Source: Trichosphaerium sp. ATCC 40318 (lineage: Eukaryota; Protista; Tubulinea). From it: a DNA stretch of 64,000 nucleotides. The notes below the pieces were generated by a model. That model saw nothing but the letters and a program-made list of their open reading frames with translations. It was not told the origin of the DNA and did no database searches. This document shows, in pieces, positions 1 to 64,000 of this stretch. Made by a program: the position numbers and the translations under genes. The stretch covers positions 1 through 64,000 of the forward strand of contig JALMLS010000483.1 in the NCBI GenBank assembly GCA_038496445.1, written 5' to 3'. Positions within the stretch are counted from its first letter, which is position 1; each line of letters opens with the position of its first letter.

Positions 1-13
1 ATAGTAGACTCTT

Positions 14-712
14 CTAGAGCAGGTTTGTACAGAGTTTGGTATTGATACAAACACGCCATTTAGGAATTTTTGTTTCACACAAAAAAGTTACATCAAATCT
101 GTTGTTCAAAGATGTTGTGTTATCGAATGTAGCATTGGATGAACAAAATCCAATATTTCTTTTTGATGATAGATTGATGGGTAATATTAGTTTCGTTGAC
201 ATCACAGTATACGATTCTCAGGATAGGTACATCATCTTTAGATTGACTTTAAATTCAAATAGCCAGCTTATTAAAACTGTTTTTGCTGATTTGTTGAAAG
301 GCATTTTTTCGTTGGCAATGTGTCAACAGTCGAAAATATCAGTGGAACTTTTACAGTTTATAATGAGGTAAACAATTATGGATGTATTCCTCAATGGAAC
401 TCAAAGACATTGACTAATATTACAATGAATGTGGATTGTAAAGCATAAGTCATAACAAAGAGTCAGCATAACGTTCTTCAAATAAATCAGTTAACTTTTT
501 AGTATTGGGTTAATTAGCTCCAAATTGCTTGTTGTTTAACAAATGTTCTATCTTGCGTACGTTAGTTGTTGGAGGAATCGTTGTTGGCACTTCTATCGGT
601 GGACTAGTTGTTGGTGGATTTGTCGTAGGTGAGACTGTCGGAGATAGTGTGTAGGTGAACTGGTTGTAGGTTGAAGTGTTGTAGGCGGTTCGGTTGGAGG
701 CCAGAGTTGACC
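14..712 (-). pseudogene. Decayed fragment of a Pro/Thr-rich (mucin-stalk) surface protein gene
   Basis: Minus strand 560-712 encodes PTT/SPT-type repeats with frameshifts. Downstream segments are interrupted by stops. May continue beyond the window start. Confidence 0.3.
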
Positions 713-1167
713 AGACTAACGATAAAAGTTAACTATTACCAAAAGTCAAAGCATATTGACTAAGGCGCAATATGCGCTGCCGTTAAAATGTCAATCAGAC
801 GTTTGATGATGTATACAACACGAGTCAACGTCGGTACAACCATTGAATAAAAACACGTGCAACCCTTTCAACTTTGCTTTCGTTACGCACTCACACTACA
901 TACCTAAAGCTGGATGTCAAACAACAAATTATACACTACACCGCATCGGTAAGCGCTATATTATTACCGGTACTGCTACACCTTTGGCAAACTTGCATGA
1001 TAGGGACTAGGTCCCCAAAGCCAAATTTATTTAATGTGAACACAGTACATTCCCTCATCAAAACTAGTAATCATCATTATATTGCCTGATCATAAAACCT
1101 CCTTGAAAATGAAAACAAATAACAAGCTAATATTGCTAACTTTGTAATTGACCATGGCAATAAGTTT

Positions 1168-1944
1168 TTAATTGACCGTTTTCACTCTACTTCTCCTAAT
1201 TTTACCAGCGCTATAATGTTCATGGCTCCATAGCTGTCCATTAAAAGACCAACGCTTGCACTCGCCATGATATTCTGCTTTCTTATAACTACAATGTAAC
1301 ATAATTTGTCCATTAGGATACCAACGCTTAAACTCTCCGTCACACAAGTTATGTACATAGTTACACTTGATCTTCAAGATACCAGTTTCATACCATGCAT
1401 TGTATTCTCCCTCGACCATGCCATTGACATAAGTGTAGAGACAAGACAATTTACCATTCTTGAAGTAAAACTTGTACACTCCATGTTCATTACCAGCGAC
1501 ATAGGCACTATGTTTCCTTATTGTCCCATCCCTATACATATTCTTAAATTCCCCATCTAGTTTACCATCTTTATAATTACATTGTGATTGTAATTCACCA
1601 GTATTGTACCAACTCTTGTAGACTCCATGTCGTTTACCATTATTCCAAAACAATTGGCAAATTTTATTGTTTTCGCGTCTTAGTTTCTTTATCCATTTGC
1701 CATGTTTCTTCAGTTCTATAGTAAACCTCGTTGATGTAGCCCCGCGTTTTGATAAGAGAGGCCACTTTACATACACTTCATAGTCTAAATCGACAATATC
1801 AAGCTGTAACTCGACAGGAAGATGTAGGATGTTAAAACCATCTGATTTTTTGTCAGTTACTGTTTTGCCAATACCACTAGATATATTTCTTATGTTTCTC
1901 ATTGTTATAACTCTATGGAAAGGTACTAATGGTAGCGTACTCAA
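1168..1944 (-). CDS. MORN-variant repeat protein with N-terminal F-box-like motif, intronless
   Basis: About 6 repeats of the type HGxYKxWYxNGxLxxxCxYxxGxxxG, preceded by ILHLPVELQLDIV. First ATG is near 1902. Confidence 0.85.
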   Translation of the reverse strand: MSTLPLVPFHRVITMRNIRNISSGIGKTVTDKKSDGFNILHLPVELQLDIVDLDYEVYVKWPLLSKRGATSTRFTIELKKHGKWIKKLRRENNKICQLFWNNGKRHGVYKSWYNTGELQSQCNYKDGKLDGEFKNMYRDGTIRKHSAYVAGNEHGVYKFYFKNGKLSCLYTYVNGMVEGEYNAWYETGILKIKCNYVHNLCDGEFKRWYPNGQIMLHCSYKKAEYHGECKRWSFNGQLWSHEHYSAGKIRRSRVKTVN

Positions 1945-2305
1945 TTTAACGTCTTTGTGTTTTGACCGTCCTTTACTTTGCGAGATCAGAGTTCATAAAA
2001 ACACGTGTGGTATTTTGGATAGTTGCCGTGTTTTGTTTCAGGCTTGAACCGCTACTTCATTGCTCTTTAACACGGAAACTTGATACATAACGGACTCTAA
2101 TATATGATAGGAACTAGAGCGATTTTTAGCAAGCAGTTCCTTTTAAAAAATTCACTGAATGCTCAACAACAACAAAAGCAATTTTTTTTAAATTCCTTAT
2201 GATAGTCTGTCTATTACGTGTCCCAAAGTTGGGACCTTTCTTGTGATATCTTATAGGCCTATAGGTGTTGCATAACAACTTAGCATCACTTTTTTACCAT
2301 TTTTT

Positions 2306-2953
2306 TTAATACCAACAATATGTGTCATCACCAACATTCAGAGAGTCAAAAACCTCGTCATCTTTGTAAATGAATGCCTTTTGTACTTTAACATTAGTGT
2401 TTTGGCTATTATTATACTTCTCATCCACTACAAAGAAAAAAAGGTACAAAAAATCAGTTTTGTTTTTCAATATCCTGTGTAGTCCTCTTTGGAAAACGTA
2501 GGACCCTCGCCGGAACAATGAGCGGTTATTTAGTAGGCACCCAATTACCATCTGCATCTACCAAGCATACGCTTTGGCTGGACTATAGGACAATCTCTTC
2601 TGATGATATGTCAGATGTTAAATAAGACCAACTCATTCTTGCAAGGTGCATCCTCCAAAAAAAAAGCACCACGTTCCTTTGCGTTGTTAGAACGTGCAAC
2701 TACAATAAGGAGAAATAGAAACCTTTACTACACAGGTTTGTTGAAATGTCAAATCAACCGTTATCGCCTGTATCTTGTAAGTACACCAGATGTTATTGCG
2801 CAAAGACCCTTTGTGAAGTATTTTGAGGTCTCCGTGTTTTGCCAGGGAGCTGTATCTACTTTTATACAAATACCCGTTTATAGAAGCGTCATAAAATCGT
2901 CTCTTCGCTAAAGCGACCATAATGCGAGCGAGATGTAGTTTAGGAGGATGCAT
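2306..2953 (-). pseudogene. Possible decayed gene of unknown family
   Basis: Coding-like stretches (VCLVDADGNWVPTK*PLIVPARVLRF; VDEKYNN...DDTYCWY) broken by stops. Confidence 0.2.
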
Positions 2954-3765
2954 CTATAAAAACTATCTTGGGTAACTTCTCAAAGAGGCTGCCAAAACGA
3001 GTCTACATGATTTCTACAAGGTGGCCATAGCGTGATTGACGATAAGTCAAAGGATAATTAAAACGAATCAACTTGTATAGCTAGCACGTGTTAGCTACAT
3101 ATGAATAAACTACCAAGTACGTTGCATGAATGCGTGTCGTGAATTCACTACACAGAGACGTACGCTATTGAAGTATGAACTACTTTGACTTATATCGATT
3201 GTATTTTGTTGTGACAACGACTTCGTAATGAACAGGTTATCCAGGACTGGCGCTAGGGGTATAACCAGTCGAAAGCGAACTAGTTTGCGACAAAAAACAA
3301 GGTGTACACCAAACAAAGCGTCAAAACCTCAAATAGCTAAAGTTACCAAACCTGCAAGCGGTTTTAATTGGAATACAGGCAATTGGAAGTGGCAAACGCC
3401 ACAAACAGTCGCTTTACCAAAGTACGCACTAAAATAACCAATTACCTAATATATATAGCGCGCGAGTACTCGTTGCTGGCCGTAGTGGATTTATGAGCTT
3501 ATGTTTAATGTTTGCAACTTGGATGGCTCTTTTTATTGGTATGTACTACCACACGCGCTGTTATGTAATTTATATGCGTAGATCCCATTTAGTAGCGTGT
3601 CAGAGGCAGAAAACAGTCAAAGAAAATGAAATCGCTTGCGTTGTGGCCTACTAGATAACAGTCGTAATGGCAAGACATGTAACACAATAATTTTGTATAG
3701 AACAAGCATAAAAAAAACCTGAATGAATTTTGTTGAAATGCGTTATTCTCTTTTTAAAAGACAAC

Positions 3766-5140
3766 ATGCTTGCTCTACGGGCAAGAGGTGTAGTAGCCCG
3801 AAGCACGTACACCGCAAAGCGTACTCTAAACCACAAACAACGCGTTCGTACAATAATCAATGGCGAAAGGCTGAAAGGCGACACAGTTGAAGTAATAAAC
3901 CCAGGACCAAAGTTGGTAGAGATTCCAGACGATTATGCTGCTAAACAGCTTCAACTCGATTGTCAAGAAATAACTAAGGCGTGGTTCCCAATAGACACCA
4001 TGCGCTCGGTCGGTGAGGGCATTAAAGACCTAAAAATGAAGAAACGATGGGACAACGCTTGTAAACTCGCAGAACTTGAAACCAAACAAAAAGCGATGGA
4101 AATGTACAGGTTCGTAGCAATTATAAGCAAAAAGGCTTGAAATCAAAAACAAGCGATGTAAAACACTCAAATATAACGTATACACAAGGGACATGAGGAA
4201 ACTTGAGCTACCAAAAGAAGAGCGGGCAGATATTCATCCAAACCAAGATTTTAAGAGCTGGAGTGAGGTTTTACACGCGTTTTTGAAAGTGTTTTCACGT
4301 TCTAAAAACTATGACGAAAGAGACGAGGTACATCAAGTCATTTTCTAACCTTATTACCCATTTAACTGTATTCTAAACGCGTAAAATAGGATGCAGCTCT
4401 TGGTGCTGGATGGGTTATTTCACCAACAATCGATAAAGAGTACCTTGAACCTCTACACCATTGGACAGAACAAGATGAAATTATGTTACTCTTCCAACAA
4501 GACACAGAGTATGTGTCAAACTCGTGACATTATTTTTGCACCTTTTTCTCAACAACAACGCGTTTTAGACGCCACTGCAACCATTACAAACGCTTTTCTT
4601 TTTGAATTCGACATCACAAACACTTATTCCTGTTTGCTTGTCGTCAAATTACTTACCACGGTTTAGGCCACATCCAGACCAACCTGCAAAGAACATTACT
4701 TATGGTAAAATCGCTGTAATCAATTTCTACGAGCGCATTATGATTTTGCGTGCTATCGCTCATTCTGAGCGTTCGACAATTAAAGAAAGACGAAAAGAGC
4801 ACGCCTTGAGAAAAAGCCAGAATTTCCAGAAGACATTTTAGACCGATTTCCAGAACAACGAGCATCAGAGGAGCTTGATGCTACAGTTTATGGTCAAAGA
4901 CACAGAGTAATCGATATTCCACCTAATTGGCTACTTGCTTTCAAAAAACAACTGTGGCCTAACTGCCACTCTACTTTTGACGAAACAGAGTCTCTCTACA
5001 CTTTTATTAAACAAAGGTCTGATGGTCCTGTTGGTGTTTCATCATGGAAGGCAGATATTGTTGATGTCTATGATAAGGATCAACCTACTTTAAAAGCAAA
5101 GGATGTTTTAAAGCAAATGCCTCCACAATAAGGAGCACGT
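3766..5140 (+). CDS. Multi-exon hypothetical protein with mitochondrial-type presequence
   Basis: Starts MLALRARGVVARS (Arg-rich, acid-free). GT-AG introns near 4110, 4328 and 4510 join open exons. Ends KQMPPQ*. Confidence 0.65.
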
Positions 5141-5471
5141 AAACGGAAAAAAAAAAATAAAATATCTCAAAATTGTAACTTTCTCGTCTACTCTTTGCAT
5201 TTGTGGGCTTGCACGCGTATGATTCTAAGCTTGCGACATGCGGAGCAGAGTTGCTGCGATTGACTTGTTTTTCCTGAATTGTCGGCCATTTAAAATGCCC
5301 CAAATGTACTCATTGCTGATATCTAGTGAAGCGTTTAGGACGCGTTTGGAGTGAAAATGAGCTCTTTTAAGTTTCACCGTTAAGCAATTGTTAATTAGCA
5401 AGTAATTTTTGGGGTTGTGAAGCGTATAACTGGGTGTGGACTTAATTGAAGTCGTGGTCAGCCACCAGGAA

Positions 5472-8173
5472 ATGAAACGCAGTCAAGAAAATGCTGTAGG
5501 ACAGAAGAAGGCCAAGAGACAGCGTACTAGTACCGCAAAGAGAGCATGTGTATTATGTAGAGCTAAACATCAAAAATGTGACGGAGACTTTCCCTGTGGT
5601 CGTTGCAAGAAAGGTAATCGTCAATGCGCATATCCAGCACCAAAAAAACGTGGACCTATTCAAGGTAATTGTTAACATCAATTACAAAACGTTCAACGCT
5701 TATTAGGGCGTAGAAATGCACTCACACAAGAGCTCAGTGCTGTCAAATGTCAACTTGAACAACAAAAAGCTGAAATAAATCACTGGAGAGCCATGTATGA
5801 GCGTGCTACGCGATCACAGGTAATAAAAGAATCCGTCAATTATTCCTCGGACCGTTTAGATGAAAATCAGTATTTTCTCCTATTTTACGAACTCACTGGT
5901 TTACAGGCAACTTTATGGAAGCTGTCATCACACCTTGGCTTGTCATCAAGTATTTCAACGTATTTATCATCATACAAAGATTATTTATACCCTTGGACGG
6001 TACGTACAAATGTTTCATTGTCAGATCATTTTTTTGGGTAAAAACAACACGTGGGTGTTTTTGTGAAGCTTAAAAAATGTTTCAAGGGTATACCGTTGCA
6101 TAATTGGACTGCGAATAATGTATTAGATGTATTCAGGGAGAATACAAGTACGATAGTTTAGGCTAAGAAAACGGCGTTATTTTTCGTAAAATATCAAGAA
6201 TGATTGCTAAAAAAACTCCTAAAGCATGGACTGCCGATCCACGTATGTTAGAGATACTTGGTATACTAGCTCTGGGGTCTAATATAAATGGTATTGATGG
6301 ACATACAGATCATTTCAACCAAATGGCGAGGCAGGTTTTACGTAACTTGTATGATACAAGACACCCTTGTGTAGCAGGTGCATAAATTGTTTTCAATGTG
6401 CACTGAGTGACTTTTAATCTAGCTGGTTTGATACTTCTTGCAACACAACAATTTAGCTACGGTGATTTTGCTCTAGGTTCATATTACGTTACAATGGCGA
6501 ACCGTAAGTAACTTTTGTTGGGTCAGTAAATATTCATTTTTTTAGAAATGTTGATGACACTCTTGTCAAGAAGAGGTTGTGATGAACAACAAAGAAAATA
6601 TTTGCTCCTACTCAAGAGACAAGTTTCTTTATACCTAGCTGATGTAGCAAGCTCAAGGTCCAATCCTATTTTTTAAAGCATTAATGCTTTGCGTTCGAAG
6701 TTTAACCAGAAATTGAACTGACTGTAGTTTATACAGAGAGCACTCTATGCAATTGTTTATTGAGGTCAACAATGAAACTGATCCAATGCTTAAGCAAGCA
6801 CGGTTTAATGATATGGATTCCGCCCAAGCAATACAGATAATGTGGGCTGCAGTTGGAAAGGTAACACTCATAATTTTTTTGTTGTTATAGTACTACAATA
6901 TTTAATTTCTTTTCAAAAGGTTTGGCTAAAGATATCACAACCTGTATTCATGGCACAACTTTGGGGCCTAGAAAACCTCAAAATGCGTACACTGGTACTC
7001 AATAATGAGTCAAGTTTTTTTCTGTTTATCGTCTTGTTGATCTTTATTAGACAGCTTCAGAGTATGCACAAGATATGACAAGACTTCAAGAGATACAAGA
7101 TTTTGCGAATATAACATTTAAAGATGAATGTCAAATGCTAAAAAATAGTGTTAAAGTAATGATTTGTTCTGTGAAGTCTGTTGTTCACTTTGCTGGAAAC
7201 AACCTTCAACGAGCAATAGAGGTAACCTCTTTTTTTTCTTTTATTATTATTCAGTCCGAAAATCACGTGACAGTACTTTTTTTGTACTTACTAACGTATC
7301 TTTGTTTAAAAGGAAGCAAAAGCGATTTGGCAAGATTTTAAAAACGATTGGTTGATGCAAAAGTACTTTCCTGGTGCTTTATGCTCTTTACATGATAACT
7401 GCTTTATTGCTATTTATGCAGGCGACGTTCAATTTTTTGAGGAGGTACCACCATAGCAAGCAGAAAGCGAATTTTTTCTACTTTTTTGTAATTTTTTTTG
7501 CTAACATTTTTCCTCTGTAGTGTATGCTGTACTATATTAATTTCGCGAAAACGTGGCCCATAGCAAATATGGTAATTAAGTACGTAATTAAAAGATTTTT
7601 CTTTTGACAGACGTTTGTCAGAAGTTATCGTTTTAATTTATTGTTCGCTAATAATGTTATTAAGGGCACTACTGAAGCAAGCAAAGTCTGTTTCACTTCC
7701 TTACAGCTCTACTCTTGATCCAATAATTGATGCACTGGAAGATACTCAATGGCCTTGTTTCTCTAATATGAAGAAAGAACAGCACAACGAGACGTATGTT
7801 ATTTGATAACGATGTTTAACGAGTTCCAAAAAACCCTGACACATACCTCTAGAGATGGCGAGGTAGAGTTTTTACCTCTACCTGATAACACATATAATCT
7901 TGACGCATTTAATAATGGTGTACTACAGCGTAAGGCTATATTCTAACTTCAAAAACAAAAAAGAATCAAAAATGTACTGACGATCTTTTTTTTGTAGTGC
8001 CGGTAAGTGACGACATCTTGACGCTACCTCCTCAACAGATGCCTGAAACGCTAAGCCCTGGTTTGGATATGAGTGATATAGTACTCGAAACACCTTCTCC
8101 GAACAGCATGTTCAGTCCAGTAGCGAGTGATGAAACTAATCCATTTTTTAATGATCAAATGTTTGTATTGTAG
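5472..8173 (+). CDS. Zn(II)2Cys6 binuclear-cluster transcription factor
   Basis: ACVLCRAKHQKCDGDFPCGRCKKGNRQC, then KKRGP, a coiled coil, a helical middle region and an acidic C-terminus. More than 10 introns. Confidence 0.9.
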
Positions 8174-8791
8174 CCCAAAAAAAGAGAAAGATCTTTTTCA
8201 AAAAAAAGGCAAACAGGCCTGCCATTGTATATAAATGACCTTAAAACTGCGTGGGGCGTATTTTAAGTTTTAAATGCTCAACGTAGATTGGTGTCACAAG
8301 ATAATGACAACGTGTCATACTAATGATTCAACGCGTACCAAGACAGTAACAGCGTTTGTGGTACTATTAGTAACCTCAAAAGTAGTAGAAGTATCAAGCC
8401 TTCTATGGAAACCGTGGTAAAACGACCTATCGTGAGGCATTCAACTTTTGATCAAACAAAACACAATGGAAGTGTGTACACTTCAGTCTAGTTTACGAAC
8501 CGTAGAATCTCAACCCAGGCGCGTAACTTGATGTACCACTCAATACCGCAGCGTGGTTTTCAAAACGTGACCGCACACAAATAAATCGACCGCAAGTGAG
8601 CCACAACCCTTCGTACGAGTTCTGGTTGTATAGAAACATACACGCGAACCTTATGCGCTACGGTAGAGGCCACCACTGAGTGATTTTACACATTCAATAT
8701 AGGTCCTCTGGTAGAAAGTTGCATATTATGGCAGCAAATTCCAGTATTCAAAGCGCACAAGTCGGTTAGACGCATGCTAGTGTAGCGAAAC

Positions 8792-11700
8792 ATGACAACT
8801 GACAACTTTGATGACTTTGTAGAGGGTCTACTACGCGATCAACCTAATTTTAAATTGGCAAAACAAATTTGCTTTTCCGAGCTTACAACCGACTTTTATG
8901 ATGATCACGTTGTGCGACGAGGAGAACCGCTTGTAGTAACGGGCGTAATGGAAAATTGGGCGCAAACCGAAATGTTCTCAATAGAGTGGCTGCGAGCTAA
9001 CTGGGGCGACACTGAGTTGGTCAATTCACCACGGGACGTTAACACACTGGAAGACCTAAAAGGCTGGAATTTGGAACGCTTCATACGCTATTTGACAGGG
9101 TAAGCGTCTCTAGGGACACTCACGCGCGTGAAGAAAGTACTCATGATGTTTAGGGAAGACGAGGACGACAGAGAACTGTATGGTAAGTCCGCACTTCTTA
9201 CACGCACTGTACGCCAGTAAAATCAATCTACGTTGTAGGTAAAGACATCGCTTGCGCTCCTCAATGGAAAGAATACTTCTCTGAGGTTTTACAAGATTAT
9301 TTTTGTTATCAACCAAACGACCTCGTCTCTTGCTTAGATCCGTGCGTATACCCATGAGCGCCTTTATGTATCACTAACACTCCTTCCCAGCGAATTGCAG
9401 CCGTTAACCCTGATGACGTATATTGGCAAACAGTACGTTTTATTTGTAGTTTAGCGCTTGTTTATCATTGTAAAACAATGTGGAAAAAACGTAAAAAAAA
9501 ATGGTGCCACAGGAAATTTCTTTTATTCAGCACTTAGCACAACGCTTGCTTTTGGGCGTTTAGTACCAAAAATGAGCGCGTTGAGAAACTGTACTGTTTT
9601 CTATTTTTTTGTTGTACAAAAGGGCGCAAAAAGCCTACATAAAGTCTTTTATCAACCTCGCGATCGTAAACGTTACGCGAGGAATGAGCGACTTGACCAT
9701 TGAAGCGAGAAAATAGCACGTTTCGTAATTTCTCAAAAAATGCACAATTCCGACCTTTCTGAGCGTATCAACCTCTTACAAACATTCAAAGCGCCTAAAC
9801 AACAAAAAACGCTCCTTTTTTTACGTACTGGTTTTTTTTTGCTAACACACGCATAGACTCACTTACACGCCCGGTCATACAGATGTGATGGGTTCATTAG
9901 GCCATAATTTGTTGCTGTCAGGCGAAGAGGGCGCACATGCGTACTGGTTTATGATGAAATCAGGTGATGTAGAAAAAGCGTCGCAATTGTGGAGAGAAAA
10001 CAAAGGGCCGCTCTCCCATGATCTTCACTGGCTTCCTCCAGAATTTTTTGTTGGATGTGGCTTTGATGTGCTGGTTGTGAAGCAAAACATTGGCGATTTG
10101 GTGTTTGTACCACCGCAAGGCGTTCACCAGGTTATCAATAGGGTACGAGCGAATTTAGAAAGTCAAAGACGTTTTCTGAAAAAAAAATAATTAAAACGTT
10201 GTTTTGCTTTGAATTGCAGTTTTGAGCTTAATCCGAATCACGGCGTATGAAGTTGATTGACTTATGGTTGTGTAGGGAGGATTTAGTGTTAAAGTCGCAT
10301 GGAACCGACTTACTACAGATGCTATTGCGAAGACATATCGGACTGTGTTACCTAAGTACCGTCAACTGTGCAAGAATGAAGTGTATCGCGTAAAAGCGAT
10401 AATCTACTATGCTGTGCGCGACTCTCATAAAAAACTGACGTCTACATGTCCTAAAGAACGACATCAAGCAATGTATAGATTAAAGACGTTACTACCTTTG
10501 GTACGTTCACATTTTGGCAAATCTACAATTTTGTTTTGTTGAGATCGCATACAAATCCTTTATTTTGGTTTGTACTGTTACTTGCTTACCTTTTTAATGT
10601 GTTTGTAGTTGGAAGATTTTATTTTTGATGACACTGTATCTCCTTCTGCCATGGCTCGCTGGCGTGAGAAGAGCTTGACCATTCAAACATGGGATTCGTC
10701 AAAAGGCGAGCTGAAACACGTACGTTTTGAATTATTTTTGCTTTTGTGTAGTTACCCACGTCACTACGCGTTCGTATTTATTTCCTATTGACTAAGTTTT
10801 TATTAGTCTCGAGTGTGCGATTTGTGTGGTGCTGATATTTGGAATAGAAGTTACCATTGCTGGACGTGTAATGGTGGAGACCTTGATATATGCTTGCATT
10901 GTATTGCAGAAGGGCGTGGGTGTATCCACAATGATGCGTTAGCGTTAACTGAATACATTCCACTGGAAGCTTGCAAGGCATTTGCTGAGCGTGTTAGAAC
11001 GGATTACAATGATGCATTGATACAAGAAAAGATGCCAAAGGAGTACAGGATGTTAAAAGCGGTCAACAAAAAACGTCAACAAGGTGATGTTTCTACAGCG
11101 ACTGTGGCGTATAATATCATTCAAGCACATAAAACGGTACGTGTACTTTTGTTGGTTTTCGAGCATTTGATTTGTTTATGCTGTTTTTCAGGGTGGTACA
11201 AGCCACTGTCATCAATGTAAGAGACAGAAGCCATTGTATTGGATCGCAGAATGTTCAAAATGCACATTGTTGTATTGTGTACCTTGTTTATGGAATCGTT
11301 ACGCAATGAACCAATTAGACACAATGCGTAAACCAAAATGGCAGGCGCGTACACTCACTCTACAAAACCTCGCAAATAATTTTAAGTTTACTGTTTTGTT
11401 TCTTGCTCATATTCTGTTATTAGTGTCCCAAGTGCGATGGTAACTGTAATTGTGCGGCGTGTTTACGTAGTCATGGACAGGAACCAAAAACGTTCAATCT
11501 CAAGATAGAACACCCTCCTACTCTTGTGAATAGGACGTCAGTGTTGCCTAGGGCATTTACAAGTGGGGATGCATTGGCTTCAGTTTGCGATGTTGGTCCT
11601 AGATACCGTGGAGGTCAACTAAAAACCCTTCTTACACAACGAAAATCAACGTACAGCTTTGCAACTAGTATTGGTTATCACGTAAACAGACAACCGCGTA

Positions 11701-14003
11701 GACCCAAAAAGATAACGAAAACGCCCGAAACAACGGCAGAACATGTTCCAAAGCCTATTAAGAAGCGTAAAGTCAGCACTGAAGGAGGTGGAATAGCTTG
11801 GGACTTTAGGGAGTATAAAAGACCAAAGTTGGCTCCTGGTTCTTCTGACCTAAGGCAAAACTCGCCTCAAAGGCAAGTAGGGGATATGGTTGAACTTGCT
11901 GAAGTAGCTACAAACCTTGCTATGCGTGAGAAAAGCCCACAAACAACAGTACGTTCATAACAAAGGAAAACTGGTTAACTTGTTCGGTTTTTTAATGATG
12001 CTTTTTTAGAACCCTGCGGCTATTAATGATCCTATGGAACGTATAATAATGGAGTTATCACGTATGAAGTCATCAAGGAATGGAGAGATAAATCAAGCAA
12101 CTGAGGAGTATCATTCAAGCGACAGTGCTCCGATGGATAAGTCTACTTCATCAGCAACTGATGATAACCTCTATGATCCTCACTCACATGAGGAATATGC
12201 TGAGGATACACCAGAACAAATTGCTGCAAAGGCTTTAATGTGTCAAGCTGATTATCATCCTTCTCCTGCGAAGAAGAAGAAGAAAAACAAAAAAGAATCA
12301 AAATCTCAAGTCAAAAAAAGGTCCGACTCTTTGATCATAAAGTCAGAACGAGTCAAAACACGTGGTGTTTTGAAAAGACATGAAGAAAATACTTTATCAC
12401 ATAGCCCTCCAGAAGCAGCTTATATACCTCCAAGACGTTCAAAGAAGCCTAAACGTGTTTCTTCATCAACACATATGTATCAAGAACAAAGAACTCAAGA
12501 TGACAACTCCAAGTCATCTCCAACACGAAGTAATCGTTATGCTATGCGTGAGAGAACTAGAAATGCTAGTGCTGTTATACAAGAAGTAAACTCTGATACA
12601 AAGGATACATTGAATCAGTATGATAACCCTGATGATTATAAACCGAAGAGAGCTAGACCAAAACGTTGGAGAAAGATTGGATACGCTGAAGGTCTTAAAG
12701 ATTTTTTATTCACAAACGAGAACGAGCAATTATTGGAGTTGTCCATGGGTAATAGAAGGACAACAAGAGCTATGGCTGCTACTGTTGGTAGTGGTAAAAG
12801 AAAACTACCTTTCAGCTATGAACAGAGTTCTGGAGTGAAGCAGAAGGGCCAAGATAGAGCTGGTGTACCATCAAAGAGAGCAAAGACTCAATCGAGCTCT
12901 GTAACGCCTCAACGATACGTTGCTAAGCGACAAGTGACTTCAGGTACGTTTTTTTGACTGTAAAAGCGTAATTGTTTTGTTAATGAGTTTAGGGTCAACA
13001 ACAGCTGCTCATACGCCAAGCACTACGCAGATAAAAGTGGAGAAGCCTGAACCTAAGGTTAAATCAAAGCCGAAACTACCGATAAAGAAAACTGCTATCA
13101 AAGAAACATCCCCAAAGATACCAAAACCGAAGGTTACTAAAAAAGAACGACGTGTTGTGGCGGTTGAGGATAATGTTGATTCAGACGATGATTCATTAGA
13201 AGAATTACGAGCTAAAGTAGGCGGTAGACGAAGGTCTGCACTAATACAAGGTATGAAACGAGTGCATATACAGTTACAAGGTTGTTTACTTACTTTGTTA
13301 TAGATATTGAGATTGATGTTGTCACAATGAAAGATACTATTCCTTATCTTCCATTTAATAATCCTTCTGAACCAACAAAGTTGGTACAGTCGAGGAGACG
13401 TGGTGGAAGGGGAAGAAGTGATAAAGATGCGTGTAGTATTGAGAAATTTGCCAAACTTGCAGTGACACATCAACATCGTTTGAAACAGTTGAACCAGCTT
13501 TCGCAGTATGTTTATTCTCTTGGTTGGTGTAAGGCCTCTGTACGTCTCTTTGTACTCTAGTAAGCGTACTAATACTTTATTTATAGAATTGGAATACACC
13601 TTGGCCCTGTGCTGTTATTGAACAGACGGAGACTCTTGTTCAAGTAATGTACTTGAATGACTCTTCTTTGTACGTTTATTTTTTTTGGGTTGTTTTTTAG
13701 CATATCTTCCATCACGTGATTATGATACTTATGCCTGAGGTAGGGAATGGAAGTCAATAAAGGATGTTACACCATTAACAAAGAATTTTCATAAACACAT
13801 GAAGCGTGGAGAGAAGGAGTCCAATTTTTTACAAGCAGTACGTTTAACTTATTTTTTTTTGACACATTTTGACACATTGTTTTTCTTATTTTTTTCCTAA
13901 CATTTGCTTGTAGGTATATGATGCGTATGCTATAGCTAGAAAATGGGCAGAGTCAAACGGTATGGCTGCTCTACGAGTCCCTCACTCTGCAGACGTTTAT
14001 TGA
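8792..14003 (+). CDS. JmjC-domain chromatin protein (putative histone demethylase) with Cys-rich zinc fingers (incl. zf-4CXXC_R1-like) and C-terminal PWWP/Tudor-like domain
   Basis: GEPLVV..W, LYGKD, TPGHTD (HxD), QNIGDLVFVPPQGVHQVIN, VKVAWN. Zinc fingers: CDLC..C..C..CLHC and CHQC..CSKC..YCVPCLWNRY..WQCPKCDGNCNCAAC. C-terminal YTPWPCAVI. Confidence 0.88.
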
Positions 14004-14529
14004 AGTAGAGATGATAACGACTATTGATGTTTGACGTTTGTTTTGAACGCTCTTCCACATCAGTAGATTTGACGATTTTTTTCCCTCACTTCTTGTGTAC
14101 CAAACACATTTTTTTGTACAATATTGTTGTAAAATAGCCAGTGTACTTTTTATTTTTGTAGATAAAAGTGCTACAATAGTAATAAAAGAAAACTATCTTT
14201 TGATATTGAGATAAGCGTTACTTCTCTAACAAAACTTCCGTAACAGAGAAGATCTTGCAGCCTACCCACTAATGAGAAGCGTAATTCACACATAGCATTG
14301 TAGGTGTAGAACAAGTGCAATAGGCCATTACTTTAGGTAAAGCTATGCAGTTTGATATGAAGATGAGGATCAATCAATACATCAGGAATTTTTTATGGAT
14401 TGTGGCATACAAACTGTTTTTCTTTCTTACTGTCCAGAGTAAACCGTTGCAATAAAGTGACTGTTTATAATTGCATTGACTACATAAAGCCATAGCACGA
14501 AGGTTGGTGCATCATGGATTTGGCGTACA

Positions 14530-14919
14530 ATGGAAAACGAATTGATGCGCGATTGTACGTACTATACACCCAAAAATGCTTAATGCAACCCTAGAGTAAA
14601 CTCTATAGCAGGTTCAATAGATACTAAGGTTGTTGCTTTGAAAGCAGTTAGTCATACGCTGATAGAAGCATACGCAGAAGTAAATACACGCAATGAGTAC
14701 CTGGAATCCCGCGTTGAAGAACAAGATGGGAATATCAATACTCTTACAGAGCAATTGAGCACAAAAACAGAGCATATAAACGCTCTTAACCGCGAATTGA
14801 GTGAAAAAACGGAAGAAATCGAAAAATTACGTTCAATAGCCGCTCTTGCACATAAATTGGTTGAAAACAATACCAATAGAAACGAAATAGTAGCTTCTTT
14901 AACAGAACTGTTGCAATGA
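14530..14919 (+). CDS. Small two-exon coiled-coil protein
   Basis: MENELMRD, then a gtacgt intron joining a heptad-rich ORF that ends LTELLQ*. Confidence 0.5.
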
Positions 14920-15340
14920 ATACAAGTTGAACGTAAAATTCTGTGTAGAAAATAGTTGACTTAAAATACGCGCTCCTACGCAACCTAGGGGCTTATAAGC
15001 TGTCTAAGTATTCGTTAATGCTTGCTTGATGAGTGAAGAATCCATTAAAATGTCTGAAGCCAACAAATACGCTTGTTTGGCCAAAAAATCACGATATCCG
15101 TGTAATTGGTTGTATACGCACTATATTATGGTAACATTGCTTTTTTGAGCAACAAAGAGCACTGTGAGTGCGTTTGTTGCATTTATCCTCTTTGTCGGTT
15201 TTAAAACTAAGCTGCTGTACGTAATAGAATTGCAAGTAGCGCAGAAGAATGTGTCAAACATAAACCACAACTTTTTTTCCTTTATGGCGCCAGCGTATAA
15301 AATTCAAACCAGATTTTATCATTTTTATTAGTAACTGTTG

Positions 15341-15503
15341 AAGTGGTAACATTACGTTGTTGCATTGTTAACTCCGGTACGAGATGCTGTAAGTACGAGA
15401 TTATGGATAAGTGTAACGATCTATGGAGACTACCCTCTGAGTAGGCTCGTTTCTTTATCTCAGAACGGGTAGTGCGAACTCAGACATCGAGTCTTCACCA
15501 CTT
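15341..15503 (+). ncRNA. Candidate structured ncRNA, copy 1 (family unknown)
   Basis: Diverged direct repeat of 17340-17508. Terminal stem AAGTGG/CCACTT; internal stems TGGAGAC/GTCTTCA and ACTACCC-TCTGAG/CTCAGA-GGGTAGT. No shared reading frame. Confidence 0.5.
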
Positions 15504-15710
15504 CTGTTTTGTTTACAATGTCAAGTAGAAGCAGTGCAACAAAAAAAAAGAGCGCAAGAGGCTGATATCTTGTTTATTCTTGTGATATGGTTTATTCTCC
15601 AATGTTGTGTACAACACATGGAGTCACATTAGCTGATTTAGCGGTGAATACAGATCCACATGAAGGTGTTTTTACACTTTGCATTTGCCTTGAAAACGGT
15701 TTTAAGTTAA

Positions 15711-16665
15711 TCATGCTTTGCATACTTTGTCTTTTTCATTCATAGTTATCCACACACTTGCAAATCCTCCATCTCCGGGTATACCTACTATTTGTGCTTT
15801 TGTATGAGGTCTGTCTTCAGGATCCTTATTAAACATACGATGAAAAGAACTGCTCCATCCTTGAAGAGTAGATACTTTAGAATCGTAAGAAGGTTCTTCA
15901 AGAATCCAAGGAAATAGCTCTCTATAGGAAGAATAAAACTGTTTCCCTTTGTCTACCATGGCTTGATTGTATGAACTGAAAACAAGACAACCGAGAGGTG
16001 TACCTCTATGACCACCAAATATATCTAAGCACTCTTTATCTTGTATGTCTGATGTCTTAAGATCATCAGTTGCATTACATATCACAGTTATTTCAGTGAA
16101 ACTCTTCTGTGGACTGCCTGTTCCTTTCATCTTTCTTCTCGTTCTTCTTGCTTTGTTATTCAACTTACTTGATTCCCTGAGATAAGATCCCCATTCTGTC
16201 AGACATGACTGATCACATGCTAATACAGACAACTCCTTATTGCTTTGTAGAACAGAAATAATTGATTCTAGAGTTATTACACGTTTATTATCGCTGTATT
16301 TGTCTACTATGTTCTTATTCATCTTGGTGGTATCAACACCCACGTTGTGGAGGTGGAAATAGTCGAGTACAATATCGCACAGTGACGGAAAGTTAGAAGC
16401 GGCTATTTTTTGTATGTAGCACGCTTGGTTTATCTGTTTCAGGCGAGATATCAGTTTTACGCCGTTTTTGAACTCTTCGCTTCCTTGTTCGTCATTCGCA
16501 GTAGCGACAACCCAGAATTGCGGCCTCGCAACGTAATACATCAAGACATTCTCTTTAAAAGTTCTGAAATTTTTGGTAAACGATCACTGAATACAAGGTG
16601 TCCAGTACAGAAACATGCAATTTGTTGAGGAATAGGTTTAGATAGCAAAAACTACAACTGTTCCA
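15711..16665 (-). pseudogene. Intronless unknown ORF (277 aa open part) with an apparently disrupted 5' extension
   Basis: ORF 15711-16544. Upstream sequence reads MEQL*FLLSKPIPQQIACFCTGHLVFSDRLPKISELL and joins the ORF only through a frameshift. Confidence 0.45.
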
Positions 16666-17339
16666 TACTCAATATTGGAGTTTTTTTATGATGTATGACG
16701 AAGGGGAAGCATCGCTTTTGAGATAGTTAGAAATTCCGAAAAGTTTGTGTTGAAAAAAAGTACTTTGACTGTCGGTACTTCTCCTCGGCACACCATGAAC
16801 GAATCGCAAAATGGTTTTAGAGTATAAGTATAGAATACTAGCTACATATTCTAAATCTATCAATTGAAGGTTAAGATGTGAGAAAAAACGTCTCAAAGAT
16901 TCTCGAAATCCCATAAATATCAACAATCAAAAATTTCAGTAATTTTCTTGAAACTGTCTCAAAAGCGATGCTGCCCCGAATTTTTGTGTTGATGAGTTTC
17001 ATCTACTGGAAAGTGATATCGTAGTGCATTACAAGTGTTGGCGTACTATGAAGGTATTGGGCATATCACTAATCTGTAACCGAGGCTTTTATGCCAAAAG
17101 TGGTTGAATACGTATTAAGGCTACGGTTTATGCTGTAATATTGCCTTTAATCGTGCAACAACACGCAATGGCGCTATGTGTACAAATTATAACCTGGACT
17201 TCGATAAAACTACGTTTTAGCGTCTGACACAAGTCGCCTTTAGCTAATACAGTAAGATGAAACGCGAACCACAATTTTTTTTTCTTTCAATTGCAAACAT
17301 TTAAATTCAAACCGGCTTAACTTTTCCTTTAGAGTGTTT

Positions 17340-17508
17340 AAGTGGTAACATTACGTTGTTGCATTGTTAACTTCGGTGCGAGATACTGTAAGTACTAGAT
17401 CACCGGATAGGTGCGCAATCTATGGAGACTCCCTCTGAGTAGGCTCGTTTCTTTATCACAGAACGGGTAGTACGGACGAAGAATTAGCGCGGTCTCCACC
17501 ACTTTTTT
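17340..17508 (+). ncRNA. Candidate structured ncRNA, copy 2, ending in a T-run
   Basis: Same stems as copy 1 (TGGAGAC/GTCTCCA; TAGAT-CACC/GGTG-ATCTA), followed by TTTTTT. Upstream AACCACAA and AAATTCAAACC are shared with copy 1. Confidence 0.55.
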
Positions 17509-17611
17509 GTTGCGAAAACCAAGCCTGAGATACTTTATGAATGTGAATCCTCAGTTCCATACAACACAAGTTGTGACGAGAAATTGTACTTAGAATAAAC
17601 TTACAACTATT

Positions 17612-17870
17612 ACCGTTCAAAATAATCCAACAATCTTCGTCTGTTTGTGCTTCTTAACCTCTTCCTTAGTGATTGGACCTCTCCTTACGCCTAAAAACGC
17701 TTTTTATATCGAACAGGCTTTAAACAGTGCGAAGTGTCTCAATACCTGTCATATTATTCTCTTTGGATATTAAACGCATCCATTGCGCTAATCCCTTGCC
17801 TTTTGCCAAAGGTACTTTCATTCTCGTTCCATCTATGCGTTTTTTGTTCTCCTCAGGCCATTGAGTTGCT
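17612..17870 (-). pseudogene. Truncated, frameshifted cytochrome b5-domain gene fragment (CYB5R4/Irc21-type N-terminus)
   Basis: RMKVPLAKGKGLAQWMRL..MTG|intron|VRRGPITKEEVKKH, frameshift, then DEDCWIILNG. I see no downstream HPGG exon. Confidence 0.7.
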
Positions 17871-18170
17871 GGTTACGTATTACTCTTAACAACAGTGAGT
17901 ACAAGTGATGTTCAAGGGATATAAAATGTAAGGTCAGACAAGAGTCCTCCGCTTTAATTTAGAACAGAGTCTTGTGTAGGCTGTTGACTACTCGCGCATA
18001 AGTCACATGTTGTTAACAGTTTAAGAAGGCTCTGCCATAAAGTAACTGCTGGCTTTGCAACAAAAGGGTGTGTACTAAAATGTCGAAAAAAAAGCCGAAA
18101 AAATGTCAAAGTGATATTGAACTGTTCGCCACAAAGGGAGACAACTGGGTTATGGCGCTCAGTCGCCGCT

Positions 18171-18220
18171 AGGCTCTGCCCCCCCAAACCCCCCTGAAAG
18201 GGGGCTTTCTAAATAGTTCC
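18171..18220 (+). other. Isolated GC-rich hairpin (CCCCCTGAAAGGGGG), possible rolling-circle element terminus
   Basis: GGCTCTGCCCCCCCAAACCCCCTGAAAGGGGGCTTTCTAAATAG in otherwise AT-rich DNA. Confidence 0.35.
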
Positions 18221-18536
18221 TATGGCATAATATAGGATAGTTAGTGTGCCAAATTTTCGACTTTTTTTTGACAAAGTTCTACATATTTGGGTTTCCCAAC
18301 AAAAGAAAACACGTGGAACCAAGAACCAGCAATGGTGTTAACTTACTAAACCAATCACGTGCTGCATTTATAAGGATGTATGTACTTGCATCCACAGAGA
18401 ATTAGCTAACACAGTACCGTATAGAATGTGTCAGCTATTGGTGCGTCTACCAAGGCAAAGAGTTGGAAAAAAGGCGAATATTCTAGTCAGTGAAACATAA
18501 AATTATCAGTTTTCTATTCTTGCCAATTAACACAAA

Positions 18537-20140
18537 ATGGGTAACACACAAGCAACTGCAGGTCCAGAACCTACCGTAAACGCGACTGAAGATCCCTCAG
18601 TAGGCTATGCAAGGTCTCTTCTGTCAAAAGGTACTAGATGTATTTTGCGCTATTTATTCTAAACTGCTCCAGAATGCTTTATTTATGGCGAAGACGCTAT
18701 AAAAGAACATAACATGGAATATAATTCCAAACCATCTCTAGCAGACAAAGTACGCTTCTATTTAAAGACTTATACTCACAAACCGCTTATTAAGGAGTTT
18801 TGCCCCGAAGTGCAAGAGGTGCTATCCGAAATACAAACGGGTTTTCTTAACGTACCAGATAAGTTTTATATGACTGGTAACCTTACAACTAAAGCACAAG
18901 ACATTACAATGAGAGTACTAAATAACGCTGGTAAGTGACATGTTAAGTAGCACAGTGGTATAACGCTTCATTGTAGAACAGAATACGTTTACAACTGTAT
19001 CAGGGGCTTTAACAGAGACATGTATTAAACAATTAATAGCATGCGCCAAACGTGCTGAAATTGCTCACCTCGGCGTTGGATCACAAGTCGATTTGACTAA
19101 AAGAAAGACATGGGCAATTCCTGCCAAGGATATAGAGTTATCACATGATCTCCAAAATTTCGATAGAGGTCAACTCGATTATATCAATAGAGAGCTTGTA
19201 CAAAGCTCAAAGGGTCTAAGTGTTCAGTAAGTAGTTAACTCAGTTATAAAGGAAACTCTAACATCGTCTTTAAAGGCCCTACAAGCTCTTGATTTACGAG
19301 CCAGGTGATTTTTTTGTTGAGCATGTTGATTCGCAATATAGTACAGAACAGATAGGCACTATAACACTGCAGTTTCCCACTGCTTTTACTGGTGGTGAGA
19401 TTATACTTTCTGGCGGTAGTAGTGTTGTCGACCCATCAAAGCATAACGGATTAATGTCTTATATAACTTGGCTATCATGTGTTCCTCATAATGTACAGCC
19501 TTTAAAAACTGGTTACCGTGTTGTTTCTTTTGTATACTTTTTTTTCCTTTATTTTTCTGATTTTTGTGTATAGTATTAAGTCACTTGAGAATGAGTCTGG
19601 CCCGCTTCTACATGGACGAGATGCTATTATTTATCAACTTATTAAAAAAGCCAAAGGATTCTCAGTTACTGCAACGCCTATTACTACTAGGGTGTTATCA
19701 GCATCCGATATTTGGGAAAACTACATTAGCAAATATCAAGTAAGAAAAAAAAAACCCCACTATTTGTGCACTACAAGTTTTAATCTCATTTCTAATTTAA
19801 TTCCCTTTGGTTTCTATGCTTATGTTTGTTTTTAATCAAGAAAGAATGCTGGATAGGTGATTATTCTTGTGACTATCAGGAATATCCTCTTATGAAAGTC
19901 CCTTTGGAGCAAAATGTAGTTGTGTTGCAAGCATTCGCTGAACCTTTAAAAGAAGAGTGGCATCAGGGGATTAGTGAATCTTTCTTTGGTGATGCAAAAT
20001 GTGTGGGCCATTCTACTTACGGAAATGGAGACTGTGGTATGTACATTAACCAATCCAAAGTTGTACAACTTACAAAAAGTACTCTAGGAAACTACTATTA
20101 CTACAGATACAGTGCACTTTGTGTACGTTTTTCAGAATGA
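18537..20140 (+). CDS. 2OG-Fe(II) dioxygenase (prolyl-hydroxylase-like fold) with N-myristoylation-like start
   Basis: MGNTQAT start. LYKLLIYEPGDFFVEHVD (HxD), FTGGEI, VPHNVQPLKTGYRV (His and Arg ligands). Multi-exon. Confidence 0.85.
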
Positions 20141-21479
20141 ACAAGAAGAAGGACCGGACTCCTAGTGTTTAATAGGCAGGACCAATACAAAATGATCTTG
20201 AAAGAACGACAGTTTGGTACAATATTCTGCGTATCACACCATACTATTGATGATTTGAAAATAAACTGTATCATAGAATCTTCAAGAATAAACATATTCG
20301 CACTATTTTTCTCTCATTAACCTTGTCTACGCAGTGAAAACATTACTAGGATGTTTCTGTATCATGTCAGATTCCTTATTATTAACACTAGCGTCTTATG
20401 CTTTTGTATCTTGTGTATATAAGAGGCATTCTTACCATTGTCGGAGAATAGATAACCCGTATGCAACACGTGTTGTTGGGTTGTAAAATACAGCCTTGCT
20501 CACTGTTGTACTGTATATTTTGAACGTTTTGTCTACAAATACGTCTCACATGCAACTAAAGTTGGGATAGTGTAAACGTACTTAGGCAGTTAAGGCACCT
20601 TTTGTTTGTTTGTTTGGTTTATTCGATTGTCTAAAAAATCCCGTTACGCGTTACATTATAGTACAACACAAGCCTATGGCTTGGGATCTGCCCTGATAAC
20701 CCTTTTGAAACAGAATTCGCTTCGTCAACTCAGTGCAATAAATTTTCAAAACTCCTGAAACTGTGCTAGCTACCGGACAGTTTCTTTATTACGGATTCTC
20801 CTGCTTTACAAGACAATCTCATGAGAATTATGAGGCTAAAATCGATTGGGAAGACCGATCAGCCTCCCGTCTCATCTAGAATTTGGGCGTATTTTTTATT
20901 CAAAAGCATGTGTTTTCGTGCTGTGCAATTTATGGTGCTATCAAGAAAATTGTGTATGCACTATTTCAGCTTATTGCACGTCAAAGGGAGGCCAATGTTT
21001 GCAACTTTGGTGAATTAAAACTGTACCTGCAAAGCTGAGACAGTTCTCCGCGCTTAGTTTACGCTAAGAGCAGGAACTCGTTAAATGACTATCGTCACAT
21101 AGCGAAAAGACTAGTGCTAGTCAATACGACCTTAGGGCACATTTTTGTTGCGTATAAAGGCGTTCTTTGTCTTGCCTGAGCAATCTCATTTTAGATTTTT
21201 CAGTTCCTTTCCGTGTATGTATTTGAGGTGATGGTTGACGTGGCTATTATGTAAGTACGTGTAGGTGACTTGTTCATTAAATATGGCCGATAATGCTTCA
21301 TGTACGGCCTTGCGGCCATATTGTGATTCATACACTACTATACACGTACACCTGTCTATACAATAAGTAGCTGCAGGAAACAAGACAGCAGGAGCAAACT
21401 ATAGATTTAGAAACTCTTTCCTTTTTTAGTTCCCTTTTACCTCTTTTGAATCTCTAAAAACACCCAACTCATATCTCGA

Positions 21480-21986
21480 ATGCAACTTCTCCACATACTT
21501 TTCCTAGCATCTATATGCTTATGCTATGCTCAATGGAGACCTTACAGATCTTCTTCGTATTCAAACAATGACTACAACCCTCATAGACCAGGAGCAAGGA
21601 CATACTACCAATACGACGCTGTCAATACATTTTTGGGACAACCTCGCGACCTCAGAGATACAGAGTGCGAAGAAGACTACGAAAGGCCTAGATACTACCA
21701 ACACGTCATGAAAGCTAGCTGTACAACCAAAGGTAGAGGATTTAGCAGACCATGCGCAGCTTGCCGAAGAGGTTACGACGTTGTTGACATGAGGTTCGGT
21801 GGTTGCGATCAGCATACTGTTGATTGTCATCCAACCCATGATTTGGACGTTAAGGCTCGTTATGGAGTTCCATACATTGTTCTTAACAGAGGAGAAGATT
21901 GCGCTGTTAACATTTGGTATAACTGCAGAAGAAGCGACACTGGTAGAAGTGGTTCAGGTTCTTCCTCAGGTGGTGGTGGACACTAG
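21480..21986 (+). CDS. Secreted Cys/Tyr/Arg-rich protein with Gly/Ser tail, intronless
   Basis: Signal peptide MQLLHILFLASICLCYA, multiple Cys, AATAAA downstream. Confidence 0.75.
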   Translation: MQLLHILFLASICLCYAQWRPYRSSSYSNNDYNPHRPGARTYYQYDAVNTFLGQPRDLRDTECEEDYERPRYYQHVMKASCTTKGRGFSRPCAACRRGYDVVDMRFGGCDQHTVDCHPTHDLDVKARYGVPYIVLNRGEDCAVNIWYNCRRSDTGRSGSGSSSGGGGH

Positions 21987-24245
21987 ATTTTTTATCTTTA
22001 TCACTTGTCTATTCACGCCAATAAAATATTTGTTATCAAGGCTAGTGTTAAAACGTTTAAAGTACTGTTCAATTGTTTTTTTATCTTAGTGCTGTGCTAT
22101 TAATACTTGTTTGTCGACTAAGGTTTGGTTGGTGCGGTGCGATTTTATACTGTACTATACTGCCTAGCGTTCGCGTGGCTAGTTGCTTTCAATGTCTTAG
22201 AGGCAGAAAGAAATATAATATTTCTCTTGTAAAGCCTTAGCCTGTTTGCCTTCTTGTGGACCAAAAAACCCTTTGGCGGCGTCTCGTCGAAACAAACCCA
22301 AAAAGCGGAACTTTTTTTTTAAAGTAATAGTTTTTTTACAAAAACCGAAAATGTACATAAACATTCACGTTTTTTTGTGTTAACTTGAATTATTCAGTTT
22401 CGAATTTTATGCCTCTGCTTACTGCAATGGTCTTTTTTTTATTTGAGTAAGAACCTTTCGAGTACTTATTCAAAAACAAAAACAGTCAAATTTTTTTTTT
22501 TTGTTTTTTCAAGTCTTGCCTCGTTCTTTTCGCGAAGTATAAGAAAATTAAAGGCAACGCTAGTTGCGTTACTCCGAAGAGATTGTGCCTATATTTTTCC
22601 CAATTAAACAATAGACAATCTCGCGAAAAGGTAGAACCAGCTCAATTCTCCTTACCTGATATTGCAGTGTACAAAACAGGCGCTACTCAAAGATATAAGC
22701 GCAAACAGTACGTCTATTATTTTTTTCTATGTAGTGCGCAGTAACTTAGTACTAAAAATCACGTGCTGCCGCGAAAATTAGCTCAAAACAAGCGAACGTT
22801 TTTAATTTTGTTTTTGGTTTGGGTTTCGCTAAAACCTCGTGGACAGGTATTAGCGACACTCGCACGAAGATTGCCGCTGGCAAAACTGTTTAGAACAAAA
22901 AGAAACGTGCAGTTTTTTTCCAAAGTGTTTTATTTGAGTAATCCAATTATAGCGAGATATTGCTGCAAGTGCAGTATTACTAGACGTACGCTCACCTTAG
23001 TTATGGTGAGTGGCTCTAAAGAGACCTGGTGCGTTATTATCTATGTATAAAGCATACGTGCGCGCGACACAGCGTAATTTTGGAAGATAGATCTTTATCT
23101 TGGAAGTCTGAACAAAAACAGAAGTCTCAAACTGTGCGCTGACTGCTCTCGTTTTCCCATCACTAATAGTTTCTACGCTAGCACAATGTGATACTGGAGA
23201 ATTATGTTGCTTTCCTATTACAAAAATTAAAGTACGTTCCCTGTCAACGTCACGTGATATGCGTTTTAAACAGCGTATTATAAAACTAATTACGTTATTA
23301 GAAAAAAGAACAAAGGAAGCCAATAACTTGTTTGAAAATACTGCACTCGCCCAAAACAGACTTTTACCGGGATAGGATGAGATTACAAAAAAATAACTTG
23401 TTGACCGAATAATTGGCTGTAAAGTACGTTTTATGAACGTATTAACAAGGTACACTTTTTGAATTGGTATTTTTTTTTTCGCGTTTTGTTTTTACGAAAG
23501 TTTCTGCGTTTGTTCTCGCTATCCCGAGAACCAATAATTACATATTACGTTACCAATAATTAAAACAAACGTGAGGAGATTTTACCAGTTTTTTACTGTA
23601 ACCAAAACAAGGCAAAGGTCAACAAAACTGCAATTCTCTTTTGTTTTTTTTTTCTTTTGTTTGAGAATGTCCCGATTTGGTTTCCAGTTTTTTTCGTGAT
23701 GTATAAACAAATAATTAATCACGTGATAGTTTAAAAACGATTTCAAAGGTTTGAAGAGGAAAAGTCTCAATTCTATCGGAAAGTACTGGAACACTTGGGA
23801 AAACACTAACCTAGGCGCAAATGGCCATTGAATAACGGAATCATTCGAGTTTGTGCTTTAACAAAGTCGGGCAACGTTTATATTCACCAAAGCTCTGGTA
23901 CGCTATATATTTAAACTCCACTCGTAAAATGAGCGCGTTTAATAAAGTACTATCTATCTTACGACCACAAAATTTTTCAATCCTAGAAACGTACTGGTTT
24001 TTTTTTTTTTTTGAAAGTTTTCTTTTTGGACACAGAATTAAGACCTCAATGGGAAGTATTTTATAAAAAACACATAAAATACAGCCGGAATAAACGTATT
24101 TAATTTTGTTAATAATGTTTCACAAAAGGTTTCTGCTATCGTGCACTAACTAGCGTGAACGAAACGTCAAGAATATTCCAGAAAACAACATTAAAATAAA
24201 ACAAACACCAACAACACACCTCCTCCTCACAACAAAAGCACTATT

Positions 24246-24809
24246 ATGCGCGTATTACCTCTATTATTATTGGCTCTCTATGTATCAGTATCTCACGCAT
24301 GTAACGGCAATCCTGCAGGCATAATGCCCTTCTCAGCAAACAATGAATGTACAACAGGGATTCACGCTGATTCTCACAACCCAGCAGAAGGTAGACTCAA
24401 TTTTCCATCAGAGTGTCCTGGCGTTACTCCCCACACAAGAGCCCTTTGGAGTGGGTTCATAGTTCCACACAACGCCCCATACGCTGGTATAGCCACTCCC
24501 GATTCAGAGTTCATCGAGTATATGGATTGTGCTCCTGGTAGAGACAACCCACCCCAACCTTGGTTGGCGCGATGGGTATCACACCAAACAGTCGGTGCAC
24601 CTATCAGACATTTGGACCTTTACAAATGTATTGGAACATATCCTAATGTAGTTTGCGATAATTTTTGTACCGATTGCAATAGGCAGATGTTCTGGTACAT
24701 GGACAGAGGGACTTGCAAAGATTTCAATTTAAGCGGTAGTTGGTCTGGTATTACCTATGATTATGGTTACCCTCATGTCTGTACTGAATCTACTACACTG
24801 GCTTCTTAA
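24246..24809 (+). CDS. Secreted Cys-rich protein, intronless
   Basis: Signal peptide MRVLPLLLLALYVSVSHA; about 10 Cys in 187 aa. Confidence 0.78.
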   Translation: MRVLPLLLLALYVSVSHACNGNPAGIMPFSANNECTTGIHADSHNPAEGRLNFPSECPGVTPHTRALWSGFIVPHNAPYAGIATPDSEFIEYMDCAPGRDNPPQPWLARWVSHQTVGAPIRHLDLYKCIGTYPNVVCDNFCTDCNRQMFWYMDRGTCKDFNLSGSWSGITYDYGYPHVCTESTTLAS

Positions 24810-25577
24810 GCTGGTTTAAATGTATAATATAAAAAACCCAATTTTTCCAATACTAAATGCCGTATTATGTTGTTTTTTTCTTTTTTCTTGCGTCTATCTA
24901 TCCTTACTGACTTTTCTAAAGAATACTCTAAAAATGCCTCGAGTAAATCTGATTGGGAAGTTTGGTTTTTGTTTTATTTTTTTCGGCTTTTGGCTAGACT
25001 TCACATCAGCTTTTTATCACGTGACAAAAAGAATTTCAAGAGATACAATAGGCGAGCGTTTTTTTAATCTTTATGACTAAAAGTGGATTATACTGAACAA
25101 AAGACGTTGATGACGCTGTTAGCCTTTGTTTTTAAACCAATGAGACCTATTACAGTTCTATAAAAACCAAAACATAAAACTTCTAACAAAACCTCAAAAC
25201 AACTCCTCGAACGTAGTTATTCAATTTGTATATGGCCTTCAGGCGTTACAGTAGCGTTTGTGGGTTTTCCCAAATCATTCGTTTGTCGGGGTATCAACAC
25301 AAAGTGGCGTTCTATTAGAACTCATTCTTATGTCGTACACTATTATTGACAATACAAAACTGTTGATTTTTCCTATTAATTCGCTTGTTTTTCGTACTGA
25401 TTTCGAGACTTTTGACAGTGCTTCCATTTCCACAGTACTCGCTAATTGATGTACACGCGGAGCAAGTCAATGGTTGGAGTGAAAGAAACAACTTCGTTTT
25501 CTCAGCAAATTGGAAATGTTGAAAAGCGATTAAGTAACGTCCAGCATCATTTTTTTACGTTGGTTGTGGACAAAAAC

Positions 25578-26901
25578 ATGCCAAAAGGATCAAATAAAAC
25601 ACAAAGTCAAGCAAAGCAACCAAATAGGTTAGCAGCAAAAGTGATATTGGTTGGAAACTCTGGTAAGTCCATGATAATCGCAGAGCTAAATAGACGCGAA
25701 ATACACAATTATTTGCATGGTATTTACTACCCCTCTTTGTAGCTGTTGGAAAGACATCTATTATACAGCGGTATGTGTATAATAAGTATGGGAGGCATGA
25801 CAGCACCATAGGAGCTGCGTTTGTATGACAATTTCTTTCGTTTTATTTGAAAACTTGTCGAACTTTGCTTTCTGTTCTTTCTGTTTCAATAACTGTTTCA
25901 TGGACCACTCACTCGATTTAGCTTACTAAGGAAGTACCAGGAAAGACTATCCAAACCGTTAAACTTGAGATGTGGGAGTAAGTCACGGGCATTACTTATT
26001 GTTTCAAAAAACTGAACTTTTACAGCACTGCTGGGAGAATGAGATTCCAAAGTTTTGCGCGTACGTAAGGAAAAACAGTTTGTTGCCAGTCTCCCGTGGA
26101 TTTGAATTGAAATAACGCTATTTTGTAAAAAGTTAAGCCTACTTTGAAAAAGGCTACTCGCGATTTGTAGCACGCACGTGACTTTCTGCTTTGTGCTCCA
26201 TAAGGATACACTAATGCTGTAGCTTGCAGAATTGCACAAGGCTACCTATGTTCATAAACCTTCCCGAAAAATCAGGCTGAAGCTAACACAAAATAGCGTT
26301 ATTTTGGGTCAAATCATGTTTTGTGCTTGTTACTGATTCAACGTAGCAATGTATTATCGTGGCGCGGACATGACGTTATTGGTATTCGACATTGCAAGGA
26401 GGGACTCTTTTGAGAGACTTCAGGTTTATAGAGACGAACTATTACAATATCAAAGGGAGCCAAAAGACCAGGTTTTAATTCTTGTTTTTTGTAAAATGTA
26501 ATTTTATAGCTAACTGTTTCGTGTAGATTCAATTCGTTGTTGTTGGAAATAAATGTGATCTAGATGATAGACAAGTATCTGAGAAAGAAATACAAGAACT
26601 CGTGACATATTGGAAGTGTCCATATTATGAAGTTAGTGCTAAAACGGTACGCTTTTCTCTTTTTTCTTTTCTGCAGTTTTCTTGTTTTGGATTAGTTTCC
26701 TTTGATTTTCTGTTCGCTATTCTTATGCAATAAAAGGGAAAAAACATTCATGAAATGTTTGAAGATGTAGCACGTGTGACAGAGACATCATTATTAAAAA
26801 AATCTTTTCTACAACGTACTAAGCCAATTATAATACAAGAACCCACTCATGATGAAAAAGGTGGTTTGTTTAGCTACCTAGCATCGTGGTTTGGACAATA
26901 A
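25578..26901 (+). CDS. Divergent Rab-like small GTPase A
   Basis: Spliced motifs: VILVGNSAVGKT, STIGAAF, WDTAGRMRF, MYYRGAD, VGNKCD, EVSAKTG. Ends GLFSYLASWFGQ*. Confidence 0.9.
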
Positions 26902-27466
26902 ACTAAACTTATCCTTGCTACTTCTCAGTTCACATGAGACTCTTGGGAGTCTTTGATTTGTTGATAGCTTACTAACGACCATAATCAAATAACTGTGAGT
27001 ACTACACGAAATAACTATGAACTACAGTTTCACTACAACTTGCTTATTAATCAATAGCCCAATCTTGATTTAACACGTGTTTGTAAAACGGCTTTATTTT
27101 ATTGATATCCAAACCATGACGCTAGGTAGCTAAACAAACTATCTTTTTTATCCTGATTGGGTTCTGATGAAATATTTTGCTCCAATTCAGGTTTGGGTAG
27201 CAGTGCAGTTTCAGTTACACGTGCTACATCCGCAAACATTTCATGAATGTTTTTTCCCTTTTATTGCATAAGAATAGCGAACAGAAAATCAAAGGAAATT
27301 AATCCAAAACAAGAAAACTGCAGAAAAGAAAAAAGAGAAAAGCGTACCGTTTTAGCACTAACTTCATAATATGGACACTCCCAATATGTCACGAGTTCTT
27401 GTATTTCTTTCTCAGATACTTGTCTATCATCTAGATCACATTTATTTCCAACGACAACGAATTGAA
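26528..27466. repeat. Inverted repeat, arms 26528-26777 and 27217-27466
   Basis: About 250-bp arms with about 5 mismatches by manual comparison, including the last intron of both Rab genes. Confidence 0.9.
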
Positions 27467-28154
27467 CCTATGTGAACCATTTACACGATGACAAAAACAA
27501 AGAATAAGTTCTTACTTTCTCTGGCTCCTTTTGGCACTTCAGAACTTCTTCTCCCCAAACTGAAAGGTACTCAAATGATCTCTTACGTGCAATATCAAAT
27601 ACTAATAACACTGTATTTGTATCTCGGTAAAACCAATCTAAAAAAAAGTAAGAAAATAAAGAGAAGCATTAGAAGCTTACAACCAATGGAGCGGAAACGT
27701 CTGCCACCGGTGCTAGAAAACTATTAGTTTTGCTTGCAAATGTGATATGACTTACTCCCATATCTGTAGTTTAATGGCTTTAATTCTCTTTCCTGGTACC
27801 TCTTTAGTAAGCTAAAACGTGTGAGTTGCCCATGGTTGTATAATGAAGCAATGCTTGGCTCAAACCGACAAAAAAAAGTTTTCTTTTCAAATAAAGTGAA
27901 GTTACTTCTGACTTACAAAGTCTGCGCCAATTGTGCTCTTGTGACTCATGCAGTCATCATATACATATCTATGCACAATGGATGTTTTTCCAACAGCTAG
28001 AATAAGACGGGTTAATACAAAAGTGCTGTTACCGCGTCTATTTGGCTGATAAATATCACGTGGCCTTACATGAATCTCCAACCAATATCACTTTCCCAAC
28101 CAACCGATCTGGTTGTTTTGGTTCTTCTTTGATTTTACTAGAACCTTTTGGCAT
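27099..28154 (-). CDS. Divergent Rab-like small GTPase B (inverted paralogue of A)
   Basis: VILVGDSSVGKT, STIGADF, WDTGGRRFRSI, VGNKCD, EVSAKTG. Ends SLFSYLASWFGYQ*. Same intron positions as A. Confidence 0.9.
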
Positions 28155-28257
28155 TATTTTAAACGGTTAAACTACAGTGTGATAATCGCAAAAAAAATAC
28201 AACTAAGTCACTCAGGCAATGAATGTGAAGAAAAAATATACACGACGAAGTTTGATT

Positions 28258-30056
28258 TTAATCCATAGTTACATCCCTCACTGTGTCTAATTGAGTCTCT
28301 CTCAAGTTCCAAGGTAGTATAGATTGTCTAAGGGATGGTACAGAGAATACAACAACAAAGAAAACCAAGATAGCCTGCAAAACATCAGAAAAACAACCCA
28401 ATGTATGAAACTTAAGTGCTTTTTTCGTACCAGTACAATTGCACCTATCGTTGCCCCGACGATGATAGGCATGTTATTATTTGAACAATCATCTTTACTC
28501 AGTATTAATATATCAAGTCTACACGTGAGTTAATTAAGCGAAAGGTGCTTCATAAAAAAAGTACCCTCCAGCATGTTTTTCTGGAGTTACATCAGCGCAT
28601 TCGTTTTGCTCATTTTTGTTAACAACATCAACAGTTCCATTGAAACAGGGTGATAGAATAGCATTTATTCGCTTGTTAGACGACTTGTCAATATCCGAAA
28701 CGTCAATCGACAACGAACTGTTTGTCGTCAATATCAAACAGCCTAAGACAAAAAAAGTAAACAAAAAAGTCAAGAACATTAATTTTGATGGCTCCTGTCA
28801 AAGCAAAGAATAGGCTAGGCATACCCAGTATCTAGTCTTTTCCTTCCACAGCTCGTCAAAAACAAAACTTACCTGATATGTTGAGACTAGTAAATGTATC
28901 TGAAGTAAGGACCAATACTACATTGCCATTATTTGTAAAGTCTCCGTTTATGACTGTAGGTGTTGTTATAATCAAAGCAGATGGAAGATCTAAAGGAACG
29001 ACATAGTCTCCGTCAAAGGTGCATCCAGTTGTATCATTGCATTCCAAGCACGTGTTGTCCTCACACGAAACTAAACCGACTTAACAACAGTCTTACGCAT
29101 TAGAATAAGTTCCGAATACTTACTTTTGGGAGTTTCAGTAGGGGCTTCAGTGGGCATAGCAGATGGTGCCTCAGAAGGCGTTTCAGTAGGAGCTTCAGTA
29201 GGAGCTTCAGTGGGAGTTTCAGTTGGAGCTTCAGTTGGAGCTTCAGTGGGAGGTGGAGGGAAAAAGCACGATGAAACAGATACAAGGAGCCCGCCAATAT
29301 TTCCTGCATTATTAAGTGTAATGGCAAGGTTATGACTTCCTTCTTTTACATTAAAACTGAAGTCGGTAGCTTGTCTGTAATCCATGTAATGTGCGTTCCA
29401 AGTAAAGTCTATATCCTCATTATCTAGCTCTACTCTAACAACACTGTTATCTGCCCAACATCTCATTGTTAAATTGCCCGCTAACAAACATTAGAAAAAA
29501 ATGTCATGTGAGACAACAACAGAACTTTACGCACCACTCTCTGATTGAAATGTTGTCTGAAAAGTAAGGTCGCCTCTAATATCTCCAAAACCCTGCCATG
29601 TTATCCACGAAGTCTAAAAATACAAATAAGTTAATAGTATCCAAGTGCCGGCTATTTTTGAATTGAGAACTTACAGGTGCGAATGAAGGCTCGTTAATTG
29701 GATGTATCCACGTGTCAAGAGCAGGACTCGATGAAAAAGGTAAGGCATACGATGAGCAACAACCCGTCAGAGGATCAGGACTACCATCGCCAAAACAGTC
29801 TGAAAACTCCAGTATAGTGCTCTCGCAGATACTCCAGTGCGTATCTCGAACTTGCGTCATTTGTATTGGCAGAGCTTCGAAAGCATCATTTAAACCTTTT
29901 TCTAAGTAAAACAACGCGTCTGTAAGTAAAATAAACCATACCTGTTGGGTACAGGCCAATATCTGTCAAACACTCTTGTATTTCTTGTTCGTAAGGCGTA
30001 AACGCATTGGTTAAACCGAATAGAAGTATTGTAACGAGTATTAGAGAGTAGCGCAT
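28258..30056 (-). CDS. Type I membrane surface protein with PTEA mucin stalk
   Basis: Signal MRYSLILVTILLFGLTNA; beta-rich domain (ADN..HNLAITLNNAGNIGGLL); PTEA repeats; TM segment IIVGATIGAIVL|AILVFFVVVF; short cytoplasmic tail. Confidence 0.75.
29126..29258 (-). repeat. 12-bp coding tandem repeat (PTEA/PTET)
   Basis: Repeated GGAGCTTCAGT(A/T/G) units. Confidence 0.9.
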
Positions 30057-30472
30057 CCTTTCAAAGTGAAATCAAAGCTATCGCGTGGGTTGGTCTTTTT
30101 TTGGATAATCACGTGATCAAGAGCTTCTTCGACGTTCTTGACACAATGCAGTTTAAAAACACAAAACAATTCACACATCACTATGTAAATCAAAAAGTCG
30201 TATTCGCGTAAAAACTAGTTTTCATAAGCAATGTATACAGCTTCAGGAAGTGGTTCATACTAAAGTCTGGAATAGGACAAATAGTGTAAGATGTTTGTGT
30301 TTGTGTAATAGGCTTACATGCTTTGGATTCGCTTGGCGATAGACGGCAAAAATCTATTCATATATAAAGCTAACTGGTTGAGTGACTATAGACGCTAAAC
30401 GCCACCTCTTCATAGTGAAGTTTAAGTCACAGACAACGTTAAGCAAGATGCAAACAACAATACAGCTCAAAA

Positions 30473-31693
30473 ATGAACTCAAACAGAGCATTCTTTGATG
30501 AGATACCTGTTGAAGTAGTTATTTATATTCTAGAATACGTTTCCGTGCTATCTATGCACTCAGTTGTACGTACATCCAAATTATTGTCAAACGTCGCCAA
30601 AAAGTACCTGGGATACACAAATAGACGAGATATTATCATCAAAACGAAGAAAAAGCTTAAGAAACTGTACACAAAGGAACCTCATCTTATTACAACAAAT
30701 ACGCTTACTATCAAGTTCCGTATGTACCAAAAGCATGTAGATTACCTTTCAGGAGTTCATTCGCTCAGGATATTGTCAAAGTTCAGTAAAGAGGTAGACT
30801 TTTCTGATTTTAAGGACATTACAAGCTTAGACTTTAATTCCTGCAAGTCAGTGACTGACGATCATCTGAAACAACTTGCTGGAATACAAAAAATATCTCT
30901 TAATGACACGTGCATTACAGATAAAGGTGTAAAAGCATTAGGATTAGCTGGCGTCCATGAAATTGGTTTAAGTTACTGCAATGGTATTACAGATGAAGGC
31001 ATTGAGGCTTTAGCTGGTGTCCATACAATAGATTTAAGTTATTGTAATGGTATTACAGATGAAGGTATCAAGGCGTTGGCTGGTGTTCATGATATTAATC
31101 TAGCATGTTGCAGAACTGTAACTGATGTTGGTGTCAAAACATTAAAAGGTGTTCATACAATAGATTTACGCTATTGTACAAATGTCGGAGATAGTGGTAT
31201 TAAAGCATTAGCTGGAGCTCATACAATACACCTGTTCTTTACAAAAGTAACAGATGAAGGTGTTAAAGCACTTGCTGGAGCACATGAAATAAATGTTGGT
31301 TTTACAAAGGTGACAGATAAAAGTATTAAAGCACTATCTGGTGCTCATACTATTGGCCTGTACAATACTACAGTGACTGATAAATACCTTAAAGAATTGG
31401 CTGGCGTTCATTCTATAAACTTAGGGTATTGTGAAAACATAACAGATGAAGGAGTTAAAGCTTTAGTTGGTGTTCATACAATTAATCTTTCACACACAAA
31501 TGTGACAGATAAAGCACTTGGTGCTTTAAAAGGCGTTTGTATTATAAATGTAAAGGGCTGTGAACATGTTTCAAAGGCAGCTGTTAAAGAGCTTGTGAGT
31601 GATGGTGTACTTGATATTTCAGGTATGTGTTACACACCAGAGAAAACAAAATCAATGGGTATTAGTCGTAAGAACAATAGTTTATTTTACTAA
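30473..31693 (+). CDS. F-box + leucine-rich repeat protein (GVHTIDLS-type 21-22 aa repeats), intronless
   Basis: FDEIPVEVVIYILEYV F-box followed by about 12 repeats LxGVHTIxLxxxxxITDEGxKAL. Confidence 0.9.
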   Translation: MNSNRAFFDEIPVEVVIYILEYVSVLSMHSVVRTSKLLSNVAKKYLGYTNRRDIIIKTKKKLKKLYTKEPHLITTNTLTIKFRMYQKHVDYLSGVHSLRILSKFSKEVDFSDFKDITSLDFNSCKSVTDDHLKQLAGIQKISLNDTCITDKGVKALGLAGVHEIGLSYCNGITDEGIEALAGVHTIDLSYCNGITDEGIKALAGVHDINLACCRTVTDVGVKTLKGVHTIDLRYCTNVGDSGIKALAGAHTIHLFFTKVTDEGVKALAGAHEINVGFTKVTDKSIKALSGAHTIGLYNTTVTDKYLKELAGVHSINLGYCENITDEGVKALVGVHTINLSHTNVTDKALGALKGVCIINVKGCEHVSKAAVKELVSDGVLDISGMCYTPEKTKSMGISRKNNSLFY

Positions 31694-32054
31694 ACACAAA
31701 TCTCAGGAAATAAAAAAATGTTACAAGATTGCTTTAAAGAAATACAATAATAGAACTCATGAATATACCAGTATGAAAGGAGTTGATTTTAGAATACAAG
31801 CACCATACACTGTAATTCTTCACCTTGTTATTGCTATTGAAACGTCTTTTTCCCTCTGTAATCCTTCATTGGGTAAGCTGTATGTATGAGTAAAATCGAT
31901 TCCCTGAACGATAGATTATAGTAGTTGGTGAGGAAGAGTTGTGTGGAACAGGAGAAAGAGAAGTAATAATGCCGTTTACTTGTTCATTTTTTTTTGGTGT
32001 GTACTATGGGAAAAGATAACAGATTTTTCTGTGCAAAAAAAAAAAGTGTCATAG

Positions 32055-32752
32055 ATAGTGTTAAGAGTCGACTTTTGACTTGAGTCGACTCATTTTCAAC
32101 GTGTGTATATAAACTAAAACATGTTGACTCACGACTCAACGTTGATTTTAACCCTGACTCGGGCGTATGACTGCACAAAAGGTGACTCACCACAGTGGTT
32201 AACCTAACGCTGTATGAGTACAACTGGTGCACTGAGTCGCACTGGACACGAGTTTTAACCCCGTAGCAAAGTCGAGTGAACAAAAAACAAGCCATTTTTG
32301 AATAGCAAAATTATTTATTACATTGGGGCTAAAAACGTGCTCGAGTCGTGAGTGGTTTTTTTGTTCATTTAACATTGTGACTCCATGTCTGCCGGGTAAA
32401 AGTGGTGCCGAGTCGGACTCAACCATTCGAGTTGTAACTGACTGAGGTTAAAGAGCGGGATCAAGTCACAAAGGAGGTGTTTTTATTAACACGTGACTAG
32501 TGTAGATTTTACACTTGTGTCACGAGTCAGTATTCACTATGACTAGGGCTTGTGTCAGGGGTAAAAACAGTGCTGAGTCATGAGTCAGTACGCTTATTAC
32601 TCCATGTATGTCAGGGATAACAATGTGCTCAAGTCATGAGTCAGTATGCACTATGACTCGGGTTGCGTCAAGCTAAAAATGGTGCTGAGTTGTACTTAAC
32701 TATTAGAGTTGTAACATTTTTCAAATCTCCGACTGACTTGGATGACTCAAGC
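32055..32752. repeat. GAGTC/GACTC motif-dense element containing three ~57-bp degenerate tandem units (about 32519-32690); possible non-autonomous DNA transposon remnant
   Basis: About 18 GAGTC/GACTC pentamers in about 700 bp (manual count). Units of the form GTCA(C/T)GAGTCAGTA...TGTCAGGG...GTGCT. Confidence 0.6.
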
Positions 32753-32964
32753 GTTTTTTTTCAAAGGGTACTACTCCCTTTGGGAATTTTCAAAAAGTCA
32801 CGTTTTTTTAACCGCCATATTTGGCGACTCTGAAGCATGCTCTCATGCCATAGTACCTAGCCATAGAGTTATTTATTGTTGTAATGAAGGAGCGTTTAAG
32901 AAAATAATTTTGATGGAAAACCAGTCTTATAACTATACTATTGCTTTATTGAAAGGATTTTACA

Positions 32965-35900
32965 TTAATTTGTAAACGGGTTATTCTTTAGTGTTGAGCA
33001 CCAAGCTAGAACTTGAGTTGCACTATCAGTAACCTTTGTACATTTCAACTTTTCAAGATTCTTTGCAGCGCTGACTTTACCACAAAAAACTACAATAGGA
33101 ATACTCTTCCATTCCTTGTGTTTACGTAACAGCCTATACACATCCTCATGAGCTTGAATTTAGGTACAAAAGTAGTAAGGACATACGTAATAAGATTATA
33201 TGCTGCATTCTCTTTACCATCATTCTTGCGATATCTATTTGTCATAACCATCAACTTCTTACCTTGTAAATGTCTCGCAATAGTCTCAAGCCATATTTTA
33301 AGCTCTGTGGATGACGTCATATTTATTATCTAAATACAGTCAAGACATGATAGTCAAATGCACAAACCGCACGTGAACTCTAAAGTTGCTTGATTTTTCT
33401 ATTTCTTTTTTCAATTGTTTGTTTTGATTGGATAAATTGTTATCAACCCAAAGAACAAGTTTCTCTGCATCACGCCATTCCAAGTTTTTATCTTTTAGTT
33501 GACTAAACACTATTCCATTGTTTTTCTTGACGTTGGCTGTATCAACACGTTTATAGTACACAATGTATCGAGGTAAGATCTAGTCAACAGTAAAGACATA
33601 CATGAACACATCTAAAGTAGCTAAGTACCTGATCTTTGTTGAAAATAACAATTTCGTCAGCTTCAGGATCCTCGTGCGGCTTACAAGGAACTTGAAGATC
33701 TTTAATATTTGCACTTCTTGTGACAACGTAATGTGAGTCGTATCCATCCTACACAAAAAAAATTAAACACTGGCTACAAAGCAAGATTTGTACAACTAAG
33801 CCTTTCCCAAGAAGTGATGAAGATGAATCTTTGAAAGGATCCTCAGTTACAGGATATGGTTTACCTGAAAATAACGTGAGATTGTTATACGATTCATTGT
33901 GTTTTATAAAACACACGTGCCCATCATGACCCAAGAGATAACCATACATTGAACTTTTTTTTTTTCAGCCTTCTCAGCGTACAATGAGCCTACAATCTTT
34001 GGTTATGTATAATGATTTTCTTAAGTATGTGTACCATAAGAAGGATACTGTGTGAAATATATACCATCACCTACATGATAATTACGTTAAATAGAACAGC
34101 AAAACTTACCAAAGTATCCTGGATCAGTCACTTTGATGCCCATCCGGTTTTTGTCTTTTGCATCCAAAAAGTTGTTTTCGGCTATTTTGAAGCATGTATC
34201 CTAAACACCAATAGAAATTCGAGCTAAATTTAAAGCTTGAACGTACTTCAGAAGTACCACTAAAAGCTGCTATGAGGTTAATACGTTCATTACCAGAGAC
34301 ACGCATGGTGTATTGCTCCAAATGAGTTAGAATCCTAAAGAGCAATAAATATGTAAGCCTAGAATGCTTCTTTACCATTGCTGCCACTCTTGCTTCTCTG
34401 TTCGCTTCAATGTATCTGAATCAGGTACTTGTTTAAGTGATTAGTTGAGATGTGATTTATAGTACTGGACATACTGTAAGTGTTATAGTTGGACTTTAAC
34501 AGTCTTTGCACTAATTTGTTATGTGTTTCTTGAAACTTTCTTTCAAGTACACGATTGCGTAGCACAGTAGTCTTTACTATCTCAAACAAAGAACTTCCAT
34601 CGTTTCCCACAAACTCATAGAACATATCACGAACACGAAGGTATTCCTCTTTGCGGTCCTTTAAAGTCCTTATAAGTCCTTATAAGTGCAAGAAAAATGA
34701 GTGTGATACATTAAAAGCTTCATTAGGTGTAAGATCAGTATACTCCAAATCTCCTTTTTGTTTCCAAAGGTGTTTGCGAGTTCCCAACCTTTTCTTTTTT
34801 ATTGTGTATCTAGTGATACTTGTTAATGGTAACAGCTAATAAACGTTTGTACTTAATACTGCTCCATAAAGGATTGAGAATACTTTTTTGCAAAGGAAAC
34901 CCCTGGATTAAGTCATTGGCGCTTAGTTGTAGACCTGTAAAGGTGCATTTCCTGCCGTGTTTAATTTCTTGATCAGAAAGTGGCACTATTTTACCAATTA
35001 AAGCCCCACAAGGGCATATTGGATAGCATTTAAGACTAAACTCAGTGCACTCTTTGGCAAGATGTTCCTAAAAAGTGTAAGTTTCTAAAACCTGAAAGCA
35101 ATAGTACCTTCCATGTCTCTGGAACAAGACCACGGACAACAATAGTAATATTCTCATTATTGAGGTATAAACACATGACGTTCCCATCTGTATCTTTTAG
35201 AATCATAGAGTTACAAAACAACTTGTATCTACTATCATGCAATCCTATAAAAACCCACTTAATAGAAGTTGTGCAGCTATTGAGGTGTACTTCTTAACTT
35301 TCCTTGAAGTTCATTAAAAACATCAACAGTTATTGGCCTGTTTTCTCTTCTTAAATTGAAAGCTAGTATTCGAACAGTGTTGTAAAAGGTAATATATTGT
35401 CGTTCAGAGTACTTAACTTGTACTTGACAACATTTGTTTTTGGCATCCATATACTTGTATAGTAGTGTTTTCTTTCCCTCTAATAAAGCAATAAGTCAAA
35501 TAATATTCTCACTTTTTTCTGGAATTTGTTTACCACGCTTATCTTTTTTCTCAAAGTGATGAACTCTTAAGATAGTATTATTTTGCCTCCTGTCCTTTAT
35601 AAACATCTCTTGGTGATCACTTTGCATAGGTGGAGGTAGGTACATCATCTCAGCCTCAGCTCTCAAGCTATAAAACAAGTATCCTTTTTGGCCATAGTTT
35701 TTCTAAGCAACCAAAGTCAGCAGGCTATATATCAAGTGAGCAACCTAAAAAATACTATACCTCTTCTTCTGTATTGAGCTTGTAACATATGTTGAGTGCT
35801 TCCATAAAAGATAAAATTGAATTGCATTCTTTATCAGTAATTGCCATAAGGCTTGGTATGGATTTGATTTTTTCTTTAGCAACACAATAGCTTACAATTG

Positions 35901-37959
35901 CTGTTCTCCTTGTCTTTAAGTTCTTGGTATATCCATTTATTCGTTTGATATGTTGTTCTGGACCTACAAAACTGGCAATAACATGGGCAATTGTTTCTGG
36001 TCTCATACAAATCCATTGCGTTTGCTACAAAGATTAATAATGGTTTTAGCAACAATACTCTCAGTACCTTTGTATATATTACCTTACCAGCACAATGCAA
36101 GTATTCAATTGCTAATAACAAATTGGTTTTTTCTTTGAAATGAGCCATGTCACTTCTAGCTGGCGTTTGTAATGCGTAATTATTTTTCTCCAAGTATTTA
36201 TGCAGTCCATCTCTATCTTTGTCAAATAAGCTGATGGTCTTTTAACGTACATTGTCCATAGTAGCTTCGATGAATAGTCAAATAAGTATAATGACAAAAG
36301 AGAAGCTAAATATATTGCACATATCACTGGAATAGGTGTTTTGATAGTTTGTATACAATCTGATAACACTTTTTTGAGTATGTTAACACTTTTGCCTTAT
36401 TGGAAAAAAAACCAAAGGTGAGCAAGTAAATAGTAAACAATGCAAAAGTTACACATACTAGATAAAGCTGACATGACCAAGTTACTATCAAAAATTACCG
36501 ATAGCTTATTTTCAGGTATTTTTGATACATATTGACTGATTTGCCTCTTGATATTACCAACAATTTCACCTATTGCATCTTTTGGCTTGTTTACAAGATC
36601 AAATTTGTTTCCAACAACTATCAGTGGTCTTGGTTTTTTAGCATAAAGCAAACCTTTGGAATCAAGAACGTCTAACCAGTGACAAATATGTTGTGTTTGG
36701 GTCGTTAAATCAGTTGATACGTCAACCTTTTTTAGACAAACAAGTGAATGAAGATAAATTTAATTGTTAAAAATGGTGTACCACTATCAAGTAAATCGAC
36801 TCTTTGTCGGAAAAGAATGATTTATGACAAGTAAGATACTCTATTTGGCCTCCAAAGTCATATGCAATGCTTTCAACTTTCTTTACCAGGTTCAAAGAGC
36901 GAATGCTAAGTGATATTGTGGATGTGGCAATGTCTTTGGATCGTTTGTCTTCAAGCTTGTTGAGTATCGTCGTTTTACCTTCAGTTAAAGCTTAGAAACA
37001 TGCAGCTTGTGGGACAAAGAGCCTTAGTACCTGAACCCCCATGCCCAAGCACAAGTATCTTTATATCTCCAAATAGTTTAAGGCGCATTGGAAAGACCCT
37101 TTCAGGTGTACTCAGGCAAGCATCATACACTCTATTGACTCCATATAGTGAAACGAGTGAAATCTCCATATAATGAGATGCACCTAATTCTCTTGCCATT
37201 TGAGCACCTTGTATTGTACTTAGAGAACAAAACAAAATCAAACTATACCATACAATCGCTGTAAGTGATTGCTCTTTTTCCTATTTTCCTGTCTCCATCC
37301 CCAACAAGCACCAAACGTGTGTATGGAGCCAAACGGCGTATTTCAGGCACCCACTAGTAGCAGTATCACGTGAAAGTACAAAGACATAAAAGAATTGAAA
37401 AAAAAAAATTAAGTCTGTTTGAGTGTGCAGTCACTGCGCATGAGGGTTTTGTTTTCATTGTAACAATACCCAAATAATACCTTATCTTTTATAGAGTTAA
37501 AGCTGTTTGTATCAGTAATAGAGAAAATAAGAACAAATACATCAGCCACCTAAAAAAAAAAAAATTATCAAATTTAATTCGCTGTTAGCTAAAACACAAC
37601 TATGGTTTCGCTAAAAACTGAAACTATTTCACAGCTTTATTAACTTACTGGATATGTTTCAAATCTATTGGGATCAGATTCTTTGGTATGCTGAAGTAAT
37701 TAGCTAATAATATGAACACCTCTTTGTACCAACATCCTCAAATTAAAGCCAGATTTGGTGTATCGCCGCTCTGTGATGTATTTTTTAAAAATCTAAGCGT
37801 TGACACAGTAAACAATCTGAACAACTTACCTCTGTCTGTTTTGTGTACACAATCAAAGTTTAAACGATTGATCTCAAAAGCGTTTAGAAGCGATGATTTA
37901 ATGTTATTCAAATCATTGCCAACAATCGTGACAGTCAACCAACAGTGTGAAGGTTCCAT
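32965..37959 (-). CDS. Multidomain protein: degenerate Rho-like domain + Roc GTPase + COR-like + PARP-like ADP-ribosyltransferase + receiver-like domain
   Basis: Rho-like: YPVADVFVLIFSI..SFNSIKDKWVPEIRR..GAQMARELGASHYMEIS. Roc: ILVLGHGGSGKTT, YDFGGQIEY..HKSF, VVGNKFD. ART: EEYLRVRDMF, RNRVLERKF, NERINLIAAFSGT, DPGYFGDGIYFTQ, SWVMMGKPYPVTE, GYDSHYV, DEIVIF..QILPRYIV. C-terminal LWVDNN..MTNRYRK..VFCG. Confidence 0.82.
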
Positions 37960-38277
37960 TGGCCTTACGATACTTGATTTTTAGTGTTTAGCTCCTTAAA
38001 TTAGGAATCTAAATACCACTCACGTTTAATCTGCTAGATTTTACTAGCCTGCGTTTGCGAAGGTTTTGCCATTTGTTGAAAAGGATACTGTCCTTAATTC
38101 TGATTAAGATGTTAGTAAAAAGTTGCGCATTATATAGGCTGTTACGTAAACACAAGGAATGGAAGAGTATTCCTATTGTCGTTTTCTGTGGTAAAGTCAG
38201 CGCTAGAAAATTGTAGAATAGACAAAACAATCTTAAATTGCCTATTTATTTAACTAATTACTAACAAATTGAACTAT

Positions 38278-39901
38278 TTACAAGGTGTACAGTCCACAAT
38301 ATTGAATACCCATTGACTCAACAGCTGCTTGTGTAAGTTTGGTATTGTTCAATCGTGCAACCTGTTTTAAAGATGGTAAGTGCTTCAAGCAACCATTTGT
38401 AATCTGTGGGCAGTAACCTATGGTGAGGCGCTCAAGGTTGACCAATGTATTGAAACCCAAGTCTGTTATATTATAGCAATTGTGAAGCCCAAGGCGTTTG
38501 ACATTGGACAATGATTTGATTCCATCATCTGTTACATACCTTCCTTCTTTGATATGGACAGCGTGCGTGTCACCAAGTTGTTTGAGCCACGAGTCTTTTG
38601 GTAAAGAAAGACTAATCTCATGAACACCTTTGAGTGCTTTGATTCCTTCAACTGTAATATTATCACAACCTTTTAGGTTAATTGTGTGTACACCAACAAA
38701 ACTTTGGAGTGCTTTATCTGTCACTTCAGTCCAACAAAGGTTAATAGTGTGAGCACCAACAAGTGCTTTAAATCCTCTATCACGCACTTTAGTATTGCTC
38801 AAGTCAATAGTATGAACACCTGCAAGAGGTATAACACCTTCATCTGTAATTTCTTCACAAAAGCTCAAGTCAAGTGTATGAACTCCAACAAGTGCTTTCA
38901 CTCCGTTATCAGTTATAGAGGTCTGAGAAAGGTTAATAGTATGTATGCCAACAAGTGCTTTGACTCCTTCATCTGTCACTGATGTACGACAAAGGTTAAT
39001 AGTATGAACACCTGTAAGAGGTATAACACCTTCATCTGTAATTTGTTCACAATAGCTCAAGTCAAGTGTATGAACTCCAATAAGTGCTTTCACTCCTTCA
39101 TCTCTCACTGCAGTCCAAGAAAGGTCAATTGTATGAACACCTTTGAGTGCTATCACTCCTTCATCTGTTACAGATGTCCAAGAAAGTTGAATAGTATGTA
39201 TACCAATGAGTGCTTTGACTCCTTCATCTGTCACTGATGTACGACAAAGGTTAATAGTATGAACACCAACTAAAGCTTTAACTCCTTCATCTGTAATTTT
39301 CTTGCAAAAGCTCAAGTCAAGTGTATGAACTCCAACAAGTGCTTTCACTCCATTATCAGTTATAGAGGTCTGAGAAAGGTTAATAGTATGTATGCCAACA
39401 AGTGCTTTGACTCCTTCATCTGTCACTGATGTATCAGAAAGGTCAATTGTATGAACTCCTGCCAAATATATCATTACTTTGTCTGTAATTTGTCGACAAC
39501 CCCTCAAATCAATTGTATGAACTCCTGCAAATTTTTCCACAATCTTGTCAGAAGGAAACCTGAAAATTGTATTATTTGCTAAATAGATTCTTGTGTGTTT
39601 CATGATCCCACAATGCTTTACAACTTCTTTCACTTGTTTTTCTGTTGTTATACGTATACTATGGTATCCAACAATGTCGTGAATGATAGAAGAAACGATA
39701 CGACATGTTTGACAAGCTGCAAATCGCGATTTAGTTGTGTGACTTAAAATAATCGCTATAATCTCTGTAGGCATATCCAGTAACGTTTTTTGAGTGCTAC
39801 AAATTATTTTAGAGCAATACAATCAACATAAACGTTTACCTTTGATTTAATGTATCAGACTCCAAATCATACGGTTTTTTAATACCTTTTGTGCGATCCA
39901 T
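38278..39901 (-). CDS. F-box + leucine-rich repeat protein (GVHTIDLS-type); one short 5' intron
   Basis: MDRTKGIKK exon spliced (intron about 39797-39839) to LLDMPTEIIAIILSH F-box, then about 17 LRRs. Confidence 0.9.
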
Positions 39902-40261
39902 GGCGACACGTGTACTTATAATTATTGATTTGTTTTGACAAAAGAAAAATACAAATGCGATCCATGTGCCACGTACTTAGTGCGGAATAGCTGTTGACTC
40001 AAACTCAAACAATTAGTCAAACATGAAAAGTGTCCCAAAATGATCCATCACACATAGCTATGCTAGCTTGTTTACTCTAGTGGTTGGCTGTACTGATAAA
40101 CGATCTCGAAAAACGGCCATTAGCAAGCCGCTCTTGTACTCTCGTTTACCTTCAAATAGCTAGGTTTTGATAGTTCAATAACACGCAATGCTACACATCT
40201 TTGATAATTTAATAGGTCACATAAGTTCTAAAGCACATGATTTATTTTTTGTTTGCTGATG

Positions 40262-41815
40262 TTAAGTCCTTTTTTTAGGAATGATATTCTGTTCCCTCAG
40301 CGAATTAATCACTGTATCATCAGGTCTAAGAGTAGCATTCTTTATAGTATCAAACATATGTTGAGATACAGAATCTACAGCAAAATCATACGCTCCTTGC
40401 TTATCTCCTTTACCTTGTATTTGACTTTCAATAAAATGTACAACATCATCTACAGTTGCATCGTTGTATAATGCTACAGCTGTTCGTTTAAGCATATTTT
40501 TCTTATACCATTGCTTGATTAACGTTGCATACTCTTCAGGTAATGTATTCTTCATGAGTGGGCTCTTTGTTAAAAATTTCTAGGAGGAGATTAGCCAACA
40601 CCGATAAAGTAATATTTCAACAATGGTAAAAAAAACAAGTTTGTACGTTGACAGGTAAGTAGCTACTTCTAACACTTTTTTGGGCTACATAGTACTGGTC
40701 TTCCATAAGAGTTATCTCTCCTGTTTCATCTATAGAGAAAACAGGGTATAGAGGAGCGATCATCGGGAATAAAGTATTCGGGAAAATTGCAACATTGAAT
40801 TGCTTTTTGGCTGTTTCAAAGAACTTATCGAAAGTATCTGGTACGTCATAGCTCAACTTCTTCCATGGTGTTGCCAAAACCTATTGTTTCAAAACCATAA
40901 GTGATCAGTGTGATAAAGAAAAAAACCGAGGTTGGAGCGTAAACACGTGATACGTTCGAACTTTGAAAAAACAAAAAAGTAAGTTGTTCAGTAAAAAAAA
41001 CATGTGCGACGGACAGTCATTCGTCGCAATTTTTCTGGTCTTGACGCGATCTTTTTTGTTTCATACCTTTTCTTTGCAGTTATTTGTAACATCATTGGCA
41101 ACATCAAAGCATAAAGTACCTAATTGTAAACCACTCTGATGAAATTTTTCCTTTACAATTAAAGTTGTTTTTTTAAAAGCAAGTCCTTTCTTTTCCCAAT
41201 GTTCAAGAGCTTTTGCTTCATGCAATGTATCATATATGTGATCCCTAATTGCCTTAGTCCCTTCTTTATACGATGACTCTACTTGTGCTACAACATCAAG
41301 GTCAGAAAGGGAGATCAAAGAGCGAAAATCAAAAATTCTTTTCGGATTTTATGAACAAACAGAAATACGGCTAATACCTTTTCTACTCTTATCATACTCC
41401 TCTCTTAGCTCTAAAAAGTACTTTGAAAGGTCGTCTACTTCTGTTTTAAGGTATTTATCTGTTAATCCGCTTTGTTTAATAGAAAGGTCAGGATCGTATT
41501 GTACAGACTTTTTCTTGGTATTCTAGTGCGTATTTAGCAACTTTTAATAATGTGAGAACAAAAGTCACGCAAATCAAGAAAACAAATTAGCGTACAACTT
41601 TTATTTTGTTATAATCGCTCTTAGGAACTGAATGGACATCCATCCAACCTAACTAGGCTTAATTTACATAACACTACGCAAAACATACCAAGTAACTCAT
41701 CTAAAAGTGCATCGGAAGAGAAACACCGCGTGTTACTACGACGTAGAACTCTAATTTGCGCATTTGGCTGTCTACGACCATTTGTGGTGCAAACACGACT
41801 AATCCGCCCAAGCAT
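40262..41815 (-). CDS. Multi-exon hypothetical protein with mitochondrial presequence
   Basis: MLGRISRVCTTNGRR...RCFSS presequence and spliced open exons. Confidence 0.65.
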
Positions 41816-41983
41816 TGCGTAAACGATAGAACTGAGTAATATACAGACTCAACAAGAACAACAGAGGCTGAAACGTAGATAACCGCCTTAAAAAAAACAC
41901 ATCAAAAAGTCATGCATTTTCATTAATTGTACGAACCGCCTACTTAACAATCCACGTGATTAATTAGAAAAAGGGGTTGTACA

Positions 41984-44202
41984 ATGAATAAAGTGCAAGC
42001 TGACGTTATGCCTTGGTTCGTTAGAGACCTTAATTATGATGTTGAGACATACCTTTGTGAAAAACATGAAAAGAAGTGGCCAGATATCTTTATATTAACT
42101 TCCTATATCGTTTCAAAAGCTCCTTGCTTGTTATATTCTCTACGTAAATATCTAGTACTTTCTGGAAGTACTATAAATGATAGTAACCCACAGGTAAATA
42201 CGAAATCGTCATTTTTATCGCCCGAACAGTTGAAACTGCAAAAACTACATGACGACTTGTTTAAGCAATTTTCGCTTTTCATGTTTAGTCTGTTAATACC
42301 ACTCTTATATAGGGCTAAACGGTATGTTATTTTAGGGTACTACTGCTTTACATATCGCAACAAACGCAAAAAATGAGCACGTGGTCAGACTTCTTTTAGG
42401 ATACGGCGCTAACCCTCACGCAAAGAATGACTTTGGTAAAACAACAAAAAAAAATTTCAAATTGAATTTAAATTAACGCTTTGGCTCTGACTCAATTTAG
42501 GTGATTCACCTATGGAAATGGCTAAAGGATCTGGTTCTATTGTTATAAAGAGACTACTTGAGACATATGGCGCTCCTTATTTTCCAAAAAGAAAGAGAAA
42601 GGTCAGAGCATCTATATGTCTTCCTAACTTTAAAAAAACAAAATCTAAAAGAAGATTAATCAGAAGCGTAAATGCAATTAAACGTACGCCAAGCGTATCA
42701 CATGATTTTTCCCATATACTAATTTTATACAAAAATAGCTCCAGATTATTCATTTAGCGAGCCGTTCTCTCTAGGTATGTGTGCGAAGATATCATGTGCT
42801 TTTTTTTTGATTTTTTACATCATTAATATTTTTTTGAAAACACAAATATGCGTATTCCACGTCATGATATGATTCGTTGTCAAAATTAAGTTTTGTTATA
42901 ACGCCACTTTTTCTTTGTTATAATTTATTGGTTGTTTTATTAATTACGTTCTTTTTTTAGGATGTAATGAGAGAAAGCACCAAGAAGATTTTTTATTCAC
43001 ACTTCATTATCCGCTGGCTTATGACTATTTTTTACAATACTGTAAGCGTAAGATTTGTGGTGAGAGCGCTGAATGTTGGCACGTATGTTTCATATACATG
43101 ATTCAAGGCTTAAAAATTAAAAGAGCCTTTTAGATCATTGAGGATTATAAAATCCTTGAAAAGTTTGCTGTTGAAGAAAAATTACGAAAGGATATTTTTG
43201 AAAAAATATGTCAAAAGTTCTTTGTCCGTGGAGCTCCTTGTGAAGTAAATGTTTCTTCAAATGTTGTAGATAATACCAGATTCGTATATAGTCATCGTTT
43301 AGTACCAGGTAAGGTTATTTTAAGACGAAAAAATCCATTGTACACGCAATCTAATAACAGTTAGAAATTGGCATTTTTGATGCGTGTCAAAATGAGTTAT
43401 TTCATACAATGTTATATGACGTCTGGCCTGGGTTTGTTGATAGTGAGGAGTTTAAATTATTTAATATAGATATAAGAAGCGCTTTTGAAATGCTTTTTTG
43501 GAAACCACGAGGATACCTTGAGTACGAGACCCAAAAAAAAATAAAACCCAAACTCTCAAAATTGAACTCATCTCATTTGTTTTAGTTTTCTTGGTATTGG
43601 TAGCGCTCAAATAGGTCTAAGAGAGCGTATAAAGTTAAAAAGGAGTAGTCTTAGAACATCTAACGAAGCTATAAACCATGCACAACTTTGGTGGATGAGA
43701 GAACTTGGTTTAGACTTTGGTACATATAAAGAAGAACGATTACGTAAAAAATGGCCACCTCTCTTCATAGCAACATCACATGTTGTATTCAAAAAACAAT
43801 CTAAACTGAGCACATTAAAGAAAATGATAGAACTACATCCAGAAAGCGTTTCAGGTACCGTGTACACAAAAAGGATCTTTTCTTTTCTTTCTTTGGTCAC
43901 GTGGGTTTTCTTTTTTTTTCTTATCCTTCTGCTGTAGCTACTACTCCAGAAGGTACTACAGCTCTTCATATAGCTGCTACAGCAGGTCATGCAGAAGTAG
44001 TAAAATTATTGTTAGAAGCTGGAAGCAATCCTGTGTGTGAAAACAAGTTCGGTACAACTCTTATCCGCTGTCCTACTAAATTTGTGGACTAACACCTACA
44101 ATTGTAGGTGACACACCTTTTTCATTAGCAAAGACAGGGCGTAGTAAGAGCGTTCTTAGGCTATTAGTTAAATCGCTTCACGAACTTGCCCAACAACTGT
44201 AA
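41984..44202 (+). CDS. Ankyrin-repeat + RGS-domain protein
   Basis: GTTALHIA..VVRLLLGYGANP..ND and GTTALHIAATAGHAEVVKLLLEAGSNP ankyrins. They flank FLQYC...I..KFFVRGAPCEVNVS...IFDACQNELF..MLYDVWPGF (RGS). Confidence 0.8.
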
Positions 44203-44712
44203 CTTTAAAGAGACAAGGCTATAAGCGCGCTGTACATAAAGAAAGAAAGTAATATAACTTTAAAAAAAAGCTCACAAAAAACCACAAACTGTCGGTGTAT
44301 TTAGTTCTCCCCCGCACTGAAAACCACGTAGAAATTTAATATAACCATAGTGAGACACGTTTAGAGTACTTTTAAATACATGACGTAAGAGCACGTCCCA
44401 CATGATTTTGCTTTTTTTTTTTTGTTTTTTTTTTGTTTTTTTGTGAAAACAATGCGGAAAAACGGGTAGCACAAAACAATACGACTATTGAATAACCGTG
44501 ATATGTACCGGGAGCGGAATTTTATATCCCCCGGTGCAGATCCGTTGAATAGAAAGCCCGGAATATTATTTTTTGAGCTTGTCTGTCAAAAAGTGTTTGA
44601 AAATAATCGCAGACGCGCTGTTTAAAGAATGTGTACATTAAAATCGCCACACAATAATTCGAATATCGATTGAATTTCACAGGAAAAATCGGGCATACAC
44701 CTTCTCCTCGCT

Positions 44713-46305
44713 ATGCTAGAGTATACTACTACGTCTGTACTGGCTACTTCTATACATGTAAAGCGTAAGGGAACTCCTATGAAAGAAAAGAAAGCAAAAA
44801 GACAAAGAACAGGCTTGTCTAAGCGTGCATGTTGCTTGTGTAGGGAAAAACACGAAAAATGCGATGGTAAATATCCCTGCGACCGGTGCGCGAAAAAACA
44901 CCGTCAATGCAGCTATGCTGCCCCTAAAAAACGAGGACCTACTTCAGGTACATAACGGGAGAAAAAGCACCCCGGATTTTCCTTTATCTCGCTTTTAATA
45001 CGTGAAATGGTTTTGTTCTAATCAAACAACGCGTTCAGGTCACAGAAAAAAGATTGCCGAAGAGTTAGACAAAGTTAAAAAAGAGTTAGCAATACAAACT
45101 CAAGAAGCTTCATACTGGCGGTCTTTATACGCAAGAGCTACATCCTACCAGGTAAGTATATATTATATCGTACTAATTAACAACTCAAAACGTAAATTCT
45201 TACACGTGACATCAGGCCACAATAACTCAAAGTTTTTTTTTTTTCAACTTTTTTGTAGTATTTATCCTCTCATTGTTTCGTGTTTTTTCCGTAAACCTGC
45301 CAACTTATTCTTGTATTAGCTGCCTCCAGGAAATAGTATACAAGGAGGTTCTTCAATGGAGGCTCTTCCCGAAAAACCGCAATATCGGCATAAACCTACA
45401 AACCAAACAATGATTGGTTCTCTTTCCAACACCAATGTATCATCTTTAATTCATCCACAGCAACAATTTCAACCAAATACAACAATACCCGACCACTCGG
45501 CTATTTTACCTCCGGCTCGGATACAATCTAAGCCAATGATTGGTTTGCCTTCTATATCAACTACGAATAGTCCTGGTAAACCAAACTGCCTTCCTTCAAT
45601 TGTGCGTTCAAGAAACAAAAGTGAAAAAAAAAAGCAAATGAAGTTTCCTTCACGTGAATTATCATAACGCTTTACTTATTTTGTTTAATAGAAAGATGGA
45701 AGAGCCTTTAATATTGTTTCTTGCATTAAACAAAAGGAAACAGGCACGTGTCGTCTACCAATGTTTTTGGTTATTTCAGACAATTACAAAAATAACAAGT
45801 CCAACGACCCATTGTTGCTAACACTGTTGTTTAGAACGGTTACCTAGCATACACAATAGCCAATTTTCAAAACCAAATAAACTACCTATACTTATTCCAG
45901 TTGCTAAGAAACCACAACCCTTACGATACACAAGCCTTGGTACGTTTTTCCTGAATGTCCAAGAAAAACATTACAAAAAAATTGATCTGACACTTTTTTC
46001 CTTCAGAGCAACTCAGCGAAGTAGCAAGGATTCAAGTGGCAATGAATAACGTTGCCACTGCAACAAAAATCAAGGATAATAACAACATTACCAATAATCA
46101 AACCTCAACAAATCAAGGCACTGTCCCATCACAACAACATAATATTTTGACAAGCATTGAAAGTATTACAGATAATAATAAGAAACGTTCTACAATTCTT
46201 TCACGGTTAAAGAATATTGATGAACAGATAAATACGACACATGCACAACTTATTTGTCTTGTTAATCAAAAAACAGCGGCACAGGCTTTACTTGACAAAT
46301 TGTAA
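44713..46305 (+). CDS. Zn(II)2Cys6 transcription factor (short paralogue of 5472-8173)
   Basis: ACCLCREKHEKCDGKYPCDRCAKKHRQC, KKRGP, coiled coil, low-complexity region, C-terminal coiled coil. Start may be 44779. Confidence 0.88.
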
Positions 46306-47539
46306 ATAAAAGAAAAAAAAAACCTCAAGTAAAAAGATATAACGCAATAGTTTTGACTTTAGAGCAAAGTATTGTCATGCACTGCACTGTGTTATTACGT
46401 CAAGCTGTATAATGAGGATTTAGGGAACTGTCAAAAAATGTTTTGGTACGTTTTGTGGTGCGCATTGAACAAGCGCTATTGATAACCAAAGGCGAAAAAA
46501 GCGTGACCTTCGAGGACATTAGTAAGCAACCGAACGTTGTAGTTGTCTAGGTTTGCGCTATTCATGTCGGGCACGCGTTGTGAACGCTTGTGGTTATACG
46601 AATGGTTAACAAGTTTTAGAACAAACTCTAGAAATAGTCTAGGAACCACAGTAACGCATTACTGTAACACATTGTTGCTTGTCGAGATAATAGCGTTGAT
46701 GTTCTGTAGTTTTGTGCGGTTGGAAATGCAAAATGCAAACAGCGTAGCGGCCTAACAGTATCCAAACTCTCTCGAGCGTTCGTGGTACTTTCTCGTTGAG
46801 TCACCGTCATGATATCGACATAAAAAGTGTGACTTTTATGTTAACGTGGGTACATGTTGCAGTATTCGCACATTGCCATTTTTTTTAAACGATAGCATTG
46901 CATTATCAACCGCTTGTTGACTGAAACGGACTTTCGGCTTCCGGTCTTTTTATGGGGGTTATTCGCGTCACTTTTTAACTCCAGCACCTTCCTTTTTGGT
47001 AAATATTTCTTACTGCTCTCAACTCATTTAAAGTTAAAATGACTCACTCTACCATCTCTCCTATATTCCATTACACTCAGTTTAAACCCGTTTCAAGGTG
47101 TTGTGATGGAATTCTGTGCAGTGACAGATTGTTTTATTTTTTTCAGATTTCGGTTTGATTACGCGATCAAGCAGTTACATATCTGTGTCTGACAAAAAAA
47201 ACATTGTCCTGCGAGTTCCTAAACGGTTTATTATCGCTCATGTATGGCGATGACATGTTGTGCAATCTGTACTTATTTGTGTTTGATTGGTTTTTGCATG
47301 CAACGTCGTAAATGCTTTAAATGTCATTGCGGAGGCTTGTAGGCAATTGGTATATTTCAAGGCACCAATTTGTCCCTGGAGTTAGAGTTGAGAAGCCTAA
47401 GAACCTACTAAATTAGACTTGCAGTACAAAATGTTTCCTTTTTGAGAAAATGATTTGTCCGGTTATTACGACAAAGTTAATGGTATCAACGCAACACATG
47501 GCGGAAAAAAAAATAAAACGTACCTCCAACCGACTAAAC

Positions 47540-48133
47540 ATGCGAAGACGTAATTCTATGGATGCAAGGATAATGCACTTCAAATTGAATCCAACTGTAC
47601 GCATACGCCTTTAATGATCGTATCTAACCCATTGCGTAGATTGTAAGCGAAAACAGATTACAACCAACCGATAATGTTCCAGTAGCTTCAGTATGGATCA
47701 ACACTAACGAAAAAGGTATGTACATGCAATATATAAGCAATTAAAACAACAAACGCAGTACAGGAGTTTTCGGCCTTTTTCGTGACGCAAATCTGACGCT
47801 TTTTTCATAGGAAATTTGACTGAAATTGATGCCTTCCTGGGTATGTACAAAGACTTCAAGACTCTAGAACCAGACCTTTCATTGACAGGGAACCCAACTG
47901 GACGAATAACGAAACACCCACCGCTTTGTGGAGGCAGCGCTACGACAACTGTTAGCCTACCGATAAAGAAACGGAACTCCAGAGAGCGTTCACCGCCAAA
48001 ATACGCGAATAGGTTACCAAGGAGAGCCAATTCGGCTCCAGCGGAGATAAAGGTAATCAATATCGACACGGAGATGACAGACTGCCCGTCACCGCAACCC
48101 GAACGCATGGCGCTCGACTTTATAAATAATTGA
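47540..48133 (+). CDS. Small low-complexity hypothetical protein
   Basis: GC-richer last exon 47811-48133 ending MALDFINN*. 5' exon structure is uncertain. Confidence 0.45.
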
Positions 48134-48317
48134 TCTCAAGTAGATCAAAAAACCGTACAATAGCCCGTAGTGTACCATTAATAGCAAAAAAATAATAAAT
48201 ACCTATCTTGATAGCCTTACACCAAACCGACTCTTTTATTTTTTTTTGCCTGACGAATAGTACTTGAAAAGTCATTCTTGTGATAAGAGTGCTGTATCTT
48301 GGTGGATACTTTCATTG

Positions 48318-51300
48318 ATGGCTGATAACTCCTCCAAGCACCCTTACGAATTATACGTGCCTGTCAAGCTAAAAAGCGCTAATATTACATCACAGAGAAG
48401 CAGGACCTTGAATTACGCTTTGACATAGATAAGAAAACAATTGTGGTGCGATTTGATGCTTTTTTTTTTCTCCGTTGGCTAAAAGTTCGCAAAGGGAGTC
48501 GCTACATTGAGAATAAGGCCAACTCAGTATGATCACCCAGAAATACGGTTAAACTGTAGACAGTGTAGTATGTTACAATTCAATTACGCCATTGGAGCTA
48601 ACTACGCGTTAAGACATCGTTGGCATTCAAGTTAATGGCCAAACAGCAGAATATGGGTACAACAACTACCTTGATCAAATAGTGGATCAACAACATGGTA
48701 TTACAGACGCTCAATCGTTCAAAACGCTTCTAAAGGTATAATCACTTTTTTTTAAAAAACAATCAACGACAAACGTTGCAAATGGTTTTAAAACCGCTAC
48801 ATACGCGCCAACACTCAAAAAAATGCCGTTGCACAACGAAGTAATTACTTTCGTCTTTTCTTAGCACTAAAACTGCTTGAAGGCGGCCCACGAGATGTCA
48901 AACCAAGGAGAATTAGAAGTTGAGATTCCAGCAGACGTAATGGGAGCCATTTATACGAGAGACAAGGAGGGTAAAGAAAAATGCGAAGTTTGTACTCTTG
49001 TCATTGCGTATACGCTTGTATCGCCAACTTATGGCATTAATTTCCTCTTACCGGATACCCTACATCCTAATAGATCACCACGTACGTTCTCTACGGCGCT
49101 ACGTTGTTAGTAAAACAACCTATTGCGGTTTTACGTCATTTTAAGAATTTTTTTTAACAAAATGTTTTTCTGATTGATCGCTTTCTTTAGAGGTTTATAC
49201 ACTATCTGATGGTATGGGAAACAGATCGTGGATGCCTTGTGTTGATCATTTGGTTGAGAGATGCCCTTGGTCTTTTCATATATACGTACCAACTGGATAT
49301 GTGGTTGTTTGTACAGGGGAGTTACAAGGTGCTGTACTTGAAGCAGAGGGGCGATATTCACTATACAACTTCGAACAATCTGTCCCAACTACAGCTGTAC
49401 ATGTTGGAATTGCAAGTAAGTAACGTATAAGTAATAGTAAGGCATTCTATATCGACAAGCAACGTTGTAATGGCCTAAATGATCCATTTTGAATTTTTTT
49501 TTGTATTTTCGCGTTTTCTTGATTCGAACTCTCGAATTAGCCTTCTAAAGAAATATTTCATTATATACGCATATTAGGTACGTATAAGCACTCATTCATT
49601 TACCTAGTTGGCAAGTTTAAAATAGTACAAAGCAAACAACATAAGATGGTCACACATTTTTGTACAGACGATAAGGAAACCTCTGCAGCTCTTGATTACA
49701 CTCTAAATGGGTTCTTTGATGAAGCTTGGGAATTTTACAGTAGTATGATACAAGGTGGATTCCCTTATAGGAGCTACAAGCAAGTTTTTGTTGATGATGC
49801 TGTAACTGAAGTAATGGCTGGTACAACTATTTCTATCATCTCGTAAGTCATAAAACATTTTATGGATACCTTGTTAGAGTGTTTGTTTTAAATACTTATT
49901 TAGATCTGAGTTACTTGTACCTCCTACTATTATTGATCAAATGTATACTACAAGAAGAAAACTTGCGTTGGCTTTAGCCAAGCAGTATTTTGGTAATTTT
50001 ATTTCGATAAATCAAAGGTACCTTTTAAAGTATTTTTTTTTACTTTGTTTGTCGAAGACATTTTGTTTATTTTATGGTATTGACATCTTCTCCCGAACAA
50101 GTAAAGCTCTTAAGTGTTAACCACATGATGTTATTTTATTTAATCACTTGGTACTCGTTGTATCAGTGATTGGGTGTTTGTTATGATAACTAAATATTCT
50201 CTTTTTTCTTGTTTTTTTTTGAAAATTTCGAGCGTTGAATGGAGCCCTCAAGAGATAATATTTTTCAAAAATAAGATCATTTACATAATGTTATGTTAAC
50301 ATAGTATTTTTTTTATTATAGAACCGATTCTTGGATCGTTTTTGGACTAGCAAGTTGGCTCGCAGATGCTTTTCTTGAAAAAAAACATGGAAATACTGCT
50401 ATGGAACATGACTTTGCTAAAACTATGGATGATATTGGCGCACAGTACAAGAACAATATAGCTTTATACCACTCAAATTATGTTACTCCAGCTGATATAG
50501 AAAACGAGCTTTTTTGGTCTAAAAGTAGACTTGTAATGCATATTGCAGAAAAACGTATAGGTCGCGATAACTTCCGTAAAGCTATATCAAATATAAACAA
50601 ATCAGCTATTGGAGGTCATATAAGTTATAACCCACATACAAGGAGTTTCTTAAGGTTCTTGAGAAAGATGACAAGTCACGAAATGAAACCGTTTGCTGAA
50701 AAGTGGATTTATAATCGTGGATTTGCTCATTTACAGTTGGGATACTGGTACAATAGAAGACATCATAAACTAGAAGTTGGTATTAAACAAGATAAAAGAA
50801 AGAGTGATAAAGTGTTGGGAGGTATTATAGTCAGAGTATACGATCCTGAAGTGAGTACCAAAAAGCATGAAAACGTTTTGTGTTTTTTACTTTTTTTTTT
50901 CTGATGTTTTTTTAGGGAAATCAAGAAGAGCATAATGTACATTTGGAAGATGAGATGTCGCTTCAAGATTTTGCGTTACGATCCAAGTATAAAAAAGCTT
51001 CTCGGACACGACCTAAAAAGGACAGTGATACACCAGAGGCAGACTATCAGTACGTTGATTCAGATTTAGTTTTTTATTGTTTTCTTGTACTATTCATTTG
51101 TTCCCACGTGACTTATTATTATTTCTTTAAGACAATCTACGCCAATAGGATGGCTTCGCGTTGATCCAAATTATGAGTGGATGAGGTGTATAACATGGAC
51201 ACAACCAGAATATATGTGGATCAATCAACTTAAGCAAGATAAAGATGTTAAGGCTCAATACGAAGCTATAAAGGCGCTTTGCACTGAGAGTGTTAAAGGT

Positions 51301-53301
51301 GTTAAGGCGATGAACGAAGCTCTTAATTTTGACAAACTTTTTTATAAGATACGAGTACAAGCAGCTTCTGCAATGGCAATAGTACGACATCCCTAAATGG
51401 GAAAGAGATTGATATTTTTTTTTGTTTTTTTTTCAACGTTTTCCGTTCTTTCTTCCTTTAATTCTTTCAGTTTTTTCTTATTTTTTGCTGTGGTAGTCAG
51501 GAAAGAATTCTAGAAACAACATACAAAATAAGGTCGCATCAGATTTTATTTTGTCGTACTACAGAGAGAACTATTGTACTGATAATTTACCAAATGCAAA
51601 TGATTTTTCTGATTTTGTTGATTATCATATACGAAAGGTATGTTATCCCTTGTTAACGAAAACCCCATAGACAACTATATCATTTTTTCAAATACTGTCC
51701 CACTTTGTTCCAAAGTGGTATTCCGTTTAGGAAGGAAGATTAAGCAGTGTTTTGTTAAATTTATTTTTCTCAAACAATTTAATCCTATTTTATTCTTACC
51801 AGATTTGTAGGGTATAGTAACTGCCTTGTCCCTTTTATGGGATCCAGAACGAAAATTAACTCATAATGAATCTACTCTACTTCTAGTAGAGATGTTAAAA
51901 AACAACAATAATTCACACAACGCTGTACGCTTTTCAACAACATCTTTTTGTGTTTTTCTTCAAAATAGCAACTTTCTTTGTTCTCATTTTTACATTGTAG
52001 TATGAAGACAATTACTATATAGCTACTGTCATAAGAGCTATAGGAAATATACAAACACATAAAACTACATACGAACCACTTGTAGAGCAACTATATAGAT
52101 ACCTTAGACTTGATACAATGATGCCTTCATATCATAATACTGTTACAGTTGCAGTTTTTGAAGTTTTATCAAAGTGGCTCGCAGAAAAGAAAGCAGAGTT
52201 AAAACCTGATATTTTTAAAGATCATACCAGGTAATACATTACTGCTTCATTCACTTTTGAAGAAAGAACTGCCAAGAAACCTCCAAGAGTCACCGTTTTT
52301 GATCATTCTTGTTTTTTCTTTCTTTTTTTTTTTTTGCGGATCCACAACTCTACCTCTCTCATTGAATGAAGTACCCTTTATTTAATAGTACGAATACTAA
52401 TTTATCAACATAGTACAAAATATCCATATCGAGTCCGTAGTGCAGCAATGAAGGGATTAATTGATTCATCTCTTATTGATGAGTGGTATTATGTAATTGT
52501 TTTTCTCTCAAAAGAAACAGATTTACGCGTTGCCTTGGCAACATGTGAGGCACTTGCAAACGCCGAAAGAGGATACCAAAAGTTTATGGATAATGATGAA
52601 GAAAGCGAACGTATCATTGCAGCCGTTTGGGACCTCATGAAGTGCGTAACAAATGTCGCCTCTTTTTTTCGAAGAAAAAAAACTCTTCAACAACTCTTCG
52701 TTCTCATGCTTTCTTTTTAGCTCTGATATTGGCTCAAGAAGCTTTAATATACGGAAAACATTGATTATTGTATTTCATCGTATGACTGTGAGACGTCAAC
52801 CTGATTTGAAGCTTGATCGTAGACCTATTCTTCCTACTAGACCTATTTCTTCTAAAGATTTTCGACTTATAAACCCTAAACCTGCTCAAGTACGTCTGTT
52901 TGTTCTGAAACCTATCCTCCTTGAGAGACTTAGTATATTTAAGTCCCTTTTAACAAACATACACGAATACCGAACAAGTTGTTCCTAACCATTTAAACAC
53001 CTTTCTCAGAAATCCATTCTCTTTTTTTTCTTTTTTTCTGTTTTCTTGAAAGCTTCGTTCACACTCCTCTGTTCTTCTTGTGTCATTATTTTTCGTACTT
53101 TGTATTGGCTGTTTATATATGTATTAGTACAAGCGAAGAAGGGATGATAGACATATGTATAATACTTATGGTGGTTATAACAATCACCGAGATGAAATGG
53201 GTACGTTGCCTTAACAACTTTTTTTTGTTTTGTTTTTTGTGCTAATGATTTGACAAGATGGTTCTAAAACGAAGTTTAAAAAGTACAGGCGGGATTATTA
53301 A
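48318..53301 (+). CDS. TAF2: TFIID subunit 2 (M1 aminopeptidase-like fold)
   Basis: IRLNCRQC, SWMPCVD, FPYRSYKQVFVD, IIDQMYTTRRKLALALAKQYFG, RVDPNYEW, QPEYMWINQLKQDKDVKAQYEAI, FYKIRV, PNANDFSDF..YH, DTMMPSYHNTVT. Confidence 0.95.
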
Positions 53302-53427
53302 GTTGTGATAATAAGGATAAGAAATAAAGAAATTAAGGTGGTTACGCCAATTTTGTACAAAATCACGTGCATATTAACTAGTTAACAGTTAACAAATGAA
53401 AAAAAAAAAGACAATTGACCTATTATT

Positions 53428-53670
53428 ACCACTGTTGTACCATCTTCCATCTCGACTCAGTGATTCATCAGAATGTGTAATTGCTGCTCTTTTTGATAAT
53501 GTATGGAACATAGTAAACACTTCACATTTGAAAGAGCAATAGGAAGATCCACAGACAAAGAATCATCTGAGCCTTACTAGATCTGTAAACAAGCAAAATA
53601 CACTCTAACTGTATATCCCTGAGCACAAGAGTTGTCAATAATACGTGTCAGAGGTGTTGAAAGTTGTTTA
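53428..53670 (+). pseudogene. Possible decayed coding fragment
   Basis: SSECVIAALFDNVWNIV... with frameshift and stops. Confidence 0.2.
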
Positions 53671-54129
53671 TGTAGTTTCGATATACCTGTTGGCTAACAA
53701 ACTGTGATTTGATCAACAGTCACTGAGAGTACTAAAGCGGCAAGGTTAGGTCAAAGAAGTATGTGGAGTTTACAAAGCTAAAGTGACTTTAAAGTTACTT
53801 ATATAGCGTACCTTGTTGTTATTTGTATTTTTTGTACGTTTGCCTTGCTCAGTAGCCTAAAAAGCAAAGTAACATGAATCTAACTCAAACTTCAAAATAT
53901 TTTTTTTGTTGAAATTCGTTTACGGAATATTGAAATTGAATTTCAAGTTTCTTTGGATGTGTGACTCAACATGAAATTGATTATTAAACAAAGCAGTGCT
54001 ACCATCCTGCCACATTCATTAACAATGCCAACATGATGTTTTTATGGGTATTTACTATTGTTTCTAATAACAGAAATAAAGAAAATAACAAAGAAGGCAA
54101 GAGAAGAAGTGAGAAAAGAAAATCTATTT

Positions 54130-55109
54130 TTATAACAATAAGACTAATACAACTACGATCAATGCCATTGTAACTTTTAAAACAAGCGAAGAAGAAGGTG
54201 GAGCAACAGTAGTAGGTGGTGGGGTAGGCATAATTGGGGCTGCTGTAGTTGCTTCAGTTGGTGCTTCAGTAGTTGGAGGTGGAGTAGGCATAATTGGGGC
54301 TGCTGTAGTTGCTTCAGTTGGCGCTTCAGTAGTTGGAGGTGGGGTAGGCATAATTGGGGCTGCTGTAGTTGCTTCAGTAGGTGCTTCAGTAGTTGGCGGT
54401 GGAGTAGGCATAATTGGCGCTGCTGTAGTTGGTTCAGTTGGTGGTACTTCAGCGATATTAGAGCTTCCTGAAACCCACGTGCATGAATTGCCTCCACTTC
54501 GTTCTGCAACAAGCCACCACTAAAAAAATACGATTGAGTATGAAGATATTTTACCAGTTCGGGAATAGAATAAGTTAACGTACACCCATGGTTACTGTAC
54601 CAGTTCCATTTTCTGGAGCTGTCCACGTGAATGTTATGTCACTGTCCTTTGCTGCTCCATTAACATGGCGAAGAGTACCATAGCAATCAGGAGCAGAAAA
54701 GAGGCTTGTGCTAGTAGAAAGAATAGTAGGTTCAGAAGAATCTATTGTTCCAACAATAAAACCAGATGGCGCACTACCAGTGTAGAAAGAAATTGTTGCT
54801 CCCTACGAACAAAATGACGTGAGTAACAAAGAAAAACAGGCAACAAATTTTCGGAGCTAGCGAAAAAAAAAGACGCACTGTGTAAGTGGCACCGGCGTTA
54901 GCTGTAACAGTGAAAGTGTAATTGGCTTCTGCGACGTATTCTGATATTAGTGGTGTAATTGAAAGACCAGCTACTGGTGCAGGGCTTGTTGAGCACATGT
55001 TCGTGCATATATCCGCACTATTCGATGGACAGATACTTATTTCTCTAGTACTAAAGGCGAGAGATGCTACAAATAAGCATGAGAGGAGAATAATAACTCT
55101 AAAGTTCAT
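54130..55109 (-). CDS. Reeler-like domain surface protein with mucin repeats and probable GPI signal
   Basis: Signal MNFRVIILLSCLFVASLAFS; YVAEANYTFTV, GFIV, GTLRHVNGAAKDSDITFTWTAP; hydrophobic C-terminus with no cytoplasmic tail. Confidence 0.75.
54211..54440 (-). repeat. 60-bp coding tandem repeat (MPTPPPTTEAPTEATTAAPI), about 3.7 copies
   Basis: Near-identical 60-nt periodicity. Confidence 0.95.
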
Positions 55110-56027
55110 TTGGGTTGTTTGAGGAAGCGTTGCGTTATTGGTAACTGGTCACGTGATTTTTAAAAGTACTAGCGCCTCCAGTATTATCTTGTGAACAACC
55201 CGTTCGTTTGGGTATGGGCATATCACGAAAAGGGATACCCAAGCAGAAACATATCATTTCCCAATTCTCCCTTCTTAAGAAATTGTACCCCTAAGAATTC
55301 TAATCCCGTAAAAAGGGTAACGGCTTATCAAGTATAGATAAATCAAAGCTGTTATCATACTATACCCCAAACAGTTCCGACAAAAACAAAGTGATTCGTT
55401 CGAACGCGGACCAGTTTTAGATGCGCTCGGGTAAACGATGTTCCGAAAAAGATGTAATTCTTACTTTTGGTTCACGTGTTTTTCTCCAATGCGTCAAAAT
55501 ACATCACATTGTCTTGGTTGGTATTGTCCCGCGCTACTTATTAAACAGTTCTTTTAACCTATATCTACGACATACCTTACAATTTGTTCGAACAAGAAGT
55601 TTCGTAGTCTTTATGGTTAATTAGGAGGTATTATCACAAACAAGAACCGTTATGACTTTATGATCACATAAATCATATTAATAAAACATACCCAACATGA
55701 TGCGAAACTATAGCTATCAAAAGAAAACCATGTATTCCAAAAATCTATCCTATATTGCGACGAGTCCGGCACGGAACATTAACTCCTGATGGCGCCATGT
55801 TTTAAGAAAAGAATTTCAGAACAATGTAATGCCATAGGCATCACTGGAGTAGGCACTTCGAGAGGTAAGTATTATCTTTTTCCATCAAGACACACAACAG
55901 CTTGTTCTATAAAGATATAAAAACTATCAAATTGATTGATCAATAGTTGTAGTTGCTCATGAGCATCATCAAAAGATATAAATCTGCGAGAACATAATGT
56001 AAAGCATCTCGTTTTTTTTTGTTTCGT

Positions 56028-59000
56028 TTATTCTACAGGCCACTGTTTTGTGTACTCCCAAATAGCAATACTGGCACTAACATGTGCGTTCAGAGATCTG
56101 ACTATACCATATTGAGGAATCTCAACACACTACAGGATAACGTAAGAATAGAAAAACAAAAAACGCAAAAAAAAGTTGGATGTTTTTTGAAACAAATGTC
56201 GATTGCTTAGTTCTTGCTCACAACTCTTCTTTTTTCCGTAAAAATCAAGCGTACCTTATCCATTACACTTATACAATCAGCAGGAACACCTAGTTTTTCA
56301 TTACCGATCAGGAGGATAGTCTTTTTCGGGAAAGAGTAAGATTGCAATTGAACAGAGTCTGAAGTCTGTTCAAGTGCTACTAGAGTATATCCCTCCTTCT
56401 TTTTACCCTTTAGATAACCTACTACTTTATCTGCTGGTACCTAAACAACAATAAGACGGAGGTGTGGAGTTGGGTCGTTAAACAGAGTTTTTGTTCAAAA
56501 GTTTGGTTGAAAAACAAGCACTCACCGCAGTTATAGGCACCCACTCATGTGCAGTTACTGTCACGGTTTTATATTGAGGATCTTTTGTTATGGATAAACT
56601 ATAAGATTGTTATTTTTGTATTATAATCACGTGATTTCAACAAAAGGGTACGATAGTGTTTTTTTTCTTTTACGCATACCTTGATAATACAAGTTCTGAA
56701 GCGCCCATAATCTCACAAGTACGTGTTAATCCTCCCAGATTTGGCATCTTGTTCATTAAGGAAGCAACAACTATTAAATCAGATGATAACCTTGGCTGCA
56801 AGCAAAAAAGTTAGAACTAATCATCTAAACACTCAAGCACTTTTTACCTTATCTCTATTGCTGAATACTAAGTCCTTAGATGGAACATCCCAAGGCACTA
56901 CTTTACGTTGAAACTGAGGAGGTACATCTGACATTTCACCCTCACTAAGAGGTGCTATCTTGAATAACTTCGAAAAAGACGTTGTATCGAAATCCGGAAT
57001 AGAAACCTCTTCAAAGTGTTGTAATCCATCAAACCACTCTGAAGGTATGCGCTCAACAACAGCAGAGAATTTAGTTGCAAATATATCGTATAAGAGTTCG
57101 GTTGAAGGTTGTAAAACAGCTGAAGGCATGTATTGTTCAGAAAAGTGCATTTTTGCTGTTGCTTTAGGAGCCAATTCCTTCATTTGATCTTCAAAGAGCT
57201 TAAGGTGTTGCTGAGTTGATGACGGTAACCTGTGAATAGGATTAGTTAGTACAAGTTTAATTGTAAGATCTTGTAAGTAATAAACAAGCGTACTTATTAA
57301 ATATAGCAGGTGTGTTGCACCAATAAGTGAAGAGTTTAAATAGTTGCATTCTGACATTTGATCTTGGGTTCATTAACCAAGGCAACAGAATAAGTAGCGC
57401 CTTAAAGTTATGAGTCATGAAGTGTATCAACGTGTTTATATAATTAATAAAAACCAGAGAGTGAAGGTACACTTAACACTGTTTCAAGTATAACAGTAGA
57501 CGTGATTATTAAGTTAATGTACCTTATTTAGTTCTGTTACATCCCAATCATCATTGCTTGTTTCAGCAATTCGAGATACACTTCCCATTAATAGAATACA
57601 GTAGACATGATGCATTGGTTGTTTATCAACAATGAGTTCTCTACACATTTGATAAGAAAGGGTTCGTTCAAAAGGGTCTTTTCCGAGTACCTCATGCATG
57701 TGACCAAAAGACTCCAGTGTTTATTTACCAAGATAAACAGAACCAATAAAAATAGTTGCTTAACAGAACGATCAACACCAGAAGTTGTCAATAATGAAAT
57801 GGATTGTGATGCTACTTTAGAAGCTGTTTTAATGTCTAGCGTATTTGATATGTATGAGAGGAATTGAGCAACACGTATCTAATACAAAGATAAGTACGAG
57901 TCACCATGACGATGCTTAAAAAAAAAGTTGCTTGATATTGTTGTTTACCATTGCGCGTTTGTTTAGCGAAGACACTTGCTCAACAAGGTTTGTAGCGATA
58001 GATGATATTAACGTGTTTGCGTAGTTATTATCTTTCTTTTTGAGTTCACTTACAAAGCGACAGGTGTGTATGTGTAGATAAAAGAAGTTCACATGGCTGA
58101 AAAAAAGTTAGTTTCGGAGTTGTTTTTAGAACTAAAATGAAACCCAAGTTTGTTCTTACGCTACTTTGACAGTCTGATCTGGCCTTGATTTTGTTACTTG
58201 TTTTACAGATGGTTGGTATGATATTAGTGAAGTAATGATAGGAGCAAAGTCGTCTAGATATTGATTTTAGACAAGAAACGACATAAAGCAGACGTACATT
58301 TTGTAGGATTGTGTAAAATGTACTCATAGAGCTTATAAGAAAAGTAAGGTAGCGAGCATGACCCTGCATCTAGCTTCAGGAATATATCCGCAAACTAGAG
58401 ACGAAAAAGTTTAGCGTCCTGACAACTAAAATCTCAAATAATGAGCGTAAAAAATCACGTGCCTTTTGAAGTTTGTTATCAACAAATATGTGGTTGACAT
58501 TTTGTGCGAAGACTACATTGATGAAGCCAATAATTTTTCTCATTGACTCATTCTTTGATTCTATTGTTGCTCTCCACGCAAGCTCAATATCATCACAAAT
58601 AATTTGTACGCTATCCTTAGTTTGTTCATCACTGGCTTTAATAGAAAGAAGACACTCATAGCACTTGAACAGCTTCAAGAGTACAGGTGTGTTTAAGCAT
58701 GTATCAATCTCATTTTGTATAATCTCGAATAAGGACTCAAACATTTTCTTGTCTAGAAGACGCCCATTTGATTCCAAAATTCTGTGTATGAGATCAAACC
58801 GTTTTTGTGTTTCTTCAATACTCATACTACAAACAACTTTACTAATGACCTTGAATTAAACAAAGTACCGTGGTAGTTTTGAAAGAATTTCCATTTCTTG
58901 TTTGAAGGTGTCTGCTTTCGCACTAGAATCTGATCTCACAGTCACTAAGCATTCTATGAGGTGGAGTACATCTTTGTTTTTAGGATCTAGGTAGGCAAGG

Positions 59001-60674
59001 TTAAAGGAAATAACAGGTAGTAATAAGCCTTACTATTTCTCATGAGGTCATCTATTAATTCACATAGTGATGAAACCTTTTCTACTTCGTTGTGCTGCAT
59101 CATTGATAGCACTTGAGGTAACCCCTCAAACTGACCCATTCCCATCTCTTTTTTAATTTTCTCAATGGATATATCCATAGAGATAGCGTTGAATACATCT
59201 ATAGAGCATTAGAAACAATTTCGTTTTAATCTAAGAAAAACCTTGTTTGTCATCTCTGTTGGCTAGCGCCTTTCCAATTGCGCTTGTAGGTGCTTCTGAC
59301 TGTATGATATCTTTACACAACTCTATACAATCTTCTCTTGACAGAACTGTACACATTAAGCTATCTAGTGGAATTGCCGAGGAACTGCTACTGCTGGCCA
59401 AGCGAGTGTTTATATAAGCATGAAGCGGAGATTTTTCCGTTTCAGTCTTCTCTGTAAAGCTGCTCAGAAATCCTGAAATTTCCCTCCATGATCGTTGTAG
59501 AGATTCTTCAGGTAGCACTCGCAATAGGGAAACAAGTGATTTGATAGGAACTGAGGGCTTAACCAAATTACACATTATGGACACAATGCACTTAAAAACT
59601 TCATTCTTTTGCTCAAATCGACTTGAGCGACTGTAAGTACTTGTCACGTGATACTAAAAAAATTTTCAAATAGATTTTAGACAATATGTTAGACAACGTA
59701 CTGGGAGTCTGAGTTGTATGCAATAGCAAGTTGCAATGCCCCAATGTCCTTCTCTTGAAGTACTTTTGGAGCCTTGACTTTTGAAAGAAAAGAAAACACT
59801 CCAAGGGTATAGAATAATGAGCATTTAGGTTTTGATGCATGCTGGATTATATCAGATATTATCATTGTGCAGGGGTCCTGTATAAAAAATCATTAGAGGG
59901 AGCTATACTCGCTTAGTTTTTTGTACTTTTTTGGAGATAACAGCAAATGCATTTGTTAAAAAATTCTCCATTCCTGATGCTAAACCGAACGCATACGCTA
60001 TAGAGTACATCTGCGGATTTCCACCATGTAATAGCACCTCTTTATATAATTATTAGACGCAACCGGCGATCCACAACACTCTATTTTTGAATTTTTTGAA
60101 AAAAGCAGTAACATACCAAAAATAATATCACTGCCCAGATGCTCAACGAACAATTCTGCGTTCTTAAAGATATGTGCGAATACATAACGACGTGATGAGT
60201 TGTGTGGCGAACGCAATGCTTTCTTTGCTAGGACAACAGACCATTGACGAGTTTCAGGATTTGATGTTTTAGAGCTTAGTACACTAGCAAAGTACGTCCA
60301 GATGGGAATATAAAGGTGTAGGCTGTTTTGGTCGAGAACTTCGTAAATAAGAACAAAAGCCTTCCAATATGGTTTAGAGCATCCCAAGCATTTTTCCGGC
60401 GCGTTTTCTTGTTCAAAGGTGGCGTGTAGAAGCCTTTTAAGAATATATAGAGCTTTCTTTTGTACTTTGCTCGTATTCGCTACCAGAGCTGTCTATTAGC
60501 TGTTATTTGGCGAAATTGTTGTATTTTATGTACAGATACTGTAGAAACGAATTGAGGGTCATTTTTCGCTGCCGTGACGCTTTGGAAGTTAGAATAATGC
60601 GTTTTAGACTTTACTTACAGCAAGTTATCTGTTTTGTGTTCTAATAACGCGTCAATCCTAGCTTGGATATCCAT
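56028..60674 (-). CDS. TARBP1: tRNA (guanosine-18-2'-O)-methyltransferase, TARBP1/Trm3-like
   Basis: Long helical N-terminal region; FQRKVVPW. C-terminal SpoU domain: [71 protein letters not shown]. Confidence 0.93.
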
Positions 60675-60930
60675 GCGATTAGGGTACACCTTCAAGAGGT
60701 TGTTAACAGTCGTTGGTACAAATATTCAATTGTGGGAAATTTCGCAAAATTTTGGTCTTGCCTGCCATATGCATGACCTTTAGACTCCTCATCAATATTT
60801 TATGAACCCAAAACTTGTCAAATATAGATGAGAGTGAGAACTATGTGGATTAGAGGCCTGTTGACGATGAGGTGGTTTTTGATGGTGAAAGTCGTTATAA
60901 GTGCTTCTTCGTTACTTTTAGCCGTTTACA

Positions 60931-63288
60931 ATGGAATACGCTGTAACTAATATACTAGACCTACCTGGTACGCTTTTCATTAACAACTATCTTTGAATGT
61001 CAACATTTTCTTCAGAACTGCCTTGCGTACTCGTGTTCTCCCATTTGGACTTCAAGGACGTATGTGCATGCGGACAAGTAGTAAAATTATGGCGTAAAAT
61101 TGCTAACAAGGACGTTGTATGGCGTGGATACTGCAAGGTGCGTCACATAGCTGTTTTCGATGCCTAATCATTTATCTACAGACAATGTTCATCAAACCAC
61201 CAGAAGATAACAAAAAAACCTTCAAAACGCTCTTTGAAGAATGGTACGTCCGTTTTGAAACCGTAAATAAATACAACGTGAAACTGACACGTTTTCATCT
61301 CAGGCACCGCTCATTTGGACCATATGCAGGTGTATACCCAAAGGTGAAAGGCCTTTATGACCAATTAATCGCTTGGCTTGAGCTCATGTTTCCAGTACGG
61401 CGAGCTAAACGCGCTTTTTATCAAAATCAAGATTCTTGCTCTTTGTGATGCATTCCATCACCCAGTGTTGATTAAATACTAGGCAGTTATACCTACACTA
61501 ATGGAAGGTGCATCAGAAGCAGAAATAAGCGCTGTAGAACAGATTCTTGGAGATGGTAAGTCCAAACTCTTGTTCAATGATTTCCGCCTTCTAACTTTGC
61601 TAGATTTCGTATTTCCTCAAGATATACGCCTTTTTTATAGACTCGTTGGTGGCCAAATTGCTGCACATGATAACTTGGGCTTATTCGGTAGGTTAAATAG
61701 ACACGTGGGTTGGTGTTGACCCTTGTGATTTTCCTTTTGATTTCGTTTTTATTTTGTTTTAATTGTGTTTTTGTAACTCTTTCTAGGTGGTTACAGCTTC
61801 TATAATTTTGATGTGAATATGCAATTTATGACTTTGAAAATGGTTGCAAATATTACAATGAGAATAAAAGGAGACACACGTTTTGCAACCTTGGTAATGA
61901 AAAAAACCCAAAAAACTCCAATGACTTTTTTTGGTTATCATTCTCGTTATTTTCTTGCTATTGACACCCCTTCTTTTAGCAAAATACTGTTCCATTTGCT
62001 ATGAGTTATAATGGGTTCAAATGGTACACACTCGTTCGTGAACATCACAGCGAATTTAATCGGTACGCACATCCACTATTGATTTAATTGTAAAAAAAAC
62101 CATCTTCAAACGAAGTCTAACTTTTTCTACCTTAGTGGTCAAATCGTTGTACCTGGATTACAAAATCAAGATCTTTGGGGCTTTGCAGATTCTTTCACAG
62201 CGTTCTTACAAGATTACGTTGGCAAGTTAAAGACAGGTATGTCACTTTTAGAGCACAATGTGGTTCAAAAAAAAAGAATAACATAATTTGTTGCCCTCTT
62301 CTGACTCTTTTTTGCCAAAAGGTGTTTATTCGGTATTGGGTGATAGTATAAACTTATTTCCAAGAAAGAATATTCCAACAGCCATGTCAAGAGGCATTAA
62401 AGTAGAAGTACGAGAAAAAAACAAGTTTTTTCTTCTTTCTTTTTGTTTCATCTTCTAACGGTTTTTAAGGCTTCTCCGTTGTTCATACATGAGCGCTCTT
62501 GGCGCCGTGGTAGTGAAAATGACTATTTTTGGAGTTATTCTATTTGCATGTCAATGGTACGCGGACAATTTGAGAAATCTTGCTAATTTGTTCGTATGAA
62601 ACTATTTCAAACGTTTCACGTGTTTTTTGAAATATACTTTGTTTGATGTTTTATAGGGAACTGATGCGGATGCTCAGTGGAAATCTAAGCTTACTACAAG
62701 GCATTGGGTTATTACAGATGGTGACGGAAAAGTAGATGATGTACGAGAGGGAAAACTCTTTGAGATTTTTTATTTGTTTTTTTATCTTTGCTCCTGACAT
62801 AACTTCTTATCGTATCTTGTACTCAACACGTTTTTTTTATTTCTAATGTTTTCCTGTTAAGGTTCAAGGACCTGGTGTCATAGGATTATACCCAGAAATG
62901 AAACCAGGTAAAGAAAGAAAAATCTATCAACTTATTTTGTTGCTAACTTTCAAAAAAAGGGTGTGCTGACTTTAAGTATGAGAGTTGTTGTTCGTTAAGT
63001 ACATCAACTGGAAATATGAGGGTACGGTTCTTACAACACATTCATTACAACTAAAATTTGCTTTTTTTCATCAACTGTTGCTTACAGCAACTAAAATTTT
63101 CACGTAATAAAACGAAGTCAGCTGCTGTTTTGAATGTTTACTTCTTTCTTTTTAATATTTTACGATTATATTTGACTCACAACTTTTAGGGTACATTTCA
63201 GATGAAGAGACTAGCAACTGGTGAACTCTTTGATGTCGAAGTACCAAAATATGAGTTCAAAGTACCAAAGATGTTGTCTGAAAAATAA
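60931..63288 (+). CDS. FBXO3: F-box + SMI1/KNR4 + ApaG protein (FBXO3/SKIP16-like)
   Basis: ILDLPELPCVLVFSHLD F-box; GASEAEISAVE..FPQDIRLFYRLVGGQ..GLFGGYSFY; YFWSYSICM, KLTTRHWVITD, VQGPGVIGLYP, FKYESC, GNMRGTF. Confidence 0.9.
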
Positions 63289-63499
63289 AAATGCACATAC
63301 CTTTGCCGAAACCACCAAAGCTTAATCATCAAAACCACAACACAGCCATTTCGTTTATAATACCCCAACCTTAAACAATTGTATGCTACACAGACTTGCA
63401 CGTGAAGATGCGTATAGTATTCTTTTTTGTCTGATAATCACTTGTGACTAAGTGTAGACTCTACGTCTATAATGCGATAAGGACTAACCAGGATCTAGC

Positions 63500-63730
63500 C
63501 ATCTAGTTCATAAAATCAGCACAGGAGGAGGTAGTAGTTCCAGGTTGCAGAGCTCTCATCTCTCAATGTCATAAACTATACAAATTTTTTTACACAACGT
63601 AAATTTCTTTACATCTTTTGGTACTTTTAAGATGAGAGCCTGTGCACTAGCTGCTTGTTTATACAAATGGAAAATATCTGTTTACAACTCCTCAACAACA
63701 TGAACATACCAACTGACGCTTCACTATTAA
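63500..63730 (-). pseudogene. Coding-like fragment with internal stop, near window end
   Basis: YVHVVEEL*TDIFHLYKQAASAQALILKVPKD followed by a GT donor. Confidence 0.2.
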
Positions 63731-64000
63731 GTAGAAAACCAGTTTTAAAAGCACTCATTTTCTTCGTTTTTATTTGCGGCCCGATTTCGCTCTAACAATC
63801 ACTCGATTTCTGTTTAAATCTGTTGAAACAAAGGTGTAAACGGCCATTAGCACGAGAGTGAGGCAAAGAGCAAACAAAATAGAATAGTGCCAACTATACG
63901 TCAGAAAAAAGAAGTTATTAGTTCGTTGCACGTTTTGCGAACCAAAACATCGCAGATAAGGTTCCAATGTGTGCAAATAGCTATCACGAGCCTTTAATAG

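Follow-up and report, generated by a model that had tools for sequence, protein, structure and literature searches.

Two neighboring candidate RNA polymerase III small RNA genes with a U6-type promoter in the amoeba Trichosphaerium

The small RNAs made by RNA polymerase III (Pol III) form a short and mostly universal list, comprising the U6, 7SK, RNase P/MRP, Y, vault, and SRP RNAs and the tRNAs. Trichosphaerium, a marine tubulinean amoeba (Amoebozoa), belongs to a lineage whose noncoding RNAs are almost unstudied, and because the host is amoebozoan, Dictyostelium offers an apt comparison. The Class I RNAs, found in Dictyostelia only, are 42 to 65 nt long, are encoded by 18 to 39 genes per genome, and have an 11-nt conserved motif next to the 5′ stem (PMC7919456). 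In D. discoideum, their mature 5′ end can also fall downstream of the position predicted from the promoter, and the authors of that study did not anticipate that lineages other than Dictyostelia would keep the upstream element DUSE or its distance (PMC7919456). The vault RNAs, a second described group, are Pol III transcripts with paired ends, often encoded by tandem paralogues, in which the ends are conserved and the middle is variable (PMC7904556). Here, we describe a gene pair with features of both groups, found in a 64,000-nt stretch of Trichosphaerium sp. ATCC 40318 (contig JALMLS010000483.1, positions 1 to 64,000; hereafter, the window).

Gene copies, promoters, and terminators

The window holds two neighboring candidate noncoding RNA gene copies of ≈165 bases, both on the + strand and at the places given for them in an earlier note made from the letters of this DNA. 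They are tandem paralogues separated by 2 kb, a stretch that includes an ORF, and their features are as follows.

15263 to 15278, + strand: proximal sequence element (PSE) of copy 1, AACCACAA then a T-run; DUSE-like, as in U6, U6atac, and RNase P genes
15296 to 15310, + strand: TATA-like box of copy 1, TATAAA (15296 to 15301) plus conserved ATTCAAACC
15326 to 15340, + strand: predicted 5′ leader of copy 1, nonconserved and unpaired in the predicted fold; start placed near A15327
15341 to 15503, + strand: conserved RNA core of copy 1, 163 nt, with a predicted 7-bp terminal helix closing it
15507 to 15514, + strand: terminator-like T4-G-T3 of copy 1, the T4 at 15507 to 15510; weaker than that of copy 2
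17267 to 17283, + strand: PSE of copy 2, AACCACAA plus T9
17300 to 17313, + strand: TATA-like box of copy 2, TTTAAA (17300 to 17305) plus conserved TTCAAACC
17330 to 17339, + strand: predicted 5′ leader of copy 2, nonconserved; start placed near A17331 by the same promoter-distance rule
17340 to 17504, + strand: conserved RNA core of copy 2, 165 nt
17503 to 17508, + strand: T6 Pol III terminator of copy 2, overlapping the final two bases of the terminal helix

These are the only two copies in the whole 70-Mb genome: the BLAST search for further copies that the earlier note had proposed and a covariance model (R1) gave the same answer.

The upstream motif and T-tract that had been noticed at about −75 correspond to AACCACAA at 15263 and 17267, and the T(A/T)TAAA(A) box at about −40 corresponds to TATAAA at 15296 and TTTAAA at 17300, followed in both copies by (A)TTCAAACC; alignment agrees that the spacers between these upstream motifs have diverged. 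The ATTCAAACC after the copy 1 hexamer is held in common with copy 2 alone. From the start of the PSE to the start of TWTAAA, the distance is 33 nt in both copies and 33 to 34 nt in the U6, U6atac, and RNase P genes. The suggestion of a DUSE-like, snRNA-type upstream element could thus be made specific: compared with the snRNA promoters of this genome, a check advised at the outset, the motifs are those of its own U6, U6atac, and RNase P promoters, with the same element at the same spacing. The AACCACAA/T-run plus TWTAAA pattern, which marks the U6 genes and both copies of the orphan gene, occurs 17 times in the 70-Mb genome versus 0 times in a reversed control, well beyond chance. The same PSE precedes U11, and the U11 and U12-like genes (Pol II-type) have the PSE without a TATA box. 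Judged by these motifs, the promoter of both copies is of the TATA-bearing Pol III type (type 3, U6-like, and external).

In the U6, U6atac, and RNase P genes, the RNA 5′ end lies 24 to 25 nt from the hexamer, as against 34 to 39 nt from the hexamer to the beginning of the conserved core in the orphan genes. From the distance in these reference genes, we infer a start of transcription upstream of the core in each copy, by ≈14 nt in copy 1 and by ≈9 nt in copy 2. The terminators are read from the sequence: copy 2 ends in T6, as had been claimed, and copy 1 has only T4, while the U6 genes of the Trichosphaerium genome end in T7. The T-runs after both copies point to autonomous Pol III units, and the orientation of promoter and terminator assigns both to the + strand, which had earlier been called uncertain.

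Predicted fold and pattern of conservation

In the predicted fold, the two ends of the core are joined by a terminal helix of 7 bp, AAGUGGU/ACCACUU, that adjoins UGGAGAC/GUCU(C/U)CA. The closing stem AAGTGG/CCACTT beside TGGAGAC/GTCT(C/T)CA, described in the earlier note, is also predicted by folding and is extended to 7 bp. Within the predicted primary transcripts, the pairing probability of the terminal helix is 0.8 to 1.0 for copy 1 and 0.5 to 0.8 for copy 2. All five one-sided substitutions in predicted helices keep pairing via G-U, and do so on the + strand only, in an RNAalifold model that was fitted to the same two sequences. Both segments of a putative pseudoknot (CUCGU with RCGAG) fall in invariant sequence. 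The folding energy is no better than that of shuffled sequence (z of −1.3 and −0.5 for the two copies), and the covariation alignment consists of two rows, without statistical power.

Overall identity between the copies is 84%, distributed as a mosaic. Positions 1 to 33 of copy 1 show no difference between the two copies, and the central block from ATCTATGGAGACT to GGGTAGT has just two, while about half of the positions differ in the two variable segments. The invariant blocks with variable hairpins between them that had been described at first sight thus resolve into a 33-nt 5′ block and a ≈59-nt central block. In the alignment, the copies resemble each other in the promoter boxes and across the RNA body only, and their flanks align no better than background, which indicates an old duplication under selection.

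The same mosaic bears on whether one or both copies could be decaying relics, with the identical blocks being functionless gene-conversion tracts. Tandem paralogues lying 2 kb apart, the weak T4 terminator of copy 1, and the unremarkable fold energies would all fit such an origin. However, the PSE, the TATA box, and their spacing are kept in both copies while the spacers diverged, conversion would not single out promoter boxes in this way, and the identity between the copies stops at the terminal helix. We consider relics unlikely.

Direct repeats 2 kb apart around an ORF, with a true MITE between them, could also be the work of a mobile element, and the earlier note had offered a transposon end or a guide-RNA scaffold as its alternative; an element end, a SINE or MITE, or the guide-RNA scaffold of a TnpB/Fanzor-type nuclease would each belong here. 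The true MITE sits 200 bp away from an orphan RNA copy. Searched with the same tool, this neighboring MITE gives 55 matches representing at least 40 separate copies, as against the two copies of the orphan gene. The flanks are without target-site duplication, as judged from sequence and alignment, and the conservation forms a mosaic rather than a uniform decay. The search for Fanzor/TnpB, reverse transcriptase, or transposase ORFs beside the copies, which the note had also called for, came back empty: the intervening 276-aa ORF, itself an orphan, and its neighbors have no transposase, reverse transcriptase, RuvC/TnpB, or zinc-ribbon domain, and Pfam detected no TnpB/Fanzor domain among all ORFs of at least 60 aa between 13 and 20 kb. 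A mobile origin is accordingly the least credible of the explanations that we weighed, and we regard it as extremely unlikely.

Conserved splice-site-like motifs raise a different question. Spliced-leader RNAs come from Pol II snRNA-type genes, present in many copies, with a 5′ exon followed by a splice donor and an Sm site. If the orphan RNA were a spliced leader or an intron mimic, CUGUAAGUAC would be its 5′ splice site and UUUCUUUAUC(U/A)CAG its 3′ splice-site tract; both are conserved in the two copies, and another orphan RNA of this genome (C60:148823) has GGTGAGT...TACTAAC...TTGCAG within 41 nt. Spliced-leader genes, however, do not have a TATA-bearing Pol III promoter or a T-run terminator; a donor-like GUAAGUA is present, but no Sm site was seen, and there are two gene copies. 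The would-be intron is, moreover, the most conserved part of the RNA. In the window, GTAAGT is not enriched (47 observed versus ≈43 expected), whereas GTACGT and GTATGT are enriched about twofold, an excess that was the sole usable signal from a noisy ORF-joining intron heuristic; the heptamer is therefore not of the local 5′ splice-site type. On these grounds, a spliced leader is very unlikely.

Known RNA families and candidate partners

A search of the whole window with Rfam 15 at the gathering score gave no match at either copy, and a search of 15200 to 17600 at E ≤ 10 gave no match overlapping either copy, the Vault and Y RNA models included. A tRNA/tmRNA scan found none. The Rfam check suggested beforehand thus returned no known family, and the impression of an unrecognized one holds even at E ≤ 10. 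Exact-pattern scans of JGI metagenome contigs yielded 0 matches to the orphan RNA, and those of IMG/VR yielded one 18-mer chance match with unrelated flanks and no homologue. Exact look-ups of the products of two small ORFs inside the copies, made as a search for transcripts, returned no record. With no homologue found in these collections, conservation is judged from the gene pair itself.

The Rfam models do work in the Trichosphaerium genome, where they recognize U6 (106 bits), U11 (66 bits), RNase P (121 bits), and U6atac (52 bits). This argues against Rfam having overlooked a universal small RNA, such as a U4atac, 7SK-like, or U3-like RNA, that has diverged strongly in this lineage. In U4atac, a K-turn hairpin lies between two segments that are complementary to U6atac and form stems I and II with it, and there is an Sm site. 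U4atac itself was not found in the genome, though U11, a U12-like RNA, and U6atac were, and about ten further unclassified genes with the same promoter likewise have no Rfam match, which implies that divergence is common in this genome; both points would favor such a relative. However, the best complement to U6atac stem I (GGUUAGCAGC) in the orphan RNA is a 9-nt run with several G-U pairs, and inspection revealed no Sm site, K-turn, or C/D box. A divergent universal RNA is in our view improbable. As specific candidates, U11 and U12 were set aside with both found elsewhere in the genome, and U4atac with the orphan RNA showing no pairing to the genome's U6atac beyond that 9-nt run.

Local alignment showed no resemblance between the orphan pair and the other orphan RNAs that share its promoter (z of −1.2 to 1.2). 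Pairing alignments against these RNAs, U6, U11, and the U12-like RNA gave nothing clearly above shuffles; the best RNA–RNA pairing, at ≈3 sd, was under the maximum of 40 shuffles and came from among 24 comparisons, and an apparent duplex of 13 bp with the C7:279042 RNA did not stand out. An rRNA guide was rejected: across 20 kb of rDNA, the longest antiparallel pairing of the orphan RNA was 14 nt including G-U pairs, compared with 14 to 20 nt for shuffled queries; by inspection, no snoRNA-type box motifs were seen in the orphan RNA. Ciliate and plant telomerase RNAs are Pol III transcripts of ≈150 to 270 nt with a type 3 promoter, and a telomerase RNA template spans ≈1.5 telomere repeats. Assuming a TTAGGG-type repeat, neither copy has a CCCTAA permutation longer than 5 nt, and telomerase RNA was rejected; no telomere repeat was seen at twenty contig starts.

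Partner proteins in the genome raise the possibility that the orphan RNA is the amoeba's vault RNA, or the partner of another TROVE protein: a Pol III transcript with paired ends, bound by TEP1 and contained in vault particles. The protein encoded by a TEP1-type gene on contig C75 combines a TROVE domain, an NTPase/APAF1-helical region, and WD40 propellers, the last of these matching TEP1 propeller models, and a second TROVE gene, Ro60-like, lies on C20. The orphan RNA also resembles the vault layout of paired ends and tandem paralogues. Against this, the Rfam Vault and Y RNA models did not match at E ≤ 10, and 163 to 165 nt exceeds the 88 to 140 nt range of vault RNAs (PMC7904556). The resemblance to tRNA-type A and B boxes, judged by eye, is partial and lies inside a helix. 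Two other RNAs of the genome also compete for the role, namely a 133-nt orphan (C50:30415) that is at least as vault-like and a permuted-tRNA rod RNA (C93) that is the better candidate for a Ro60 partner. We consider a vault or TROVE-bound RNA quite unlikely. The C50:30415 RNA has a GAUGAG/CUCAUC terminal stem and a UUCGA motif near its 3′ end.

A candidate ribonucleoprotein scaffold and its nearest comparisons

Our preferred reading, which we hold to be probable, is that each copy is an autonomous U6-type Pol III unit giving a structured candidate scaffold RNA. In this model, the AACCACAA/T-run element at about −63 from the start would be recognized by a SNAPc-like factor and the TWTAAA box at about −30 by TBP/TFIIIB; transcription would start near 15327 and 17331 and halt at the T-run. 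The product would be a structured RNA of ≈165 to 185 nt, in which the 7-bp helix joins the two ends of the core and abuts a second helix closing the 3′ half, and the short nonconserved leader is probably trimmed or simply tolerated. From the layout of conserved and variable parts, we infer the fold, a role in a ribonucleoprotein (RNP), and a protein partner: the 33-nt 5′ and ≈59-nt central invariant blocks are most likely sequence-specific protein-binding surfaces, and the RNA would be the scaffold of a small RNP, like the Y, vault, 7SK, or dictyostelid Class I RNAs, with its variable hairpins free to drift. Counting against this reading are the short T4 terminator of copy 1, folding energies no better than those of shuffled sequence, the negative homologue searches, and a core that begins 9 to 14 nt further from the promoter than the RNAs of the reference genes do; the identity of the invariant blocks could also stem from gene conversion between the two paralogues.

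The proposal of an independently transcribed RNA of an unrecognized family is thus favored by the identity of the promoter and the absence of an Rfam match, and the pair looks like a genuine unclassified small RNA made by Pol III, in a genome with about ten such genes. There is an outside chance that it encodes the RNA subunit of an RNP that is new to science or whose RNA has escaped identification in Amoebozoa, for example a vault/TEP1-bound RNA. One orphan RNA predicted from sequence is by itself a modest finding. An amoebozoan pair with a textbook U6-type promoter and no recognizable family is nonetheless a candidate addition to the Pol III list, and the snRNA-type genes of a tubulinean amoeba are marked by a DUSE-like AACCACAA about 63 nt upstream, whether or not a TATA box follows. 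If the RNP reading is true, the U6-type signature would give direct access to about ten more unclassified Pol III RNAs in this lineage. The orphans that it marks, together with the TEP1 and Ro60-like genes, form a delimited group of candidates among which to look for the missing vault, Y, and U4atac RNAs.

Among known systems, the U6, U6atac, and RNase P genes share with the orphan pair the AACCACAA/T-run element, the 33 to 34 nt spacing to TWTAAA, and a T-run terminator. Their RNAs, in contrast, have no sequence or structure match to the orphan RNA, and (A)TTCAAACC after the TATA box is found in the orphan pair only. Ciliate and plant telomerase RNAs are alike in promoter class, size, and a long-range closing helix but differ in that the orphan RNA has no run complementary to a TTAGGG-type repeat. 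Vault and Y RNAs have in common with it a predicted Pol III transcript, paired 5′ and 3′ ends, an oligo-U tail, and a small cluster of tandem paralogues, and TROVE partner proteins of the TEP1 and Ro60 types are encoded in the Trichosphaerium genome; unlike them, the orphan RNA is without clear internal A and B boxes or a Ro-binding helix signature. Membership in the dictyostelid Class I RNAs themselves was rejected, as ≈165 nt and 2 genes do not fit and there is no Rfam match. The likeness to that group lies in the plan of gene and RNA: both are amoebozoan and have a DUSE-type element ≈60 nt upstream (WCCCAYAA there, AACCACAA here), a short helix joins the 5′ and 3′ ends, one conserved block lies by the 5′ strand of the helix and the rest is variable, and both are probably products of Pol III.

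Promoter, terminator and orientation of the RNA pair

Trichosphaerium is a marine tubulinean amoeba (Amoebozoa). Its draft genome comprises 70.87 Mb at 37.7% GC (PMC10521059), and the window has a GC content of 35-41%. Each of the two RNA copies is preceded by a proximal sequence element (PSE) and a TATA-like hexamer and is followed by a T-run.

Features of the two RNA loci and the interval between them (window coordinates)
15263, + strand: PSE of copy 1, AACCACAA plus T-run
15296, + strand: TATA-like hexamer of copy 1, at the canonical 33-nt offset from the PSE
15341-15503, + strand: RNA copy 1, direct copy
15507-15510, + strand: T-run of copy 1, T4
15711-16541, - strand: intronless orphan ORF, 276 aa, between the copies and converging on copy 1
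16702-16980: MITE-like element between the copies, ~280 bp, 26-nt terminal inverted repeats, 92% complementary
17267, + strand: PSE of copy 2, AACCACAA plus T-run
17300, + strand: TATA-like hexamer of copy 2, at the canonical 33-nt offset from the PSE
17340-17504, + strand: RNA copy 2, direct copy
17503-17508, + strand: T-run of copy 2, T6

Every U6 gene inspected has AACCACAA, or an element close to it, together with a T-run upstream, with the TTTAAA box beginning 34 nt past the PSE start and the U6 5' end lying 24 nt after the hexamer. The RNase P RNA and U6atac genes have a like layout (hexamer start at +33 and 5' end at +25 in both), and the U11 and U12-like genes, which are of the Pol II-type minor snRNA class, have the AACCACAA element ~60-63 nt upstream and no TATA box. 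The two-box pattern of PSE and TATA occurs 17 times in the genome versus 0 times when read backwards as a control. These matches comprise 3 U6 genes, copies 1 and 2, and 12 other places (one pair being an identical duplicate), and most of these have an RNA-like unit ending in a T-run. The upstream motif, which an earlier note had singled out for comparison with the snRNA promoters of this genome, matches the U6, U6atac and RNase P layout. Together, the PSE, the hexamer at its 33-nt offset and the T-runs that follow identify both copies as predicted Pol III type 3 genes on the + strand. The orientation of these elements fixes the strand, which the note had left uncertain, and the T6 described at the end of copy 2 is present.

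The Trichosphaerium element is also close to the Dictyostelium DUSE (WCCCAYAA, ~60 nt upstream), so the comparison drawn by the note holds. DUSE-like elements thus reach beyond Dictyostelia, where the authors of the Class I RNA study did not expect them (PMC7919456). Most U6 genes (loci L003-L010) have an extra conserved block, GGCAATGCCATTTCT, directly 5' of the AACCACAA element, and this block is absent from the RNA pair and the RNase P gene.

By the 24-25 nt rule, transcription is predicted to start near A15327 in copy 1 and A17331 in copy 2, leaving leaders of 14 and 9 nt, respectively, ahead of the conserved core. The predicted leaders are not conserved between copies and are unpaired in the predicted folds; either the leader would be removed, or its presence is tolerated, or the spacing rule holds less strictly here. 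Removal would be akin to the situation in Dictyostelium discoideum, where cleavage of a longer precursor may give rise to the Class I RNAs (PMC7919456).

Conservation and predicted fold

The copies lie 1,999 bp apart in direct orientation and are 84% identical in a mosaic pattern. The 5'-most 33 nt of the core are invariant, the central block from ATCTATGGAGACT to GGGTAGT (~59 nt) differs by one indel and one substitution, and roughly half of the positions differ in the variable segments (alignment columns ~57-80 and ~131-157). Outside the RNA body the flanks align at background similarity, with three exceptions kept at both loci: AACCACAA plus T-run, the TATA-like hexamer followed by (A)TTCAAACC, and TGTT immediately 5' of the core. 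This mosaic bears out the original description of two copies with invariant blocks, variable parts and upstream motifs amid diverged spacers.

A 7-bp terminal helix, AAGUGGU/ACCACUU, is possible in both copies, with a predicted probability of 0.8-1.0 for copy 1 and 0.5-0.8 for copy 2. The adjoining helix UGGAGAC/GUCU(C/U)CA closes the 3' half (0.99 in copy 2, ~0.5 in copy 1); the closing stem proposed earlier, AAGTGG/CCACTT beside TGGAGAC/GTCT(C/T)CA, is predicted in both. The minimum-energy structures of copies 1 and 2 disagree in the 5' half, and folding energies are no better than those of shuffles (z = -1.3 and -0.5). An RNAalifold consensus fitted to these same two sequences keeps 46/46 pairs in both, including 1 pair with a double change and 5 with one-sided transitions that retain pairing through G-U only when read on the + strand, as had been suggested. 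We treat this consensus as a hypothesis because it was fitted to the two sequences and its shuffle control (255/500) has no power with two sequences. The pseudoknot proposed earlier involves only invariant bases.

Copy number and candidate identities

Whole-assembly BLAST with copy 1 and a search with R1, a covariance model made from both copies, at E ≤ 10 matched only copies 1 and 2; a BLAST for further copies was among the checks that the note had listed. The MITE-like element gave 55 genome matches, with at least 40 separate copies at 74-84% identity. Since the same search recovers many MITE copies and only two of the RNA, a SINE or MITE identity is ruled out. The alternative of a structured transposon end or guide-RNA scaffold fares poorly, as the neighboring ORFs have no transposase, RT or TnpB/Fanzor domain; the 276-aa ORF matched no Pfam domain, and nothing in the protein atlas resembles it. 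No homologue of the pair was found in exact-pattern scans of JGI metagenome contigs or in scans of IMG/VR.

Rfam gave no match at the gathering threshold, and a relaxed search (E ≤ 10, search space 2.4 kb) gave nothing overlapping either copy, in keeping with the absence of a recognized family hallmark in the note. Its models do recognize other RNAs of this genome (106 bits for U6, 66 for U11, 121 for RNase P and 52 for U6atac). A tRNA search found none. U11 and U12 identities are rejected because both RNAs sit elsewhere in the assembly, whose contigs are numbered with a C.

Minor spliceosomal RNAs present in the genome
C151:66788-66902: U11
C49:145161-145303 plus ~75 nt upstream: U12-like RNA with insertion
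C20:307774-307894: U6atac

U4atac is the sole minor snRNA missing by Rfam (whole genome, E ≤ 1), but a U4atac identity for the pair is disfavored: no convincing complementarity to stem I of U6atac is present in it, and no Sm site or K-turn is visible. It also has no CCCTAA-type telomerase template, that repeat type being assumed for the host, and its complementarity to 20 kb of rDNA falls inside the shuffled range, which argues against an rRNA guide. The conserved GUAAGUA and pyrimidine tract plus CAG are suggestive of a spliced leader or intron mimic; against this stand the Pol III promoter and terminator, the two copies, the would-be intron being the best conserved part, and GTAAGT not being enriched in the window, whereas GTACGT and GTATGT are. 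On both strands of the window, GTACGT (59) and GTATGT (56) occur at ~2x the base-composition expectation and GTAAGT (47) at expectation, an excess that suggests a GTAYGT 5' splice-site consensus.

The reading with the most support is that copies 1 and 2 are genuine Pol III genes kept by selection, encoding a small RNA of an unclassified family that probably serves as scaffold for a small RNP. The promoter evidence for gene status is strong; expression, fold, partner and function we infer.

Orphan RNA genes and vault- and Y-type RNAs

The pair is one of a set of orphan RNA genes. The PSE and TATA signature (loci L011-L027) marks ~ten more RNA-like units that end in a T-run and are unmatched by Rfam at E ≤ 0.5; they supply candidates for the RNAs that are missing (vault, Y, U4atac, SRP or others).

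Orphan units with PSE and TATA, and genes for candidate partner proteins
C1:847613, C6:737806, C7:279042, C24:10689 (identical to C125:180035), C50:30415: orphan units
C60:148823, C76:53824, C93:41965, C251:32947, C381:20490: remaining orphan units
C75:164500-174499, - strand: TEP1-type gene (L065) with TROVE, DUF4062/AAA-type NTPase, APAF1-type helical domain and WD40 propellers
C20:313423-314467: second TROVE gene, 5.5 kb from the U6atac gene

The RNA pair has no significant similarity to, or pairing with, the ten other orphan RNAs, U6, U11 or the U12-like RNA. Downstream of a U6-type promoter, L012 (C6:737806 onward, + strand) has ~nine short hairpins over ~330 nt, each beginning AAAGTCCT and ending AGGC, and looks like small structured units repeated in tandem behind a single putative Pol III promoter. 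L018 (C60:148823, - strand), a 134-nt orphan RNA, contains, in this order, GGTGAGT, TACTAAC and TTGCAG inside 41 nt, by sequence a complete intron-like signal set in a gene with a predicted Pol III-type promoter.

In the TEP1-type protein, TROVE is followed by the NTPase region with its APAF1-type helical domain and then by multiple WD40 propellers with matches to TEP1 propeller models. With this gene and the second TROVE gene present, vault-type and Y-type RNAs are expected in the genome. In general design (predicted Pol III transcription, paired ends, a U tail and tandem paralogues) the RNA pair resembles them, but it fails both models, and reported vault RNAs are shorter (PMC7904556). The 133-nt orphan RNA at C50:30415 looks like a better vault RNA fit than the pair, and the permuted-tRNA rod at C93:41965 looks like a better Ro60 partner.

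Follow-up and report, generated by a model that had tools for sequence, protein, structure and literature searches.

What would a protein do that carries, one after another, the remains of a Rho-family GTPase, a complete Roc GTPase, a PARP-type ADP-ribosyltransferase (ART) and a receiver-like domain, and is it a single protein at all? The question is raised by a locus in the window, i.e. the whole stretch of 64,000 nucleotides analysed from contig JALMLS010000483.1 of Trichosphaerium sp. ATCC 40318. An earlier note had quoted a series of motifs for such a fusion, and every one of these can be read from the minus strand between 32965 and 37959, in the order given there; the C-terminal ones lie in exon 18 (FSGT), across exons 19 and 20 (GYFG and DGIYF), in exon 23 (GYDSH and DEIVIF) and in exons 24 (LWVDN), 25 (TNRYR) and 26 (VFCG).

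The stretch 37959-32965 of the minus strand is one intact 26-exon gene for a Roco-family protein (Table 1). In the predicted gene model, a single open frame leads from the ATG at 37959, the earliest one downstream of an in-frame stop, to the TAA at 32965 and encodes 1184 amino acids; the CDS of 3555 nt has its sole stop at the terminus, the reading phase is unbroken over 25 of 25 junctions, and the 25 introns, of 38-151 nt, are all GT-AG. Both the splicing and the assumption of one transcript at 32965-37959 belong to a sequence-based model, in which the position of intron 25 was set with the help of paralog L004 and the frame of exon 17 by the paralogs. The order of the encoded domains is Rac-derived pseudo-GTPase, Roc, COR, PARP-fold ART and CheY-fold pseudo-receiver. 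The exon order recurs at more than 30 loci of paralogs, the alignment of the exons to full-length database proteins is colinear, and the dN/dS of the gene against its paralogs is 0.13-0.36 across domains; together, these three observations are well beyond chance. Upstream of the gene and close to it, positions 38130-38210 carry, on the plus strand, a piece of a paralogous last exon.

Table 1. Features of the Roco-family gene; positions are those of the window
Feature	Position	Strand	Evidence or remark
Exon 1, start codon and pseudo-Rac strand 1, degenerate P-loop GNDLNNIKS	37830..37959	-	alignment with canonical Rac and pseudo-Racs
Exon 2, region of pseudo-Rac strand 3, ERRYTKSGFNLRML	37730..37770	-	frame kept in paralogs L005 and L003
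Exon 3, switch II remnant of pseudo-Rac, HTKESDPNRFETYP; without DxxGQ	37649..37690	-	
Exon 4, pseudo-Rac, VADVFVLIFSITDTNSFNSIKDK	37481..37549	-	Pfam Ras E=0.019; paralog matches
Exon 5, pseudo-Rac, WVPEIRRLAPYTRLVLVGDGD...; without NKxD, Rho insert deleted; GDGD here	37254..37353	-	
Exon 6, pseudo-Rac end (ARELGASHYMEIS..VYDACL), linker and Roc P-loop start (KILVLGHGGSG)	37031..37207	-	
Exon 7, Roc G1 (KTT) to G3 (DFGGQ)	36782..36978	-	Pfam Roc E=3.7e-5; P0006 residues 171-232
Exon 8, Roc G4 (NKFD) and G5 (SAL)	36459..36726	-	
Exon 9, Roc end and COR-A start	36251..36395	-	
Exon 10, COR-A first winged helix	36068..36212	-	after 38-nt intron 9 (36213-36250)
Exon 11, COR-A second winged helix	35761..36024	-	Pfam COR-A E=0.085; P0006 residues 405-490
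Exon 12, COR	35534..35702	-	
Exon 13, COR	35291..35479	-	
Exon 14, COR-B	35108..35244	-	
Exon 15, COR-B end and Cys-rich stretch	34820..35067	-	
Exon 16, ART N-terminal extension (EEYLRVRDMFYEFVG...)	34475..34668	-	model residues 15-115 within PARP-fold matches
Exon 17, short linker exon (..EKQEWQQ)	34376..34415	-	frame from paralogs
Exon 18, ART strand 1, FSGT at PARP 'H-G-[ST]' position	34247..34334	-	His in 25/29 paralogs
Exon 19, ART (..VTDPGYFG)	34110..34200	-	
Exon 20, ART (DGIYFTQYPSY), triad Tyr	34035..34070	-	
Exon 21, ART (SLYAEK..CMVISWVMMG)	33915..33989	-	
Exon 22, ART (KPYPVTEDPF...)	33794..33864	-	
Exon 23, ART (DGYDSHYVV...ADEIVIFNKDQ), triad Glu	33629..33748	-	
Exon 24, final ART strand (ILPRYIVYY), linker and receiver strand 1 (LVLWVDNN)	33373..33579	-	45 genome matches
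Exon 25, pseudo-receiver strands 2-3, Asn (MVMTNRYR) at phospho-acceptor position	33187..33329	-	
Exon 26, pseudo-receiver strands 4-5 (IPIVVFCG..KVTDS..) and stop codon	32965..33133	-	
AATAAA hexamer, candidate poly(A) signal	32945..32950	-	15 nt past TAA

Since the splicing at the locus is a predicted model, separate genes could have been wrongly joined, be it a small Rac-like one to a Roco or a Roco to a PARP gene. This is scarcely credible: the G5 region of Rac and the beginning of the Roc P-loop share exon 6 without a break, neither a stop nor a start is found between the domains, the phase is continuous across the 25 junctions, and in relatives Roc, COR, PARP and receiver are all encoded by one ORF, as in a Trinity transcript of Clydonella and a Logan contig of 3856 nt. 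A decaying or unexpressed pseudogene copy in a large family of fast turnover would agree with the paralogous last-exon fragment just upstream (38130-38210, plus strand) and with the pseudo-Rac, which is the most degenerate one in this copy; it is nevertheless very improbable, given a complete 1184-codon frame that is free of internal stops and interrupted by 25 canonical introns, the integrity of every Roc G motif and the dN/dS of 0.13-0.36, because of which the gene is not regarded as decaying.

The centre of the protein is that of a Roco. The G1-G5 motifs of Roc, read directly, are intact: GHGGSG and KTT meet at the exon 6/7 splice, DFGGQ stands in exon 7, and NKFD and SAL in exon 8. The Pfam Roc match on exon 7 (E=3.7e-5) reaches 24.4 bits for a partial domain, under the 27-bit cut-off, and the colinear homologue P0006 reaches 48.3 bits against the same cut-off. 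For COR, the sequence similarity to Pfam COR-A/COR-B is marginal, with weak COR-A matches (E 0.04-0.17) that fall at equivalent positions of the window protein, P0006, P0012 and P0016. The fold was tested on an AF2 model of P0006 residues 320-720, to which exons 11, 13 and 14 map; the residues matching exon 11 fall within its confident portion, and its COR-B half is of low confidence. The best 7 Foldseek matches are all COR structures of Roco proteins or LRRK1 (best E=1.8e-4), and VIA aligns the model with LRRK2 (Z 8.8, rmsd 2.1, 88 aligned) and with the Roco of Chlorobium tepidum (Z 8.7, rmsd 3.3, 143 aligned); M. barkeri Roco2 is resembled as well. The modelling thus supports a COR fold directly C-terminal of Roc, and both the intact Roc and the COR-like region of the earlier note stand. 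The window protein has what makes a Roco, namely a Roc with G1-G5 and an adjoining COR. As in the kinase Rocos (LRRK2, LRRK1, Dictyostelium Roco4) and the C. tepidum Roco, COR directly follows Roc, a variable N-terminal interaction module lies ahead and an output domain lies past COR. Known Roco relatives of the LRRK2 type carry a kinase as output. In contrast to the kinase with WD40 of those proteins, the output here is a PARP-fold ART followed by a pseudo-receiver, and the LRR or ankyrin repeats are replaced at the N-terminus by a Rac-derived pseudo-GTPase.

The PARP nature of the output is apparent in the homologues, which exceed the curated cut-off of Pfam PARP (PF00644) with 27.7-48.7 bits, two of them at 47.9 and 48.7. 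The same profile gives 0 matches on the window exons searched singly (12-69 amino acids each), and the window locus is not among the matches of a six-frame PARP scan of the genome. The fold was examined on an AF2 model of P0006 residues 700-1131 (pLDDT 83.9), whose input alignment included the window exons. P0006 is a homologue about 40-55% identical to the window protein in the conserved exons, and the window exons align with it cleanly and colinearly. For this model, the best 50 Foldseek matches are without exception ART domains of PARPs, with a best E of 3e-9; VIA gives Z 15.8 and rmsd 2.8 over 177 residues with tankyrase 2, and Z 14.9-15.8 and rmsd 2.7-3.2 over PARP/ARTD domains such as those of tankyrase, PARP10 and PARP15, with which the motifs HG[TS], G.GIYF, S..Y and E[IY]V[IV][FY] are held in common. 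A PARP-type ART fold in the window protein, as had been claimed, is therefore supported by this homologue-based model. In contrast to the PARPs, the ART is fused to a GTPase switch, and the protein is devoid of the regulatory helical domain, WGR, macro and zinc-finger partners.

The earlier reading of the catalytic triad as S-Y-E (FSGT, GIYF, DEIVIF) instead of the canonical H-Y-E is also borne out. The Ser occupies a position which we take to be that of the PARP1 His that binds the adenosine ribose of NAD+. Activity is absent or almost so in PARP members without this His (PARP13, PARP9 and the TASOR pseudo-PARP), and the pseudo-PARPs PARP13/ZC3HAV1 and TASOR are among the nearest known counterparts of the window ART. 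The replacement argues for poor NAD+ binding by this copy, as far as a residue substitution can predict it, and some binding with Ser or Asn at this position might be conceivable. Were the Ser tolerated, the window protein would equal its His-bearing paralogs as a fully active, GTP-regulated ADP-ribosyltransferase, and the retention of the Tyr, of the nicotinamide-side Ser/Tyr and of DEIVIF, together with the purifying selection on the ART exons (dN/dS 0.10-0.27), speaks for it. However, 25 of 29 paralogs and every database relative have the His, which is thus normally constrained, and the His-less PARPs offer no encouraging precedent; we regard full activity as unlikely.

The LWVDN..TNRYR..VFCG segment, which the earlier note had left as a receiver-like domain, corresponds to residues 307-432 of the P0006 model, and VIA aligns it with the REC domain of PorX (Z 13.5, rmsd 2.0, 113 residues); over many REC domains, PorX and LvrB among them, Z is 11.6-13.5 and rmsd 2.0-2.7. 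Its protein-language-model (Atlas) look-alikes are CheY-like clusters. The (beta-alpha)5 fold is shared with response-regulator receivers and pseudo-receivers, at Z 12-13.5 and an rmsd of about 2.0-2.7 over about 113-120 residues. Unlike in CheY-like receivers, the phospho-acceptor Asp is replaced by Asn (TN) in every member seen, the conserved Thr/Ser by Cys, and the conserved Lys is gone: in the model secondary structure and the alignments, the Asp/(Thr/Ser)/Lys set is absent, Asn standing in TNRYR and Cys in VFCG, and the motif TNR.R is invariant in the family. The C-terminus is, on this model, a predicted CheY-fold pseudo-receiver.

The degenerate Rho-family fold at the other end proves to be a Rac-derived pseudo-GTPase. 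Its own exons score weakly (Pfam Ras E=0.019 on exon 4; 13 of 13 PDB matches of exon 6 to Rac1/Rac3 residues 145-177, at E 1.4-1.9), and the homology to Rac is bridged through the paralog series by L003, whose exons match Rac1, Rac2 and Cdc42 at 1e-11 to 1e-12. Like Rho GTPases, among them the canonical Rac of this genome (contig C189), the domain displays KW.PE..., ITY.QG and Y.E.S, but it has lost the P-loop, switch II, NKxD, the Rho insert and the CAAX box. In the alignment, the nucleotide-binding motifs GxxxxGK[ST], DxxGQ and [NT]KxD are absent from the window copy, which has GNDLNNIKS, LHTKE and GDGD in their places; aligned with canonical Rac and other pseudo-Racs, its P-loop shows a one-residue insertion and lacks the second Gly; the Rho insert helix, also absent there, is present in L003, L005 and L041, and the window pseudo-Rac continues straight into Roc where a CAAX box would be. 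RhoBTB and Miro are comparable, atypical multi-GTPase proteins. The pseudo-Rac front end is restricted to four loci of this genome, the Rac/Roc junction exon being found at 5 other places that represent 3 paralogous loci only. Two further genes carry a pseudo-Rac, one as a stand-alone domain and one, on contig C70, in a small fusion with a receiver. Both have the P-loop insertion and lack NKxD, as does the fused domain, which therefore derives from an already dead Rac-like lineage and not from a working Rac target; the comparison shows a pseudo-Rac older than its fusion to the Roco core.

The family is strongly expanded in this genome, with a constant Roc-COR-ART-receiver core and a variable N-terminal module. 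Junction exon 24 has 45 matches in the 70-Mb genome, of which seven lie in a stretch of about 130 kb of contig C3; in the distant copies checked, Roc lies upstream of COR and the N-terminus carries MORN repeats (4 of 4, 1e-27 to 1e-43). The core is not unique to this gene: the MORN paralogs, Clydonella sp. ATCC 50884 (ankyrin N-terminus), Mastigamoeba balamuthi, P0006 and P0047 match it by exon and motif, but begin with MORN or ankyrin repeats instead of a pseudo-Rac and retain the His of H-Y-E. The architecture, unrecognised in the earlier note, is unmatched elsewhere only in its pseudo-Rac front end, for which no further occurrence was found, whereas its core occurs in other amoebozoans and in many copies here; a literature search found no published Roco with a PARP output.

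Such a family could also be one of immune receptors, in which a pathogen effector would bind or modify the pseudo-Rac as a mimic of host Rac, Roc-COR would fire, and the ART would ADP-ribosylate targets or deplete NAD+. The large, clustered family and the swapping of its N-terminal modules (pseudo-Rac, MORN, ankyrin), as in other receptor families, fit this guard or decoy role, as do the nearly intact switch I of L003 in the paralog alignment and the pseudo-Rac dN/dS of 0.36-0.51, the highest of the domains; brown-algal ROCOs, moreover, are proposed as immune receptors (PMC11378527, PMC3341825). That dN/dS is nevertheless below 1, the window ART is without its His, and switch II and the Rho insert are also missing from the window copy. 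Furthermore, the dead P-loop and the loss of NKxD, being shared with the stand-alone and receiver-fused pseudo-Racs, point to a domain that was already a pseudo-GTPase and not the copy of a working target. The STAND NTPase (NB-ARC or NACHT) of NLR-ID receptors is absent from the window protein, whose core is Roc-COR. The immune idea, somewhat weakened by the pre-existing pseudo-Rac lineage, seems doubtful to us.

The explanation we prefer, with a probability of roughly 60%, is a Roco-type switch with an ART output, of which the window copy would be a weak or inactive, regulatory or scaffolding member. If LRRK2, Dictyostelium Roco4 and the C. tepidum Roco are taken as guides, the Roc-COR tandem would act as a GTP-dependent switch of conformation or dimerisation that governs the C-terminal output. 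In the His-bearing paralogs this output would be NAD+-dependent ADP-ribosylation, and its gating by GTP would be in reasonable keeping with what Roco proteins do. The pseudo-receiver would not be phosphorylatable, and its most likely role would be docking or autoregulation. The pseudo-Rac and the pseudo-receiver are also directly fused in the small gene, for which reason these two end domains are proposed to touch each other or a shared partner. Finally, since Ser replaces His at the position of the NAD+ adenosine ribose, the window copy would most likely be a weak or inactive transferase with a regulatory or scaffolding role in this family, possibly pairing with its active paralogs via COR.

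Compared with Roco proteins such as LRRK2 and Roco4, in which a kinase follows Roc-COR, the protein predicted from the window gene carries a PARP-type transferase at that place. Its Roc motifs are intact (G1 GHGGSGKTT, G3 DFGGQ, G4 NKFD and G5 SAL). The window exons were searched singly, and database homologues served as proxies for the whole window protein. Pfam recognized Roc on exon E7 (E=3.7e-5), Ras on E4 (E=0.019) and COR-A on E11 (E=0.085), and this single-exon search gave no match on the ART or C-terminal exons; PARP was found by Pfam neither on single exons nor on the longer open frames of paralogs, the window locus was not among the matches of a six-frame PF00644 scan of the genome, and a six-frame Roc scan was swamped by other small GTPases and of no use for counting. 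The relatives were reached with a 201-aa uninterrupted open frame of the paralog L029, extending from the end of COR-B to the 'HGT' strand. With this query, a full HMMER search returned 25 relatives, unnamed or annotated 'hypothetical', among which four full-length proteins carry Roc and PARP both above the Pfam threshold (see the table), and E7-E26 of the window gene are colinear on both P0006 and P0047.

The COR sequence profile (A6) gave nothing useful against PDB sequences, and a fold test was run instead. For the model of P0006 320-720 (pLDDT 68, about 90 in the first 180 residues), the 7 best Foldseek matches are COR structures of Roco proteins or LRRK1 (best E=1.8e-4), LRRK2, C. tepidum Roco and LRRK1 rank top in VIA-align (Z 8.2-8.8), and weak Pfam matches to COR-A occur at the homologous position in 4 family members. 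The AlphaFold2 model of P0006 700-1131 (pLDDT 83.9) was built from an alignment that includes window exons and was inspected row by row; rows of scattered short exon fragments were taken out of the MAFFT alignments A4 and A7, and A5 and A8 were used instead. PARP ART domains make up the whole of its top 50 Foldseek matches in the PDB (best E=3e-9), and in VIA-align its residues 15-268 match tankyrase 2 (Z 15.8, rmsd 2.8, 177 aligned) as well as PARP13, PARP10, PARP15 and the TASOR pseudo-PARP. The intact Roc GTPase, the COR-like region behind it and the PARP-type ART domain of the C-terminal half, all read by the earlier note from the sequence alone, are retained, the last two through the folds of the homologue P0006. 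CheY-like clusters had appeared as look-alikes in a protein-language-model search ahead of the fold test, and residues 307-432 of the same model match response-regulator receivers (PorX, Z 13.5, rmsd 2.0, 113 aligned by VIA-align). Strand 3 ends on an Asn within the invariant TNR.R motif, Cys (VFCG) takes the Thr/Ser position of strand 4, and strand 5 lacks the Lys, so that the C-terminal domain, judged from sequence and model, would be a pseudo-receiver that is not phosphorylatable in the usual way.

The source assembly is eukaryotic (70 Mb, 642 contigs), and three-frame translation of the minus strand from 38100 to 32800 yields a series of short open segments, which our prediction assembles into 26 exons joined by 25 GT-AG introns of 38-151 nt (median about 49 nt, donors mostly 'gta'). 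Exon joining and translation returned the same coordinates and all the motifs quoted in the earlier note, including the S-Y-E proposed in place of the PARP H-Y-E triad. Read-through of the TGA at 37740 and use of a 93-nt intron 1 were both dropped in favour of an E2/E3 model that regains a Rac-like register ('YP-x-DVF') and is also conserved in the paralogs L005 (contig C399) and L003 (contig C37). For intron 9, a 38-nt form took the place of a 20-nt one, with unchanged donor; it was selected by aligning the DNA with that of the closest paralog and listing every junction that preserves the frame, and the first placement of intron 25 was abandoned after comparison with the paralog L004. The window transcript remains a model predicted from DNA. 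The exons recur in the same order at 5 other places, corresponding to 3 loci (C49/C399, C111/C403 and C37), and the same series is found at more than 30 further, more distant loci. E6 runs without interruption from the last part of the Rac-like domain through a short linker into the beginning of the Roc P-loop, and the Rac/Roc fusion is therefore independent of any splice. Exon-by-exon Nei-Gojobori counts against 4 paralogous loci give a dN/dS of 0.17-0.32 overall and under about 0.5 in every domain.

Features of the window gene, its relatives and their surroundings
Feature	Location	Strand	Remarks
Window gene CDS (predicted)	window, ATG 37959 to TAA 32965	minus	3555 nt, 1184 aa; first ATG of its open frame; sole stop terminal
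AATAAA	15 nt beyond TAA of window gene	minus	
Inverted last-exon fragment	window 38130-38210, open frame 38055-38216	plus	5' of window gene start codon
Flanking F-box-like/LRR gene	window 38278-39822	minus	single exon
Flanking F-box-like/LRR gene	window 30473-31693	plus	single exon
L040, canonical Rac of the genome	C189		GDGAVGKT, TKLD, CAAX box
L039, stand-alone pseudo-Rac gene	C70:116877-120011, locus about 950-1860	plus	
L041, pseudo-Rac-receiver gene	C70:202097-205234, locus about 2140 to 690	minus	small, multi-exon
E24 matches	C3: 873899, 917602, 935713, 943863, 957609, 987132, 999939		
P0006	Logan contig of 3856 nt		1131 aa; Roc + PARP by Pfam
P0047			933 aa; Roc + PARP by Pfam
P0019	Mastigamoeba balamuthi		Roc + PARP by Pfam
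P0016	Clydonella sp. ATCC 50884		Roc + PARP by Pfam, plus ankyrin repeats

In the window ART domain, Tyr (GIYF) and Glu (DEIVIF) are retained along with the Ser/Tyr pair (PSYGSLY), and FSGT stands at the place of the family motif [FLW]HGT. The triad His is kept in 25 of the 29 paralogs examined and in every database relative; the position is Ser in C399, Asn in C111/C403 and His in C37. In PARPs this His contacts the adenosine ribose of NAD+, and because its replacement by Ser removes that residue, the window copy would have little or no transferase activity and would serve in regulation or as a scaffold. Between the window gene and L005, dS is 0.18 in the 3' half (ART and receiver) and 0.7-1.1 in the 5' half, which suggests a recent gene conversion or recombination between both loci, an exchange that would explain their common His-to-Ser replacement.

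The Rac-like exons of the window gene are very degenerate, and their best PDB matches, all Rac1 or Rac3, have E-values of 1.4-1.9. The homologous exons of L003 match Rac1, Rac2 and Cdc42 at 1e-11 to 1e-12, the Rho-insert region included, and this C37 paralog settles the origin of what had been described as a degenerate N-terminal Rho-family fold: the domain is derived from Rac. In an alignment of the canonical Rac with the pseudo-Racs of the genome, a one-residue P-loop insertion with loss of the second Gly is common to all aligned pseudo-Racs except L004, [NT]KxD is absent from all of them, and the window copy is additionally devoid of DxxGQ and of the Rho insert. E6 matches in the genome are confined to 3 close paralogous loci. 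The stand-alone gene L039 has the P-loop GSDYDQVKT with the same one-residue insertion, has lost NKxD (GAQVELRD) and is without a CAAX box. In L041 the pseudo-Rac, which has the motif GNDENEIKA and retains the Rho insert, is fused directly to the family pseudo-receiver, without Roc, COR or ART between them; this pseudo-receiver gene contains LWVDA.., ..LVLWVDASLSDQNK.., ..VITNRYRKTDGG.. and ..IPIIIYCG... By these two genes, the pseudo-Rac is a lineage of dead GTPases already established in the organism, paired with the pseudo-receiver with or without the Roco core.

E24, which spans the ART/receiver junction, has 45 matching places in the genome, and by these matches a stretch of about 130 kb (C3:870000-1000100) holds at least 7 family copies, in what looks like a tandem cluster. 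In four distant copies followed further upstream, Roc precedes COR by about 1 kb and is itself preceded by a 390-500-aa MORN-repeat exon (Pfam 1e-27 to 1e-43). Since distant copies carry MORN, the Clydonella protein ankyrin and the window protein the pseudo-Rac, the family combines a constant Roc-COR-ART-receiver core with an exchangeable N-terminal module. The F-box/LRR ORF upstream of the window gene was rejected as part of it: the ORF has its own stop, the pseudo-Rac begins like a Rac N-terminus, and the LRR gene is on the opposite strand at L005.

The flanking LRR proteins combine an F-box-like N-terminus with many leucine-rich repeats ('GVHTIDLS..TDEGVKAL'); similar genes adjoin two paralogs, L034 (same strand) and L005, and the metagenomic relative P0028 has an LRR gene immediately upstream. 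With an LRR family that looks large, this adjacency may be due to chance. P0028 (1142 aa) is a distant relative found on the ENA metagenome contigs L043 and L044 (24-40 kb), which are compact and apparently intron-poor, and its neighbours are of eukaryote type (an SMG1-like PI3K-related kinase, a cytochrome P450 and a protein kinase). The inverted fragment near the window gene is 93% identical over 27 aa to the last exon of that gene (..YRLLRKHKEWKSIPIVVFCGKVSA..) and is probably the remnant of another family copy.

In the working we propose, by analogy with LRRK2, Roco4 and C. tepidum Roco, Roc-COR would change its conformation or its dimerisation with GTP and so switch the PARP-type domain that follows it, and the two end domains, pseudo-Rac and pseudo-receiver, would probably be in contact within the molecule or through a shared partner. 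Amoebae are hosts of Legionella-like bacteria and giant viruses. The family is expanded and clustered and swaps its modules, features that fit a conflict system and make it a candidate conflict/immunity system in amoebae, in which the pseudo-Rac would serve as guard or decoy. An immune-receptor role has likewise been proposed for the ROCOs of brown algae (PMC11378527, PMC3341825). In its full form, this idea holds that amoebal Roco proteins are innate immune receptors and carry the pseudo-Rac as a built-in bait for Rac-targeting pathogen effectors or regulators; engagement of the bait would free the Roc-COR switch and lead to ADP-ribosylation or NAD+ consumption by the active members, a response regulated by the Ser-bearing copies together with the small pseudo-Rac-receiver protein. 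The bait, however, would be a long-dead Rac, heavily eroded in the window copy, and we regard the full scheme as improbable, at roughly one chance in eight.

No description of a Roco protein with a PARP-type output was found in the literature searched, which included PARP surveys (PMC2964712, PMC4245714), Roco reviews and PMC8195603. We consider it a new variant among Rocos, and the pseudo-Rac front a sub-variant seen so far in this genome only; of the architecture that the earlier note did not recognise, only the front was found nowhere else, and the Roc and PARP combination is shared with Clydonella, Mastigamoeba balamuthi, P0006 and P0047. Roco research centres on LRRK2 and Parkinson's disease, and how Roc-COR controls the output domain is an open question, for which a natural family with Roc-COR driving a PARP-type enzyme would offer an independent system. 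A GTPase regulating ADP-ribosylation inside one polypeptide would be new, as far as found in the literature, and the pseudo-Rac front and the pseudo-Rac-receiver gene together suggest that two 'dead' signalling domains are specific partners, a proposal that lends itself to testing.
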